This document shows, piece by piece, positions 1-64,000 of a stretch of DNA of 64,000 bases. The position numbers and the translations under genes are program-made. The stretch comes from Lingula anatina (taxonomy: Eukaryota > Animalia > Brachiopoda). The notes below the pieces were generated by a model. It made no database searches and was not told where the DNA came from. It saw only the letters and a list, made by a program, of their open reading frames with translations. Position 1 is the first letter of the stretch, and each line of letters starts with the position of its first letter. The stretch covers positions 28,278,401-28,342,400 of the forward strand of contig CM120641.1 in assembly GCA_051362555.1 (NCBI GenBank). The letters are read 5' to 3'.

Positions 1-1683
1 AGTCTCTTTGTAAAGCCAAACAACATTGTGGTTAGAGATCTTTTGCCTTGTAGCCACAAATATGTAAGCGATCATTTAGTCCTAAAAAGTGTAGGAACCA
101 GAGGCAGAGGAAATGGGTCTTTTTCTTGAAAATTGCTCCCCATTTACTGTTTAGATATCACGCCCATTGAATAAAAAAAACAGAAAGAGAGACTTCCCTG
201 TCAGCTTGTCCATTTTTTTGGGTGACAGTTTTTACTGTCTCATTCACACCTGTGTAGCACCTGGGGCAAGTGGCACAGTCACACCGAAATAACTACCGCA
301 AGGTTCATTGGTGAACAAAGTACACAAAAATTGTGTTGAAATGAGATGCTGTGGATAAATAAACTCTGCAAGCAAATATTAAAGGTGGAATAAAGGAAAA
401 TAAACATAACCTGCTTTTGTGGAGGCTATAATATTTTTCCTTACTGGATGGAAAGAGAGGGAGGGAAACCACAGGAATTTATTACAAATTATGTATGCAA
501 CCATTAGTCTAGCACAATCGGGGATAATCGGCTCTCTTCTTTCCTTTCTTAGCATTTTCACACAGTGTGAACCCTGGGTCCTCATGTTTGGCAAATTAGT
601 CAGGATTCAAAACAGAGACAGACTGGCTACTGTTGGCTCATGACAAACCACCAGTCACTAATCTGTGCTTTTGTCTGCACAAGCCACTAGGTGGAAGAGT
701 GTGCTAGTTGAGATGCCAGGAATAAAATGATTGCATTTGACTTTATGGAGTGAAAGATCAGATCAGCACAGCAAAATCCTCTATTAATTTTTACTGCCAG
801 AAGTGTCTATGACAAATAACAAAGCAGTAACATATTGACTGAATATTGTTTGGTATCTGGATCATGAATCTAAGAAGAGTTTTATGTTTAAACAGGGCAA
901 TTTCCAGGATCAGGGGTACAGGCTGTCCAAATTGGTCACCTGTAATTTCCTACAAAATTTCAGGCAGTCCAAACCAGCATTAAAAAAAAAAAAAAAACTC
1001 CATCTCACAAAGCCATTTTTGAAAGATTTGTAATGATACTGGCAGCCTTCCAAATGATGGCTGGATGGTTCAATGGGAAAAGCCTTTTGTTCAAATATAG
1101 TGAACTTGGTCTTCAAGGAAGATTATATATCTTTGTAGTTATGAAAGGCAGTATTTTTTCTTGCTAAAAATAACTGTTTCATTTTATTTATAAGATAAAA
1201 ATGTATTAATATAAGTAGTTGTAAAAAAGGGACTTGTTCTTTTAGCTTATCTCAACTTTTTTTCAAAGCTAGAAGACTATTTTAAAGTTAATAGAATGAG
1301 TATTTTTTTCTTTTTTGCATTAATGTTAACAACTCATTATTTTTTATTAGTATGAAAATTCTCTTTATTTGATCATAAAATGTCATGGTGTTATTTGTGT
1401 ACGGTCATGAAGTATTAGCTTCTGCAGAGACACATTTCTATTTATCACTCTTCTTCCTTTTCTTTATTTTGGAAAATGTTAATTATATATTTATTTACTT
1501 TTAAAAAAATTACAAATATAACTGCTAAAAATGTGAAAGAAACTCTTGGAATAGTTGAACATTTGTATGAGTTTGAAGATAATTGGAATACTTTTAAAAG
1601 ATTTAGAACAGAAGATAGTGAAAGTATCAAAACTAGAGTTTTTTTACTATAAAACTAATTGTATGCTTATATTTTTTTCACAG

Positions 1684-1896
1684 GTAAAAATTTCCTAACA
1701 CAACTGGTGAAAGCTCCTCCTGGCAGCAAGCTGTCTATAGGTTGTCCATACACTATACACATCCAGGGACAGAAACTGTGTGTCACCAGTGGTAGCCCAC
1801 CTAAACTGTACCAGACCTGGCAACTTAGTGATATCAGACGGTTTGGAACTGTGGAAGACAAATTTGTGTTTGAAGGGGGCTCACGATGTGGAAAGG
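1684..1896 (+). CDS. DOK7: DOK7-like docking protein, exon encoding most of the IRS-type PTB domain (upstream exons not found in window)
   Basis: Acceptor ttcacag| at 1683 and donor AAGG|gtgagg at 1896. Translation ...WQLSDIRRFGTVEDKFVFEGGSRCGK resembles the DOK7 PTB motif WKLSDLRRYG..FIFEGGTRCG as I recall it. Family call is firm; one-to-one orthology is an inference. Confidence 0.8.
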
Positions 1897-2092
1897 GTGA
1901 GGACTTTCTTTTTATTTTATTTGAAACTTTTGAAATTGTGAAAATAAAAACACATACAAGATGAAAGGGATGAAATTGTATATTTGATATTAGATGTATT
2001 CTTTGGTTATATTGCATATTAATACCTTATAGATTTTGTGAACAGTGATTATGTCAGTATATATGCACAACTTTATGCTCTCTTATTTGTAG

Positions 2093-2203
2093 GTGCTGGC
2101 ATCCATGCCTTCTCTTCAGACTCTGCCTCTGAGATCACACAGATTCTTAATGCAGCTTCATATGGACAGTTACAAGCAGCTAAGAGAAAGACCACATTAC
2201 TAA
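2093..2203 (+). CDS. DOK7: DOK7-like protein, exon encoding the end of the PTB domain
   Basis: tttgtag|GT GCT GGC ATC CAT... (GAGIHAFSSDSASEITQILNAASYGQL...), donor A|gtatgt. Phase 1/1 keeps frame with both neighbours. Confidence 0.8.
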   Translation: MLASMPSLQTLPLRSHRFLMQLHMDSYKQLRERPHY

Positions 2204-2850
2204 GTATGTGAAATCAAACGAACCTTTCATATGGTCATTGAATATATTTTCAGATTATGCTTTCTTCAGTGTCATATTTTGCACAGGACGAGTATGTGAT
2301 GCATTTCTGCTGGATATTGACAAAAAGAGACATGAATTGAGTTTAGTGTATTGAAAGGATTCAAATTGCTATATGAGTTCAGGGAAACTCAGTAGAATCC
2401 AATCTGATTATGGGTTGACATGTTTCCTGTGTCTATGACCTAAAATGTCTGATTGAATAAAATCCTTTTCTCCAGCATATTGCTAATTCCCAAGGTTATT
2501 AACTTTTATCTATTGGTTTCTGGACTTATCAGTCAATTTGGTGGTGATATGGGAAAAAAAAACACTGAAGTCAGTGCAGCAGATTCCCCAAATGAATAGT
2601 CTTTGCATTGGTATTTTATAAGATTTGTGATGCTTTCAGTTAAAAGTAGAGTTTTCACTCTCTTGTTTTATATTATGTTCTTGGTCAGATATCCTCTGTG
2701 GTATTACATTTAAAATTTATTGTAGGCATATTTAATATAATGATTAAACTTGAGACAAAATTTCATTCAAATGTCACTGTTTGTCCTTATTTAATATCTT
2801 TAAAAAAACATTGCAAAATCTGATTACTTATTTTTTGTTCAATATTTCAG

Positions 2851-5800
2851 GATCTCGATTGAGTCTTCCAGCAATGTTCCAAGCTTATAGGTCACCCAAT
2901 ACTCAGGCCACAAGTCCACATGCCAAAAACTTCGAAAACACTCAAGTGAATGCCGATCTCAATTTTCGATCTCACCACCAGCTTCACAGTCGCCAGTTAT
3001 CTCTTCATCAGATTGATGAAAAACAGTGTCTAGTCAGTATTGAAAATTTAGGCCGTAGAGGACAGGGGAGACAGACTGCAGACAATGCAGGCTTTGATAG
3101 TGACCAGGAGCAGAGTCACGGTGGCAGAACTTTGCAGCGTACCCTGTCCAGCACCTTGCCAAGATCGCAAAGGTTGGCAGGTCGACAGTCCAGCTCTCCT
3201 GATGGTCAGTTTGATCAAAGTTACTTGAATGTAGACTTGTTTGGTGCTGGCCCCACTAAGAATTGTTGGGGTGCCACTGGTGGTGCAACTTCAGATATGA
3301 GTACTAGAAGGACAGGAAACAACAAAACCTCCATACATCTCCTGGATGATATATTTACAAACCTACCTCACCCTAAAGTGCCAATGTCAAAATCAAATGA
3401 AGATCCTGTGTTTGCAACAGTTCAGTTTTCTAATTTCATGCCATCATCATCTGCTGAAACAAATGCTCACAAAGAGTTTCGTTCTTCCCCACAGAGTCAT
3501 TCTAGTATTGGATCTCATTCTCTTAGCAGTCAAGATTCAGACAGACTTTTTGAGGAGATAGATTTTCCTCAGTACACCTCCAACACCAATCTCAAAGATA
3601 TTGCTCAAATCAGCTGCAGCTCGGGAAGTAGCTCACCCATTGATGCCTCTGCCAAGAGCAGAGATCAGTTTTCCCAACCCCTGACATATGTAAATCTGGA
3701 AAGATTTGACGGGGAGGAAACGGATCATCATTATATTGACAGTGCTGCATCCAGTGTGAAAATACCTGTAAATCTGCTGTCTTTCCCTCAGGATTCCCCA
3801 CCAGCAGTAAGTGGGAAACAGAGATATGCCAATGTCTTGCCTTGCCCATGCTCCTGTGGGTGTCCTTTGTGCCATTCTGCTCCAGGGCAGCATTCCACCC
3901 CTGTACGGAGGTATGTGAACATTCCTGCTGAGCCAAGAGGTTATGTGAATATTCCTGGATCTGAAACTATCATAAACTGTGGACAGTGTACGTGTGGAGC
4001 TCACACTGCTGGCAGTCTGTCGTCATCCTTGGATAAGATGGAGACAGAGGAGACCAGCCCATACTTTGATATGGCAGCTGTGCAGACTATGGATAGACGG
4101 AGAAATAGGGCTGGCTCCCCACTGATACAGGAGACCTCCTTTAGTGTTCCTCCAGATGGCAGAAGACAGGATTCGACAAACACTGGCAGCAGTAGCACAG
4201 GCTCTGATGCTGATTACTTCTCCATGTCTGCTGGACCTAGCAATCCAAGCTCGTCCACCTTGAAAGGGATAGTTGATTGGACAGGGAGGGTCAGTATTCA
4301 TGCATGTACATCAGAGAGCAGCTTGTTGTCAAACAGCAGGTCAAATAGCCCAGAGGATGACCAGTACATTTGGATGAAGCCTGGTGGGAGTAGCCCTGGG
4401 GACTCTAGACAGGAATATGCATCTGTTTCTAGTTTGGGCGACTCCTCTCCCATGGCCAGCACCTGTGATTCTCCCAGGGACTATTTAAAAATGGTTGTGA
4501 AACCCAGCAATACTGGTCCATGCCCCGTTGTCTACCCCAGGTGTCACAGCGTTGGTGGAAGTTCCTCTTCCCAGCCACTTGTTACCAGGTCAGAACTCCA
4601 ACATTCTCATACCATGGCCAATCCTTTGAGTGAAGAACAGAACAATTACATGACAATGTCACTACCTCCCAGGGATTCTCAGCAGGTTGGTGCTCAGAGT
4701 TCAACAACAAAGCCATTGGCTGATGAGATATTAGACTCTGGATACATGCATTTTTCAGTGGGGCAGCTTGACACCGAGGACAGTGGCTCACATCTTGAGT
4801 CATCAAGGAGTGAGGCTGAGGCATCCCCAGTCCTCAAACCATTTGATAACCTTTATCAGTTTAAACCCCATTCATCAAAAAAGGATATTAAACAACACAA
4901 TAAGGCCAGGTCTTCCCCTCCTCCCAGGCCAAAGAAACCCACCAAAGAACTCCCAAAGACACCAACAAAATCAAAAAATCCTTTGGATGAAAAAGAGAGG
5001 TCATCTCCAGGGGTGAAGATGAGTTTCCTTTCCATGTTTCGCCGGAGATCTGCATCAAAGTCCATGGAGCGCTCTTCAACAAGTGGTGAAGAAAACTATC
5101 AGAGTGACAGTGATAGGTCTTTTCGTAAGGGATCATCCATTAAGAAAAGTAGAGTGGGAACACCGACAGGACAAGACCCTTCTGTCCCGTCTGGGGGAAG
5201 ACCATTGGGGGCAGCAACGGGTCGATGTCAGACCCCCCCACCTCTACCTCCACCTCCAATACCAGCCAGGTTACCTAAAAACAAACCAACCATGCTTGGC
5301 AAAGGGAGTGCTAGCCCCTGTTCATCCACTGATAACAGTCCATGTAAAAAACCACCCATTGATAGTAGTCCATCCAAAAACAAACCATCCAGTTACCCTG
5401 GCTGTAACAAACTTGTGTCTTCCTCTTCAGAAGAAAGTTACAGTGGGAAATGTTCCTCAGCCAAGAGCTGGGATGGGACTTTTGGTACCCTGGGGTCTTT
5501 TAAAAAGCCTACAGCTGTTGTGTCACCCTTCAGTTCTTCAACAAGTTTACATTCGTGCCTGTCTTCCACTGATGTCTCATCACAAGCCACTCAATCATCA
5601 TCCCTGCAGTCAAATGATATTGCTGATATGAAAAGCCTTCATACTCTACTTACTTCAGACACCTCAGACAGCTTTACGGCTGTAAAACCAGCCATGCAAG
5701 AAGAGCAAACCGGTATATCCAAACTAATGTCTGATAGGAAAGACCCGGCAGCACCACCCCAGACTTCAGTGGTGATGCCCATGATGATCCAGGATGCCTC

Positions 5801-6093
5801 TCTCCTAAAGAAAACTGTCCCAGTTGGAGGTGGCTCATTGTCTTCGACTCGCATGGATCTTTGCCTTGGGTCAGAAGTGGTTGATGAAACCCATGCTAAA
5901 GGTGCACAGGGTGCTGGTAGTGCCAGCAGTCCACAAGCCAGCAGCAGGAGTGGGTTTAATGATGTGTCCCCACAGAAGGTGAGACCTGTAGCCCGTCCCA
6001 GGGCAAAGAAAAGATCCCCACCAACAGGGCTAGCTGTGACCATACCACCCCCAGATACTGATGGAAACAAGTGGATGCTCCCTGGAGATGAAG
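2851..6093 (+). CDS. DOK7: DOK7-like protein, 3.2-kb exon encoding a Ser/Pro-rich disordered region with many Tyr docking motifs
   Basis: Lies within the 1116-aa ORF 2781-6131. Acceptor atttcag| at 2850, donor GAAG|gtaaga at 6093, phase 1/1. Contains YxN, YxxM and PxxP motifs. Confidence 0.88.
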
Positions 6094-7147
6094 GTAAGAT
6101 TCACTTCATTTTGTCTCAGTTTTATGTATAATAGTACATACTTAGAAATTCTACAAAATAGTTGGAGAAGTTAAAATGATAAGTTTTGTATTTAAAGCAA
6201 TGATTTGTATTTCAACTTGATTTATCATAACTGTGCTTTTACGATATTTATTTGTATGTTGATTGCACATTTGACACTTATGCATATTGTTTGCAGAAAC
6301 GTACTCGCATACATACATACACATATGTTCAGGCAGACAGAAAAGGAGATGGCTAATATCATTGGTGTGTAGGTGCTGCAAATATTGTTGAAATCTAGCT
6401 GCAGGTCATTGCATCTATTTAATATTACAACATTCTGAAAAAAAAATCCACATTGGTGATTCTGCATTTGAATAGCCAGCGTAGCTGTGTTAGACAGATA
6501 ATTGGATTGTACTTGCTTGAATACCCTCTAATTCACTGCACTCGATGTGTTCCATTAATATGTTGAGGGAGGCTCTTTGTACAGTCATTGTTTCTTCAAG
6601 GCCAATAATCACCTCTCCCACACTAGACTGATGGCTCTGAGTGTGCATAATGTATACTTGACTATGGGTTGCATGATGAGCTCGTGTTGACAATGTGCTA
6701 GCTTAATTTAATGAACTGGCAGGCGGGGCAGCTGTGTCTGTTGTTAAATGAGTGCGGTGTGTAAACAAAAATGATTAGGCATAGAATAATAATTACTATG
6801 CTGGTTGATATGCCCCTTTTGTCATTTAGTTTTTAATTTTGAGTTACCATACTAAAGACATAGATAAAGCATGAGAAAAAAGTAAAGACATGAAATTGTT
6901 GATGGTATAAGATTTATGTGATCTTATCGTAAAGATTTTACAAAAACCTACAATCTCTTTTCAGAAGGATTTATCAGCTTATAGCATTATTTAGTTATGT
7001 AATAACCAGTGTAATCAAAGAGCATTAGAAACTATAATGAAGTGCCGAGCACAATAAGAGATTATTTTTATATGTTAATATAAGCTTAGATTAACAAATC
7101 CAAGACTTGAAACCTGAAGTGCATATATCTCAGACAACTTGGACATT

Positions 7148-7438
7148 GGCCGTGTTCAGAATAGAAGTTATTGTACTAGCAGGATTGATCTGTCTCGGCG
7201 GGGATTCTTGCTAAGGCGAAGTCAATGTAATCAGCTTAATTGTCTGGCAGGCCCCTTCATAACTTAAAGTACTTGGGCAAAGTCTGGAAAACTTTGTGGT
7301 CCATGATGTTGTTCATGTTGCTTTGCAAGGGAGCATTTCAGACAATTAAACTGATTAACATTGACTGCGCCTTAGCGAGAATTCCCACTGAGATAGATCG
7401 ATCCTGCTAGTACGAGAACTTCTATTCTGAACACAGCC
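7148..7438. mobile_element. Fold-back MITE with about 100-bp TIRs and 3-bp TSD (PIF/Harbinger-like)
   Basis: ggccgtgttcagaatagaagtt... pairs with ...aacttctattctgaacacagcc; flanked by att/att. Confidence 0.75.
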
Positions 7439-9413
7439 ATTGACTAGAATTAAAGAAGATCATGAATGTTTATCAAATCCCTATTTGAAGTAAGGAATGA
7501 AAAATTTGTGAAGCATGATTTGGACAGATTTGCTGCCCACACTCCTCCAATTTACATCAGTCAATATCAGTCATGGACAGCACTTAAGTATACAGTACAG
7601 CATTTGAATTGGAACAAAGTCCTTGGTATCTGCGTCAAGTACATCTAATATGACACCTGATTTTCCCAAAAGCCATGTATGTCCTCACAGCAGTGTGTTT
7701 TCTACCATATCAGCTTCCCTGGAAATGCTATAGAAAACACCTAAGGGAAGAATTATATTAAGATGAGGAAATGAATTTGAACTAATAAGTTTTCTTTTGC
7801 ATGAGAGGGCAACAAATACGATATCTACTTTTACGTGGTTTGCGTCATTAGTGTGCATTTTAAAGGAGAAGATACTCCACAATCAATACATAGCTTTAAT
7901 AATCAGCTTGTAGATCTGGCACTAATGCAGTGGCAGTGGAGAAGTGCTGTGGCCTATGGAAGGATGAAAACTTGTGGTTTGAGACTCCCTGTTAACATCA
8001 TTTGCCTTGGGTCTGGTTTGTTGCCATGACAACCTCAGCTAGTGCTACCTGCCTCTTTCATGTAGGAGCAGAAACACCCAGTCGATAGAAAAGGATAAGC
8101 TTGCAGTGTCACTTGGCCTCATGCTGATTGCCTTTTTTTCTTTTGCCTTCACACTCATCTTGTTTTATTGACAGCAGATCTTGAGAGATGCAAATCTTCA
8201 GTGTCAGATTGACTGACACCGCAGCTGCCTGGGGTTGGACTATTAGTGGTAAAACCCTGCCACATTGATTGCTGTGTGACAACCACCAGCATCTTAGACT
8301 TGAAGGATTCCAGTAATAATCTTGCAGTTTATTAACTGTTCAAGTTTCTGGTTATCACTATCAGTGATGCCACACAGTTGTTTTTCTCAGCAACAACCTC
8401 TCCTGCTGCCAGTGCTGCTGTTGCTTGTACTATGCCGAGGCTAAAGAAGTTTTGGAAGGGTTGGTAGATCAGTTGAATATTATTTTTTACTTGATGTATA
8501 CATTTATGTTGTTTTGTATGTTTGTATGTGTATGCCTTTTTGTTATTGAACTATCTTTATATATGTGTTATATCCATTTGTGATTTTAGCTGCCTCTCCA
8601 TCCAGCAACTAAATTGCTTCTTCAGCTGGGCAAGGCTTTCTGTTGTATAGATGAAAAGGTAACGGTTATTAGTATTTTAAGCATGTCACCTTTTTCTGCA
8701 TGCTGTGATCAGATTGCCAAATTTTTAAAGACCTTTTCTGATTTGGTTCTCACATTATGTTGATTATTGCAGTTGTTGTTCACTGTTCATGTTGAATGAA
8801 AACTTATTAATCCATGGAATGTTGTTTGTTTTACTTATTTGTGTAGTTGTTTGCTGTTCATTGTTACCAGGATTCCAGTTTTGTACATGATGGTTGTGCA
8901 TGCTTCAAGTTGCTGTGCTGTGCACGTTAATTAGTTCATTGCTTTTGGTTTCATTTCCTGTCTTGATTGTATTGAGAACTCTGGGTTTTATTGCTGGCTA
9001 CTTTTCACCCTGAGAGTTAAACAAAATTATCAGCATGGTCAACTGCCTGGTAACATTTGTAGGAGTTCCAGATGGAATGGACACCGTGACTGAAGTACAT
9101 GTGGCATATTAAATACTAAATCTTTCTTAATCGGTGCTTGTCTGTGACACCTATCCCTCCAATTTTTGTCTTACATTTTAGATTAAGTTATTAGCCTTCC
9201 ATTTTTGCCTCATCCTTGTATATAGTTTAATCCACTTTGCTTAAATTCTATGATGTTATCATACACATGCAATTATATTAAGCATCAATTGTTTTGGTTT
9301 ATTAAATTATCAAGGCACCAAAAGGAAGTCTTCATCTTGAGATGAACAGAAAATCAAATTATCTCTGTGCCATTGGAAAGATGTGTTTGGTAGACAAAAG
9401 AGTAGAATTCTTT

Positions 9414-9416
<3 letters not shown>

Positions 9417-9500
<84 letters not shown>
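9417..9500. repeat. (CT)n microsatellite
   Basis: About 42 perfect CT units. Confidence 0.95.
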
Positions 9501-9504
<4 letters not shown>

Positions 9505-9881
9505 CTAAAATGTGTCATAATAATGACTGCAGTTAGAAAACCAGTGATGCTTTACTTTAAATGAGTAATAGCACACACTTGCAGTGAGCACACTTAGCAC
9601 TAAGAGAGCTATTCTCTTTACCTTTGATCTCAACACTATATAATTCTCTGTTTTTAATTATGATAAAATGCTTTCTTAATATTTGGCAAGTACTACATAG
9701 TTTGCGACTTAGCTAGATATGTAAAAAAAAAAAAAAGAAGAAAAAAAAAAGAAAAACAATAGGTACTATTCACAATGATTTAATAAATTATATTTCTGTC
9801 TTACAGTAAACAAATCAATTGGACGGGATGCTTCATATATATGTGTGTGTAAATATTTTATTTCAGTCATATTGACACTCA

Positions 9882-12218
9882 TTGTACCACCAGCGTTAGC
9901 GCTGGCGGTACACATGGTTTCGGTCCCGTCCGGATCGTTCCGCCGGCTCCGCCGGCTCCGCCGGCTCCGTTGGCTCCGCCGGACGGCTACCGTTACCGCT
10001 TCTCCTCCTAGACGGTAAGGGCCCCCGTACCCATCTCATGGATTTAGGTCACCTATAATCTCAACTCGTTCCACGTAAAATTTGGGCTTTGTCGGTATTG
10101 GGGTCTGGGTGTGGCACTCATTGCAATGCACCCTTGTCTAAAAATGGCAAAATTAAATGCTAATTATCTACCCTACGGAAGGAGTTATGGGAAAAATTTC
10201 TATAGACAGCTTTCCAAAAGTCATATGTGTAGATTTCAAATATACCCTTGGATTTGACCTTTGACCTTTACTTCAAGGTCAAATGGGCCAAAATTTTCAA
10301 AAAAATGAAATTTTTTACGAAAAAAAATTTTTTTGCCCTGTTATTCAGACACCACACAGACTTAACCAATAATATTATTGGAAAGTGTTACCCTTCAGGT
10401 CATCTTTCATCTCCATGAATTTGGGGTCAATCGGTGCATTTTCACGGGAGTAGCGGCCATAAGATACCGAAACTGAAAACTGTCTCTAATTCGGGAACCG
10501 TTAATGCTAGAGACCCATTCTTTTTTGCATTTTGTAGAGCATGTAAAGCCCAACACTGGAGGTGGTCTCGGTTTTTTTGTATTCCATACGGTTTTCGAGT
10601 TACTCTGTATCAAAAAGTACATATTGGTGGTAAAAGCAAAATGTACAGTACGGTAATGGATAATAAATTTTGAACTCTGGAAAAATAAAACATAAGGCTT
10701 GGCAAAGCAGACAACTTGTGTTCAAAAATGACATTATTTCATCAAATTTGAACTTCTGAAACTTCAGAGCACCTCCTATTTCAAGAATTTTGACCAAAGT
10801 GACATTTTCTTTATTTTAATTAATTTTTTCTGTACGAAATTAAAGGCACATTATGGTAACTCCAAAATTATAACATTTAGTCCCTTATATCTCCAAAACT
10901 GGCAGAGATAGGTCCATAGTTACTATTGAAGTTGAATAGGAAGTCATATACTGGCAATCTTACTATGACCTTGAAAGTGACCTTTGACCTACTTTTCACC
11001 ATGAACTGAACTTTGCAAATTTTTCTTCCCTTTTATCTCCAAAACTGGCAGAGATAGGTCCATAGTTACTATTGAAGTTGAATAGGAAGTCATATACTGG
11101 CAATCTAAATGTGACCTTAAAATTGACCTTTGACCTACTTTTCACCATAAACTGAACTTTGCAAAATTTGCTTCCCTTTTATCTCCAAAACTGGCAGAGA
11201 TAGGTCCATAGTTACTATTGAACTTGAATAGGAAGTCATATACTGGCAATCTAAATGTGACCTTAAAATTGACCTTTGACCTACTTTACACCATGAACTG
11301 AATTTGGCAAATTTTGCTTCCCTTTTATCTCCAAAACTGGCAGAGATAGGTCCATAGTTACTATTGAACTTGAATAGGAAGTCATATACTGGCAATCTAA
11401 ATGTGACCTTGAAATTGACCTTTGACCTACTTTTCACCATGAACTGAACTTTGCAAATTTTGCTTTCCTTTTATCTCCAAAACTGGCAGAGATAGGTCCA
11501 TAGTTACTATTGAACTTGAATAGGAAGTCATATACTGGCAATCTAAATGTGACCTTAAAATTGACCTTTGACCTACTTTACACCATGAACTGAATTTTGC
11601 AAATTTTGCTTTCCTTTTATCTCCAAAACTGGCAGAGATAGGTCCATAGTTACTATTGAACTTGAATAGGAAGTCATATACTGGCATTATAAATGTGACA
11701 TTCAAATTGACCTTTGTTCTACTTTTCACCATAAACTGAACTTTGCAAATTTTGCTTCCCTTTTATCTCCAAAACTGGCAGAGATAGGTCCATAGTTACT
11801 ATTGAACTTGAATAGAAAGTCATATACTGGCAATCTAAATGTGACCTTGAAATTGACCTTTGACCTACTTTTTATCATGAACTGAACTCTGCTAATTTCT
11901 TTCTCTTTTAACTTCAAACTTGACAGAGATAGGTCCATAGTTACTCTTGAACTTGAATAGGAAGTCATATACTGGCAATTTACTGTGACCTTGAAATTGA
12001 CCCTTGACCTACCTTACGAAGAACTTAAATTTGATTGTACCATATATATTTTTTGCAATAGTTTAAAAATTCTTGTTGATTGCATTTTTACAGCTTGTCA
12101 AGCACAAAACTGGTGGCTGTGTCCCTTATTTTGTGTATGTGGGGGTCTATACGAATGCGCTTGCTCCAGCTGGTGGTACAATATTCGGAGGCGGTATCGC
12201 CTCTCTGATCCTCTAGTT
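9882..12218 (+). mobile_element. Helentron/HINE (DINE-1/CvA-like) non-autonomous element, family A, with 146-bp tandem array
   Basis: 5' subTIR tgtaccaccagc with adjacent inverted copy, (ccggctccg)n microsatellite, central array, 3' subTIR gctggtggtaca, terminal palindrome gaggcggtatcgcctc, ends ctagtt. Second copy at 46744-48897. Confidence 0.8.
10882..12012. repeat. 146-bp tandem repeat, about 7.7 copies
   Basis: Unit ...atctccaaaactggcagagataggtccatagttactattgaacttgaataggaagtcatatactggcaat... recurs at 10882, 11028, 11174, 11320, 11466, 11612, 11758, 11904. Confidence 0.95.
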
Positions 12219-13835
12219 ATTCTGTAATTTTACCCTTAACAGGAACCCTCTCATTAACTGATTACATGTACCCATAACTTATTTAAATGTACCACTCTGG
12301 GGCTGCTGTCTGCTGCTGTGATTGAATTTAACATGGAAAGGTCCACATGCATGGTATTATATATTTCCCAATCTTCACAACTAGGAATTATTGATTGCTT
12401 TTGTTAGGAATAACCATATTAGGCCAGCAAATGAATGGCTGAGGTTGGATGAAAATGTCAGCAAAGGTTTTTCAACTGAATCTGATCCACTTTTTACCCA
12501 TTGAGGCATGTTTAATTTCCCACTCAAACTCACTCATGGTAAGTCTTATTTCTAGTCAGAGTTCAAAATTACCGCCAATGCTTTGTTGTTTTTATAGGAA
12601 TATCATTGAAATAGTTGGAAGTTCGAACCATATACGGTGTCCTACTTATTAACTTATAAAAGCTCATTTAGAAATTGTTTCTAAGCTGCCAGAGTTGTGT
12701 AAATATGCCTTTGCACACTTGGAATATCATGAAAACAGCTCAGATTACAGATCAACATACTTTGTTAACACAGCAGTATCATTTTATACAATATCTCAAA
12801 TGATCAAGGTTATAGATTGGTCAAGGTTATAGACTATGTCAAAGGTCAAGGTTACATATTAAAGGGTCAAGAGCAAGGTTGGAAGGTAAAAACACTGTAG
12901 AAAACTATGCTTACTAAAGCCATGCAAATCCTAAATTGATGTTTCATTTTTTGGGTGCATTTTTTCTGTGTTCATTTGTTAAAGAAACTTGATTTGATTA
13001 AGTAAGATTTTTCCTTCAATGTAAATGTCAATTTCAAAATATAGCAACAAGAATAGCATCAGTCTCTTGTTGTCCATGCATGATCAGGTAGAGTGATATT
13101 TCTCTCTTTCAAAGAGTCTGATATGTGTGTATATAATTTGGTTTTTCAATTTGTGATTCACAGTGATCAGCCACAAAGATGTTTATGTGAAATACCAGGG
13201 AGTGATGTCACAACAATGTTTCCACCAAATCTGTCTTTATCAAGAGAAAATTTGTTGTGTTGTTGTTACATTGACCATTCTACTGAAAGCAAACCATATG
13301 TGGTCTGGGTGTTGACCCAGTTATAACTTTTATTTACTGAAGGTGGTATACTTATTTAAACCCCATCTTTTATAGCTCTTGTGCTTATCCAAGATATTTG
13401 TCAGAAATAAAATATTGCCACGGATGGATGTAGATGGAGAATTATTAGTGCCCAATTATGCAAACAATGGATCAAATACAATTCTGAAGCTTTTAACATT
13501 TTTTTCAAACCAGATGGCAAGAAGGCTCATTTTCTTGCCTATATTGAATTATTATTATTATGCTTTTTCAATGAAAAGGAATAAGAAGTAATTATTATTT
13601 TCAAATTTACGGGTCAGCCCAATGAGCAGTAGATAGAGCTGTGTGTGTGTGTGTGTGAGTGTGCGTGCACACATTCATGTGTGTGTAAGCAAGCACCAGC
13701 TGAATGCAGTTAAAGGTGATTCCAGATACTACACAATATGAGACTGAGCAGCTTTGTTTCCAATCCATTGATTTCACTGATATATACTTGTATACATTAC
13801 TGTACGCTGTCTCAGTGTTGCTTTGCCTCTTCTTA

Positions 13836-14050
13836 GGCTCTGTTCTCACAACTTTTAGATCGATCTATCACCGCGGGGAGTCTCACTAGATTACTGTCAG
13901 ATAATCCCCCTTAAGTGTCCGTCCCCGCCTACTACAAGCTTTAAGGGGTAATTAACTTTCGTGTCCGCCCGGCTGACAGCTATTTAGCGTGAACCCCCAG
14001 GGAGTTAGGTCGATCCAATGTAGGTCGATCTAATCTATGAGAATGGGGTG
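13836..14050. mobile_element. About 215-bp MITE (Harbinger/Tourist-like, TWA TSD)
   Basis: tta TSD; body (tagatcgatctat..ggagtctcactagattactgtcagataat) shared with 56502-56715 and 37161-37350. Confidence 0.7.
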
Positions 14051-14355
14051 TTAGGCTCTGGTTAGTTTTCCCAGCACGCTAGATGTTAGATGAGAATTGA
14101 TTGCCTTCCATGTCCAATCATAGTTTGATTCCATGAACAAGCATGTTTCATGAGCAAGCATATAATATGATTTGATTGTTCTTAGCATCCTGCTGCATTT
14201 GTGATCTTAGGACATTTTCTTTGAGGTGTGAGTGTGATGAATGATATTATCTTCTTATATCTTAGCACTTCTGTAGCATGGTCATAGTTTACAATATGTG
14301 TTCACTCCTTGGATTTCACTAGTTTTTTATGACATACAGAAATTTCATAACTTAA

Positions 14356-14691
14356 AGGGATGACAAATGTTCGTATGATGTCCATATTTCACAATAAATT
14401 TATTATAAACAACTCATAGAAATATAATAAATTCTATGTTACCACTAAAATGGCAGTTAATGCAATTATTCTGGGATTTGTGCTTGCCATCACATCATGT
14501 GACCTACATAGATGGCTACACTCTGTAATAATCTCTTGAGAGAATATTACTACCGACCAACTTTTTAGAAAAAAAACAGGGACTAACTTTGAATGTGAGA
14601 ATGGATTAATTAAGCATTAGTAAGTATGGAAAATTGGTGTTTACCCCCAGGAAAATTCATTTTTTGGCCAAAATGAACAATTGTTATCCCT
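14356..14691. mobile_element. TTAA-TSD MITE (Kolobok-like)
   Basis: ttaa|agggatgac...gttatccct|ttaa; homologous to 39666-40042 and 43385-43731. Confidence 0.75.
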
Positions 14692-17600
14692 TTAAAGACT
14701 TTGTCCGGGTAGATTTTTTACATAATATTTTGGTTTGATTTATCTCATATATGTTGACGTATTTATTTGCAAGAAACAAATGCATGCTGAAGAAAGGTGT
14801 ACTGAATGTAATTGACATAAACAGAGATAGCCTAAAAATAGGCTAACAGCAGTGTATGATATCCCAAAAGATTAAAGAAAGTGCCAGAATTAGGGTTATT
14901 TTTTAAGCAAAAAATCTGAAACTTTACGTCGTCATAGAAAGCAATGCAAAAGTGACACCCTAAACATGGTGAGTTGGTGCTATTTGCAAATTGAAAAAAC
15001 AAAATATAATTTAAAAGAAAAATCTGTGGATAAATTCTGTCTGTCTTCATTTCTTAGTTCTTGGCACTTGCTAGTCTGTCATTTATTTTTCTGACCCCAC
15101 TCTTCTCCCAATCTCACATATCTTGCTTGAAAAATTGCTGATTTGATGATTCCCCTTCCATGTAATATTTTTTATTAATTCATGATTTTATTTTTATGAA
15201 CAGACACTGTCATGCCTTTTGCAGGCATTTTTTATGATAAAAGGAAGTTTCTTCCCCTCTGAAGTATCTTACATATCTTAATAACTGGTGTAATGATGTA
15301 CTAGTATTATTCACGTTACAGTTGAGCCATCTTATATATTTTCCAGATTTAAAGAGTTACCATTGTAAGAAGCTTACTAGTAATTTCTACTGAGAACTAT
15401 GTGGTTGTTATCTGTAACTTTTTAGTGCAGGTACAGTGTTGATAGATGAAATTTTCTTTTTTTTAAGCACAAGAAGTTTAAAGATGCATACAAAGTCAAT
15501 TTTTTGTCACAAAAACTGACCAAATGCCAGCATATAGTTTCAAGTAGTATAACTAAGAGAATTACCAAAAGGCATTGTATGTACCTTAAAGAAGCATTGG
15601 AGTTAAATGTCAGGGTTGGTTGTATTTTATTTTTAATTTTTTAGGAGAGAAAATGTCAAATCTACAGAGTATGTGATTTAAGAGCAGGCGAGGAGTATTA
15701 AGGGTTTTTCCTGTGGTGAATTTGTATTGTGAATTTCTCCCATTTACCAAACTGATACTGGCCAGTCATTTACAAGTAGATTAGTAAATTAAAAGTAGAA
15801 TTAAACATGAAATCCAAGTGCGCTGGTCGAATAATTATTCATTTGTAGGAGAAAATTGCTTTAATTTTTTCTTTCTGAAAATCTCATATAGGTTTCCTTT
15901 AATTGGAATCCAGTTTGAAGCTTTGTGCTATTCCTTGGTTCTTGGAAGCAAAACAAAGCATTATTATTCCACTGCCGTTTGCCAGGTATCCTCTTTATTA
16001 CCTTTGGGTTTTAGTTCTTGGAAGTTCAAATTGTATTTGTTTTTATTGGAGCCTTTGTGGCATATTAGGTTTCTCTTCATATCCGTAGCATCAGATTAGT
16101 CTGTTTTCTTCCTTTGACCAGCAAATATTGATAGAGTCAGTAACATATGGTTATGCAGGAGAGTCCATTTATATGAAGTAGCCTTGAATTTTCAACATTC
16201 TTTAATATCAGGACGTAAATTTCATACCAAGAAAAAAATCTAAAGCTTTCTAAAATCAAAGAGTGGGTAAATCAAAGATTGCTGTGATATAGTTGATTAA
16301 CTGCATTAGAAAAAACTCTTATTTTTAGCCTGCTAAAATTTAGAATGAGTACTCATGGTTTTAGTCTTGGCCTGTCTCGTTATACTTGTTTTGCTTTTTA
16401 TCAACCAGATCAATTTTGCCTAAGTACTTGAACTTCTTTGCATTGAATCGAATATATTTAAGTCTCTTCTTTTTTGAACTTGCATGCTCTGCATCCACGT
16501 TTTCACACACGCACGCACATACAAAGTCTAATGGTTTTCCAGACATTTTCATTAGGTTGTTGATTGAAGATAGTCTGTCTAGCTTATGACACTGAGAAAG
16601 CTCTGCGTCATTCAAGTACTTATATAAAAATGCCATAGCTACCAAGAAGTGTGACTTAAATGCTTTGTTACTAAGATGATTTAAGGTTCTTTAAAAACTG
16701 TGTAGGAGAAAATGAGGTTGGTAGAAAAGTCATTCTGTGCAATTTCAGCTAAGGATAATGAGTTGTATTCAAGATACCACACAACTTTTAGAAATGAAAT
16801 TATTAATGTATATGTAAGTTAAATGAAAACTGAATGAATAGATGTTTAATATTTTAAGTGACAGCTAAAACTATTTCATGAATTTTAGTACAGTTAACCA
16901 TATTGATTTTCTCATGGATTTCTTGCTCTTGAATTTCTTGGGTCAGTTTCATAAAACCCATTAGCACTGATCAAACAGCATTAAGAATAATTGGGTTGAT
17001 TGAAGGTACTCTTGATTTGCTAATACCGTGGTTCTGTTGTGTACTTCCTTATCTAACGTAACCCGTCCTTTTGTATAAAAAATATTTCAGATTCATTTGA
17101 TCTTTTTGTCTCTCAAGGCACCTTGATTTTTAAGTAGTTAGCATTGTTTATTTGACTACAATACTATAATAATGATAACCTGGACCCTTTGTATCGAGTT
17201 TTATTTTAGATAGTTGATATTTTTATTATCTTTTTCATTGAGCACAAAAATTGTTTGGTAATACTAACACATGTTCGAATTACTTTAAAGGTGTATTTCA
17301 GAATTTATTAGCATATATTTGAACCCAGGCTTTTTTTCCAATCTTTCTTGCAACTGGAATCAAGAATTTGCAACAAAAGCTTTTATCAAAATCTAACAGA
17401 TCAAACTTTTTCTACACATTTCAAACTGATAACAGGAAGTTCCAAATATTAAACCAGAATGGGCAGTATATACGGCTGGAAATCAGTTTTGATGTCTTTT
17501 TGATCTTGAAAAAAGGCAAAACAGACAAAAACAGAGCCAGCCGTGTTGTAGTTCATGGGTAACTGCTCTTTTGTTTTACTAGTTTTCTCAAACACTTGAA

Positions 17601-18210
17601 ATGTCCCTGAAAGTAGTGTACATGCTGCATTGTAAGTTGCTGCTCAATGCTATATGCCTTTTGTGCCTGGTTATTGAACACCACTAGCTGAATGCAGTGA
17701 TGGTGGCTATTGAAGCTGCAGTGTTTTTGGAAAGGAGTAGTGATAATGATAACAGCGATAGAAGAACACCCATTTTACCCCTCTTACTTAATTTGGGATC
17801 ATATGGTGGATTTGTTCCTGTCTATTCCTGCTATTGAATGCAGATCTAATTTAGGGGTTTTTCAATCTATCAGTTTTACCATTTAATGTACAGGATTTTT
17901 TTTTCTGTAGTCCTGCAGATTGTTACCATTGCTTACATCTTCATTTTACAGCATGCCATAGTTTCATAGCAAAAAATACAGTGCTTCTTGGTGCACCCAT
18001 GAAAAACTGTAATTTTGTTGTTTTCACATAACCCAGGCTATTTTATTGATATCATGCCTTAATGGATTTGTTACAGATTTTTCATAGTGGAATCTAAGGT
18101 CTGCAAATGCATGGTTAAAAGAAATGCACAGCTAAAAATGTGTTTCTTTGGTAGTAATTGCCCTCTAACTTAGCCAGATATTAACCTTTATTACTTTTTT
18201 TTATTGACAG

Positions 18211-19082
18211 ACAAATCTGCTAAGAAGAGTTCTGATAGTGGCCAGGCAAGATGCAAGTCTCCAGTGAAAAAGAAGGAATCCCAAACAAAGGAAGGAACTG
18301 TTTCCGATCTTACTAATGGCAGCAGCACCGATAACAAACAGCAGGGCAGCAAGGACAGTGTCAGGAGCAGCCCCGCTTCTACAACTCTTAGACCTCGTTT
18401 TGGAAAAGAGTACCAGACAGTCGACAGAAAACGCCTTTTAGCTGATTCTAAGAGCCCCGTTTTGGGTAGTCCTGCACGGAGCCCCAGATCTCCTGCTTTA
18501 ACCCCAACTTCTGTGTTCACCTTTGACTTGGCCCAGCCTGGGTCCCCTACCAAGGTGAGCATACAGAGCAGCCCAAATCATAGCAGGGGAGATCCACAGC
18601 CTTTTTCTCACTCCCCTAGTCATTATTATGTCCAGTATGACAACAAGCTGGACTCACCTAAGGCTATCTATGTGAATGTGGCCTCTCCTAGAGCAGTCTA
18701 TATGAATGTTGACCTCAGCCCTCCATCATCCCCAGTGCTGCCCCAGCCCTCGGAACAGTCCAATCCCATGTTGAACTATGCAGAGATTGATCTTACACAC
18801 ACTGGGGCTGTCCTGCGCCGCCCTTCTCAGAAAACCTGCATGACAGAATATACTACTATTGATATGGTGGCCACAGTGGCTGCCCAGAGGGTTGGAAAGG
18901 AGCATGCTCAACTGAGAGAGGATAGTTTGTTACGGAGAGATAGGAGAAGCTGGACCCCTCAGAGGACTGTCTCAAACAAGGATCCCAAAGATTCCAAGTT
19001 GCAGCTGGCTGCGGTGGAATATACTTTGGCAGAAGAGAGGAAGGCATCAACATGTAGCTCAAATTCTGCAGTGTCGCAGTGA
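18211..19082 (+). CDS. DOK7: DOK7-like protein, terminal coding exon
   Basis: Acceptor ttattgacag| at 18210, phase 1 matches the donor at 6093. ORF to TGA at 19082 with YVNV, YMNV, LNYAEIDL and EYTTIDM motifs. Linkage across the 12-kb intron is inferred from phase and content. Confidence 0.8.
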
Positions 19083-22000
19083 TGGGGGCCCCAGCACTGA
19101 CATGAAATGTGATTAAGTATTTGTTTTCATCAGCATTCCAACATTATTCTGGTACAGAGTAGTTTTTGAAGGTCACATAATGAGAAACTTCATGTAGACT
19201 GCCAGACTGTAGATAGCTTTTGTTAGATGGTTTAACTTGACTTGCAAGAAGAAATGGTGCTAATATATGTGCAGCTTTCGATAAATCTGTGAGAAATGGA
19301 GGAACCTTGTGTTCATGAAGATTTGTCAAATATTAACTTTTCAGACACCTATTCTGGAAAGCTAGTGAACAAATGAATGAAATTTTGTTAAAAAAATGTC
19401 TTTTGAGTGAATTTGATTTTGCCTTGAAAATTATCCACTATTATTCACTTAAATAACACTTTATGCTGCTAAATTGTTCTGTTTCTGACAAACATTTTGT
19501 CTCTGTACATCATTGCAACACCCTGTGGTTCTTAGTACAAAAATTATGTTGCTAGAATGCACTGCCAGAATTCCTGTTTCATCAATGGATGATGACAGTT
19601 TTCTGTACACTTGCACACTGACCTTGGTGTCTTTTACTATTATGATATATTGCTTGACTTCTGCTTGAAGTTTGTCTCCATTGTCTGAAAATTATCTGTT
19701 ATATTAGCCCTCAGTGGCAATTCGACCATCACACTTTTCTTGGCTAGACATTTCCCTTTGTTGTAACTTTGAATTTCAAACACAGCATTGAAGATCAGTC
19801 AACTGTCTTTTTGAGTTTGGAAACAACTTTATCAAAATGTTCTTGAATGGTTTTAAGTGGTATTGGATGTCGCTTCATCCAGACTGGAAATGTATTATTT
19901 GGATTAAAAATGCATTATTTGCTGTGACAGTCCGGAAGTGAAGAGATTACAAAATACTGAATTTTGACATGCATTTTTTAACGGTCTTTTTTGTAATGAC
20001 TGCCATATGGTTGTAATAGTTATTAAAGACACTGATCAAAACTTTTTCATTTATGCCAGATTTATATAGTAGTATTAAGTGACATTTCATTGAATAGTAG
20101 TAGGCAGTTTTTGAGCAATTTTTAAGTTGTTTCTTCAATCCACTCAATGTAATTACTTTAGTTAGTATGTCGAAACTGCATTGGGAATGCAGCTTGAAAG
20201 TTTTGTCATGTACAATTTTTTACAGTTTTGTTATTCATGCACATCAGAATTTGGTAACAGTTATATCATTACACAAACTTTGTTATTTAAACTCTTTAAA
20301 ATGGAATTGTTACAATGCCATGTTTGATAATATGTTATAGTTTCATGGTCATTTTGGTTAATTTTTATTTAGAAGCATTATTGAATCTCTGACACTAAAA
20401 GCAAGTCCAAGAGTCAAAGACATTTTATTATGTTTGTTTCTTAGGGATAAAAGTAACACATAGCGAAGGCATGTAGATTAAACGGGATATGTGAGTTTAA
20501 GGAGCAAATTTTCCACATAGACTTTTTGAACAGGAGTGGAAAGTTCTACTTATTTAGTATTTAGAGCAGTAGTTCTGCTCACTTTTGTTTCACCACTACA
20601 CATTTAGTATTTAGAGCAGGAAGTCTGCTCACTTTTGTTTCACCATTTTCAAATATTTTGTTGTTGACAAATGTTATGTTATGTTTATTAGTTGTTTATT
20701 TATTTATTGTTAGTTTATTAGTTGTTACCTAATGTACGAATCAAGCCAATATTGCTACAGAAAAAAAAGAACACTGGTTTTCATTTGGACATGCAAAATT
20801 ATTTATTGGTCTCCCCTTTGGGTGGTGCATACTGTTTACATTTTGTAGGGGAACAAGAGCAGCAATTTTTCGTAAATGTAGTATAGCACAGCATAAGATG
20901 ATATTCTGATTGCGAATAGAATCTCAGTGAATTTCTACTTGTGAGAATTTCAATCAATAATTCAGTATTATTTCTATGTAAAGGTTATGTGTTATGCCTG
21001 ATATGCTTAAGTCGGTTAATGTAAGTGTCAGGTGAATCCATATTTTTTTTTTTTTTGTTGTTTTTCTGCTCTTAATGCCGGATGGTATTAATGATCACGC
21101 CACAGCCATGCAGCTGGAACCTGGCTGTCAAATTTCAGATAAACTGGTTGATAGGCTTATTACAGTTTCAAAGAACAAATATTTGACATGTCCATTTGGT
21201 TAAGTAGTTGTCCATTCAGCCTATGTTAAGAAAAGTAGACCACCCTTTTTAATCGTTTTTATGTTTTTTTTTGTTCATAACACAATGTCTTGGATTGGAA
21301 TAATGACATAATTATAAACACGGACACCAATGTAGATCAAAAATTCATAAGAGTAACTGCACATTACCTGGCAAAACGTTTGCTTTCTTGCCTTGCCATT
21401 ACTATGAGAATTGTACAAGATATTATAATACTTGGGATAATCTGTTTTGATGTCAATAAATTAACATTGTATCTCCACTTGATAACTTTAAAAAACTGTG
21501 GACCTAAAATGCGATTAAAAGGGGTGGCCGGGTGAATTAAGTTTAAAGTTAGCGAGACAGTTTTGCTTTCCTCTTTGTAAATCTAGTTTCACATGAAACA
21601 ATTTTGCAGTTGTATCTAGTTTACATTATGGATGACCCAAGATGGTGCTTAAGATTTATTTAGTTGTATTTTGGATCAGACATAAGTGGGGACTTCAATA
21701 TAAGTGTATCTCAAATGCACTACTAGTGGGACCAAGATGGCCACAAATTTGAACAAGTTTATTGTTAATTCTACAAACTGACCATCCATGTGTATCACTG
21801 CAGTTGGAGATAGATTGTGATCTCCACGAGACAGGGTATTCTACTTGTATTATCTGCTTTGTTAAGAACATTGCTTTGATGAAGTGCATATAAAGAATCG
21901 TATACTTAATGACCACACAGTTTCAACTTTTTATCTGTCTCTTTGGATATATACCTGGGTTATATTCCTAGGTCATAGTGGATTGTTTTATAACATAATT

Positions 22001-22409
22001 GAATTCTTATCAACTGCATGTTGTTTAATATTGTTCACTTTGTTTTATATACATTGTAACGTATATTGCACAAACTAGAAAAAACTTTTCTGACACAGCT
22101 ACTAGTTGTTATGCTCCTTGCTAGTCTCAAACCAGTATTAATGTATAAATACTTCATTTTGTCATATGTTTCTTTTGATCTATAATTAAGTTATTCTTAT
22201 ATTTAAGATGTGCTCAGTTGAGCACTTGGATATTAATTGCATTTCCTACAAATGTTAATATATTTCATTTGTGTTGGGATCAGTTGATCACTTACTTTTG
22301 CAGCAATATATGTATAAAAAAAAAAGATATGAATATTCTTCTACATTTTGAGCTATTTAAACTGAGTCAGTAAGATGACAATATTTACTGATTTGTCGCT
22401 TTATTGTTT

Positions 22410-24460
22410 TTATGTACAGACACAGATGTGTCTGTACATATAGCCATCATCTGCGTCTGTCGTCGCCGTCGCCGTCGTCGCTGTCGTCGCCGTCGCCGTC
22501 GCCGTGCACTTTTACCGATAACACGATAAGTGGAAAACCATTTTACCTTTTGACTTGAAACTTGCAGAACTGATGACTATTCATAATACGCAGGTCAAGT
22601 TCGAAAATCAGCATGATCGGGTCACGTTTAGGGAATTTATGCTGTTTTTTCACTTTTTTCAGCATATATGCAGCACCGATAACACGATAAGTGGAAAACC
22701 ATTTTACTTTTTGACTTGAAACTTACAGAACTGATGAATATTCATAATACGCAGGTCAAGTTCGAAAATCAGCATGATCGGGTCACTTTTAGGGAATTTA
22801 TGCTGTTTTTTCACTTTTTTCAGCATGTATGCAGCACCGATAACACGATAAGTGGAAAACCATTTTACCTTTTGACTTGAAACTTACAGAACTGATGAAT
22901 ATTCATAAAACGCAGGTCAAGTTCGAAAATCAGCATGATCGGGTCACTTTTAGGGAATTTATGCTGTTTTTTCACTTTTTTCAGCATATATGCAGCACCG
23001 ATAACACGATAAGTGGAACACCATTTTACCTTTTGACTTGAAACTTACAGAACTGATGAATATTCATAATACACAGGTCAAGTTCGAAAATCAGCATGAT
23101 CAGGTCACTTTTAGGTAATTTATGCTGTTTTTTCACTATTTTCAATATAAATGCAACACTGATAACACAATATAAGAAAAACGGATTGGCCAATTGTAAT
23201 TATACTCACAGGAGTGGTCAATCTTACTAAAACGCAGGTTGAGTTCGAAAATAAGCATAATCGGGCCATTACTTAAGAAGTTATACTGTTTTTTCACATT
23301 TCCTCAGATTCAATTATTAGGCATGTTAACAGTCTCATTATTTAACTAATAAGATGCCTAAAAGTGTTTGTTTGATATTTCCTGCATTTTTACAACATTG
23401 TTAGTTGATTATGTAAAAAACATGGTAAACTTGTTATCATGTATTGTGTAATAAAGTGTCAAAAATGGAAATAAACTCATATCATTGCAGTTTGTCAGAT
23501 TCAATCATCCACTATGTTCAGAATCTCAGAATGGAGGAAATTGGACATTTAACACTGTTCTATTGATACTTTTCCCATCTCATCAATTTTCTTAGTTGGA
23601 CATATAAAAATGGCAGTAAAATGTTTATTTTGTTTTATGTTAAAAAAGTGTTAAAAATGGAAATAAACCCATTTCAGAACAGTGCTGTCTTGTTTACATT
23701 TTGGCATTTTCAAGGCGTGACTTTGAAGTTCCATGGGCCTGAAGACCTTTGCTAGTCACATTTTCTGAATATCTGTGATACAAATATTTTATAATTAAAA
23801 ATTGATGGTCATTAAGCTGTTAAACATTATGTAATATTGCATCAAAATTTGAAGAAACTCCCATTTTGGGCACTGCTTCCATGATGACCATTTAAGGAAA
23901 ATCATGTCACTTACTGTTTTCAAACTTACAGGAAAGAAACATGGGACTAAAATACAGCTTCAGTAGGCAATGCAGTCTGTTTGGTTTTTTTTTTTTTTTT
24001 TTTTTTTTTTCTTTTTTTTTTTTTGGCAGTTAAACAGTTTTTTGTGAAAATTTAATTTTTTACATATTGGCATTTTCAAGGTGTGACTTTAAAGTTCCAT
24101 GATCTTGAAGACTTTTGCTTGTCACATTTTCTGAATGTCCATGTTACTAATATTTTATTAATAACATTTGATTGTCATTATGCTGTTAAACATTATGTAA
24201 TGTTGCATCAAAATTTGAAGAAACCCCTATTTTGGGCACTGCTCCTATGATGACCATTTAAGGGAAATCATGTCACTTACTGTTCTCAAACTTACAGGAA
24301 AGAAACATGGGTCTAACATACAGCTTCAATAGGCAACGCAGTCTGTTTGGTAAATTTTTCTGGCAATTTAACAGTTTTTTGTGAAAATTTAATTTTTCAC
24401 TTATTTGCATCTTTATTTTCTGTTCTTTGTCTGTACATTTGACAGCTTTGCTGCCTTGTT
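22410..24460 (+). mobile_element. Helentron/HINE-like element, family B, with 161-bp and about 366-bp internal tandem repeats
   Basis: 5' hairpin tatgtacagacac-agat-gtgtctgtacata, (gtcgcc)n microsatellite, 161-bp array, about 366-bp duplication (23701/24067), 3' subTIR gtctgtacat followed by gacagctttgctgcc-ttgtt. The 3' part is repeated at 56930-57750. Confidence 0.75.
22514..23300. repeat. 161-bp tandem repeat, 4 near-identical copies plus 1 degenerate copy
   Basis: accgataacacgataagtggaaaacc at 22514, 22675, 22836, 22997; degenerate copy at about 23158. Confidence 0.95.
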
Positions 24461-24544
24461 AAAAAACTAAAGATTGGGGTAAACATGACATGAACACGCA
24501 GAGAGAAATATAACGCGACCCAAACCCATAGTTGCATCCCTCAC

Positions 24545-24550
24545 TTTATT
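24545..24550 (-). terminator. Candidate polyadenylation signal (AATAAA) of COG2
   Basis: tttatt on +, about 580 nt past the COG2 stop and just before the adjacent repeat element. Confidence 0.4.
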
Positions 24551-25125
24551 GAATCTGATATCACAGACAGTTCAATATGTACATTATAATTACCCCAACT
24601 GTACATCAATTCTGTATACCACCAATAACCCACTAGATTTCATGACTAACAGTAGTTAGAATACATAATTGCAGGACTAAATTCTACAAACCCCATTATT
24701 TTCTGTTATTTAATATGTTTTATGTTTAACTGTTATATAATGTTTCAAAATAAATGGATTCATTTAGGAAGAGGAAAATATTATCTAAACTGTTGAGAAA
24801 TTTTTTTTACACCATTCAATCTATTTTAATGCTTCACCTCAAAGCAGGGTGCTTTTGTGAGAAAGTCGTGTCTTGGTCAATTCTGCCACCACACCTCAAA
24901 ACCGAAAATTTTACATTACACAAGTCTTGTACTTCATAATATATTTTAGTGAACTGTATTAACCACACTTCCTTCCACATTTCATAAACAGAAAATAACA
25001 AGTTATACAACTTTTACTTGCTTTTACAAAAAATAACCACAGATGGAGACAACTCTCCTCTTCTTACCACTGATTAGTTTTGGATAAATAATATTGTAGT
25101 TTTCATTGACCACAGAGCGAGCATA

Positions 25126-28100
25126 TCATTTTTCAGGCTGGCTGCTAGATGCAGCATTCTGAGCACTTTCCACAAGGTCGTGCAGCTTCTTAAAGGCTTC
25201 TATGGCGTCCTTGGAGATTCCCAGATTTTCAATCTAGAAGTGATGCCAAAATATGCTCAATCAAAGAAAAAGAAAAAACCCTCGACTCTCTTATAAACAC
25301 AAAAGCCTGGGAGCAAGATCCAGATAAATTTAATTAAGAAATTGACAAAAGGATTAACCACAACCAATCCAGACAGATATTTAAGCTCCAAATAAGACTC
25401 CTAAAACATAACTTTCAAAAATTTCTAGAACTTCCATGATGACATTTCCAGGGAATCTCTTAATCCTGATAAAAAAAAGAACATTCATTATGAAGTATGG
25501 CATTTTGCCAAGTTTACCTGTTTACCAAACTCGTCTACGTCCAGTGCAATCTGTAGCCTAATCTTGTCATCATCACTGGGGCCCTGATTGGAGCCAAAGT
25601 TTGGCGTGGTTTTACTTCTTTTTAAGCGTTTCAGGCTGTCTTCCATCTTTTTTACTGATGTAAGCACATCTGTAACAATGCTATGGTATCTGAAATTGGC
25701 AGTAAAAATGTTGTTTTTTTTAAAACAAAGTAATATGACTGATCGGATTCTGTTGTTAGGATTTTGAAGTACCATAAGTATGCACCCACACAAGCTCAGA
25801 CCCATAAAGCAATGGTATTTCAGAATATTATGGCTCATCCTTGTACAACATCCTAATACAGCCATGGGGAAACTGCCGAACCAACCAGTCATGACTGCCT
25901 TAAAAGCGCCAAAAGACTGGCAAGATTTCAATGAAAATACATTGCATAAGATAAATCACATGCAAACATTTACAAATGGAAATGAAATTAACACTTTGTT
26001 CGTACCAGCACAGAATTGGGAGGACCTGCAACATTTTTTTTTTTACATCTTTTACATTTTTAATCAAATTGTATTAATAATATAAAATTATTGACTACGG
26101 CTGAGTTCACCTCTCAGCTAGGCCTAACCAGAAGCTGGGAAGGCGTGGGTCAATCATCCCAGCTTCAGGTTGAACCTAGTTGAAAGGTGACTGGACCACA
26201 GTCTATAACTGCTCTGTTACAAGACCATGATCGTGAATTTTTAAGATAACTGAAAATAATCAAGCCACAGTAAGAACTTATTGATGAAAGATCTGGCCAC
26301 CGCTCATTCAGAGTACATGGAGATCCAAGATGGCAAAGTGAGTTAGCTGACTGGGAAGTAAACTTACTCAAATAACCAATAGTACCAATACTCACTGTTC
26401 AGTAATTTCACAGATAATTTTCATCACCCAAGACCTATACATTTCCTCACTTATTGTAGTTTTGTGCTCATCCAGGAACATTTTCAGTGGTTTGAGGAGA
26501 CTGTTCAGGTAACCAGAAGTCTTGGAGGGAACCTGGATTATAATAATTAGGGTGCTGATTAGTCTGAATTGATTCCTTTTTCAGCATATATATTTGACAT
26601 TGCAATTATGCTTGGAGGAAGATCTGTATTTGAAAAGACCAATGTTAAATAAGTGTTTTTTTACAATTTTCTTCCATCATCAAAATATACTTGATCCAAC
26701 GTGAAGATTTCAAAGGAAGGCTGAATGTGATATTGGTGTTATTACCAAACTAGGTATGCTGCATATTCTAGGAGATCACACCTTTGCTAAAATATTTCAG
26801 AAATATTTCTCTAAAAGTTACACTGGTAAATTTGACTTCAAATAATGACAAAAATTTGCGAAATTTCAGGGTCAGGGAAATATTATACCAGCTATGCTGT
26901 CAAAACTGGAAACTGGAGTTCCAGCTTAAAGGCTATACTGATTTTCAAATGTGACAGATATCAAATGTTAGATACACTAGAAATGGTAATTGATTGCTAA
27001 ATAATTCATAGCTGAATGGCATTTACTGCATTCAAATTCAGTTTCAAGAGAGCAGAGAGGCAGCTGCAAGTGTGATGGGGAGAATTAAATCAAAATGATT
27101 TGTTTATAATTTGATTTTTAATCATATCAATTTCTGAAAGCACTAGTATATAAAAAGTATATAAACAGAGGTCCAAATTTTTCACGTGTTATTAAGCAGC
27201 AACTGTTACCAAGCCCCAAAAAACCATTCAATGTAGGGAAACTTACTTTTACCTCTGCCAAGGAGGTAAAGTTTTTGGTTCCTTAGTTTATTAGTTTATC
27301 TGTTAGCAACATTATGCAAAAAGTTATTGAAGGATTTTGACGAAATTTTTAGATAGGTCAGAACATAACCAAAATTCAATACTGAAACCAGCATTGTGGA
27401 TTCAATTCCACATGGATAAGTACTGCATAGTAAACTAACCTCTCTGTTTGTCCTACGATATAGTCTAGGTATGTCATTGACTAGCTTCAGGTGAACTGAG
27501 CACTGTGCAGTGATATCTTTTACAATATATTCACCAAACCCTGGAAGATGCTTCGTGATAGATGTCTGGGACTCCTGGAGACTTTCTACAAGGTGAAAAA
27601 AAAGCACATTTTAAAATGTCATCCCAAATAGCGCTTTGGTGCACATTTTTAAACAGAGTTTCAGATGTGGATGATACCAGTGTGCCTTGTTGGTAATGAC
27701 CTCTGTTGCTTTTTTCTATACATGAAACTCTTAAAATAGCTCAGGCTTTCGAGGTGCAGAATTGGCATTACAAAACCACAACCAGCACAACCCCTATTTT
27801 AACATTTTAGGCCAGTATTTTGACATATTATTTTTGTACAAAATAAAATATATAAGGAGTTAGGATTGTAGACCTACCTTCCAGAATAGCACTATCCTGA
27901 CATCCTGTTGTTTTCAATTTTGGTTTGATTACTTCAGTAAAAAAAGCTGTAACCTAAAATATATGAAAAAAAAAAAAAAATAATAATAATAATAATAATT
28001 GGGAAGCAGAAGGATTAATGAAATTTTAAATGACGAAATCCAGCCTTTTATAAAACATTTTGGAGTTTCCTGGTAGCATCAAGTATGAAAAGATCCCCAG

Positions 28101-28430
28101 ACTTAAATGATAATGAAGGATTAAAAAAAAAAACAATAGGGCAAACAATTCAACGAACACAAAACTAAGATTGCTTACCCCTAAGTAAATAATAGCAAGT
28201 TAGGCATTGCACACTTTTACACAAAGCTACCTCACACTCACATACTAAGGCAGTGATTTCTGAATCATTCTTACCTTGGAATCTACTCTGTGTGCATCTG
28301 CAACCATGGCAACCACCTGTCCCAGGGTGACGGGAGCAGGACGTGGTGCCAGAGCAGGAGGATCACCACTCCCTGTCCCAGGGTTAGAGACCCCAGGGTC
28401 TGCTGAATTTCCATCCTTTTCTGTTAGCTA

Positions 28431-28488
<58 letters not shown>

Positions 28489-30492
28489 TAGAAAACAAAA
28501 TGGTTGCAAATAAAGCAATCACTATTAATTTGATTCTTAAATGTTACAGATGTTTTTATAAGTTATTAAAAATGCAATAAACCAAAACACCCCTCACTCA
28601 AGTTCCCCAAAATACTGAATCATTTAATAATACACAAAGTACATACAAGAAATGAAAAATGCAGATTAATGAAATGCAGATGTAATCTAACAAAATCGCA
28701 GTTGCACAATACAAACATATAGATTTACCTCTTTAGCATGCACTGCCTCAATCCAGTTTGAATACCTGGCCAGTAGCTGCAATGTGAGCTTCCAGAATCT
28801 GTGACAGAGCCCTGAGAGGAATACATCATCAGACCAACATTTGCACAAGCAGGACCACAACACTGTGGTGGAATGTAAGTGAAACTCTTTGGAATCTGGA
28901 AAAGTAAAAATAATAATAATAATAATTATAATTATATAATTATTGGTTATAAAAATGTATCCGATTTAAAACCATACAACAATAGTGGGTTTGGTATTGT
29001 GCTGTCCTTTAACATCATTTAAAAACTACATTACATCTGTAGTAAATTTTGAAAACTTTGAAAAAAGGGGTTTAGTTTTTGGCCTTTGCAAAAAAAAGTA
29101 GTCTCCCTAATGACTTTTAACTTTTTTGTATCTTTGAGTATGGGTCAAGCACAAAATTGTGTCTTCATTTATATTTTTATGTTAATAGTGTACCTAAAAT
29201 TTTGGAATTATTGACAGAACTTAAAACTTGACAGCAAAATGGTCAAATTTACAGACATGTAACTGAAATAAAAGTCAACCCCCTTTCCTCCATTTTAAGA
29301 TAAGCAGGCACATTCCAGTGTCTGTTTAAAAAAAACATATTACCTGCAGTGACATTAAATGGTGTCAGCAAGGCATTCTCAAAGCTTCCAGCAACTTCTT
29401 GAAACCTGCAAATTTAATGTAATTCAAGCATAATAAGTTATTCTGTTTTGATATCGTTAAATACGGTACTTGGCAAACAATAATTCTTAATATTGTTCTT
29501 TATAGTACCAGGCAGGTACTAGTTTTTTATATTGTTCCTTTGAGTACTTAACAACTACTTTTATCCCAGCCTGGAAGAAAAAAAAACTTGATTATTAACA
29601 TACCTTATCTGAAAATATACAGGCAGGCTCCACTTAGACATGAAGGTATTGAAAGATGGATGAGCCCTCAACCTCTTGACACTGGCCTGGGAGCCACACT
29701 GGCACTCAAACTGGTCTACAAATTCCATGCTTATGTTGTATCTCTGGAAATCAAAATTAACAGATTTCATATTACAAATTTTTTTAATTTTTTAAAAACA
29801 TATAATTGTAGACCCCAAAACGTTGTCACCATTGCCATCTTATACCAATTAATTTTATAAGGTTATCTTCTTCCTTCATGGAGAGGGCAATTATTTTACA
29901 CAAATTGTTCAAATCTTATGCCAAGCAATTAATTTTCTATTCTTGATATCCCCTTCTCACCTCATAGAAGAGGTCTGGATTTCCAGGTGCAAATATAAAT
30001 GGAATGTTCCCTTCAACATTGCTGACTATTTCAGGCCACACAGCATTAGTCAAGAAGTCATAGCCACGGACAACCTCTCCACTGGTGCTGCAATAAAAAT
30101 AGTATTGTGTGCATGGCCTCACACTTCATCTGTTCCATAAAAAACACAACAGTTTCTGCTAAAACAGTACAGCAACATTTATATTATCAAAATAAAGTTA
30201 CATCTTTTTGCTTTAAGACAAAGTGCTGATCAGAGTATTATAGTATTATCATAGTATTATCTACCTCTGTAGTGAACCTGAAGTGACTTCTTTGATCAGT
30301 TTACAATGGAGGGGTATAAACTCCAGTATTTTGTGATACATTCCCCGCAAACCTTGTGTATTGGTTTTAATGAACTGGTCACTTATAACCTGGAAATATA
30401 TGCAGATACTGACCTATCATTTAATACACATAGTTTAACAATATCACCATTTTACTTTTGTTCAATGCCACGTGTACACTGACATCTACATC

Positions 30493-30523
<31 letters not shown>

Positions 30524-33034
30524 GTAATAATAATAACAATTCTGTTAATCTCCCCTTTCTATTGCAATTTCCCTTTCAAGTGATCTGCTTATCTAGGTGT
30601 AGCGTGAAAGTATTTATATATTTTTTACTTTCCTAGGTACTCCAAAACACTCCCAAGCATGCATCACTGCAAATGCATCCATACTTACTTCTTCCATGTA
30701 TGGTTTCACTGTATACTGCCTGAAGAGTTGTTCTGCATCTTTCATTTTATCTATTGTGGCATAGGTGCGCAGACACTGCCGCAGGATCTCTGGGTTTTTC
30801 CTCTCAAGGCCTTCTCTGAATGAGCCTTCCAGACTGAATTGCAAGGTGGTGGTAATGGCAGAAATTCTCTGTGGGGGAAAAAAAAGCGCACATTAAAGGA
30901 TCTGACATACAGTGGTAACTCCCTCAAAGTCAGAGAAAACAGGGAACTTACATCAATGGGGATCTTTAATTAACTGTTGCCTGAACATTGACCAGATCCA
31001 CATTATTTCAAAAAGTCTCAGTGAATGAAAAAAAAAGACATTTAGTTGTTTGACAACAATGCCATGTCACATTATTTCATAAAAGGCTTACTTTTAAGCA
31101 CCAAAGAACACTTTGTTTGAAAAAAAATTATCATGTGATATTCTTACAGCATTTTTTTCTAAATGTAGTAAGCTAAGTGCCAAGGGAGGAGAAAATAACT
31201 TACTGGTCTTATCTGTTCCAGAAGAGGGAGTCCCTTACTTTTATTAACATAAAACTGAAGCTTGTTGAACTCAGTTGCCACCCTTTCTATCAGTTGTCCA
31301 TTCAATTCACTGCATAAAATCAAAGACAAACCTAAATGTTCTTTACAATGCAAAACCTTGTAAGAATTACAATTCATATGAGACATAGAAGAACATCCAA
31401 TATTAAGTAAAGTTTGCGAGTATTGTGAATACAAACTATGCGAAAATATAATTCTTGGTACAAGTCCACATGTAATCAAATAACATGATTTGCTGTTCAA
31501 AGACAACTAACTTTTTTTCCATTCAGCTAAAAATGGACACTCTACCTTGCTGACTGCTTAATCTGCTCTTCATCTGCTTCTGGTGGTATCCCCAATAGCT
31601 TCTCCATCTTCTCCACGCAATGGATGATATTCATTAGCCGCTGAACACAGGCCTGAAAAATGTTAATATGCATATAGATAACACTTATCAAGTCTACAGA
31701 GTAAATTACAGTTATATATTTGATTTATATTCCTTTTCAACAAAGAATCCTTCTGTCATATTAAACATCTCTGAATAACAGAACATACAAATAAATGCAC
31801 ATACACGTTTAGCAAATGAAAGTAATTACAGAAAAATTAAAGCATAATAAAACGACACTGAATTAATATTATTTTGAAAGTGCAGAACTTCAATACCTTT
31901 TTGTCCCTACATTCTGCTCTTTTCTTTAGTTTCTCTTCCACTGTACTGATAGCTTCATCCATTGCAGATCTGGCTGCCTAAGGAATGAATTTCAAACAGA
32001 GTTAAAATCCTAGCTAAAAGCATTTTATCAAAATACAAACTTTACTTTTAAACTTCTCAGTACATGTGACTGCAATCTCAAAACAGTAAAAAAGTTGTAA
32101 TAAAAATTTGTTATAATTTTGGTTGCATACAGACCACTTAATATATGCATTTGTTGATTGGCTGTCACTAATCACATCAAATTATTCAGCTTACCAAAAC
32201 TTCTTCTTGAAAGTGTTCAAGTGGCACAGTTAGATTGCTTATTGCTTTGTCCATTCCAACCTAGAAGATATAATGAAATGTCAATGAAGACCTTCAATCA
32301 GCTTGTTGTTTATGTCTAATGAAACAGGCTCCATATATTATGCATTTTAGTATAATTTCCCGAACTGGAAGTAAAGAAGTTGCTAAATCAGATGTTTTCT
32401 GCAGGAATTCAAGCACAACAATCGAATGATGTTGGGGAAACTGAAAGAGTACAGGAATTCTTGAAAATTAATGAGAGGTGCAATAAATGATAACTACATC
32501 AAAAATATCAATATATACTCACCAGATTGGTTGAAAGATTAACAAAGTCTGCATAATCCTTGTTGATGAGTTCTATCATGGCAGTCTTAAGCACCTTAAG
32601 GTAAACACTGAGATCATCCCGCAAGGTTTCCAGAGGAACTCTTCTACGACACTCCACAACAAACTTGTCAACATCAAAATCATCCTGGAAATTTTGTATT
32701 TATTGAAATATTCCATTCCCAAATAAATTAGTTCAAAACATTTCCTGGAAACAGTTCAGTTAAATCCTATTTCATAGTGTTAAAGAACGTATAAAACTTA
32801 GCAGGCAAACTCAATAGGTACTGCAGTAAATAACATTTATTCATGTCTTGTGAACTATTCTCGATTGAGAAGTGCGTTGAAAGAGACAATCTAGCAAATC
32901 GAGTTAGTCTAAACACAGCGGCAACAGTGTTTATAATAAGACATTACCCGCATAAATTCCTCCTTATTAAAACACAGTGTCGAGGGCCCACTGGGCAGTG
33001 GATTTCTCACAGCATCTGTTGCCATCATTACCAT
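25126..33034 (-). CDS. COG2: Conserved oligomeric Golgi complex subunit 2, complete, 18 exons, about 733 aa
   Basis: Exons (minus strand): 33034-32948, 32684-32523, 32260-32195, 31977-31897, 31652-31546, 31309-31204, 30868-30689, 30389-30265, 30087-29961, 29743-29604, 29405-29344, 28895-28729, 28427-28275, 27953-27878, 27585-27440, 26532-26396, 25689-25518, 25233-25126. All introns GT-AG; total 2202 nt in frame. Motifs: GPSTLCFNKEEF, DFDVDKFV..CR.RV.LE.LRDDL, AMIELINKDYADFVNLSTNLVGMDK, FAPGNPD.FY, KWSLPVYFQIRFQE, DIPRLYRRTNREVP, SVKKMEDSLKRLK, SDDDKIRLQ. Start could be 33034, 33028 or 33025. Confidence 0.95.
27249..27380 (+). mobile_element. DINE-1/HINE-like fragment in a COG2 intron
   Basis: ttacctctgccaaggaggta hairpin start, then ...gttagcaacattat..aaaaagttat..ggattttgacgaaatt; reverse-orientation relative at 57770-57917. 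Confidence 0.55.
28434..28488. repeat. (TAA)n microsatellite abutting the COG2 exon 13 acceptor
   Basis: Direct reading. Confidence 0.9.
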
Positions 33035-33340
33035 CTTTTTTTGCAAAATTTTCTTTTAATTTTTGTCCATTTGCTTTCCAAAACCTTGATTCTAAACCGG
33101 CCCACAGCAGACAACTTGGCAAGATGGAGGAAGTTTCTACTTTTCGTACTTTTTCTAGCGGAGAGCAGAGCACCTGCCGCATTCTATTGACACCAGTGGG
33201 CGTCGGTCCCTTTCAAATAACAGAAATAATGCCAACAAGTGAAGTGGATGCATTTTTACTCTTTAAGAATAACCACTGAAAAAATTAAAATAAAATGGTT
33301 AGAACCTTGACGAGCTAACACTAACATAGTTAGGTCACCG

Positions 33341-33608
33341 CAGGGGCGGATTCAGGATGTTTGAAGGGGGGGTCCGGATGCGAAACCGACCATCGCCCCC
33401 TTGGTGTGGGGCTCGGGGCCTGCTCAAGGGCCCCGAAATTTTTTTGGTGTTTTGGAGAGCAAACAGTGCCACTTAGTACGGTTGAGAACTATGATTTAGC
33501 TAGTCAAAAAAATTCTAATTTCAAGAGGGGAATGTTGGTGTGATATATTTTTCAAAAACCGAAGGGGGGGGTCAGGACCCCCTGACCCCTCCTCTAAATC
33601 CGCCACTG
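33341..33608. mobile_element. CAGGG-terminal MITE with 5-bp TSD (hAT5-like), in the COG2 upstream region
   Basis: caggggcggatt...aatccgccactg with TSD caccg/caccg; inverted relative at about 37500-37741. Confidence 0.7.
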
Positions 33609-33797
33609 CACCGGTAAACAACGAAACATTTCAAACAAAATGTTGCGTTTACCATCGTCACTTTTTGGAATTTTACCAATTTTTCAATACGTAGTTTTCA
33701 AAAATGAATCAAATGTTGCCCAACTTAATCTCAGACTCTTGAATTGATTAAATATTGTCACAGACGCTTGGAATTTTTCAAACAATGTGGGAGCTAG

Positions 33798-33799
<2 letters not shown>

Positions 33800-33844
<45 letters not shown>
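33800..33844. repeat. (CA)n microsatellite
   Basis: Direct reading. Confidence 0.9.
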
Positions 33845-33849
<5 letters not shown>

Positions 33850-34439
33850 AATAGTTTTGTAAAGTAAATTGTCAAAGGCACCGATTTTATCACTGGTTCC
33901 ATTATTTCGTAGGCCCTACAACAATGCAGATCATATAAGGTAGCCTTAAAGGAAGATTGGGCACTTGGTGGCTTCATGCGAGACTTGAATTACCAGTAGG
34001 CACCAGTGTTGTGAACCGTGAAAAAACCTGGGTGTCTACTTTGACTCCACTCTCTCCATGGATAGACATCAAATATCACTCAGTGATGTATTAACATTAA
34101 AACATCAGTGCAATTACAGGGTTAATACTTAATATGGAATATTTGTTATTATTGTTATTTTTGAATGCAGATTAATTTTTTTTTTTTTTTGGCTTTAGAC
34201 TATTCATCAAAAAAGTTTGTCAATGAGTGATAAAAAAATTCCAGTCTTCTATTGTGAGATATTTTGATCAATAATATCAAAACTGACATAAGATGTCATT
34301 TAAAAGAAAAGAACACCCCCGGAAAACCATACCAACAGTTTGATGTCAGTGTTAACTTTAAGCTAAGATATTAAAGAAAATGATAGCCTCCGGACAGTGA
34401 TGTGCTACACAGTCAAAGAAATCGTTACAGTAAATCATG

Positions 34440-35130
34440 AAAAGTAATCAATAGCGGGTATGACCTCCAGCAGCAGCTTGCAGCGCCCTCACCCTACTTG
34501 ACAAGTTTTTCAGAGTTCGGATAGGGATATCATTCCACGCAGTGATATGCCTATTTGTCTTTCGTACTTCATCACGATTTACCGGCTGATGACCATAGCT
34601 GTTAATATTATGGGAGTTATTTCCGCCCACAGATTTTCTATTGGGTTCATATCTGGGGAGTTTGCAGGCCAGGGCAGTTGCGAGCTCGATGTGGGTGTGC
34701 GTAGTCGTCTTGGTACAAAAAATTGTTCCTGAAGATGGCTCTTACAAAAGGAAGCATTGTTTATTTTTGTAGAATGTCTATGTTGGAATCCTGGTTGAGG
34801 TTGCCTTCTAAAAAAACCAAATGATTCTGGCCACCGGAATGACATATTCCCCAAACATAGACGCTACCATCCCCTGCTTGCACCCTAGGCAGTAGGCCTA
34901 CACAATCATCGTTATATGCCTCTCGTACACGTCGGCGGCGGATTCGACTGTCAAACCTAAAAACTCGACTGGGGCACGGCACAGTCTAAGGAGCAGGCGA
35001 TCCTGTCTTCTTGTTGTAATACGAAAAAAAAAACAAAAACTGGTCAAGGTCTTTGAGTGGGTGCGCCTGTTGTAGCATTTCTTTGGAGAACTTTACCAAC
35101 GGTTCCCTGATAAATGTAGAATTGCCTATA
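34440..35130 (-). pseudogene. Degenerate Tc1/mariner transposase
   Basis: Frameshifted fragments VQAGDGSVYVWG, WPANSPDMNPIENLW and RVRALQAAAGGHTRY, typical of the Tc1 DDE domain and C-terminus. Confidence 0.85.
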
Positions 35131-35190
35131 ACTGATTTGACTGGCTCTTTATCTTTACATTCTATTTTAATGTCTTAATTTCTTAATTTT

Positions 35191-35195
<5 letters not shown>

Positions 35196-35272
<77 letters not shown>
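35196..35272. repeat. (TA)n microsatellite
   Basis: Direct reading. Confidence 0.95.
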
Positions 35273-35275
<3 letters not shown>

Positions 35276-36293
35276 TCAGTCTTAACTTTCTATTTATTAA
35301 TTGATTTTATTGATATTATTCATCGATCTTATTATGTTCATTTTACCCCTGTAAAGTCCACTGAGGTGGGACTTACCTTTTAGCGATTTCTTATGGATCA
35401 TGGTAATCTTTTAGACTCTAAGTCACCGGTCTTTTATGGTTTGTCTCTTATATATCCCATGTTTTTTTAAAAAAAGAAAATGATACTGAAAAACAGGCAC
35501 AGTCAACAAAATAATAACATGTGAAGTCATTTAAAAGGCATTTAGTATATTTAGAATGCCATTGATCGTCAAAATCATCTATGTAAATAATGTCTTAAGG
35601 AGTCAGTTCAGGTAGTTGGCGATGCCGTTCCAAATACTGTTGTTCAAATCACTTACGTTCATAAAAAAGGCTAATATAACCACTCTGCATCTCTACCATT
35701 TAAGAAGCGACCCATGTTTAGAATTAGACATTTCTATAAGGGGAGATTGAGTACAGGTCAAACTACCATTCTCAGCTACAAACTTCGTGATTGCATCGAT
35801 GGTACAGTGGTACTGTCGTCAGATTCCCAAACCCAATGTTTCGGGTTCAAAAACCAACGTTCTTCTTTGAATTTTGTTTTATTCACGTGTGTTTTAAATG
35901 TTTTAATTTCAAGGTAAAGAGTACAGGTAAATACACCAGAAAATACAGGTGTCATTGAGTCCTCGTCGGTGGCGCAATGGGTAGCGCACCTATATGGTTA
36001 CGAAGCCTTCTTCGACGCCGACAGACACGAAGACGCCTCGAGTAGGTTACGTGTAGGCCAGGCTAGGTGTAGGTCAAATCAGGCAAAGGTGTAGTCAGCC
36101 TAGGATAGCCTAGGAGTGAGCTAGGAGTAGAAATAAAACTTAGAAAACCAAATAGGCATTGAGATATAAGTTAGAAAATCCAATAGGTGTTGACGAAAAA
36201 TAGACAAAGTTCTTTAAAAAAGTGACTTTAAATTTTTTCTGACATTTCCAGTTTGGTGTTTGGATTAATTTTAGTGTCAACTAGCAGGATAGA

Positions 36294-36332
<39 letters not shown>

Positions 36333-37160
36333 TACAGCATTTTCTTTTACCAGGACCAGGAAGTTTGATTATCTTGACACTGCGCATGTATTAAAGAATG
36401 AAAACAAGAAATCTGAAGCTGTTCAACATGAAGGAGATTGAAATTTCAAGTACAACGGATATTGAAGTTACTAAAACCTCTAAAGAACATCTGCAATTAA
36501 AAGTTAGGAAATCAAATCGGAATAGAAAAATTGGAAAGTTATACAAAAGTAGTGCTGTGAAAAAATAGTTAGTTTTTTTACTGACATTTCCAGCATAGTT
36601 CCCGCATTGGGTTATTTAAATATCAAGTATATTTAAAAAAAAAGTCCAATTTAACCACTCTGCATCTCTATATACCATCTAAAAAGCGACCCATGTTGAG
36701 GAGAATTAGAAATCTGTAAGGGGGAGATTAGATTGTGTACATGTGAAGACACCATTCTACGTTAACGTCGCCTTGATATCGTCGATGGTACAGTGGTGAA
36801 GGCGTCGGATTCCCAAACCAAATGTTTCGGATTCAGTGTCAACGTTGGACCTGTTATGTCCATTTATTAACATGTTTTTGCAATATTTTATTTCAATTTC
36901 TACAGTACAGGTAAATACAACAAGTAATGCAGGTGCTTGGATTAATCTAGTGTCGTCTAGCAGATGTCATTTTTACGACCCCTCTCTCCTTCAAAGTTTC
37001 CGAGACTTCGTAAGTTTTGACGATAAATTGCCAGGCCTTTATAAATTTGGTCTTTCTCGGGTGATTGTCATGAAGAAGAATAGGAGTAAAAATTTAAAAG
37101 TATACGCACTAAACAGGTTTAAATTCAGGCCCTGCAATTTTAAAATGGGGGGGGGGGGAG

Positions 37161-37350
37161 GGGTCTTTTCCCATTCCCACAGATATTTGGATCGATCTAT
37201 TTCCCTGGGGAGTCTCACTAAATTGCTATCAACTAACCGGTTTTTATAAATGTCTGTCACGCCTACCGAATCAGCTAGGGGGTAAAGTTAATTACCCCCT
37301 AACACTAACAGCATTACTAGGCGTGACAGGCATTTAAGCCGGTTAAAGTT
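37161..37350. mobile_element. Partial copy of the 215-bp Harbinger-like MITE
   Basis: cccattcccacagat..gatcgatctatttccctggggagtctcactaa matches the family at 13836 and 56502. Confidence 0.55.
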
Positions 37351-37499
37351 GATAGCCACCGTACCGGATCTGGCAATATCTTGCTAAGGTTAGGCATGAC
37401 TGATGTGGACCAGATGCCCGAGGCTGTCTGGGGAAGACTCTGTTCTGTCTGTCTACTTGGGGGGGGAAAATCCAATGATTGACATGTTAGGAGGACATG

Positions 37500-37741
37500 G
37501 CAGCACTGACCACCCCCTTCGATTTCTGAGAAAAATCACACCTATGGTCCCCTCTTGAAATTAAAATTTTGACTAGCTGAATCAAAGTTCTTAACGTACC
37601 AAATAGCACCGTTCGCCCTCTAAAATACCCAATCTTTTCTGAGCCCTTCAGTTGGCCCCAAACCCCACGCCAAAGAAGGGTGGGGGTCAGCTTTACATCT
37701 GCAACCCCCCCCCCCTTCAAATAATTCTGGATCCACCCCAG
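37500..37741 (-). mobile_element. Inverted copy of the CAGGGG MITE at 33341
   Basis: cccctcttgaaatta..tttttgactagct and ccccccttcaaa..tggatccacccc are reverse complements of segments of 33341-33608. Confidence 0.65.
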
Positions 37742-38043
37742 TTATTTATTTTGAAATGGAACAAAACTGGTTCAAGTGCTAAGAAAAGACAACCAATAAT
37801 TCTTTGGTAGGATTTTTTTATTATTTATTCATTTATTTTATTATTATTATTTTTTGCTAGAAAATATTAGATTTGACACAAATATGTACTCAGTATATTG
37901 TATAGAATATACCTTCAAGGGTTTATTTTAGCAAGTTTAATAAAACTGCCCATATTTACATGTTAGTTCCATGGTGCTGGTCATCATCATCATCCGATTT
38001 TTTTTTATACTGGCCGGGATTAATCCTCAACAGAGGGTGGGGC

Positions 38044-39145
38044 TAGCACGAAAGTTCATGCGTTAGCACTCCTATTGACGATACTGATAATATTATGTAC
38101 TGTCTGTGCAGATCTTAGCACAGCTCAGACAGTACATATCAGAATCGTCAATAGGAGTGCTAACGCATGACACCCAAACCCAATATAGAGGTGCATTTCA
38201 CATGCTGAAGTGGCAAAAAATAAAAATGAACGAATTCAAAATTGTGTTCAATATTTCAAAACATATATGTGTATAGAACAAAAATCCACGACTGTCTCAA
38301 TTGAAATTCAATTTTTAATTTTTACCATGTCTTTAAAATTACGCAAAGAGCCCTATATGGTAACGTATGTTCCAAAAACGTACCGTGACGTATGTTCCTT
38401 GCCATTTAATTTTCATTTTTATGCCGCGTTCCGATGTATTTTTTAGTGGTTCAATCATGGTAAATTAGACATGACGTAAGGACGTTTTTATAAAATTAAT
38501 ATTTTAACTGTATCTCAAGGGGCTTTGCGTCATGGCTTATACTAGGGTAAGGTATGTTCCCTAGAAAAATTGTCAAAATGTTTCATTTTGTTCAAGTACT
38601 TGTGCGCAAGAGATACAATGTTTTCTTTTGCTGACCGAACAATATATTGTGGTTCCATGATAGTTTGACATAATAATATTTGAATCATGAAGGGAAAATT
38701 TTTTTATTTAATGCTTATTTTACTGTCGGTAGGGTGTATTTTCCCCATTTTATTAATATTCTGTGACAAGCAAACTTAAGTCGCTCAAAAACAATTAACT
38801 GCTATATACAGAAGATTATGATAATTTTTAGCAACGTTATGCTTGTAGGAGATAAATCAATGAACAAAACCAGTGATGACTGAATTTTCAAAGTGAGTAG
38901 AACGTTTCACAGTTGGACGTTTTGTATTTGTGACAGTAACGTATGTTCCTTTTTGGGGTTAAACGATGAATTATTTTTAATTATTCATGGTTCCAGGAGA
39001 GTGAAACTTTTATACAAGCTTCTTCATGTGGGACCCTAAAATAATCAAACACAGTTAGCAATATGTGCAGTAAATATTTTTAATAAGATGCTTGTGACAT
39101 CAATTGCACCTCTATATTGGGTTTGGGTGATGAACTTTCGTGCTA
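38044..39145. mobile_element. Non-autonomous TIR DNA transposon with TAG termini and 10-bp TSD (AcademH- or MULE-like)
   Basis: TIR tagcacgaaagttcat[insert]cacccaaacccaatatagaggtgca versus tgcacctctatattgggtttgggtgatgaactttcgtgcta; TSD agggtggggc / agggtgtggc (9 of 10 match). Confidence 0.8.
38056..38170. repeat. 115-bp palindromic hairpin inserted in the left TIR of the 38044-39145 element
   Basis: Arms tcatgcgttagcactcctattgacgat-a-ctgat(aatatt)atgtactgtctg and cagacagtacat-atcag-a-atcgtcaataggagtgctaacgcatga around a 19-nt loop. Confidence 0.9.
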
Positions 39146-39665
39146 AGGGTGTGGCCAGTCTGACGCGCAGTCTTCCTCTCCATCTTGATCAACGGATTCG
39201 AATAGCCTACTACTTGTCATAATACTGTGTGGCGTTTTTTACACTGTGGCTGCCCTGCCGATCTCCAACTCTGACATTCGTGGTAGATTGAGACAACGCC
39301 GTTCCCCCAACGGGGCATTATGCCTTGCCGTTGTCTTCTATGCAAAGATCCTCCGCCAAGCCACGTGATGCTAGCACCAGAGCTGAGGTGTGCTGCAGGC
39401 TGCTGCCGGCGTCTACTGCCACCCAGGTTGTGGCAGCTCGTAACCCAGAGAGGGGCCAGTAACTCAGGATGGGGGGCTAACGGGTAGTACCCCTTGCCCA
39501 AGGGGTACCCGGAGTGCATTTTCTCACTGAATTGATACCAACTTTGCAATTATTTTTTTTAACCTTTGCGATTATTTTCATTTTTTATTTTTTTGCACCT
39601 CAAACCCCAGGGGGGGCAGCTGCCCCCCCCTGCCCCCCGGAGGCTACGGCCCTGCCCACCTTTAA

Positions 39666-40042
39666 AGGGATAATAACTCTTCGTATGAGATCTATATTTC
39701 ACAATAAAAACATTGTAAACAACTCATAGAAATATAATATATTCTGTTTTACCACAAAAACGGCAGTTATAGCTATTATTCTAATATCTGAGCTTGTCAT
39801 TGGACCACGATCCAAAGATGGCTATATTCTGTAATAATCTCTTAAGAGATTATTACAAAAAAAAAAAAAAAAAAATAATAATAATAATAAAAAAAAAAAA
39901 AAAAAAAACTTTTGAGAAAAAAACAAGGGACTAACTTTGAATGTAGAAATGGATTCATTAACCATTGGTAAGTATGTAAAAATTGCATGTTGTTTACTCC
40001 AGGAAAATTTATTTTTTGGCCAAAACGAACATTATTATCCCT
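39666..40042. mobile_element. TTAA-TSD MITE (Kolobok-like), about 440 bp upstream of the M28B ATG
   Basis: ttaa|agggataata...tattatccct|ttaa; homologous to 14356-14691. Confidence 0.75.
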
Positions 40043-40484
40043 TTAATAATTACATCTTTGTTTTCAGTTAATTTTCATTACGTTATTATAATCTATTAGC
40101 CTTATCACATAATTATCTTTATATTCCTCATGTCGAGTATCCAGGTGACTCCCTTCACCACGTAAGTTTTCATATAATTATTAAACAAAATGTCTCTCTA
40201 TTTCTATAGTATTATAAATGGAAGTGTTACTTATCTCTTGTTGACATAAAGACTTACTAATACAAAGTCTCTCTTTGGAGTGTCACACTGGCTTCTGGAT
40301 GTAGAAATTTATCTAGCTAAGGCTAAAGGTTGAAGAAAGGCACTTCTGTGGAAGTCATAAATATCAAACCAGTCCTTGTGACCTTCAGCAGTGTTTAGGT
40401 TTTGCTTATCATTCACACTCCTGTACTTCACTTGGCTGGTCGTGAATTTAGTATATTGGTTCTCTACTAAGAAGCGTTGTAAAC

Positions 40485-41738
40485 ATGCAGGGGAAACGGC
40501 GAGGTATTCTGGTTGTCGTTGTAATGGTTGCTGTTGTATTGGTGCTTGCAATAGGGATTATTATTGGGCATTTTGCAGTTCCCAAAACCCAAAGCTATCA
40601 GCAATGGGCTGAAGATGAAAGCATATCGGAAAAGTTGATACAAGAAATGAAGGCAGAAAATATTGAAAGTTATCTCCGGTATGTAACAGTAAATTTTAGA
40701 ACTGTGAAAGATGCAAAATGTTACATGCAAGAGTTTAATTAAAATGTAATCTGATCAAAATATATCACAGCATTGTTATTTTTATTGTTTCATACTTGCT
40801 GAAGTCATCTGTGATGACTTATCTACAAATATCCATAGGTACTGTAAAGTATCATATATATGCATGAAAATTTTTCTATATTTCAATATTAATAAATTAA
40901 AATTAGCCACCTCTTTACCAAGGTAAATGAATGCTGGGAAGTTTCTTTTCTTCATACTCGCTTACTGTAAACAGTCATATAAATTGGTATGACTACAGTT
41001 GAATTGAACGAACATGTTTATGTTTTTGTATTCACATTTATGTGTCAAGGATTTCTTATCTATTTATATGTAACAGCTTAAATGGAAGTACAAGTCTGTT
41101 TGCTTGTCTGCTTTATCTGAGTGTGTATTTAGTTTTAGATTTATTGTGATGATTTTTTGAACAGCTTTCAAGAGGCTGGTTTTATTTGCTTTCTACAGCA
41201 ACTTTTTTTTCCAATTTTAGATATTTTTTCTTTAATCATTTGTCAACATTTTTTGTTTGACTGGGCTTATAATAATTTAATTCTTTTTTCATTTTGCCAG
41301 AGACCTAACTGCTCATCCCCATTTAGCAGGCACTGCTGCAGATCTTAGCACAGCTCAGAATTTGTCAGAATTCTGGAAACAGCAGAGTTTCTCACGTGTG
41401 TCTATAGTTCCATACAGGGTGCTGCTGTCTTACCCGGATAAGGAAAACCCTAATCTGGTCTATCTCTTGGACAGTAATGGACAGACATTGCACAGGACAC
41501 AAAAAATGGAAAAAATACTACGACCTGAGCAGAACCAGTCAGATGTTGTTCCGCCATTCCATGCCTACTCCAAGCCTGGAAGTGTTACCAGTGTAAGTTT
41601 GATAGAAAATGATATATGCTGAATGTCCCTATTACATTGTTAAAACATTGTTACCTCATTTCTCATTATATTTTAATAGACAAAACATAACAACAACAGT
41701 GTAATTGAAAGGCCAGATTCTGATTATGTATAAGAACA

Positions 41739-41770
<32 letters not shown>

Positions 41771-44700
41771 CAAATTAATAATAATTATAAAATTAATACT
41801 GATTTCAGAAAAAAATGTTTGGGAGGTATTAAAGCTGTGAAATTAATATGAAAGCATTCAGTAAAAATGATTTTGAACATTTAGAAATCCCCTCAGACAA
41901 TCATGAGATGAAAAATTACAAAGTAAAAAAATAAAAATTCTGAAATCCATTTGACACCAATGGCAGTCAAATTAATCTGGGTATGTTTGTTTCATTTTTC
42001 AGGAAAAGTTGATTTATGTCAACTATGGAAGAGTGGAAGATTTTATTTGGCTCAAAGAAAACAAGTCAATGAACTTTAACAACACCATTGTCATTGCAAG
42101 ATATGGGAAAATATTTAGAGGTGACAAAGTAAGTTGATATTTTGCTTCATATGTTGAAAACTTCACTTCAGTTAAGTTTTAAATGTAATTTTGTCTAAAA
42201 GTATTGATTGAGGGCACTGCATGCATATGTTGTTGCTCAACAGGCCCGTAGCCAGCAATTTCAAAAGGGGGGTTCTTTTTCTGAAAAAGTGGACCTTTTC
42301 CCATAAAAAACCTCATATACCTAGATCAAATTTTACCCAGAGTGGACCTTTTCCCAGCAAAAGGGGCAATTCTTTCGAACCCCCCGAACCCCCCCTGGCT
42401 ATGGGCCTGCTCTGTATAGTAGAAGCTGAATATGTTAATCCAGATCCCTGAAATTATATGCAGACAGGTATTAAAAGCAGCAGATATGTTTGAACTGTTT
42501 TTTTGACAGTTTTGATTATTTCCTATATAATAACATCTAATGCATATTTTTACACAATTTCTCTCAGGCCTTCTGCACCACCATGCAATGTCAGAAACCC
42601 TCTTGCTCTTTTTTAAAAAATTCTAAATCCAAATCCATGTAATAGGGACAGAGGTTCTGGAAATAAATGCAGATGAGGATTGTGACCTTCTAAAGGAGCC
42701 AAAACGTCTGTCAGCTGTGAATTCTGTGCTACATCCACCTGCTGCTGATAACTGTTTATGGCACATTCTATGCTGGCACACGTTCATAATAACCCCTGGA
42801 ACAGTTAACCATTAGTTCACAGGCAGATCCAGGGGAAGCTTTAAGGATCCCTGGCAGTATTAAAATCTCAGTCATTCCCAATTGGACTCATTATAATGTA
42901 TATAATGGGCCTAAGATTTCCAAAAGAAAAAAAATACTTTTTTTTGCAGTGGAAAACGTGAGGTTGCACATAGAAAAAATGAAAGAAAAAGTGTTTCTGC
43001 AATTCCTGATGTTTTGGATATGTAACACATACGCAGCTTGCACCTGCAGTAACTTTTGGTATTATGACTGGCTTCTTTATTTGCCAGTCTTGTTTGAATA
43101 TCAGATGTAAATATATACAGCTTTTTCTCACTCTGAAGATATCAATATCTGAAACCAAACACTTTGCATGGATTAAGCTACATTGTAAAAAATGAAGAAA
43201 GGGGCAATAAATCAGCCAGCATTTTAACTTTATTGTTATTTTTTTTACAGATAAGGCATACCTCAGGGGAGTGATCATCACATAGGTGTGGTCACATCCA
43301 AATGTCTTGCTTCATCTAGATTTACCTGAAGCCTAGCTTTTAAAAAAAGATTTAAGTTGGCAAAAAATAACCTGTATATGTAAAAAGGATAACAGCTGTT
43401 CAATTTGGCCAAAAAATGAATTTTCCTGGGTAAATGACTATTTTCCCATACTTACTAATTGTTAATGAATCCATTTCTAGATTCAAAGTTAGTCCCTGTT
43501 TTTTTTTTTTTTTTTTCTAGAAAGTTTTTTTTTTTGTAATAATCTCTTAAGAGATTATTACAGAGTATAGCCATCTATATGGAGGTCACGTGGTCCAATG
43601 ACAAGCACAGACTTCAGAAACTGATACAACTGTTGATTTTGTGGTAAAATAGAATTTATTATATTTCTGTGAGGAGTTTACAATGTATTTATTGTAAACT
43701 ATGGATCTCACACAAATAGTTGTTATCTCTTTTAATTTTAAAAAACATGCATTTAGAGGACTTCTTTGAGTAGAATTCTTGATCTTCAGTTCTGTAGCAG
43801 TCTTTCTTTCCACTCCTCTTGGTAAGGTATCAAATGCAGAAAACTTTGGTGCTAAAGGTATCCTCATCTACTCGGACCCTGCAGACTATGCCATTGACGG
43901 AGAGACCTCAGTCTACCCAGATTCTTGGTGGCTTCCAGGGACAGGTGTTCAGAGAGGCACTGTATACAATGGAGAGGGAGATCCCAGCACAGTCGGGTAT
44001 CCATCTTTGGGTAAGGATGGGTCAATCTTTTCATATCCCAGTTTTTTTTTAAATTTGAATAGTCAAAATTGGGAAGTGGCTTCTCCTTTTAACAGATTTC
44101 ATCCTTTTTAATATGTGATGGAAAGGAGGGTTTAGAAAATTCTGGATTAAAAATGTAAGAAATTCAAGGAAAAGGGGTGGGGTGAGCTCCTTTTTTGAGT
44201 CTTCAGTCTCATTCCATCCTTGTGAAGACCAAGACTGGTAGATAAGACAATATTTCCGCAATAGTTTTAATCAGATGGATTAATACTGCCCCAGTTTTGA
44301 AAATAAATTGCTTTTTCAAACTAGATGTTCAGATTCAAAGTCAATGATATTAATCACGTAAAAAATATTTGCAAATGGAATTTAATGATTTCTCTGAAAT
44401 GGATCTCTTGGGGAGATTTAAACGGGTAGTCAGATTGTATTTATTTTGAGGTGGGATATGAATTATTTACCTCTTCCACAGTGTGATATATTGATGACCA
44501 TTTCATGTTTTTCTTTTTCAGAAAGTTCATACCGAGACATATCTGACAGATCTGAATGGCCACTGCCAACCATATCATCTCACCCTATTGGATATAATGA
44601 TGCCATTCAGTTTCTTGGGTAATTTGTGCAGAGTTTGTCTTTGATGAATAATTTAAGACATTTTTAACAATGTCACTTTAAGATGTAATGAATAAATTGA

Positions 44701-47700
44701 AAATTAAAGAATGAGCAAAGAAAAAATGAGAGGATAACATATATAATGTTATATGTTCACAAATGTCCTAAAAGTTCTTCAGTGTGAAAAATAAAGAAAT
44801 TAAAATTGTTTATATGTCAATTTTAGTGAACAATTAAGGATGACTGGTAGTGTTAAGTATGCTGAACTTTGTAAAGTTGAGCGGTTTTCTCATCATGCTA
44901 CTTTATTATTACCACACTTATGTCATGTACCCTGTAGGGATTTCCCTTCTGTTAATTTGTTCTAGTATATAACAGTATCTGTATATTTCAGAAAAAGATT
45001 TGTTGCCCCAGGCCTTAAAGACAAAATGTTTGAGCAATAAATTTCTGGAAATGCTATAAGTGTACACTCACACAAGTGTAATCATGAAATCAGAACATGA
45101 TTTTTCTTTGCAAATGTCATTCTCAGTATTGAGTTGAAAGCACCATAATTAATTGTCTAGTGCAATGCCGTCTTATTTATGTTGAAATTTCCAATTTTTT
45201 TTTACCTGATTATATATGAACTTTGACCTTTACCTTTTCATATTTCTTGATTCATGTATAATTATAGCATAACAGAACATATAATAAGTCTGACCGAGAT
45301 ATGTTTATTGCCATCTTTGCTTTATTAAGGAACATGACTGGAGAAGTTGCTCCACCAGAGTGGCAAGGGAAACTATCAATTACATATAGACTTGGACCTG
45401 GGTTCAACAATGCTAGCTGGTATATAGTCTTTTTCTCTTCTTTTATATTTGACTTGTATATTTTTTGCAAGCATCAGTAGTGATTGTTCTTGGAAAAATC
45501 ACAAAATTAAAATTGATTCCCGAAAATGTACAATTAGACTTGGTAATTAGTAAGAGATATTGTTCCTATTTTATGTGTGCAATAATTGCGAGGAGTTTCT
45601 GAGGCTAGTTTGCTGTTAGAAAGTCTGTGATTTCTTAAAATTACAACAGAAATAGTTGTTAGCTGAAAATGTCATTTTATTAACATTTGTACTTTGATAA
45701 AACACAAAGTAAGTACGAATTCAAAATGCATATAGTTGAATATTATCATATGAATGATAATCATGTATGGTAAATCATTTACAAGTTTAAGATATTATTT
45801 TAAGTTTCAGCAGAGATTGGGGGGGGGGGGTGATAATCTCATCCCACATAAATCTTTTTATTGTGACAAATAAATTATATATTTATCCAGTATTTTTATA
45901 GGTACATGTATATATTAAATCATAGCAAACACAATGGGAGTGGCTGCTTGAGAATAAAACTAATTCAGAAAATTCAAATTGGAGTGTTTGTGGACTGATC
46001 ATGAGTTGTCACCAGATTGAGCCTGTGTCACAGTAGCTGGAACCAAAGTGCTGCACATTTATACTACGGCCACAACAACTGAAAAAAAATGTATTCTGTG
46101 TTTTGCATAAAGATTTTGAATATTATCTGCAGATCCAAGGCTTAGGTAAAGTTAAAATGCATATTTTGGAAATCACTGCAGGTAATAAACATTTCAATAT
46201 TTTATTGACTTTTGAATTTTTTCTTTTCTTTTTAATTTCCTTCTTTTCTCTACAGGAAGGTTCAAATGAACATTTCCACTCATGATCAGTACAGAACCAC
46301 CTATAATGTTTTTGGGTTTATTGAAGGCAGTGTTGAACCAGGTAAGTAATCTTGCATTAATACTAAAAATATTTATCCTCAAGAGAGGTATCATCCAAAT
46401 TTAACCATTAAAACCCATTAATTTATACTTATATACATTTTCTGGATGCAATTACCCATGTCTTCAGATGCAAAACCATGTACTTGCGTGTGAAATTATT
46501 GTGAATATGTATTTATTTGTCAGATACAAAATATTTCATATTAATTTAAGAACATCAGTACTATAAATATTGCTTCATTAAATTTTTTTTTTTTGGTTTC
46601 CAGACAGGTATGTTTTGATTGGTAACCATAGGGATGCATGGGTGTTTGGAGCAGCTGATCCATCTAGTGGAACAGCAGCCATGATGGAGATGTCAAGAGC
46701 TTTTGGTCAGATGGTCAAACAAGGTAAGGGGTTTTGCTAATTATTAGTACCACCAGCGTGTACGCTGGCGGTACTCATGGTTTTAGTCCCGACCCGTCTC
46801 GTCCGGCTCCGCCGGCTCCGCATACTGGTGCCGGATACAAGTCACCGTTACCGCTTCTCCTCCTAGACTGCAAGGACCCCTGTCCCCATCTCTTGGATTT
46901 AGGTCACATATAACCTCAACTTGAACCCCCAGGTTTTTTTGTCTCAGTCGGTGCATTGACCTGGGCGTGACGCTCCTTGAAGTGCACCCTTGTCAAAATT
47001 TTTGAAAATTCAATGCCAATTATCTACCCTACGGAAGGAATTATGGGAAAATTTTCTACAGACGGCTTTCCAAAAGTCATATGCGTAGATTTCAAATATG
47101 CCCTTGGATTTGACCTTTGACCTTTATTTCAAGGTCAAACGGGCCAATATTTTCAAAAAAATGAAATTTTTTACGAAAAAAATATTATTTGCACTGTTAT
47201 TCAGACACTACACAGACTTAACCAATAATTATATTGGAAAGTGTTACCCTTTGGGTCATCTTTCATCTCTGTGAATTTGGTGTCAATCGGTGCATTTTCA
47301 CGGGAGTAGCGGCCATAAAATACCGAAACTGAAAACTGTCTCTAATTCGGGAACCATTAATGCTAGCGACCCGTTCTTTTTTGCATTTTGTAGAGCATGT
47401 AAAGCCCAACACTGACAGTGGTCTGCGTTTTTTGTATTTCATACGGTTTTCGTGTTATGCTGTATTAAAAAGTACTTTGTGGTGGCACATTATTGTAACT
47501 CAGAATTGTAACATTTAGTCCCTTATATCTCCAAAACTGGCAGAGATAGGTCAATAGTTATTATTTAAGTTGAATAGGAAGTCATTTACTTGCAATCTAG
47601 ATGTGAGCTTGAAATTGACCTTTGACCTACTTTTCACCATGAACTGAACTTTGCAAATTATTGTTCCCTTTTATCTCCAAAACTGGCAGAGATAGGTCAA

Positions 47701-50700
47701 TAGTTACTATTGAACTTGAATAGGAAGTCACATACTGGCAATTTAACAGTGACCTTAAAATTGACCTTTGACCTACTTTTCACCATGAATTGAACTTTGC
47801 CAATTTTCGTTCCCTTTAATCTCCAAAACTGGCAGAGATAGGTCCATAGTCACTATTGAACTTGAATAGGAAGTCATATACTGACAATTTACAGTGACCT
47901 TAAATTTGACCTTTGACCTACTTTTTACCATGAACTGAACTTTTGCAAATTTTTGTTCCCTTTCATCTCCAAAACTGGCAAAGATACGCCCATAGTTACT
48001 ATTGAATTTGAATAGAAAGTCATTAGAGGCAATTTATTTTGACCTTGAAATTGACCTTTGACCTACTTTTCATCATGAATTGAACTTTGCAGATTTTCTT
48101 TCCCTTTTATCTCCAAAACTGGCAGAGATAGGTCCATAGTTACTATTGAACTTAAATAGGAAGTCATATACTGGCAATTTACTGTGACCTTTAAATTGAC
48201 CTTTGACCTTCCTTTTACTATGAACTGAACTTAGCAAATTTTCGTTCACCTTTATCTTCAAAACTGACAGAGATAGGTCCATAGTTACTATTGAACTTGA
48301 ATAGGAAGTACACTAGCAATCTGTGACCTTGAAATTGACCTTTGACCTACTTTTTATGATGAACTGCTTTTTGCATGTTTTCTGGCCTTTAAATCTGCAA
48401 AATTGGCAAAGAAATGCCCATGGTTGCTATTGAACTTGAATAGAAATTCATATACTATGATATTGAAATTGACCTTTGACCTACTTTTTCACCATGAACT
48501 GAGCTTTGCATATTTTCTTGCCTCTCATATCTTTAAATCTAGCAGAGATGTGCCCATTGTTTCCCCTAGGTTTTCTCTTTTGTCAGCATATATGTACCAT
48601 TGACAACACATTTCAAGGAAAACCAATAGGCCTTTTGTCTAGAGAATACAGTATACAGTGATCAAGGGTAGGAAAATGCAAGTCAATTCGAAAATCTGCT
48701 TGATTGTATCATTTTTGGTTACATTTTTTTGCTTATTTTGAGAACTCTTGTTGATTGCATCTTATAGAGCTTGTCAAACACCAGACTGGTGATGGTGTCC
48801 CTTTTAGGAGGGGGGGGGGGGGGGTCCATACGAATGCGCTTACTCCAGCTGGTGGTACAATATCTGGAGGCGGTATCGCCTCTCTGATCCTCTAGTTCTT
48901 ATAGACTATAATAACAAATGTGGAGGGTCTGTATTAAAAATTGCTTTGATTCATGGGAACCAGTTTTAGAGTAAGTTCAACACATTACTCATATTTTGAA
49001 TAAGAACAATAATATTTTGTGAAGGGCAACTGATATCCTTTAGAAAAGAAAATGGAGTACCTTATCTGAATCAATATCTTTAAAGCAAAGCAGCACAGAT
49101 TAATTGAGAAAAATTGTTTGCTACAGGATGGCGACCCAGACGTACACTGATATTTTGTAGTTGGGGAGCAGAGGAGTATGGTTTGATTGGATCCTGGGAG
49201 TGGGTGGAGGTATGTTAGTGTGGTTTGGTTGTCTCAAGGGAATAGTGGTAGGAATAAATGTGGAAACTTGTTTTCAGATCATTTCACCCAAACTTGTGTC
49301 TGCTTGAATCAAACTCAAATTCTCAAAGATTAAGATCTTTTCAGCCCTTTAATTGAAGTTGACTTTACTTTTATTATGTATTTCTTTGTACCATTCCAGA
49401 ACTTTGTGAAGAACCTCAATCAGCGAGCAGTGGCATATTTGAATGTTGACATTGCAGTACAAGGTCAGTGTGGTAGATTCACAGTGAAGACACTGATTAT
49501 TTTTATCATGGACCCACATGTAGAATTAGGGAAAAAAGAAAATTGTTGAAGTGCAGTTTACTGAGATGAACTAGATTTTTACAATACAATTTCACCATTC
49601 CAACAATTAGATAAAAACTAAATATGTTGATAAGCAAATTGAATGGAAAAACTATGAGTTACAGCCTAAGTTAAAACAAAATTATAGATATTTTGTTCTA
49701 TTCCAGGAAATTACTCAATGCGAGCTTCTTCTACACCCTCTTTACACAAGATTATATATGAATCCAGTAAAAAGGTACAATATAGTATGGTTTTCATGCT
49801 GATTTTTTTCTTTGTATTGAAAATAGCCAAATAATTCTAAAAAGTAAAGAAAGGAAGGAGAATAAACAAATTGTTTTGTTATACTGTATAAAAACAAAGA
49901 CTATCATTATGAGCTATGTCTGCAGGATTGTTATTCTACACCTCTATCACAGATACCAAACCCCAACCCAGAAGAAGTGAAATCAGACAGGCCCACTCTT
50001 TATGATACCTGGGTCAATTCTTTCCCCAGGAAAGGATCACAGCCAAAATTGCCATTGTGAGTATTAATATTGGCCCCAAAAGTTGAAAAAAAAAAAAAAA
50101 AAACAGACTTGACATTTAATATGGAATATTTTTTTCCAAATCTTTTTCATCAATTTTGTCCCATTTTTTTGACTGATAAATGAAAATAAGGATTAAAATC
50201 ATGTTTTAATAACTCTTTATAATCTCCTTGATGTCATTGTGATATCAGTTCTTTAAGGAGGGAATGTAGGTTTGAGATTTTCTCTTAAAATAAAGGTCTT
50301 GGCTTTTTTATTCCTGTCACATTCATTTAACGTATCTTCAAAATATCTAATTATGCTTGGAACACAGCTTTAACTTCATCGTGTGACGTAATATTGGGAT
50401 TTTGGGGACAAAAACACCATTTTTATACACCTGATTTTCTCAGGCACCTGGACAGCTATAAACTTGCTTTTGATGTCATTATGACACTTGAACAAAGTAC
50501 TACAGCATGGAGTCAGGGATTTTTCTTCAGACACTTATTGTTGATTTTATCTATAAAAACGTGAAATTACATCAAAATATTAGGGAATTTTCATTTTCAA
50601 AGTCTATAAATTAGAAAAGAGAGGATCAATCAAAATTTCTTAAAAAGCACTTTTAGAGCATACTGTTCATAATTAGCATGGTAAATTTGGTCTCCCTCAG

Positions 50701-53700
50701 GTGTACAGGTAGATAGTTAAAGCTTGTTAAGATAACGCTATCTCGTCAATATTGAAAGCAAAGAAAACGAGCAAAAACCCTTTCAGTGAAGTTAATTGTC
50801 CATATAAGCAAATAAAATTGTTGACAGCTTTACCTGTTATCGTTCTGACGATCGCGAAGATGGGTACTCTTTTGCCGGTTGAAATTAGCTTGTTTGCATG
50901 TATTCGGATGTCAGAAAATTTTTTTGTATCAATCTCACCTCCTGTTAGTAACTTCAAGGGGTTACCGCTAGCACTGCCAGAATGATTGACAGGCAATCAA
51001 GTAAGCCCTAATGACCCAAGCAATCAGTGGCCACGTCAATTGCCGTCGGGGCAAGTGTTAGGGATGCGCTCTAGGATGTGCACACAATAGCAGCATCGCA
51101 TGCGGTCTTGTCCACATTCGCCAAGCGAAAAATGGTTCGAAAACACGGTCGTGTTACAGGACGCCGATCGGACCACCAACAACAAGAAATAGACGCAACC
51201 AGAAAGGCTTTGTTAGAGGAAATGTCTAAAGTTGGGTGAGTCAGGAAAAATTCTGCGATAATTGTTGAAGAAAAAAAAAACACTATGTCGGCCTTTAAAG
51301 TGCGTACATGAATCCAGAACTGTACCTAGAATTGATGCTAAGGCTAATTCTCCAGCTCATAATTCGGAAAAATCAAAATGTTTATAATAAGCTCTTTCGT
51401 GATCTCAGCCTGATATAGTTCGCGCGGAGTCTAGCGATATCATTAGATTTATTTGCTTTACTTTCTTTAATGCACATGTATTGAACCTATGCGCCACCCA
51501 GTGAATAATTATGCTAGGGTGTGGGCTCAAGTCTTGTATTTACGCAAAACTTGTATGTTATTCCAGTATATTCCATACAGGTGACTTTAATAAGCAGAGA
51601 ATTTCTTTATATTCCGTGAAAAAATACACTAAATTTATATAAAATAATATCATGGTTGGCCAAAAAAATGTACGCACAGTGCATCCGTGCGTATGCCTAG
51701 TTACCCCCATGTATATTTTTAAAATCTAACACTAAACTGCATCGACCTGTTGGCGAAAATGGATAGAAAGAATGACGATTGTTGTCACGGGTAGCAAGCA
51801 ACGGAAATTTCTTCTTTTCTTTTGCGTATCTCAAAAAGTTAACAAGAAAATCGAAAGAACGCGTGTAACAACAAGCAATATTCAAGGGAGAACGAGTATT
51901 TCGAGCAAATCCAATGTGTCGGAAAAGATTCATCTTAGCGCTGATCACAATCAAGAGAGACTATCAAAACAGCTTAAGCGGAACAATAGGCACTGCTTTG
52001 CCGATCGCTGTTTATGACAAAGGGGGCATGGCGCATCCCTGTTCTATTGTTTCCCTAGACGTGTTGATGCTGCTAAGGTCCGCCCACCGAGTTTACCCAT
52101 GCCAACGGCCCTTGACAACGAAGGCGGGGCATATACCAGGCCACCGCTGTCGATGTGTGCAGCATCAGAATAATCAGAAAAAACAAATTTTTTGTTCAAA
52201 ATGTAAAAATTTTATTCTGTTAAACGTTAAATACACGTTTAACCAATAATTAGACATAAAAAACCAAAAATGGCTATTTTTAGCTATATTTGGGTACATC
52301 CGCTCCTTAATTGAATTTGCAAATGATCGAAGCAAACAAAAATACATTGCTGATTCTAAGGCATACAACAACCATTGGATTTCCATATTTTCCAAATAAT
52401 CATCTGTAAAAGTGTTACACACCTCAGAAAGAACCTTCATGTCAGTGTCTAATCACCACAATGGGCAGATGGTGCATCTAACCTCATCTGGCTGCTTTCA
52501 TGCAAGAAGGCAGTCCTTTGGATAGGTTTTTGGAGTTTAATCTGGAATACCATTCCAGGCATCGGTCAAAACTTGTCCAATTTGGTTCAGTTTTGTTGTA
52601 AGTAGTCCATTGATTTGGCAAGTTTTAACTTAGTTAAAAGGCCTACATGTACATGTACCCACACATTGTGTATGTGGTTCAAATCTGGTGATCTTGATGG
52701 CCAAGGTAGCTGCATGCTCATTCCTTTGGTTCTGTATGTTATCTGCAATTAAAAATGCTCTGTGTGAACAAGCACTTTCATCATGCAACCTAAATTTGAT
52801 CCTAAGGTGCCTCCTATCAAATGGTAGTTGAGTGGTTCCCAGGTTGTTCCCGTATTTGATGTGGTCCAGGTCTTCATAGATGACTACCATTGATGTTTTG
52901 GCACCAATGTGATATCTACTCCAAATGCTGATGCTGTCAATAACCCTAGTCACTCTCCACATGGCATATGCTCCATGGTAGGCTTCTTCAGGATGTATGT
53001 AAACTAAAGACTATTTTAATGGTACAGGTGAAATCTGACACAATAAAGAAAACAATGCGGTTTCAGTGTTCTACCCAGAGACAGCCATGGTCCTTAATTC
53101 GTTAGAAAAACAGACAACAATGTTTTGCTGTTTACAGTGGCTTTCTTACAGGTCATCTGGTATTCTGACCTGCTAAAACCAGTCTGGTGTTCGCTTTGAA
53201 AAAAATGCATTCTGGTAGTAATTTGCACATTTGGAATTTTGTGCGTAATGTGTGGTTTTTGTGTAGTTGCAGCAGTATATCCATTAGGACAGTGAATCCT
53301 GTATACTGGTGGTAAGGTTTCGATTCATTGGGTGTGGCTTCTGGGTAGGAACATCAATATGGGCATAACTCCGTAAAACTGTGGGGGTTGTTCTGTGTGA
53401 CACAATAATCAATGTCTGTCTTTTTCATGCCATTCTAGATTAACAATGTTGTAAAACACTGCTTAGCTCGTTTTATGTACTGCAAAACCAACTGTTTGAA
53501 GTTGAATGCAAATTTTTTAATTCTTCTGTGCAGATGTTGCTGACATATGGATACTTTTTGGACAGAACTATTCTTCATCAATGCCAAGCTTTGACCAGCC
53601 CAAAGGAGCACTACCCATCACTGCATACTACACAATGCAGCAGTGCTACAGCCATTGTAGTCAGTTAATTAGTAGTGAAACACCTGGCTACACACTTCTC

Positions 53701-55956
53701 TATTCACATGAGATTCACATGAAAGTTTTTATTATTATTATTATTATTATTATTTTTTTTTTTTTTGAAAAAAGAACATATTTTTATCTAGGTGTACCTT
53801 TCAAAGTAAAATATTTCATATTAATTGTCAAGTCTGTATTATCCTTTTTTTTTTTGCCAATGCCCCCCCCAACCAAAAAAAAAAGAAATGGCTATAAATT
53901 TTTTAATGTTTGAAAAATTAGGGGCTACCATAATTTACTTGAAATATACACTAGGGAAAAAATAAACTAAAAAAATAATCATTCAATGCTCCTGGCAAAT
54001 AAAAAGAATGGATGTTAATTTCCCAGCCTGTTTGTTTTTCTTGTCTAAGTTTATTGCAAAATGAATTGTTTCAGCATTAACGCTGTTGGTGCTGGGAGTG
54101 ATTTCACAGGTTTTCTGCAGTTAGTAGGTGTCTCTTCCATGGACACTAGGTACACCTATAACACTGTAAGTTTATTGCTTTGAAAATGTAATGATGATGC
54201 CCAATGAACTTTCTTTAACATTTATTATCATTCATATAATGGAAAGTTGATTTGCTTGGTTAAGTAATGGTTGCAAAATTTCCTTTTTAATAAATTTTTT
54301 CTTCAACTATTTTATTTTTTTTAAATTTAAAAACTTGATTCTTTCTATTCAAATAACAAATACACATAGTACAATTTATATTAGTTATATTAATAATAAT
54401 AATCTGATTATTATAGAAATATCATTATATATATGTATTCTTTCAGAATGAATGGAAAGTGTCTTCATATCCATTATACCATTCTGTTTATGAAACTTTC
54501 CATTTGATGAGCAAGCTTATAGACAGAGGGTTTCAGGTATGTAATCTGTTATTTAATGCATGTAATTACTAAAACAAAAAGAGCCTTAACCAGGGCCGGA
54601 TTGAGACCGTCTTCTGGGTCTTCCAGAAGATGGTCAGGTTACAAAATTTACATTGACAATATCTATTTTTTCTTCTGTTGGAAGACTGTCAAAAATGGAG
54701 GATGGGTCAACAAAGATAATTTGGAAGACTGTCAGAAAATATCTTGGGATCCGCCCCTGTTAACTGTGAAATTTATCGTTGGAATGGGGCAGAATATCAC
54801 ATATATGTAGCATCATTAGATATTTTATTGCAGAAGTTTTATTTTTTTCAGTACCATCTTGCTGTCTCTAGACTGTGGGGAGAAATAGCCAGATCACTGG
54901 CTGATTCTTTGATTATTCCACTAAATGTTGAAGATTATGCAGAGACAATTGTGCAGCTAAAAGAAAGCCTTGATGCAGGGTATGGACAGCTGATGAGGGA
55001 CAATGGCTTAGGGGAGGGTTTATGTGAGTTTCTATCTTTATATATTATCATCAGTAGTAGCAGTGTTTTCTTGGGTATTTTTTATTTTGTTATTTCATTT
55101 TGTTTGTTTTTATTTTTGTGCGTTGAGAATGTTGAATTTTGTTACACTTCTTTCGCAGCATATCTGGAAGATGCAGTGAGAAATTTCACAGATGTAGCCA
55201 AAGATTTCCAAAAGCGACTTTCAAAATTGGACAAAACAAGGTGAGAATAAGAAGTCAAAAATGATTATTTTATTTATTATTCTTGCATTAAAATTATTTT
55301 TCATTGTTTTTCTTATTGATGCATTTTAATTTTTGCTGACAGTGTTTCAGATTCCCATTACATAACTGTTACAAAGGATTGTAGTATGATAATAATGGCA
55401 TAATATACAAATCAAATATACAAATCATGTACCAAGGTTATAACAAAAAGTTTTCAACAACCTTTCAGTCCCTTGGCAGTACGAGCAATGAATGATCAAC
55501 TGATGTATTTGGAAAGAGGTTTTATTGACTCAGCAGGACTGCCTGGCAGAAAATATTTCAAGTAAGTCAAGCCCTTTTACTCCAGAAACAGTTACCTGTG
55601 ATGTTGCTTGAAATAGATTTATCAATATTTTGAAGTTATTTTCCATTATTTCAAGTGAAAAAAAAAGAAAAAAAGTTTTTTTTTTTAGTTTTCTCAATTA
55701 TTAATCCATTTTGGAAGTTAATTCAGGTTACTTTCTCTTGATTTTCACTTACAGGCATATTCTCTTTGCTCCAAGTAGCCATAACTCCTATGCTGGAGAA
55801 GCCTTTCCAGGTCTGGTCGATGCTATGTTTGAAATTGAAAAGACATCTTCAACAGAGAAAACAGAAAGATGGGAAGAAGTGAAAAAGCATCTTTCTGTGG
55901 TAACATTTACCATCATGTCAGCTACATCTACATTAGTAGACCACATCCAGTTTTAA
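40485..55956 (+). CDS. Peptidase M28B, glutamate carboxypeptidase II / NAALADase family (FOLH1/NAALAD2/NAALADL1-like) type II membrane protein, complete, 18 exons, about 745 aa
   Basis: Exons: 40485-40678, 41301-41592, 42003-42128, 43827-44010, 44522-44618, 45330-45419, 46256-46341, 46604-46723, 49127-49209, 49400-49463, 49707-49774, 49953-50056, 54075-54165, 54447-54536, 54852-55023, 55159-55240, 55469-55561, 55755-55956; total 2238 nt in frame. N-terminal TM helix, [29 protein letters not shown], Zn/catalytic motifs [38 protein letters not shown], and TfR-like dimerisation region [18 protein letters not shown]. Confidence 0.95.
42241..42409. mobile_element. CAGG-terminal MITE
   Basis: caggcccgtagccag...ctggctatgggcctg TIRs. 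Confidence 0.65.
43385..43731 (-). mobile_element. Inverted copy of the TTAA MITE
   Basis: Reverse complement of the body of 14356-14691 (taataatctcttaagagattatta, attcaaagttagtccc). Confidence 0.7.
46744..48897 (+). mobile_element. HINE family A, second copy, with about 146-bp array (47521-48500), in M28B intron 8
   Basis: Same subTIRs, ccggctccg microsatellite, conserved 5' module and 3' palindrome gaggcggtatcgcctc...ctagtt as 9882-12218. Confidence 0.85.
50257..52306. mobile_element. About 2-kb TTAA-flanked non-autonomous DNA transposon (Kolobok/piggyBac-like) in M28B intron 12
   Basis: ttaa|ggagggaatgta ... tacatccgctcc|ttaa imperfect TIRs; interior richer in CpG than its surroundings. 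Confidence 0.55.
52440..53480 (-). pseudogene. Highly degenerate Tc1-like transposase relic
   Basis: Minus-strand reading [17 protein letters not shown] around 52660-52712; boundaries approximate. Confidence 0.6.
54591..54759. mobile_element. CAGGG MITE with 5-bp TSD
   Basis: ttaac|cagggccggat...atccgcccctg|ttaac. Confidence 0.75.
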
Positions 55957-56501
55957 TCTCTATTAAATGCTACAGCTTTCTTCTTGCTGTCCAAGCTCAA
56001 GTGATTAGAAACAGTCATGTATATCATATGTCAAAGGATAGAACATTTTTAAGCAGTAAATACAACATAGGTCATACAAAATTGATTAGATGGTAACGAG
56101 CAAGGTCTCTCTGTAAACATTGTCAGTAAGCATTTATAGGGGAGGAAATTTAATATCAAATTCAGAGTTTTAAAGTATATAAGCAACAGCATATTGTTTT
56201 TGTGGTCAGTTGTTATATTCACCAACTTACCAAACCAATACCCAGTGCAATTTTCCATCAAAAAAGAGTGAAAAAAAGTGCAAGAAAAAAAATCTGATTT
56301 TCTCAAAATTAAGTGGTTGATTAAATGTATACTGTATGCATATGAAAATTCAAAGTCATATTTTCTATGGGTGCAGTCACAATGAAATCATTGTAATAGG
56401 TAGTTCGATCCAACTTCATGGGGACTCTCCTTGAATGCAATCAAATTAACAGATTAATACTCCTCCCCTTGTTTCCAATCACCTGTTTTTCTGCACTCTA
56501 A

Positions 56502-56715
56502 GGGTGCATTCCCATAGATTTTAGATCGATCTATCCCCGTGGGGAATCTCACTAGATTACTGTCAGATAATCCGGCTTAAATGTCCGCCCCACCTACTAC
56601 AAGCTGTAAGAGGGTAATTAACTTTCATGCCCACTCGGCTGACATCTATTTAGCGTGAACCTCCAGGGAGTTAGGTCGATCTAGCTGGATCGATCTAATC
56701 TCTGGGAATAGGGTC
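56502..56715. mobile_element. 215-bp Harbinger-like MITE
   Basis: taa|gggtgcattcccatagat...atctctgggaatagggtc|taa. Confidence 0.75.
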
Positions 56716-56929
56716 TAAATGACTGAATAAAATATCAAATCCAAGTGCAGGGATGGGGGATAAACAATGCTTTTTAAATAGGAAAAAATTGGTTTTCCAC
56801 TGATGAAAATTCATTTCAGCTGATTGATTGTGTATAGTTTGTATGTTTGTAATTTTTATTTAGCTGAACTTCTGTGAATTAAATACTGAACATCTGATGT
56901 ATACTTTCTTATTTGCTTAACATTTTGTG

Positions 56930-57750
56930 TTATGTAAAAAAGGTGTTGAAAATGGAAATAAACCCATTTCAGTATAGTTATCTTTTGTTTACATTTTGGC
57001 ATTTTCAAGGTTTGACTCTGAACTTCCATGTACTTGAAGACTTTTGCTAGTCACATTTTCTGAATATCCATGATACTTTTATTTTATTATTAAAAATTGA
57101 TGGTCATTATACTGTTAAGCATTATGTAATATTGCATCAAAATTGAAGTAAACCCTGTTTTGGGCACTGCTGCCATAGTGACCATTAAAGCAAAACCATG
57201 CCACTTACTCTTCTCACACTTGCAGGAAAGAAACATGGGACTTAAATACAGCTTCAGTTGGAAAATCTGTCTTATTGATTAATTTTTCTGGAAGTTATAC
57301 ATCTTTTTGTGAAAATTAAATTTTTCACATATCGCCATTTTCAAGGTGGGACTTTAACGTCCATGGGCTTTGAAAACCTTTGCTAGTTTGAAGAAACACC
57401 AATTTGGGCACTGCCTCCATAGTGACCATGAAAAAAAAATCATGTCACTTACTCTTCTTGACATACAGCTCAAACAAGAAAACCAGTTATATTGGATTAA
57501 TGCAATTTTTTTGTGAAATTTTCATTTTTCTATATCTGGCATTTTTTAAGTGTGTACTTTAACTCTTATGGGCCTGAAACCTTATGCTTTTACTTTCATT
57601 GGTATTTACCTGTTGTGCATAATTAAAATTTGAAGTTGACTTTGCAGTTAAGTATAATGTATTATTGCATCAGAATTGACAGTATCCTATTTTGTGCATT
57701 ATTACATTCTGCTTTTCGTCTGTACATTTGACAGCTTTGCTGCCTTGTTT
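56930..57750 (+). mobile_element. 3' portion of HINE family B
   Basis: Homologous to 23630-24460; ends gtctgtacatttgacagctttgctgccttgtt. Confidence 0.75.
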
Positions 57751-57769
57751 ATTATTATTGATTATTGAT

Positions 57770-57917
57770 CCAGATCAACACCAAAAGCTAATTATCTGTT
57801 TCTTGCCCCATTTCTGACAGTTCCTGACAATTTCATCAAAATCGGTCTATAACTTTTTGAGTTATGTTGATGACAGACAGACAAACAAACAAACAAACAA
57901 ACAGGGGTGAAAACATA
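57770..57917 (-). mobile_element. DINE-1/HINE-like short element with (CAGA)/(CAAA)n microsatellite
   Basis: aatttcatcaaaatcggt..aactttttgagttatgttg..gacagacagacaaacaaac..gtgaaaacataacctcc; reverse relative of 27249-27380. Confidence 0.6.
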
Positions 57918-59361
57918 ACCTCCCTAGCGGCGTAATAAACGTATAACGCTTGCCATTACCCAATAGCGTAGACTTTAATTTCGAGAAAAATATTTTACAA
58001 ATTCTGCCAAAAAGATAAAGACGGGTCACCTCTGCGTCAACATGTTTTAATAAAGGCTAAAAGAATATATATATATTTGCAAAAAGTATATATATATTAT
58101 GCCCATTTATTATTATCAGACATGTATTTTTCTTTATGTTTTTATGGCACTCTTAATCGTTCCTTGAATTTTAAAGAGCGTCGAACTTGGGGAAATTGTA
58201 CGACGCCGTGCAAATATCCCATGGTTATCTTATCTTTAAAACAATTTTGACAATTTAGTGCACGTGTCGCAGGACAATCTTGTGTTGCCGCACGATCACC
58301 GTAAGTCCACCGAACAATGCTACTACTATCTCCCTTAGATCTTCTGGCTGTTACAACATTGAATAAATTCGTAATAGCTAGAATTAACCTCTGGTAGAGA
58401 GGGCAATGACGTAAGGGGGTTGTTGAATGGTATCTACGACATTGCTTACATTCTTACGGGTTTACGATTTAAAAAGCTCCGTCAAATATTTCAGCTTGAC
58501 AAATTGTAGAGGCTACGGAGACCGTTAATACTGCCTCCACACGAACGCCGCACGAAAAGGAACACAAGGGCAATTTGCGGGTACCGCATAGACATCGCAT
58601 GGCAATATTTTTATTAATAAAAAAATATGTTTAGTAAAAACAAAGTGTGTGTTGTTCGGGAACTTCATACAGTTTTCAAAAGTCTGCGGTGCCACTGTTT
58701 ATACACATCTACTTTTTCACTTTTCTCAAAAGTTGATGACCCTCCTCCCTCCCTAAAGTTGCTGCTCCCTTTCTAGAAAACCCTGTCTTTTGCGACACCC
58801 AAAACCAAGGAAGATTTATCCATTCCATTTTATTTTATAATCTTAAGAATCTTAAGAATCTATATTTTATAGAATTTTTGATACATCTCATTTTACATTA
58901 TTCGACCGAAGTGCAGTAAGCAAAAATTTACCGGTCACCAAGCAAAGCAAAGAAGCATGGACCTAACCATGGAAGAAGTATTAAATATTTTTGACATAAC
59001 TACCTGCATTGTACACGTTTCATTTCGATTTATTTCAATTTACTCTTATAGGCCTACGTCACAATACTTGGGGGACATCATAAATCATTCTTACCATAAT
59101 TTACATCGAACCCAGCCACTTTTAATCCTGTTATTCAGAGTTTTTTTAAGAGAGGCCTTACACCTAGCTATGCACGAAATTAATGTGTTTTAACATATTA
59201 AATATATATTAAAATACATCTACGCTGTACTAGATGTCAAAATCGCTAAAAGGAAGGGGTAACGTACCGTCTACCAAGCCACAGATTGACTTTTCTCTAC
59301 ATACAGATGTCTGTGGTTAAATTGACGGTAATTCGCTGCACGCGCCAGAGAAAAAGTACAA

Positions 59362-59402
59362 ATAATATAATATAATATAATATAATATAATATAATATAA
59401 TA
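59362..59402. repeat. (AATAT)n pentanucleotide repeat
   Basis: Direct reading. Confidence 0.85.
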
Positions 59403-60599
59403 CGCTGCCCTGGAAGAGGGGAGTGGTACCGCATGAATTTTGTGCTATTATATGTCCAGAGAGAGTGCATCGTTGGGCACAGGTCTAATGCATGGTTATG
59501 TATTGCAGCATGCCATGAAATTATTTCCATTATAAATGCGCCAAAGTACATTTTAATTTTGAGTTAGGCTAAAATACAGTCCTATTTTGTCACTTTTCTT
59601 CCAAATTTTGACAAAATGCAAAAAAAAAAAAAAAAAAAAAAAAAATGGGGGGGGGGGTTATCCCTTCAATTTTATGCCTGTTTTTGGAAGAGAATTTAAC
59701 AACTAACGCAAATATACCCTTTACTTATGTCATGAGCCTCTTGTAAAATGTCGACTCAAAAAATGAGTCATGAAAAACTTGACTAAAGATTAAACTCTAC
59801 CCGGTTGTGAGAGAAACAGCAGTGACATGTCGAGCAAACGTGACGTCTTTAGTGAAAATGCACCCCTCAATTAGCGGTTGAGTTATAATATAAAGAACAT
59901 AACAAAAAGGGAAAGCATGCAAAGCAGTAACCTATTAGGTGACAGAAGAGACTATTTTGATCATATATAGCCTACACATGCAGGTACGCGCATACTTGCA
60001 GGTACCCGATACTACATGTAGTATGTCTCTTCTGACAAAACATAAAATGCATTTTGGAGCCAGCTAATCAATTTCAAAGTGCAGAAACAGGTCGAGCATT
60101 TATTCTTGAGTGAGAGAAAATTTATTTATTTCTTGACAAAAATTGCTTTGGCGTGAACATTATGGTTAATATTTATGAAAGTTTTTTAAAGTTGCATAAC
60201 AATGACATATTTTTACGTTTAAAATCACTTTTTCTTTGAAAATTTTATGGCCATTTCACATCTCAAATGAAAAAAAAAAAATGAAGAGGTTCATATTTGG
60301 GAACATTCAATAAACCAGTCGGAAATCATCCTCACAGTGGGGAAGCGCTTAATAATGTCCTTTCCACATTTTTCTTTAGCACACCAGTTTTTGAGCCTGT
60401 CTACATTTGCATAAGACAGTCACGGAGGCTACACGCTCGACCCAGACGGATCTATTTTTGGATTGGTACATTGGGGATGGTGAAAGGGAATAAAAACGTA
60501 GCATAATTATATATTAGGACCAGTCAAACTGGTGCAATACAGAAAAATTTACCACTCGGAGACCACACACACTGAACGAGAAGCTTCACCTCGAAATAG

Positions 60600-60697
60600 T
60601 CCCATCTTGCAGAGCGCCACCATATATCCCGAGATGCAATCTGCGCCACGTCTTCAGCGGCCATCTTAGAACGTGGACAAGCAGTAGACGGATCAAA
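60600..60697 (+). promoter_or_regulatory. KDELR promoter / 5' UTR region
   Basis: Locally GC- and CpG-rich. YY1-like GCGGCCATCTT at 60657-60667, GCCACGTC at 60645-60652 and ACGTGG at 60671-60676, all just upstream of the ATG. Confidence 0.55.
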
Positions 60698-60788
60698 ATG
60701 AACATTTTCAGGCTCGTCGGGGACTTATCCCATTTATTGGCAATATTCGTATTGCTTTTGAAGATATGGAAATCCCGGTCGTGTGCAG
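60698..60788 (+). CDS. KDELR: ER lumen protein-retaining receptor (KDEL receptor/ERD2), first coding exon; exon 2 not found in window
   Basis: caaaATG AAC ATT TTC AGG... translates [30 protein letters not shown](G), the conserved ERD2 N-terminus. Strong donor CAG|gtaagt. Missed by the ORF track. Confidence 0.93.
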
Positions 60789-63700
60789 GTAAGTTTCTGA
60801 AGTAACGAACTGCACAAAGAAACTATGCCACGTCAGCCGGCAAATTAGTGCACGGCAGTGTAGGTGACAGAAGACGAAGTCACTAAGCACCATAATGTCT
60901 TCAGTCAATAACTAAGAAACAAATGCTTTATTTCTGCTGCTCAGACTTAAGAGTGTTGATTTGCAACGGGCATTTTTTACCTTCCCTTTATAAATGACGC
61001 AAGAATGTCTTCATTGGCATAGTGGAATCAACCGAAATGACATTCTGACATAACTATCGGTTTACTCCTTTGGCGGTTCACTACTTAGCCATGTATAGAG
61101 ATGTTTATTTTCCAGTATCATATACGCTGATATTGTTGAGCAGTATGTGTGTTTATTTTGATATGGAAGCCTTGTTGTTTACAACAAGAGGGCAGTGTTG
61201 ATGACGGTGGTAGTTTTTGCCTAGACCAGCAAATATATATTATTGAATAAGTTAAACAAATCATTAACTCATATGTTGTCAAACCCCATGTTATATAATA
61301 ATGCTCTGAAATGGCAGGCTAGTTACCTAGGTAAAACCATTTGTGGCACAGCACAGAGCTCTTTCCCAAAGGAAGCACTTAATTAAGTGAGTGCTCTGAT
61401 GATGTGGCAACTGGAGAGGGTTAGCAGTAGCATTCAGTGAAATAAAAGCCCTCATGTTTTTGAAGAGGGAAATGGTTTTTTGTATACAGTTATATTGGTT
61501 CATAAGAAAAAAAGTATTTTAGTTGTCAAGTACATAGGTTTGTTTGTCAAGACGTAGCACAACAAGACAAAATAAGGTCGCGCGACAAGGTTATTTTCAG
61601 TTGCACCCTGGATTACGCACGCTTGCTCCGCAAGGTGTCGCCTGCGGTGGGGGGGCAACACAGCCCATATGGTTACTGTGGCGAAGGTGACAGGTACTTC
61701 CAAACATTTTTTCATAACTGTCATTTTTCCTCATTCTATTCACGAATTTGATATTTACGGCAATGGAAAATGTGGCACTGGCAAAAGTGAATCTACAATG
61801 TAGGTGCGTTGACAGGCCACACAGGTGTCCCCAATTAACCGCCGCCAGAGAAGAGACCCCAAGCATTAAACAACACAACCTGTAGGTATTGGAAATTTGG
61901 CGAAAGTTAAGCAACTGAGGCTTTATTAGATTTGGACAGAAATCGAGGGGAATGTCCAGTGACATGCCAAACCCCTAAGTTCAAGTCTTGGCCCTTGACA
62001 CCAGTAACGCACCCCTTAGTCAAGAATCTGAACAAATCAATGTTGGGCAGGTATGCTCTATTTTCTACAAGCGTTTGGTGATTTTATCAACTTGATTGTC
62101 AAGTGCCAGACCTTTTGTTCCCAGGTACCAGTAGCAAACTTTATCAGATAACAATCTGACACTAACCATCCTGCACTAACAGCGCTGTAAACCCAGTTAT
62201 CAATGGTGTCATCTTTACCTGTATCTTTACCGGTATTATGCCAGTGGTACGTTTGATACATTTGAGTAAGGAAATATGCTTAATGCTTATATTCATTTAT
62301 AATACATGTACGTTAGCATCAACCTGTTAATAAAAACTTGGAAACTTTCAATGTTATTACACAATAACAGTATAATGATGGGAAATGTTATGATTAAATG
62401 CTTAGAAGAATAATAAAAACAGATTATGTGAAATACAAAATGAATTGATTTTATTTGGGTTATTTATTTCAAACCAATTAATTATCAAACATGAAGCTTA
62501 TAAAAACACTCGCAGATATATGAAATATAACCCTGCTGGTACACAGATCTACAGTTCTAAAATGCAAATACCAAGTACATGTTCCTTTCACACACCACTG
62601 ATGAGATGTGAATAATCATATGCATAAAGCAGTAATATATCACAAGAAATGTGTACTAAGCAAGATATTTCTACAAGTAACCTCATTAATCAGTCAGGCA
62701 ACCTCATAATGCACCCAATAAATGTAGAAATTTGAGCTAGAGAAATTCTACATACAGGCATGACAGATTTACCATATATTGCCACCAACCCTTAACTGAA
62801 TGGGCATAGAAAGAACAAAGTGAGTCTCCCTCCCATTAAAAATAAGAAATAAAAATAAATAAATAAAAAACAGATACTGTCATTCTTAATACTGAAAAAC
62901 AATGGCACCTTGCAGCCTTCACTGCCTCACTTTTTGCAGACAATGTTCTAGTCACTGTAACTGTGTACTTTTGATGAGGCATAGATGCAAGAATAACTCC
63001 TTTGAAGTATATTGTGAAGGTCTCTTTTGTCATAAATCTGCCACGTATAACCTGAATGTACATATTGCGATTCACACCGCAGCAGCTTGTCTTAGTAAGG
63101 ACTCAACCAGTTGAAAACCTGAGGCACAGCTTCAGGGACAAGATCACACAATCTACTTTAGTATCCTTGCTGTGATGATGGATCTACTAGTACATTATCT
63201 ACAGTATGTCTTGTCCTTCTGATTTCTCTAATACCATTTCCCCTGATCTATGCTCACATCAATCTCTACAGCTTTACCAACTGCTACACAGTTTTTACAT
63301 CTGAAAGTATAAAGCAAAAATTGTAATAAAGCACTATCAATTTACTTGTTAGATATTGATTTGAGGGCAAGAGAAAAAGGCAGAAACCTCATATCATAAT
63401 CAAGATAATTGAAAATCAAATAATGCATAATCAAATAGCTTTAATTGTATACACTACTGATGATTTAATCTTTAAACTTCAGCATAAATTTATCTTGTTA
63501 AAGCATAGCCACTTTATCAAAATGTGCTTGAACAAATAATAATAATAATGATAATAATAATAAACAACCTGCACACAAGATGGAACATGGAGGTCAACTG
63601 CCATAAAATAAGTTGATTTGTACTTGGTAGCCTGAGAAATAGTATCAGGTATTAATTTGAACAGTAAATTGAGTAATAATACCACAATGACACACGCATA

Positions 63701-64000
63701 CGGTGTTATGTAACAAAATTCATGCATTACTTGCTGTGGCAGTGTCCTCCTCAACCTATCGTGCACCGCAGGTTTTGATTTTCAATGTCATCAAAAAATT
63801 TTATTGTTGTTAGTTTGATCTATGTATCTGCTATTCAAATAATATTGTTTGGAAAATAACTAACTGATTTAATTTTGCTTTTGCAACATGAAATAATCAT
63901 TAACTTTGCCGGTTCACGTGTATACAGTACCTTGCTATCAGTGCTGCTCTTTTCTCCCCAACTCGCCACTGACAGGCTAACCACATCGTTTCAAAACAAC

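What the first reader, a model, noticed from the sequence alone, without database searches (positions are those of the whole stretch)
38056..38170. Hairpin whose centre is an exact 23-nt copy of a coding exon of the neighbouring gene
Seen: a stem of about 45 bp per arm (one mismatch, one 6-nt bulge) encloses a 19-nt loop. Positions 38107-38129, tgcagatcttagcacagctcaga (loop plus 4 nt of the right arm), are identical to 41337-41359 in coding exon 2 of the M28B peptidase (codons for ADLSTAQ), 3.2 kb downstream and on the same strand. A rough uniform-composition estimate gives about 1e-4 chance 23-mer pairs in 64 kb. The hairpin sits inside the left TIR of a transposon whose right TIR shows the uninterrupted sequence, and I see no clean TSD. 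Inference: read on the minus strand it would be a stem-loop RNA presenting a small-RNA-sized segment perfectly antisense to the peptidase mRNA, i.e. a fixed scaffold plus a gene-matching guide. Alternatively it records templated capture of local exon sequence by snap-back/template-switch repair, aided by ctg/caga microhomology.
Basis: partly seen in the sequence, partly recalled or inferred. Interest (0 to 1): 0.8.

Follow-up and report, generated by a model that had tools for sequence, protein, structure and literature searches.

The report
Transposon hairpin patched with exon DNA
A small, abundant jumping-gene hairpin upstream of a lamp-shell peptidase gene has at its centre 23 bases identical to that gene's second coding exon, most likely a harmless patch copied during DNA repair rather than an RNA guide.

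Summary
The 23-nt identity (38107-38129 = 41337-41359) is real and far beyond chance, and one public DNA run holds the same loop. The hairpin is itself a 139-bp fold-back element (TAG…CTA ends, 10-bp target duplication at 9/10). A 959-bp CACCC…GGGTG element with a 4-bp duplication interrupts its right arm. The arms are a high-copy repeat, and the 6 sister centres whose letters were shown all differ (3-22 nt). The family's inner arm already supplies about 13 of the 23 letters; only about 10 are foreign, and these encode residues conserved in orthologues, so the exon is the likely donor. Best reading: a centrally deleted copy whose two ends were joined with a patch copied from the only other match to its own 9-nt motif in the window, a miniature Pack-TIR. 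Class unresolved: DNA transposon (AcademH/Mutator-like) likelier than Penelope. No support for a guide RNA; small RNAs could not be tested. This scan noted similar locally patched fold-backs in other genomes before.

The parts
38034..38043 (.). Left copy of the 10-bp target-site duplication of the fold-back element (element A)
   Evidence: 9/10 identical to 39146-39155; the other lengths tried (2-9, 11, 12) match at 7/12, 3/5 or less; chance about 6e-5 for this length
38044..38109 (+). Left arm (terminal inverted repeat) of element A; begins TAG; carries a 6-nt insert near 38090-38095 and a private A at 38083
   Evidence: 21-29 contigs per run end here with unrelated flanks, agreement 0.37-0.43 (table 7); arm-to-arm alignment
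38107..38129 (+). 23-nt patch identical to the exon. Letters 38110-38114 and 38124-38128 are foreign to the family; the rest coincide with family arm sequence
   Evidence: A at 38125 in nearly all family contigs; loose ends before 38122 and 38130
38115..38170 (+). Right arm of element A, inner part; 38167-38170 (ATGA) is also the left copy of element B's target duplication
38171..39129 (.). Element B: 959-bp non-coding element with CACCC…GGGTG ends (24-25-bp perfect inverted repeat), inserted into A's right arm; CAC ends with a 4-bp duplication suggest the CMC/Chapaev group (recalled)
   Evidence: many contigs begin at 38170/38171 with unrelated flanks; longest stop-free stretch 85 aa
39130..39133 (.). 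Right copy of element B's 4-bp target duplication (ATGA)
   Evidence: 4/4
39134..39145 (+). Outer 12 bp of A's right arm, displaced by element B
   Evidence: exact reverse complement of 38044-38055; 23-28 contigs per run continue behind 38170 with this sequence (table 7)
39146..39155 (.). Right copy of A's 10-bp target-site duplication
41301..41592 (+). Coding exon 2 of the GCPII/NAALADase-2-like (M28B) gene
   Evidence: AG/GT boundaries read
41337..41359 (+). Likely donor of the patch (codons for A-D-L-S-T-A-Q); holds the only other TTAGCACAG in the window

Best explanation
The hairpin is a short, centrally deleted copy of a high-copy fold-back element, likely a non-autonomous DNA transposon, whose two shortened arms were likely joined with a repair patch copied from exon 2 of the neighbouring peptidase gene, and it is likely neutral. 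Shown: arms, ends, both target duplications, high copy number, varied sister centres, the exact match, and that the exon carries the family's inner 9-nt motif. Inferred steps: (1) the element inserted (10-bp duplication); (2) it broke or was incompletely repaired in the middle and lost its inner sequence; (3) a broken end annealed to the exon 3.2 kb away through short homologies (TGC on the left, TTAGCACAG inside, CAGA on the right), copied across the 23 nt and rejoined the other arm, as in gap filling or polymerase-theta-type synthesis-dependent end joining; (4) element B inserted into the right arm, before or after step 3 (order not shown). The class (AcademH- or Mutator-like) is inferred from the ends and duplication length only. 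Confidence: about 0.87 for a templated patch in either element class, about 0.62 for this DNA-transposon version.
For: The match is not chance: given the shared 9-mer site, the 10 foreign letters agree with probability 6e-7. The arms are repetitive: summed contig depth 35,000-96,000 on the outer arms in X1/X2 against about 80 on the unique flank (the tool warns this is no copy number), and 173 X2 contigs lie on the 87-nt stretch. The loop is not a constant centre: in X2 one contig of depth 83.7 carries it, at the level of the unique flank. Nine different arm-to-arm joints are among the 15 joints shown (of 32), each at depth 12-138, and 6 different centres of 3-22 nt are listed (tables 5, 5c). 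The family inner arm continues beyond this copy's breakpoints: the loose-end consensus before 38122 ends GCGTT in X2, X3 and X18. TTAGCACAG occurs only at 38115 and 41345 in 64 kb (0.63 expected by chance, so such a site is easy to come by). Direction: A-D is kept in 15 of 16 and the later A in 16 of 16 homologues printed (16 of 82 hits), and the foreign letters encode these residues. Precedent: in animal Pack-TIRs 56.9% of donors lie within 15 kb, most within 5 kb, and 67.6% have breakpoint microhomology (PMC8277862 section 8). A 10-bp duplication fits AcademH (9-10 bp; PMC10045372 passage) and MULEs (8-11 bp; PMC5861414 passage).
Against: No pre-patch allele or empty site of this locus was seen. 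No autonomous partner or transposase could be sought (no genome), so the class is unproven. Variable arm end points and a head-to-tail junction in a sister copy (table 5c) also fit Penelope-like insertions. The sister centres shown are short and mostly arm-derived (read by eye), so capture from kilobases away is shown for this one copy only. The templates in the SD-MMEJ passages read are described as nearby sequence (PMC2943611), not as kilobases away. Neutrality is inferred, not tested.
Confidence: 0.62

Rival explanations
1. Same patch, different vehicle: the element is a 5'-truncated Penelope-like retroelement inserted head-to-head, and the exon patch was copied when the two new cDNA ends were joined at insertion.
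For: PLE insertions are often flanked by an inverted 5'-truncated copy and form partial tandems (PMC8557442 passages), with 8-10-bp duplications (PMC3846280 passages). Sister copies here share outer ends but differ in inner ends. One head-to-tail junction was seen in X2 (table 5c), and arm-to-arm fold-back joints in X18 RNA (table 5). Unchecked scan notes report PLE fold-backs with local filler in other genomes (a lead only).
Against: There is no 30-40-bp tail on either side: the duplication abuts both termini. Contigs leaving the right terminus show no shared continuation beyond about 12-14 letters (agreement 0.55-0.56 over 30). No hammerhead was found by Rfam, though the arms are short, the tail is optional and Naiads lack hammerheads.
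Confidence: 0.25
2. Guide system: fixed arms present a variable loop that yields an antisense small RNA against the neighbouring gene.
For: The perfect 23-nt match is of small-RNA size, the fold is very stable on both strands, centres do differ between copies, and family arms occur in RNA on both strands. Young Pack-MULEs similar to their parental genes give more siRNAs in rice (PMC5861414 passage).
Against: Centres differ in length (3-22 nt) and arm breakpoints wander, unlike a fixed scaffold. About 13 of the 23 letters are family arm sequence. Most of the match is in the loop. The only Rfam miRNA hits are far below gathering score (34 of 70 bits).
Confidence: 0.04
3. Coincidence: a random filler happens to equal the exon, helped by the shared 9-nt motif and by a scan of some 250,000 windows.
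For: The 9-mer site alone is expected by chance. By hand from the match probability (0.27 per base), a window holds about 3e-4 chance 23-mer pairs, so tens are expected across the scan.
Against: The pair must also fall at a hairpin centre and straddle its junction. Given the 9-mer, the other 14 letters agree with probability 2e-9.
Confidence: 0.04
4. Assembly artefact joining exon and repeat sequence.
For: Fold-back repeats trouble assemblers (PMC8557442 passage), and X2 could be the source of the window.
Against: A 231-nt contig of run X2 spans 38084-38149 with 0 other letters and 6 gap letters, so the loop joined to both arms exists in short-read data, in a form that is not letter-for-letter the window's.
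Confidence: 0.01

Closest known systems
Single-copy Pack-TIRs of animals, made by gap filling (Tan et al. 2021, PMC8277862; abstract, sections 8 and 14 read)
   Same: Host sequence between the inverted ends of one element; donor in cis within 5 kb; microhomology at both breakpoints; breakpoints internal; single copy of the captured form seen.
   Different: The captured tract is 23 nt (about 10 foreign), below that study's 100-bp floor. Here most of the element's interior appears lost, whereas their gaps were a median 4.6% of the element. An internal 9-nt homology with the arm itself is present.
Synthesis-dependent microhomology-mediated end joining / polymerase-theta templated insertions (PMC2943611; passages read)
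   Same: A short insertion forming a repeat that includes flanking sequence on both sides; sister centres built from arm fragments look like such junctions.
   Different: The template here is 3.2 kb away; the passages read describe nearby templates. No enzyme was tested.
AcademH and Mutator-like (MULE) non-autonomous elements (TSD lengths from passages of PMC10045372 and PMC5861414; TAG ends of Academ recalled, the Kojima 2020 paper is not held)
   Same: Long terminal inverted repeats, 10-bp duplication, TAG…CTA ends, many copies.
   Different: No transposase or autonomous partner was seen; membership is untested.
Head-to-head insertions of EN+ Penelope-like elements (PMC8557442, PMC3846280, PMC11167929; passages read)
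   Same: Inverted arms with shared outer ends and variable inner ends, 8-10-bp duplication, an occasional tandem.
   Different: No tail, no hammerhead and no reverse transcriptase were seen here.

Membership tests
Pack-TIR (Tan et al. 2021) | Captured host sequence between two inverted ends of the same element | tested here: met
Pack-TIR (Tan et al. 2021) | Internal captured sequence longer than 100 bp (operational cut-off) | tested here: not met
   23 nt against the cut-off in section 14; it works like a Pack-TIR but would not be counted as one
Pack-TIR (Tan et al. 2021) | Donor in cis and near; microhomology at breakpoints | tested here: met
   3,208 bp apart; 3-nt and 4-nt end homologies plus 9 nt inside
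Pack-TIR (Tan et al. 2021) | Same element without the captured tract at the orthologous or allelic site | tested here: inconclusive
   X1 holds one contig (depth 67.8) over 38095-38109 whose match stops before 38111, but its locus is not shown
AcademH / MULE non-autonomous DNA transposon | Terminal inverted repeats with a sharp common terminus | tested here: met
   (table 7)
AcademH / MULE non-autonomous DNA transposon | 9-10-bp (AcademH) or 8-11-bp (MULE) target duplication | tested here: met
   10 bp at 9/10, at this one copy only
AcademH / MULE non-autonomous DNA transposon | Autonomous partner with matching ends and a DDE transposase (plus helicase for AcademH) | not testable with these tools
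   no genome; collection scans blank
EN+ Penelope-like element | Inverted 5'-truncated copy and partial tandems | tested here: inconclusive
   variable inner ends and one head-to-tail junction in sister copies; deletion derivatives of a TIR element would look alike
EN+ Penelope-like element | One-sided 30-40-bp tail (optional) | tested here: not met
   the duplication abuts both termini; no shared continuation in loose ends
EN+ Penelope-like element | Hammerhead ribozyme in the pLTR (absent in Naiads) | tested here: inconclusive
   none in 37900-39300 at E<=5; only about 70 nt of arm are present
EN+ Penelope-like element | RT plus GIY-YIG open reading frame in full-length copies | not testable with these tools
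   no genome
miRNA / hairpin-siRNA precursor | Targeting sequence lies in the stem | tested here: not met
   most of the 23 nt lie in or beside the terminal loop
miRNA / hairpin-siRNA precursor | Discrete 20-25-nt RNAs with precise ends; target cleavage | not testable with these tools
   only RNA-Seq libraries with reads up to 150-151 nt were listed and laid

The most novel reading that the evidence does not exclude
The family's own repeated TTAGCAC motif steers its broken ends to nearby genes, so many copies acquire a 20-25-nt centre matching a neighbouring exon, and transcribed copies yield loop-derived antisense RNAs: a transposon that writes local silencing guides in an animal.
Probability: 0.04. 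Interest if true: 0.75.

Novelty: new member of a known kind. Interest (0 to 1): 0.2.

Why it matters
As read here it is a clean, minimal example of how a transposon remnant picks up host sequence: donor, microhomologies and family background are all visible. It shows capture far below the 100-bp floor of the animal Pack-TIR survey, and a template apparently chosen by likeness to the element's own motif. That is of modest use to people who study transposon decay and end joining. It would matter much more only if the family did this routinely and the centres became small RNAs, for which nothing was found.

Tried and rejected
No whole genome is held, so the genome-wide table of arms and loops could not be made. 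Exact or degenerate arm patterns found nothing in viral, metagenome or prokaryote genome contigs. Only the two arms match in the window at up to 3 mismatches. The run search listed no RNA holder (no evidence either way).

In 3 of 4 DNA runs (X1, X3, X5) no contig covers the loop positions listed (38111, 38113, 38120, 38121). This may mean the patched allele is polymorphic, but a hole in contigs proves nothing and is not used as evidence.

RNA lay (6-25% of each run read): 212 reads from 3 studies lay almost wholly on the right arm. None covers the allele-specific 38084-38092. One read in X12 and one in X18 lie across 38111-38113 with their letters not listed, and the reads over the left inner arm start at 38094/38095, as family arms without the 6-nt insert would. 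The animals may not carry the allele, so this is inconclusive on transcription.

Rfam gave only sub-threshold hits. Pfam gave nothing for the exon alone. The donor site has no special fold (z 0.13), so snap-back at the exon is not needed.

Rejected: the hairpin as an insert in another element's TIR; an 8-bp hAT-type duplication (it needs a terminal base that the family's loose ends do not share); exon derived from the element.

Papers not held: one PMC id tried for a TSD table and Kojima 2020 AcademH. Passages of PMC11071193, PMC10294476, PMC12973397 and bioRxiv 10.1101/2024.05.28.596352 did not identify the family; the preprint's repeat tables are supplements that were closed and might name it. 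Ten paper searches surfaced no description of this family in their listings; none was a search by sequence.

Full report
1. Observation. The two 23-mers at 38107-38129 and 41337-41359 are identical and cannot be extended. The hairpin folds as described on both strands (z -13.1 and -12.5). The second copy lies in a 292-bp coding exon (41301-41592) whose product aligns without gaps to human glutamate carboxypeptidase II and is 100% identical to an NCBI Lingula anatina NAALADase-2-like protein. Under the window's own composition 1-3e-9 copies of this 23-mer are expected, and 0 of 20,000 shuffles of the centre reach more than 16 nt. The match is real.

2. Anatomy. No genome is held, so I laid contigs of four public DNA runs on 37960-38400. 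The outer arms draw summed depths of 35,000-96,000 in X1 and X2 against about 80 on the unique flank. The tool warns that this is no copy number, but it marks a high-copy repeat. In every run 21-29 contigs end at 38044 with unrelated flanks, and 23-28 continue behind 38170 with the reverse complement of 38044-38055. So the family end is 38044, and the missing 12 bp of the right arm are at 39134-39145. Between them lies a 959-bp element with CACCC…GGGTG ends and an exact 4-bp duplication (ATGA). Around the whole lies a 10-bp duplication at 9/10.

3. How much of the loop is foreign. At 38125 family contigs read A, not T (7,407 of 7,407 depth in X1). Loose ends before 38122 end in GCGTT in X2, X3 and X18 and run on inward with a partly shared sequence (agreement 0.49-0.64). 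The family arm thus contains TTAGCACAG followed by ACAG or CCAG, and the mirror image on the left gives TGC. This copy has lost everything inside those points. Of the 23 matched letters about 13 coincide with family sequence; AGATC (38110-38114) and CTCAG (38124-38128) do not, and both are exactly as in the exon. TTAGCACAG occurs only twice in the window, here and in the exon (0.63 expected, so one such neighbour is unremarkable). Given that site, the 10 foreign letters agree by chance with probability 6e-7. The foreign letters encode A-D (kept in 15 of 16 homologues printed) and the later A (16 of 16; 16 of 82 hits printed), so they are ancestral in the exon, and the exon is the likely donor.

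4. Sister copies. Among the 15 joints shown (of 32), 9 link a left arm to a right arm, each at single-locus-like depth, with differing end points. Six different centres of 3-22 nt are listed (tables 5, 5c; 26 rows not shown, some about element B). By eye, 4 of the 6 contain 7-12-nt runs of arm sequence and the other 2 are 3-4 nt long. One further X2 contig (depth 47) has a centre of the same length with other letters (table 3). The window's loop is carried in X2 by a single 231-nt contig (depth 83.7; 38084-38149; 0 other letters, 6 gap letters). So the centre is not constant, which removes the 'constant MITE centre' escape, and it exists in short-read data. But the variation looks like deletion junctions, not like interchangeable guides. 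Whether sister centres match their own neighbourhoods could not be tested.

5. RNA. Of 212 reads laid from three RNA studies, nearly all lie on the right arm and come from other copies; none covers the allele-specific 38084-38092. These libraries (reads up to 150-151 nt) cannot show small RNAs and the animals may lack the allele, so this is inconclusive. Rfam gives only sub-threshold hairpin hits.

6. Mechanism. Shown: element ends, duplications, repetition, varied centres, exact match, shared motif. Inferred: a central break or aborted gap repair; annealing of a broken end to the exon 3.2 kb away through TGC, TTAGCACAG and CAGA; copying across 23 nt; rejoining. This is the gap-filling route described for single-copy animal Pack-TIRs, where 56.9% of donors lie within 15 kb and 67.6% show microhomology (PMC8277862, section 8). 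It is below that study's 100-bp floor (section 14), and the junction has the form of a templated insertion (PMC2943611, passages).

7. Class of element A. A 10-bp duplication fits AcademH (9-10 bp; PMC10045372, passage) and MULEs (8-11 bp; PMC5861414, passage); TAG ends fit Academ (recalled). Earlier notes of this scan on other genomes describe Penelope-like fold-backs with locally copied filler (unchecked AI notes, used as a lead). PLE insertions do have inverted truncated copies and 8-10-bp duplications (PMC8557442, PMC3846280, passages). Here, however, there is no tail on either side, no shared continuation beyond the terminus among family contigs, and no hammerhead; one head-to-tail junction keeps Penelope alive. 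I put the DNA-transposon version at 0.62 and the Penelope version at 0.25; the patch is the same in both.

8. Verdict. A real, non-random, but ordinary kind of scar: a fold-back transposon remnant patched with 23 nt matching a nearby exon. New member of a known kind; interest 0.2. The guide reading is not excluded by a direct test but has nothing in its favour beyond the size of the match (0.04).

Noticed in passing
window 38157-38335 (table 8, records 1, 9, 17): In X1, X2 and X3 a contig joins the last 12-14 letters of A's arm to a B-type end at the same ATGA, but with 19 other letters and 135 letters unlike the window beyond 38335. It is either a divergent allele or a second B-family insertion at the same site in another A copy (target preference).
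   Followed up: no
window 38084-38149, run X2 (record 1): The X2 contig has 6 gap letters (72 record letters over 66 window letters) at an unlisted place. The contig ends exactly 30 letters after 38125 if the left arm's 6-nt insert is also present in the right arm, so that allele is probably the more symmetrical one (inferred).
   Followed up: partly
family arm, window 38056-38069 and loose ends before 38122: A full family arm appears to contain its own hairpin of about 14-16 bp around a 30-nt spacer, and three copies of the TAGCAC motif; these may be transposase-binding repeats or an RNA 3' structure.
   Followed up: no
window 39661-39983 and 43440-43735: Two oppositely oriented copies of another repeat (blocks 83-98% complementary) bracket the start and first exons of the peptidase gene; a third copy lies near 14400-14670.
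   Followed up: no
window 37975-38034 and 39146-39520: Element A sits in another repeat (summed depth about 1,100-2,400 over 37990-38034 in X1/X2); the GC-rich right flank looks like a LINE 5' untranslated region (by eye, recalled). With B this makes three nested elements about 2.3 kb upstream of the start codon.
   Followed up: no
window about 10870-12000, 47500-48540 and 22510-23140: Tandem arrays with units of about 146 bp (two related arrays inside a dispersed repeat) and 161 bp.
   Followed up: no
P0002: The NCBI model of this gene is 538 aa and lacks PF04253, present in most full-length (about 700-800 aa) homologues listed: a truncated model or a shortened protein.
   Followed up: no
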